Assembly (NCBI GenBank): GCA_964510585.1
Contig: CAZECW010000084.1
Span: 1-14,450, forward strand
Length of the DNA stretch: 14,450 bases
Direction of reading: 5' to 3'
Origin: an uncultured archaeon
GTDB taxonomy: Archaea; Asgardarchaeota; Jordiarchaeia; Jordiarchaeales; Jordiarchaeaceae
Of this stretch, positions 1-14,450 are shown piece by piece. The translations under genes were made by a program, and so were the position numbers. Every line of letters starts with the position of its first letter. The stretch's first letter is position 1. Below the pieces are notes generated by a model. That model saw only the letters and a list, made by a program, of their open reading frames with translations, had not been told where the DNA came from and did not search any database.

Positions 1-7170: not shown

Positions 7171-7974
7171 GTGTTGATTATCACAATTAAGATTGGAGGA
7201 TCATTGGCAGATAGGGAAACAGGGAGCCTGGTGGAAGACGTGAACAAGCTAATAAAGGAACACAAATTAGTAATTGTTCATGGGGGAGGACCCCAGATTA
7301 ATGAAATTTCCAAGAAACTGGGGAAGGAGCCGACAATTGTGAAGTCGCCTAGCGGTTTTAAAAGTAGATTCACAGACAAAGAAACCATGGATATAACAAT
7401 CATGGCCATGGCCGGCAAAGTGAACAAAAACATAGTTGCCCTCCTACGTAAAAACCAAGTTCCCGCAATAGGAATAACTGGGCTAGATGGAAGAACGATA
7501 GTCGCCGAAAGAAAAGACAAGATAGTTGCCATTGAGAATGGAAAAAAAAGAGTACTGAGAGGGGATTACAGCGGCAAAATCAGGGAAGTAAATGGAGCGC
7601 TCCTCAAATTAATTATGGAAAACGGGTATCTTCCAGTAGTTGCACCTATTGGAATCAGTCTAGATAACGAGCCGGTAAATCTTGATGGGGATAGAGCCGC
7701 GGCGCAAATCGCAAAGGCAGTAAATGCGGATGTTTTCGTCTCACTCACAGATGTTCCAGGATTAATTATTGATGGTGAGTTGGTCAGAAATCTTAACAGG
7801 CAAGAAGCTGAGGAAGTTCTGAAAAAAGTGGAGGGTGGAATGCGGAAGAAGATTTTTGCAGCCCTCGAAGCGCTTGATTTAGGTATAAAAATGGTAATTA
7901 TTTGTTCGGGCCTTGAAAAAAATCCTGTATCTTCGGCGCTTGAACTTAAAGTGGGGACTGTAATAAAATGGTAG
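7171..7974 (+). CDS. lysZ: [LysW]-aminoadipate/[LysW]-glutamate kinase
   Basis: IKIGGS, VHGGG, SPSGFKSRFTD, NLDGDRAA, TDVPG, GGMRKK. AGGAG at 7159-7163 favours GTG 7171 or TTG 7174 over ATG 7153. Confidence 0.93.
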   Translation: MLIITIKIGGSLADRETGSLVEDVNKLIKEHKLVIVHGGGPQINEISKKLGKEPTIVKSPSGFKSRFTDKETMDITIMAMAGKVNKNIVALLRKNQVPAIGITGLDGRTIVAERKDKIVAIENGKKRVLRGDYSGKIREVNGALLKLIMENGYLPVVAPIGISLDNEPVNLDGDRAAAQIAKAVNADVFVSLTDVPGLIIDGELVRNLNRQEAEEVLKKVEGGMRKKIFAALEALDLGIKMVIICSGLEKNPVSSALELKVGTVIKW

Positions 7975-9059
7975 ACCCCATAGAATACCTTTTGGAGATG
8001 CTGGAAATTCCTAGCGTCTCTGGAAAGGAGCACAGGTTTTCTGTTTTTTTGATGGAGAGCCTCAAAAATATGGGCTACGAAGTTAAACAGGACAGTGTGG
8101 GAAACGTGCTTGGTAAAATAGGCGAAGGAAAACCCACACTTCTCTTTTCTTCTCACATTGACACTGTTCCAGGAGAGATTCCAGTTAGGGAGGAAAACGG
8201 GAGAATTTATGGCAGAGGGGCTGTTGATGCTAAAGCTTCCGTGGCCTCTATGATACTTGCAGGCTCCATAGTTCCAGATCTGAATTTGGATGGTACACTA
8301 GTATTTGCAGGTGTTGTGGAGGAGGAATCCAGCTTGAGGGGAATCCAGAGTTTATTGGAGGGAGACCTTAAAGCTGATTATGCAATATTTGGTGAGCCGA
8401 CTAAAAATGATAGAATATGTTTGGCATCTAAGGGTAGACTACTATTCAAAATAAATTTGAAAACTAGAGGCGGACATGTAGCCTGCTCTTGGGTTTATAA
8501 AAACTCTATAGAGCTTGCATATGACCTTTGGAAAAAAATCAAGGAGAGTGTGGAAACTAAAGAAAAGTCACCCTTCTTCTCCACGATTCCTAATCTTACA
8601 CAAATAGTGGGTGGCGTAGCCCCTAACGTTATTCCCAGCGAGTGCCAATTATTTATAGATGTCCGTTTCCCTTACCTCGTTAAATCCGCGAAGCTTTTGG
8701 GAACAGTTGAAAAAATCTTTAAAGAATTTAGAGAAATAAACGGGGTTCAAATAAGTTATGATGTTTTGAGCCAAATAGAAGGATTTAGAGCGAATAAGGA
8801 CTCCACGCCAGTGAAGGAATTAGCCAAAGCAATTATAGATGTTAAACACAGAGAGCCACGTTACATAAGAAAAACAGGCACCTGCTTCATGAATCTAATT
8901 GGGCGATGGTACAACATACCAACAGTAAGCTACGGGCCAGGAGACCCAGCACTGGAACACACAGACGAGGAGAACATAGAAAAGGGAGAATTCTTGGAAT
9001 CAATAGAAATCCTTGAAAAAACAATTAGAAACGTTTTTTGCCAAAAAAGAGAGTCCTAG
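7968..9059 (+). CDS. lysK: M20-family [LysW]-lysine/[LysW]-ornithine hydrolase (LysK/ArgE-like)
   Basis: SHIDTVPG, GRGAVDAK, VEEE, GEP, YGPGD..LEHT..E metallopeptidase motifs; overlaps the lysZ stop by 7 nt. Confidence 0.92.
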   Translation: MVDPIEYLLEMLEIPSVSGKEHRFSVFLMESLKNMGYEVKQDSVGNVLGKIGEGKPTLLFSSHIDTVPGEIPVREENGRIYGRGAVDAKASVASMILAGSIVPDLNLDGTLVFAGVVEEESSLRGIQSLLEGDLKADYAIFGEPTKNDRICLASKGRLLFKINLKTRGGHVACSWVYKNSIELAYDLWKKIKESVETKEKSPFFSTIPNLTQIVGGVAPNVIPSECQLFIDVRFPYLVKSAKLLGTVEKIFKEFREINGVQISYDVLSQIEGFRANKDSTPVKELAKAIIDVKHREPRYIRKTGTCFMNLIGRWYNIPTVSYGPGDPALEHTDEENIEKGEFLESIEILEKTIRNVFCQKRES

Positions 9060-9523
9060 ATGCAAACATCGACCACTCTGCCCTTTGTAACTTTAATTAA
9101 AACTTTTGGGTCTATCACCAGAAGTGATTCATCTGACCCGCCACTAGCATAGACTTTTTCATGTTTTAGAAGCCCCTGATCAATAAAAGTCGTTAACTCA
9201 CTCAGATGACCAAAGGGAGGGACGCCCCCCATCGAGAATCCAGTAACTTCCTCAATAAATTCCGCGTCAGCAAAACTAACCTTTTTTGAAGAAGTTATCT
9301 CCGCTAACTTTTTTCTGTCAACCTTCTTGTCACCGGGTGCTATAACTAGAAATGGCTTCTTGTTCTCATTTACTAGCAGTAGAGACTTTGCAATCTGAGA
9401 TGTGCTTATGCCTAGGGCTACTGCTGCTTGTTCTGAGGTAGCAGTTTTTACACTTAGTTCAATTATTTCGGCAGATATATTTTGATGTTCCAAAAATTTT
9501 TTGATCCTCTCAACCCCTGACAT
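9056..9523 (-). CDS. ybaK: YbaK/EbsC-family aminoacyl-tRNA deacylase (trans-editing domain)
   Basis: TATSEQAA..LG....QIAKSLL, GDKKVD, TGFSMGGVPPFG, VYASGG; 155 aa. Confidence 0.9.
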   Translation of the reverse strand: MSGVERIKKFLEHQNISAEIIELSVKTATSEQAAVALGISTSQIAKSLLLVNENKKPFLVIAPGDKKVDRKKLAEITSSKKVSFADAEFIEEVTGFSMGGVPPFGHLSELTTFIDQGLLKHEKVYASGGSDESLLVIDPKVLIKVTKGRVVDVCI

Positions 9524-9534
9524 AGGAATCAGCT

Positions 9535-10524
9535 CTACATCACAAGTGAAAGGATAGCCTTCTGAACGTGCAGCCTGTTTTCAGCTTCATCGTAAATTAC
9601 GGAGTGCGGCCCGTCAACCACACCGTCTGTGGCCTCAACATTTCTCCTTATGGGCAGACAGTGCATGAAAATCGAATTTTTATTGGTAAGTTCCATCAAG
9701 TCTTCGTTGCAAATCCAATTTCGAAAATTCACCCTGAGTTCTTTTTCTTCCTCGGGCTTCCCATAGTACTTGAGGGATCCCCATGCTTTCACGTACACAA
9801 TATCAGCGTCGCGATACGCTTCCTCCATGTTATGTGAAACCTCCAAATTGCAGCCGTTCGCCTCACAATTGCTTCTAGCCCAACTCATTATCTGTTCATC
9901 CAACTCAAAGCCCTCTGGATGCAGTAGGGTAACATCCAAACCGAACCTCGTCGCTATAAGAAGCGCAGAGTTGGGAACACTTACTGGCAAGGGTCTAGGG
10001 TGGTAAGCCCAACTCAAAACAAACTTTTTACCCCTCAGATTCCCCATCTTCTCCTTAATGGTTAGTATGTCAGCTAGAGCTTGGCAAGGATGAAAGAGGT
10101 CGCACTCCATATTAATTACGGGTATGTCTGCCCATCTTGCAAATTCACGTACCACCTCGTTACTCTTCCCATATTGCCAATCTGTGATGTTTGGGAATAT
10201 ACGAATAGAAATAGCATCGCCATACCTTGCCATAACCGAGGCAGTATCCTTTATAGATTCAGAACCCTTGCCAATCCAAGCCTTCTCAGCATCCATATAG
10301 ACCGCGTGGCCGCCTAGCTGAATCATACCAATCTCGAAAGACAGACGGGTGCGCGTGCTGGGATTAAAAAAAAGCATAATAAGTGATTTCCCCTGTAGCG
10401 TCGAAGAGAATTTCTTAGGGTTTTTTTTCATATCACTTGCGAGCTTTAATACAGACTCCAAATCCTCGAAGCTCCATTCCTGAGTGGTTATCAGATCCTT
10501 ACCCTTTAAATCGCTCTGAGACAT
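9535..10524 (-). CDS. argF': N-acyl-ornithine-type carbamoyltransferase (AOTCase/SOTCase, ArgF' family)
   Basis: FFNPSTRTR, HPCQ, WAYHPRPLP, VKAWG, HCLPIRRNV, EAENRLHVQKA; no SMG motif of canonical OTC. ATG 10524 (AGAGGA upstream) is preferred over 10557. Confidence 0.9.
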   Translation of the reverse strand: MSQSDLKGKDLITTQEWSFEDLESVLKLASDMKKNPKKFSSTLQGKSLIMLFFNPSTRTRLSFEIGMIQLGGHAVYMDAEKAWIGKGSESIKDTASVMARYGDAISIRIFPNITDWQYGKSNEVVREFARWADIPVINMECDLFHPCQALADILTIKEKMGNLRGKKFVLSWAYHPRPLPVSVPNSALLIATRFGLDVTLLHPEGFELDEQIMSWARSNCEANGCNLEVSHNMEEAYRDADIVYVKAWGSLKYYGKPEEEKELRVNFRNWICNEDLMELTNKNSIFMHCLPIRRNVEATDGVVDGPHSVIYDEAENRLHVQKAILSLVM

Positions 10525-10716
10525 AAGACATCCTCTAGATTTGGTATCTCTTAACATTCTCTCTCATGGTTTAAAAAAATTTTCAAACTAGCAAGGTTAA
10601 AATATTAATTCAAATAAAAAATAGAGACGCGAATTCTCATTTAGAGATATTTCGCAGACATCAAATTATTGGGCTAAAAAGTTAATCAAGACTCAAAGAA
10701 AAATTTTTCACTTATC

Positions 10717-11055
10717 TTAGCAAAGCCCCGCTTCTTCCAATCTTTTCAATACCTGTTCGTACTTTTCCTTTCTGTTTATTATGTCGTTAACCATTTCTTC
10801 ATTCATGTGTGTCCCTGGACGTACCTTAACTTCAGCGTCTATCCCTAAAGCATCCTTCAGTTTCTTCTTAATCAGAACACCTATAATTGATCCCATGGGG
10901 CACATTGCTGAGGTGGGCTTGAACGTTACTTTTATCTTTTTATCAGATTCGATGGTGATGTCGTCTTCATTAACCATGTCTAGTTCCAGTATTGACATTG
11001 GCATTTCGGGGTCCTGTACTTCTTTCAAAACTTCAAGTATTTGTTGCTTGTCCAA
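10717..11055 (-). CDS. DUF59 / PaaD-SufT-like metal-sulfur cluster assembly protein
   Basis: LKEVQDPEM..SILELDMV and PTSAMCPM match the DPE...T..CP signature; TTG start with AAGGAG RBS at 11065-11070. Confidence 0.88.
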   Translation of the reverse strand: MDKQQILEVLKEVQDPEMPMSILELDMVNEDDITIESDKKIKVTFKPTSAMCPMGSIIGVLIKKKLKDALGIDAEVKVRPGTHMNEEMVNDIINRKEKYEQVLKRLEEAGLC

Positions 11056-11104
11056 TTATCTATTCTCCTTTATTCTCTTTTCGCGTGTCTATAATGGTTT
11101 GTGT

Positions 11105-11112
11105 CTTATAAA
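11105..11112 (-). promoter_or_regulatory. Putative TATA box (TTTATAAG) for the DUF59 gene
   Basis: Located 50 nt upstream of the TTG start, in the 153-bp larC-DUF59 gap. Confidence 0.35.
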
Positions 11113-11208
11113 GGTTTTTGGCTTATTTGAGAAATCTTCAATAAAAATTTAAGTCCCCGGCATCACTCAACAATATACCAGAGAATCTTGTTGGGGATTT
11201 ATTCCTTA

Positions 11209-12450
11209 CTAGTATTTTTTTAAAACTTTTGCAATTATGTGTCTTAGGGGTAAATTTGTTTCTTTTGCTATTTTTTTAAGGTCTTCAAACTCGGGTTTCA
11301 TTCTGATAATTTTGCCACTTGTGTCTCTGGCGATTTTGAGCCTAAACTCGTAAGATTTACCCTCAATGGTAATACGGGCAGTATCAATTTCACGTTTCAA
11401 AACTAGCCGGGGAGTGGGAGTTACGCGAACACCCAAGCTTCCGGTTTCGTCTATTAATATTCTAGAAAGTTTGGGGGCATCATCCAAGCTTGATATTACT
11501 TTGATGATTTGACCAGGGCGACCTTTTTTTGTAACAACGGGTATTACGCTGACATCCTTAGCTCCTTTTTCGAACAGGACATCCACAGTTTGACTAATTA
11601 TTTCTCCGGAAACATCGTCGACATTAGTCTCCAAAACCGCAACCATTTCCTCAACAAGGTTATAGGATCTCCCATTTGGAGCATCTCTATCACCGATAAT
11701 AATTCTTAAAATATTTGGTAGGTTGGGAAAATTTTTCATTCCTGCACCATACCCTACCCTGATGTTTCGGACGCTGGGAAGAAAACTAGTAAACTTGACA
11801 CCCAAGCTTGCAATAATTGAGGCCCCAGTGGGTGTGGTTAACTCAAAATCAAAGGGTCCCCCTCTTATTTGGAAGTTATTGCTTTTAGCGATTTCTAATA
11901 CAGCAGGGGGTGGAACGGACATAGTTCCATGTACCGATATCACTTGTCCGCCTCCCACAGCAATGGGCGAACAAAGCCATTGGCAATCCTTTATTAAGCC
12001 CAGATCTTCGCATGCCACAGCTGAGCCTATAGCGTCTGCTAGAGTATCAGCAGAACCTATTTCGTGTAAATGGAGGTGATCCGGGTGCTCCCCATGAACT
12101 CTAGACTCAGCTTCCACAATAGATCTCACAACCTTTATTGCGAATTCTTTGGCTTCTTGAGATATGGGTAGCTCTTTTGTGCAGGCGATTGTGGCATCTA
12201 GAACTTCTTTTCCACTTCTGGGTTCATCCACTTCGTTGGGCAATATTTGAACCTGGGTGGCTCTTAACTCACACCTCGTAGTTTTACTAATGTTTACTTC
12301 TATCCCGCTGCAACCCCTGAGAAATTTGGGAATAAGTTTTATTGCGCTAACCACCCTATCCTGGTTTGCACCTAAATCTAGTAATGCCCCTAAGAACATA
12401 TCACCAGAGATCCCAGCCACTTGACAGTCAATAAACGCAACTCTGCTCAT
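11209..12450 (-). CDS. larC: Nickel-pincer nucleotide cofactor nickel insertase LarC (single unframeshifted ORF)
   Basis: AGISGDMFLGAL, HLHEIGSAD, HG...VPPPA, ELTTPTGA, GYGAG, ETNVDD, KKGRPG, ETGSLGVR, KPEFED. Confidence 0.95.
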   Translation of the reverse strand: MSRVAFIDCQVAGISGDMFLGALLDLGANQDRVVSAIKLIPKFLRGCSGIEVNISKTTRCELRATQVQILPNEVDEPRSGKEVLDATIACTKELPISQEAKEFAIKVVRSIVEAESRVHGEHPDHLHLHEIGSADTLADAIGSAVACEDLGLIKDCQWLCSPIAVGGGQVISVHGTMSVPPPAVLEIAKSNNFQIRGGPFDFELTTPTGASIIASLGVKFTSFLPSVRNIRVGYGAGMKNFPNLPNILRIIIGDRDAPNGRSYNLVEEMVAVLETNVDDVSGEIISQTVDVLFEKGAKDVSVIPVVTKKGRPGQIIKVISSLDDAPKLSRILIDETGSLGVRVTPTPRLVLKREIDTARITIEGKSYEFRLKIARDTSGKIIRMKPEFEDLKKIAKETNLPLRHIIAKVLKKY

Positions 12451-13259
12451 TTCTTCTTACCTTCATCAGTTCTTATTTTTGCCCTATATCTCGCCACTCT
12501 ATTTGCTATCAGAGCCGCCGTAGCTCCTGCACCGAACCCATTGTCAATATTAACTACGCTGAGACCCGCTACACAGGATTGCAGCATTGTAATAAGCGCG
12601 CCTAGCCCCTTTCCTCCAAATCCGTAACCAGTGCTTGCGGGCACTCCGATGACTGGAATATTGACTAAACTAGCCACTATTGAGGGAAGTGTTCCCTCCA
12701 TACCTGCAACTACAATTAGCGAGTCAACTTCCGCCTCCATCATTTTGCTCAAAGGGGGAAATACCCTGTGTAGTCCCGCGATGCCCACATCATATGAGGT
12801 TAGAACTTCGCATCCCATAGACTCCGCTATAACTTTTGCTTCGTCTGCCACAGGAATATCTGAAGTGCCTGCAGTAATAATTCCCACTTTTCCACCTGTC
12901 TTCTCGAAAGACTCTCCTTTACGGCTTACTCTAATAGTTCCAGATTTTTCAAAGATTTCTAATTTAAAATTCTCAGACAAATCCTTTTTTAGAAGAGAAA
13001 TCTGTTCCTCGTTCGCTCTAGAGATTAAAACATATGATTTTTGTGAGAGTACATTATTAATGATTTTTACTAGATCTTCTGGACTCTTCCCGCTGGCAAA
13101 AATAACTTCGGGAACACCCTTCCGCAGTTCCCTTCTCAAATCAAACTTCACAAAATCGTCGATCTCTAGAATGCAGCTACTTCTCAGTAAATTCTCTGCC
13201 TCCTCAATAGAAATTTTCCCAGCAGAAAACTTCTCCAAGATACTTCTTATTTGACTCAT
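12447..13259 (-). CDS. larB: NPN cofactor biosynthesis carboxylase/hydrolase LarB
   Basis: TAGTSDIPVA.EA, DVGIAGLHR, AGMEG, PASTGYG, MLQSC, VVNIDNGFGAG; stop overlaps the larC start by 4 nt. ATG 13259 is preferred on RBS spacing. Confidence 0.95.
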   Translation of the reverse strand: MSQIRSILEKFSAGKISIEEAENLLRSSCILEIDDFVKFDLRRELRKGVPEVIFASGKSPEDLVKIINNVLSQKSYVLISRANEEQISLLKKDLSENFKLEIFEKSGTIRVSRKGESFEKTGGKVGIITAGTSDIPVADEAKVIAESMGCEVLTSYDVGIAGLHRVFPPLSKMMEAEVDSLIVVAGMEGTLPSIVASLVNIPVIGVPASTGYGFGGKGLGALITMLQSCVAGLSVVNIDNGFGAGATAALIANRVARYRAKIRTDEGKKK

Positions 13260-13295
13260 CCAAATCAATCCTTATCTCGCCATTGTTGTAACCAT

Positions 13296-14138
13296 TTAAG
13301 AAGTGGAAATTATAGTCTTCCCTTTTAAAGCTTCGTCCATGGCCCCAGTCCTATATCCTTCTGCGTCTAAGGTGCAATACTTAAAACCTAACTCCTTAAG
13401 TTTTGCCACTATCTTGTCTAAAACCTCTGTTGAGAATAGTTTTTCCAGCTCCTCCTTTCCAACTTCGATTCTTGCCAAATCACCATGACTTCTAACCCTT
13501 AATACCTTTACACCAACCAGCTGTTTTATGTATCTTTCAGATTCAGCTATTCTACGGAGTTTTTCGTAGGTGATGACTTCACCATAGGGGATTCTTGTGG
13601 CCAAACAAGCCATGGAGGGCTGGTTAGAAACAGTTAAACCTCTTTTACGGGCAATAATTCTTATTTCCTCCTTGGTTATGCCAGCTATTATGTAGGGAGA
13701 CAGTATTCCTTCCTCATATAGGGCCAAAATCCCTGGACGGTGGGCAAACATATCTGAGGCATTACTTCCCTCAACAACTAATTCGTATCCTTTTTCTTCG
13801 GCTATTTTTTTCAGATTCTGGAACATTTTCTTTTTGCAATAATAACATCTATTAGCAGGGTTCGCCACAAATTGGGAATCACTCAAACTGTCAAACCAGA
13901 TAACTGTATGCTCTACCTCCAACTCTCTTGCTACCCTCTCTGCATTTTCTTTCTCTTCAGGGGGAATGATTGGAGAGTCTACAGTTATTGCCAAAACCTT
14001 TCTGCATACATCTTTTGCTAGGCTCACCATGACGCTACTGTCAACTCCACCGGAAAAAGCCACCATTACAGTTTTATTCTTAAGGACACTATGCACAGCA
14101 TCTATTTTTGACACTATTTGATCATTCAATTTCTGCAA
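13296..14138 (-). CDS. larE: ATP-dependent sulfur transferase LarE (PP-loop)
   Basis: VAFSGGVDS, RCYYCKK, GSNASD..HRPG, PSMACLATRIPYG, RVRSHG..ARIE, GFKYCTLD..GYRTG. Confidence 0.95.
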   Translation of the reverse strand: MQKLNDQIVSKIDAVHSVLKNKTVMVAFSGGVDSSVMVSLAKDVCRKVLAITVDSPIIPPEEKENAERVARELEVEHTVIWFDSLSDSQFVANPANRCYYCKKKMFQNLKKIAEEKGYELVVEGSNASDMFAHRPGILALYEEGILSPYIIAGITKEEIRIIARKRGLTVSNQPSMACLATRIPYGEVITYEKLRRIAESERYIKQLVGVKVLRVRSHGDLARIEVGKEELEKLFSTEVLDKIVAKLKELGFKYCTLDAEGYRTGAMDEALKGKTIISTS

Positions 14139-14344
14139 CCCTTTTTTACGAAATAATTCTACGACAGCATCTCATTTAATAGCTACACTTTTTGTAATAT
14201 TTAATGATTGTGTGATTGCTCCCTTGTTGCATAATTAACAATATCTCACTTTGCCTGCCCCCTCGAAGGGGGCGTAAAACTTATTTTTCCTTCAGCCCTA
14301 TATTTTTTTCCCCTTTGAGAGAGAGGTTTCGTGAGGTTGTGTGA

Positions 14345-14450
14345 ATGTCGGAAGATAAGCTGATTAGGAGGGGGGAGCTAATCCTGCTAATAGATCAGGA
14401 TGAGGATCCCCAAGAAGAGCTGAAAAAGATGAACCAGGGCAAGGTAGGGC
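14345..14450 (+). mobile_element. 5' start of a probable IS5-family (DDE) transposase, truncated by the window edge
   Basis: Manual translation MSEDKLIRRGELILLIDQDEDPQEELKKMNQGKVG resembles, from memory, the LVRRGE...EEL..MN.GK.G N-terminus of archaeal IS5-family transposases. Only 35 codons are visible; element ends are not defined. Confidence 0.6.

Follow-up and report, generated by a model that had tools for sequence, protein, structure and literature searches.

The 14,450-nucleotide window, which is the whole stretch of DNA that was analysed, comes from an uncultured archaeon of the family Jordiarchaeaceae and carries arginine biosynthesis genes together with genes of a LysW carrier-protein system. 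The genes of argininosuccinate synthase (argG, positions 3139..4410, NF001770, 568.5 bits) and argininosuccinate lyase (argH, 4407..5927, TIGR00838, 511.1 bits) are located on the forward strand upstream of lysW/argW (6052..6225), which encodes a 57-residue zinc-ribbon carrier protein with the C-terminal sequence EEEDWGE (NF041070, E = 3.5e-17; Pfam PF21344; alignment). The forward strand continues with lysX/argX (6213..7076, TIGR02144, 304.9 bits, above the cut-off), encoding the ATP-grasp ligase that loads an amino acid onto LysW; lysZ (7153..7974, NF010659, 274.6 bits, above the cut-off), encoding a [LysW]-glutamate/aminoadipate kinase; and a lysK paralog (7968..9059), encoding an M20 hydrolase that scores below the cut-off of NF003367 (E = 2.4e-74) and above that of TIGR01902 (228 bits). 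The genes from lysW to lysK are referred to as cluster B, and its LysK is 39% identical to that of a second lysW cluster, cluster A. A transcarbamylase gene on the reverse strand (9535..10557) is convergent with lysW-lysX-lysZ-lysK. Its longest open reading frame has 340 codons; however, the real start is probably M12 at position 10524, because the closest homologs span 329-331 residues. The YbaK-like gene that separates lysK from the transcarbamylase (9056..9523, reverse strand, TIGR00011, 97.7 bits, below the cut-off) probably stands outside the pathway, and no YbaK match was found at the equivalent position in the relatives' loci L037-L042.

A tblastn search of the genome with the LysW-pathway proteins of the window as queries showed that its ArgB/C/D/E-type genes are the LysZ/Y/J/K genes of the two lysW clusters, with the exception of three aminotransferase paralogs and several M20 paralogs, all of them distant. 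LysY and LysJ are present in single copies, which belong to cluster A. ArgJ (PF01960) was not found in the genome, which is 96% complete, and cluster B does not contain a candidate succinyl- or acetyl-glutamate synthase. The genome also encodes carbamate kinase and, on another contig, a canonical OTCase.

The transcarbamylase is composed of the Pfam domains OTCace_N and OTCace and contains the superfamily motifs STRT (residues 67-70), HPCQ (156-159), and HCLP (299-302) (PMC4581275). A HMMER search against the PDB matched residues 9-338 to the AOTCase of X. campestris (E = 1e-97, approximately 55% identity), and the top match is 3M5C, the K302E mutant of AOTCase. The AF2 model of the protein (pLDDT 95.1) superimposes on 3KZK with a TM-score of 0.92. 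The proline-rich loop of the knotted class is present as WAYHPRPLP, with H186 and P191 invariant among homologs, and the 120s segment can be aligned gap-free with that of X. campestris AOTCase, as for the extended 120s loop of the knotted class. Because the identity to a knotted structure reaches 55%, a trefoil knot can be inferred in the second domain. The enzyme belongs to the knotted N-acyl-ornithine transcarbamylase lineage of AOTCase and SOTCase. Its score of 399.8 bits with the AOTCase equivalog model NF003384 (cut-off 288) explains the public AOTCase annotation, which conflicts with the published residue rule for the two enzymes.

The segment W94-D104 (WIGKGSESIKD, 10246..10278, reverse strand) corresponds to a short 80s loop, as judged from the translation, the gapped alignment to 3KZC and 3L05, and the conservation in 91 homologs. 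In the HMMER alignment to PDB entries, AW-----I-----GKGSESI is placed opposite AWPIEFNLGTVMDGDTEEHI of AOTCase with two five-residue gaps in the query, which makes the loop 10 residues shorter. The tryptophan is kept, as W94 corresponds to Trp77 of X. campestris AOTCase, and S99 (10261-10263) is assigned to the Glu92 column because the E92S mutant 3L05 reads GDTSEHI there. The same register was obtained with MAFFT, in which the segment measures 31-32 residues in the 91 closest homologs and 39-45 residues in the long-loop relatives. W94, G96, and E100 are present in 91/91 of these homologs and S99 in 89/91, the other two having alanine. The short 80s loop is a fixed character of the clade, and chance or an alignment artefact can be set aside. 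The alignments bear out the earlier note on this DNA, which had described a loop about ten residues short with its tryptophan kept, a serine at the position of AOTCase Glu92, and a loop of OTC length combined with an AOTCase-like substrate domain; the last is evident from WAYHPRPLP, K257, HCLPIRRN, and the absence of DxxxSMG.

The short-loop forms, sampled from the first homolog search, constitute a single clade (support 95/88); no short-loop cluster representative was among the best 150 of the representatives search. The short-loop and long-loop clades are sisters (support 100/99), with the short-loop forms not nested inside the long-loop ones, and the 80s loop is short or of intermediate length in the outgroups. 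The long loop is therefore equally possible as an insertion, and the word "truncated", which the earlier note had used, presumes a deletion that the tree does not favour. The two clades also differ in the charge of the 120s loop. At the positions of G130 and N133 (10159..10170, reverse strand), acidic residues are conserved in the long-loop clade (82% and 94% of 34 representatives) and occur in 1% of 87 short-loop sequences. The median net charge is +3 for short-loop and -1.5 for long-loop forms. A basic patch that had been suggested as a LysW contact (K81 and K86, which are K92 and K97 of the open reading frame, together with HPRP and RRN) did not hold up: both lysines are variable among the short-loop sequences, and HPR/K and RRN are found throughout the family.

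According to the published rule, in X. campestris numbering, AOTCases have Glu92, Asn185, and Lys302, whereas SOTCases have A/S/P/V/Q at position 92, Pro at 185, and V/I/E at 302 (PMC4581275). All three discriminators of the window enzyme are of the SOTCase type. They are S99; P191 in WAYHPRPLP (9985..9987, reverse strand), equivalent to Asn185 when counted from the PDB alignment; and E308 in HCLPIRRNVEATD (9634..9636, reverse strand), equivalent to Lys302 in the same alignment. Across the short-loop clade, the first position is serine in 89/91 sequences, the second is proline in 91/91, and the third is V/E/I in 90/91 (V in 69, E in 18, I in 3). The possibility that Glu308 mimics the carboxylated Lys302 of X. 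campestris AOTCase was rejected, since valine takes its place in 69/91 clade members. The AOTCase residues that bind carbamoyl phosphate and the ornithine moiety (list in PMC4581275) are all retained, namely S67, R69, T70, R119, H156, Q159, C300, L301, R328, W94, E151, and K257, each in 83-91 of the 91 homologs. H186, R188 (K/R in 85/91), and R304 lie in motifs that correspond to the succinyl anchors H176, R178, and R278 of B. fragilis SOTCase, a placement made by motif only.

That position 92 is an established specificity switch agrees with the E92A/P/S/V mutants, which bind N-succinyl ligands. The serine is not distinctive, because glutamate occupies this position in only 2 of the 34 long-loop representatives. 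A residue other than glutamate is the usual state family-wide and is therefore not specific to LysW. The Ser99, Pro191, and Glu/Val308 states are shared by most long-loop relatives and hence do not single out LysW, which is a point against the reading of LysW as carrier of the substrate.

The tail-to-tail arrangement of the short-loop gene with lysW-lysX-lysZ-lysK is found in four sampled Asgard families (f1, f2, f28, f30) and on a Helarchaeota contig, with 63-100% identity of the transcarbamylases across the syntenic loci. Among 301 sampled genomes, 26 encode a short-loop enzyme, and 25 of these have lysW; as the genomes are related to one another, the counts are not independent. In family f9, lysW is present in 12/13 short-loop genomes, and only two genomes of the family have a clear lysW without a short-loop match. 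Neither the transcarbamylase nor lysW has arginine or lysine genes closer than 8-10 kb in this family, so that only genome-level co-occurrence applies there. The lack of arg or lysW neighbours of the transcarbamylase gene in f9 counts against a LysW-bound substrate. ArgJ was found in 0/26 short-loop genomes. The long-loop relatives P0117, P0114, and P0104 are located in argC-argD-argF'-argB clusters, two of which also contain argG, argE, and argH, and none of the three clusters contains lysW or lysX. Phylogeny, synteny, and co-occurrence support the idea that the short-loop forms are a lysW-linked clade. Together with the three long-loop clusters free of lysW and lysX, they speak against the concern that short-loop homologs might be plain AOTCases or SOTCases common in genomes lacking lysW.

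A canonical OTCase, recognizable from DVFVSMG and HCLPAHRG, accompanies the short-loop enzyme in 19 of the 26 genomes, that of the window among them. The known route, in which LysK frees ornithine and ArgF carbamoylates it, is therefore open to these organisms, in which an additional enzyme would be redundant. The coexistence of the two enzymes might be explained if the canonical OTCase worked catabolically together with carbamate kinase. This explanation was rejected, because arcC, looked for in five OTCase-positive genomes, was detected only in the own genus and in none of the other four. This absence of a supported catabolic role also weighs against the LysW reading. The remaining seven genomes contain the short-loop enzyme and PyrB and no canonical OTCase; five of the seven are 92-100% complete. 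The five such genomes tested each encode argG, a single B-type lysX-lysZ-lysK set, and a single lysW, and carbamate kinase was found in none of them.

In the best reading, which is somewhat more probable than not, the transcarbamylase would be a LysW-gamma-ornithine carbamoyltransferase, and the LysK paralog of the cluster would release the citrulline. The N-alpha "acyl" group of the substrate would be the gamma-glutamyl C-terminus of the carrier LysW/ArgW. In the proposed route, ArgX would load glutamate onto the cluster LysW, which LysZ of cluster B and the single LysY and LysJ of cluster A would convert to LysW-gamma-ornithine. The transcarbamylase would then transfer the carbamoyl group from carbamoyl phosphate to the delta-amino group, with the alpha-amino group still on LysW. 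The resulting LysW-gamma-citrulline would be cleaved by the cluster's own LysK paralog, and the free citrulline would be passed to ArgG and ArgH. In chemical terms, the gamma-glutamyl link (-CO-CH2-CH2-CH(COO-)-NH-peptide) resembles a succinyl group bearing a peptide, which would be consistent with the SOTCase-type S99, P191, and E308. In AOTCase, the 80s loop from the neighbouring subunit caps the acyl pocket, and a loop 10 residues shorter may leave space for a protein-borne substituent. The loss of two conserved acidic residues from the 120s loop may make the site less repulsive to the acidic LysW tail.

The carrier, ligase, kinase, reductase, aminotransferase, and M20 hydrolase are the same set as in the LysW/ArgW arginine pathway of Sulfolobus, Thermococcus, and haloarchaea such as Natrinema gari, and in haloarchaea the genes are likewise clustered with argG and argH. 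In the known pathway, ArgE/LysK frees ornithine before a canonical ArgF converts it to citrulline (PMC10433800). An N-acyl-type transcarbamylase in the place of ArgF beside LysK implies that carbamoylation precedes release. No paper describing carbamoylation of LysW-bound ornithine was found in a literature search. X. campestris AOTCase (ArgF', 3KZC/3KZK), the closest solved relative, shares the W.YHP.PL loop, Trp77, E144, K252, and HCLP.RRN with the short-loop enzyme; it acts on ornithine with a blocked alpha-amino group, which is deprotected once the carbamoyl group has been transferred. The short-loop enzyme differs from it in the shorter 80s loop, in Ser/Pro/Glu in place of Glu92/Asn185/Lys302, and in the linkage of its gene to a LysW carrier cluster in a genome where no ArgJ, the sole acetylating enzyme searched for, was found. 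B. fragilis SOTCase (2FG6/2FG7) has the same three discriminator states, an anabolic role, and a gene in an arginine cluster, and the succinyl group on its substrate is similar to the gamma-glutamyl link of LysW. However, it is farther from the short-loop enzyme than AOTCase is (E = 1.6e-46, TM-score 0.84), carries the extended form of the 80s loop, and falls within the long-loop sister clade, in which the three SOTCase-type clusters examined are without lysW and lysX.

In a wider form of the proposal, which is as probable as it is doubtful, Asgard archaea of the Frey/Jordarchaeia, Hel, and Loki types would synthesize arginine via carrier-bound citrulline, with a short-loop sister of AOTCase/SOTCase carbamoylating LysW-gamma-ornithine and a dedicated LysK paralog freeing citrulline. 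With the short-loop clade placed as the sister of every acetyl- and succinyl-ornithine enzyme, a common origin of transcarbamylation on carrier-bound and on small-acyl substrates is possible. If the proposal is true, the LysW carrier system would reach one step beyond the known pathway, and the enzyme would be the first transcarbamylase acting on a protein-bound substrate. It would correct a systematic misannotation in public databases, where such genes are named "N-acetylornithine carbamoyltransferase" yet fail the AOTCase residue rule and come from genomes in which no ArgJ was found. The length of the 80s loop and the charge of the 120s loop would be the structural determinant for small-acyl versus carrier-protein substrates. 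Asgard metabolic reconstructions would also be affected, as arginine synthesis otherwise seems incomplete in the genomes without a canonical OTCase.

A complex of LysW with the enzyme, which the earlier note had envisaged for the trimer, was predicted using two enzyme copies and scored 0.42, above the best of three controls (0.03). At least 79% of contacts were shared between the LysW runs, and the pLDDT of the partner was at least 75. In benchmarks, the mark was reached by 58/80 solved complexes and 2/110 mismatched pairs, and with a score of 0.60 or lower it was reached by just 7 of the 80 solved ones and by both passing mismatches; these counts apply only approximately here, since custom alignments and a chain in two copies were used. 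The prediction speaks weakly for the complex, and no contacts of the interface are reported; its weakness is a point against LysW as the partner.

Another possibility, considered unlikely, is that the enzyme is a functional OTCase on a knotted scaffold, which would carbamoylate free ornithine released by LysK and for which the OTC-length 80s loop would be fitting. The known ArgW pathway frees ornithine ahead of ArgF (PMC10433800), the length of the 80s loop differs by at most one residue from that in OTCases, and the score with the OTCase model TIGR00658 (275.7 bits) is just below the cut-off of 280.85. The seven genomes with no other OTC-family enzyme except PyrB, of which the five tested carry argG, would also be explained. 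Canonical OTCase (ArgF/ArgI; 1A1S of P. furiosus) has the STRT, HPxQ, and HCLP motifs in common with the short-loop enzyme and a nearly equal 80s loop; however, it is unknotted and binds free ornithine with a DxxxSMG loop. This loop, with the second-substrate residues D231, S235, and M236 of OTCase, is missing from the short-loop enzyme, where the segment reads VYVKAWGSLKYYGK. The site is instead of the AOTCase/SOTCase type (E151, K257, and the proline-rich loop), with a 240s loop unable to close, and in most carriers the canonical OTCase would make a second one redundant. X. campestris AOTCase is not known to use ornithine, which also speaks against this possibility.

It is less likely still that the enzyme is an ordinary transcarbamylase of N-succinyl-, N-acetyl-, or other small N-acyl-ornithines and that its adjacency to lysW reflects mere clustering of the arginine regulon. 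The passing of the NCBIfam AOTCase cut-off, the three discriminators matching SOTCase, and the binding of N-succinyl-norvaline by E92S AOTCase agree with such an activity. However, ArgJ was not found in any of the 26 genomes, and in the own genome the ArgB/C/D/E-type genes belong, apart from the distant paralogs, to the two lysW clusters. The long-loop relatives, from which the short-loop clade is separate, reside in small-acyl-type clusters without lysW, and the cluster in the window is without a succinyl- or acetyl-glutamate synthase candidate, although a dispersed GNAT is possible.

A catabolic or otherwise uncharacterised carbamoyltransferase, as in many Asgard transcarbamylase classes, is very improbable: several further uncharacterised classes exist in Asgard genomes, the single case examined has a non-arginine context, and the own genome encodes carbamate kinase, but the synteny with argG-argH-lysW-lysX-lysZ-lysK is conserved, and the enzyme is the only citrulline-forming candidate of seven genomes; in the five of these that were tested, argG is present and carbamate kinase is absent. 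The "TERISD" class with an intermediate loop, which includes a protein annotated as Nitrososphaeria, was rejected as a LysW-linked form from the context of the Nitrososphaeria gene. The gene is without arg genes nearby and is flanked by amidohydrolase, nucleoside-transporter, and oxidoreductase genes.

The reverse-strand segment 10246-10278 (-) translates to WIGKGSESIKD, residues W94-D104 of a 340-residue open reading frame (9535-10557 (-)). The true start of this transcarbamylase is likely M12 at position 10524, because its nearest homologs measure 329-331 residues; the nearest public ones are labelled Freyarchaeota or Jordarchaeum. The protein contains both transcarbamylase Pfam domains. Its score of 399.8 bits clears the cut-off of 288 for the NCBIfam 'N-acetylornithine carbamoyltransferase' equivalog NF003384; it narrowly misses the OTCase model TIGR00658 (275.7, cut-off 280.85) and lacks the DxxxSMG loop of OTCases. 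The top matches in a PDB search are entries of the N-acetylornithine enzyme (AOTCase) of X. campestris (E about 1e-97). The AlphaFold2 model, built from an alignment of 64 sequences, has a mean pLDDT of 95.1, with the 80s loop as its sole lower-confidence region. It superimposes on 3KZK with a TM score of 0.92 and an rmsd of 2.0 Å, ahead of OTCases (at most 0.87) and the N-succinylornithine enzyme (SOTCase) of B. fragilis (0.84). The enzyme is placed by family in the knotted lineage of N-acyl-ornithine transcarbamylases.

In the PDB alignment, AW-----I-----GKGSESI is paired with AWPIEFNLGTVMDGDTEEHI of X. campestris AOTCase, leaving the 80s loop 10 residues shorter and its tryptophan in place. 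The E92S mutant entry 3L05 has GDTSEHI at the columns of the SES segment, and therefore Ser99 aligns with Glu92. MAFFT, run independently on 120 homologs, recovers the identical register, and W94, G96, and E100 are invariant across 91 short-loop homologs. The earlier note had described a truncated loop with a retained tryptophan and Ser at the position of Glu92. The retained tryptophan, the Ser and the shortfall of about 10 residues are borne out against X. campestris AOTCase; "truncated" is one of two readings that the phylogeny allows. In a maximum-likelihood phylogeny covering 89 sequences (21 short-loop, 32 long-loop of the HCLP.RRN type, 27 of other classes, and nine canonical OTCases as outgroup), a short-loop clade (support 95/88) and a long-loop clade (96/91) are sisters (100/99). 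The lineages branching next have short or intermediate 80s loops, and a single indel explains the difference with equal parsimony as a loss on the short-loop stem or a gain on the long-loop stem. The 80s-loop tryptophan is a shared derived character of the two clades. The short-loop clade is sister to AOTCase and SOTCase together and falls inside neither; its enzyme here lacks both the Glu92/Asn185/Lys302 signature and the extended 80s loop of AOTCase, and lies outside the long-loop clade that includes SOTCase.

Glu92, Asn185, and Lys302 (X. campestris numbering) distinguish AOTCase from SOTCase, which has A/S/P/V/Q, P, and V/I/E at the matching positions (PMC4581275). Their counterparts here, counted from the PDB alignment, are Ser99, Pro191, and Glu308. 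Because all three are of the SOTCase type, the public name 'N-acetylornithine carbamoyltransferase' is unjustified under the published residue rule. Across the clade, position 99 is Ser in 89 of 91 homologs and Ala in two, position 191 is Pro in 91/91, and position 308 is Val in 69, Glu in 18, and Ile in three. The counterparts of the 12 AOTCase residues that bind carbamoyl phosphate and the ornithine moiety (S49, R51, T52, R112, H148, Q151, C294, L295, R322, W77, E144, and K252; PMC4581275) are each kept in 83-91 of the 91. Position 92 is, as the earlier note stated, an established specificity switch: crystal entries of E92A/P/S/V mutant AOTCase contain N-succinyl-norvaline, and the GapMind 2026 preprint also cites this switch. 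Ser at this position is not a distinctive mark, since only 2 of 34 long-loop representatives have Glu there; Pro occupies position 185 in 29/34.

Of 301 sampled genomes of the phylum, 26 carry the short-loop class at E 1e-115 or better, and no ArgJ was found in any of these 26. In families f1, f2, f28, and f30 the gene adjoins lysW-lysX-lysZ-lysK, with lysY also in the cluster of one member. On a Helarchaeota contig, the transcarbamylase overlaps the 3' end of lysK in argG-argH-lysW-lysX-lysZ-lysK. In the 13 genomes of family f9 the short-loop gene is isolated, as is lysW, which occurs in 12 of them; among f9 genomes without a short-loop match only two have a clear lysW. Three long-loop relatives (one annotated Woesearchaeota) lie in argC-argD-argF'-argB clusters, extended by argG, argE, and argH in two, and neither lysW nor lysX was found in these clusters. 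The suspected link of the short-loop clade to lysW stands, because 25 of the 26 short-loop genomes have lysW and the three long-loop arg clusters do without it, in counts that are not independent given the relatedness of the sampled genomes. In seven f9 genomes, of which five are 92-100% complete, the short-loop enzyme and PyrB are the only members of the family found. The five of these tested all have argG, a single lysX-lysZ-lysK set nearest to the window's cluster, and a single lysW of the window type; carbamate kinase was not found in them. One short-loop homolog (P0018, locus L043, G296:C241) carries the NCBI label 'Candidatus Deferrimicrobium sp.', a bacterium; its contig has 14,443 bp, as does one in an Asgard-phylum genome, and the record is probably mislabelled or misbinned.

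The window corresponds to contig C84 in a 96%-complete Asgard genome of 3.78 Mb. The transcarbamylase is convergent with argG, argH, lysW, lysX/argX, lysZ, and lysK. A YbaK/EbsC-like gene (9056-9523 (-)), below the NCBIfam cut-off, separates it from lysK; none was found at this place in the clusters of six relatives examined. The genome also encodes a second, complete lysW-X-Y-Z-J-K cluster (contig C173), which holds its only LysY and its only close LysJ, as well as a canonical OTCase (DVFVSMG, HCLPAHRG; C140), PyrB (C72), and CPSase; no ArgJ was found in it. In haloarchaea, LysK releases ornithine, which ArgF then carbamoylates (PMC10433800). This route is open to the 19 of 26 short-loop genomes that also encode a canonical OTCase, the window's own included, which counts against LysW-ornithine as the substrate. 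A catabolic role of the canonical OTCase is unsupported, because among five OTCase-positive genomes tested carbamate kinase is limited to the window's own genus. The bona fide carbamate kinase of the window's genome (G000:C146:5546-6469, locus L097; 416 bits, over the cut-off) is shared with one same-genus genome, and a search of nine further short-loop genomes found none.

The LysW substrate is attached to the gamma-carboxyl of the C-terminal Glu (PMC4490483), and LysW-ornithine is therefore N-alpha-(gamma-glutamyl)-ornithine. Such a compound resembles N-succinyl-ornithine bearing a peptide chain beside its free carboxylate. In AOTCase, the 80s loop caps the acyl pocket and is contributed by the neighbouring subunit (PMC4581275); a shorter cap combined with SOTCase-type specificity states would suit LysW-borne ornithine. 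Acidic residues occupy two 120s-loop positions in 82% and 94% of the long-loop representatives; the short-loop clade has G/K and N/H there, and the median net charge is +3 for short-loop versus -1.5 for long-loop proteins. The loss of these acidic residues and the positive charge would suit an acidic partner such as the window's LysW, which ends in EEEDWGE. On genomic context, LysW-ornithine is a candidate substrate, with a chance that we place at even or marginally better. A full-text literature search of incomplete coverage found no description of the carbamoylation of LysW-bound ornithine or of LysW-citrulline.

The predicted complex of two enzyme copies with LysW scores 0.42 (best control 0.03), a mark that 58 of 80 solved complexes in a benchmark reached, as did 2 of 110 mismatched pairs; only seven of the 80, plus both mismatches, did so at 0.60 or under. 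The runs share at least 79% of contacts, and the partner pLDDT is at least 75. The output gives no interface, and the prediction weakly supports association. No transcarbamylase-LysW complex is known to have been solved, and the predictor is therefore unlikely to have reproduced a known structure.

The LysW of the second cluster (L006:10005-10175 (-), equal to G000:C173:58004-58174) ends in EDWGQ (codon CAA), with Gln replacing the otherwise invariant final Glu that is the gamma-carboxyl attachment site; the four orthologs inspected in related genomes keep Glu as the last residue. It could be an assembly variant, a population variant, or an inactive carrier. Elsewhere in the window, a nickel-pincer cofactor biosynthesis set occupies 11209-14138 (-), with consecutive genes for LarC (fused LarC1 and LarC2), a LarB-like AIR-carboxylase-family protein, and a LarE-like PP-loop ATPase.

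Other, uncharacterised classes of transcarbamylase occur in pairs in many genomes of families f7, f12, and f21 (loci L052-L058, L066, and L068-L071), in which clear lysW matches are rare; the paired genes are often neighbours or lie within a few kb of each other. The classes include an intermediate-loop class ('Y..PAL..TERxSD / HCLPxDRG') and short-loop classes ('RLG-EGES / HCLPVFRG' or 'RLKT..AGET / CGPVDR'). A 'TERISD'-class gene on a contig annotated Nitrososphaeria (L109:8001-9041) neighbours two amidohydrolases, a phosphoribosyltransferase, a Bmp/ABC nucleoside-type transporter, and AFOR oxidoreductases, a setting that points to purine or pyrimidine catabolism more than to the making of arginine. 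In two long-loop ArgF' clusters (L110:4764-5804 and L111:4737-5777, one contig annotated Woesearchaeota), a 346-residue gene without a Pfam match lies between argG and argC and may encode the N-acyl-glutamate synthase of these pathways.
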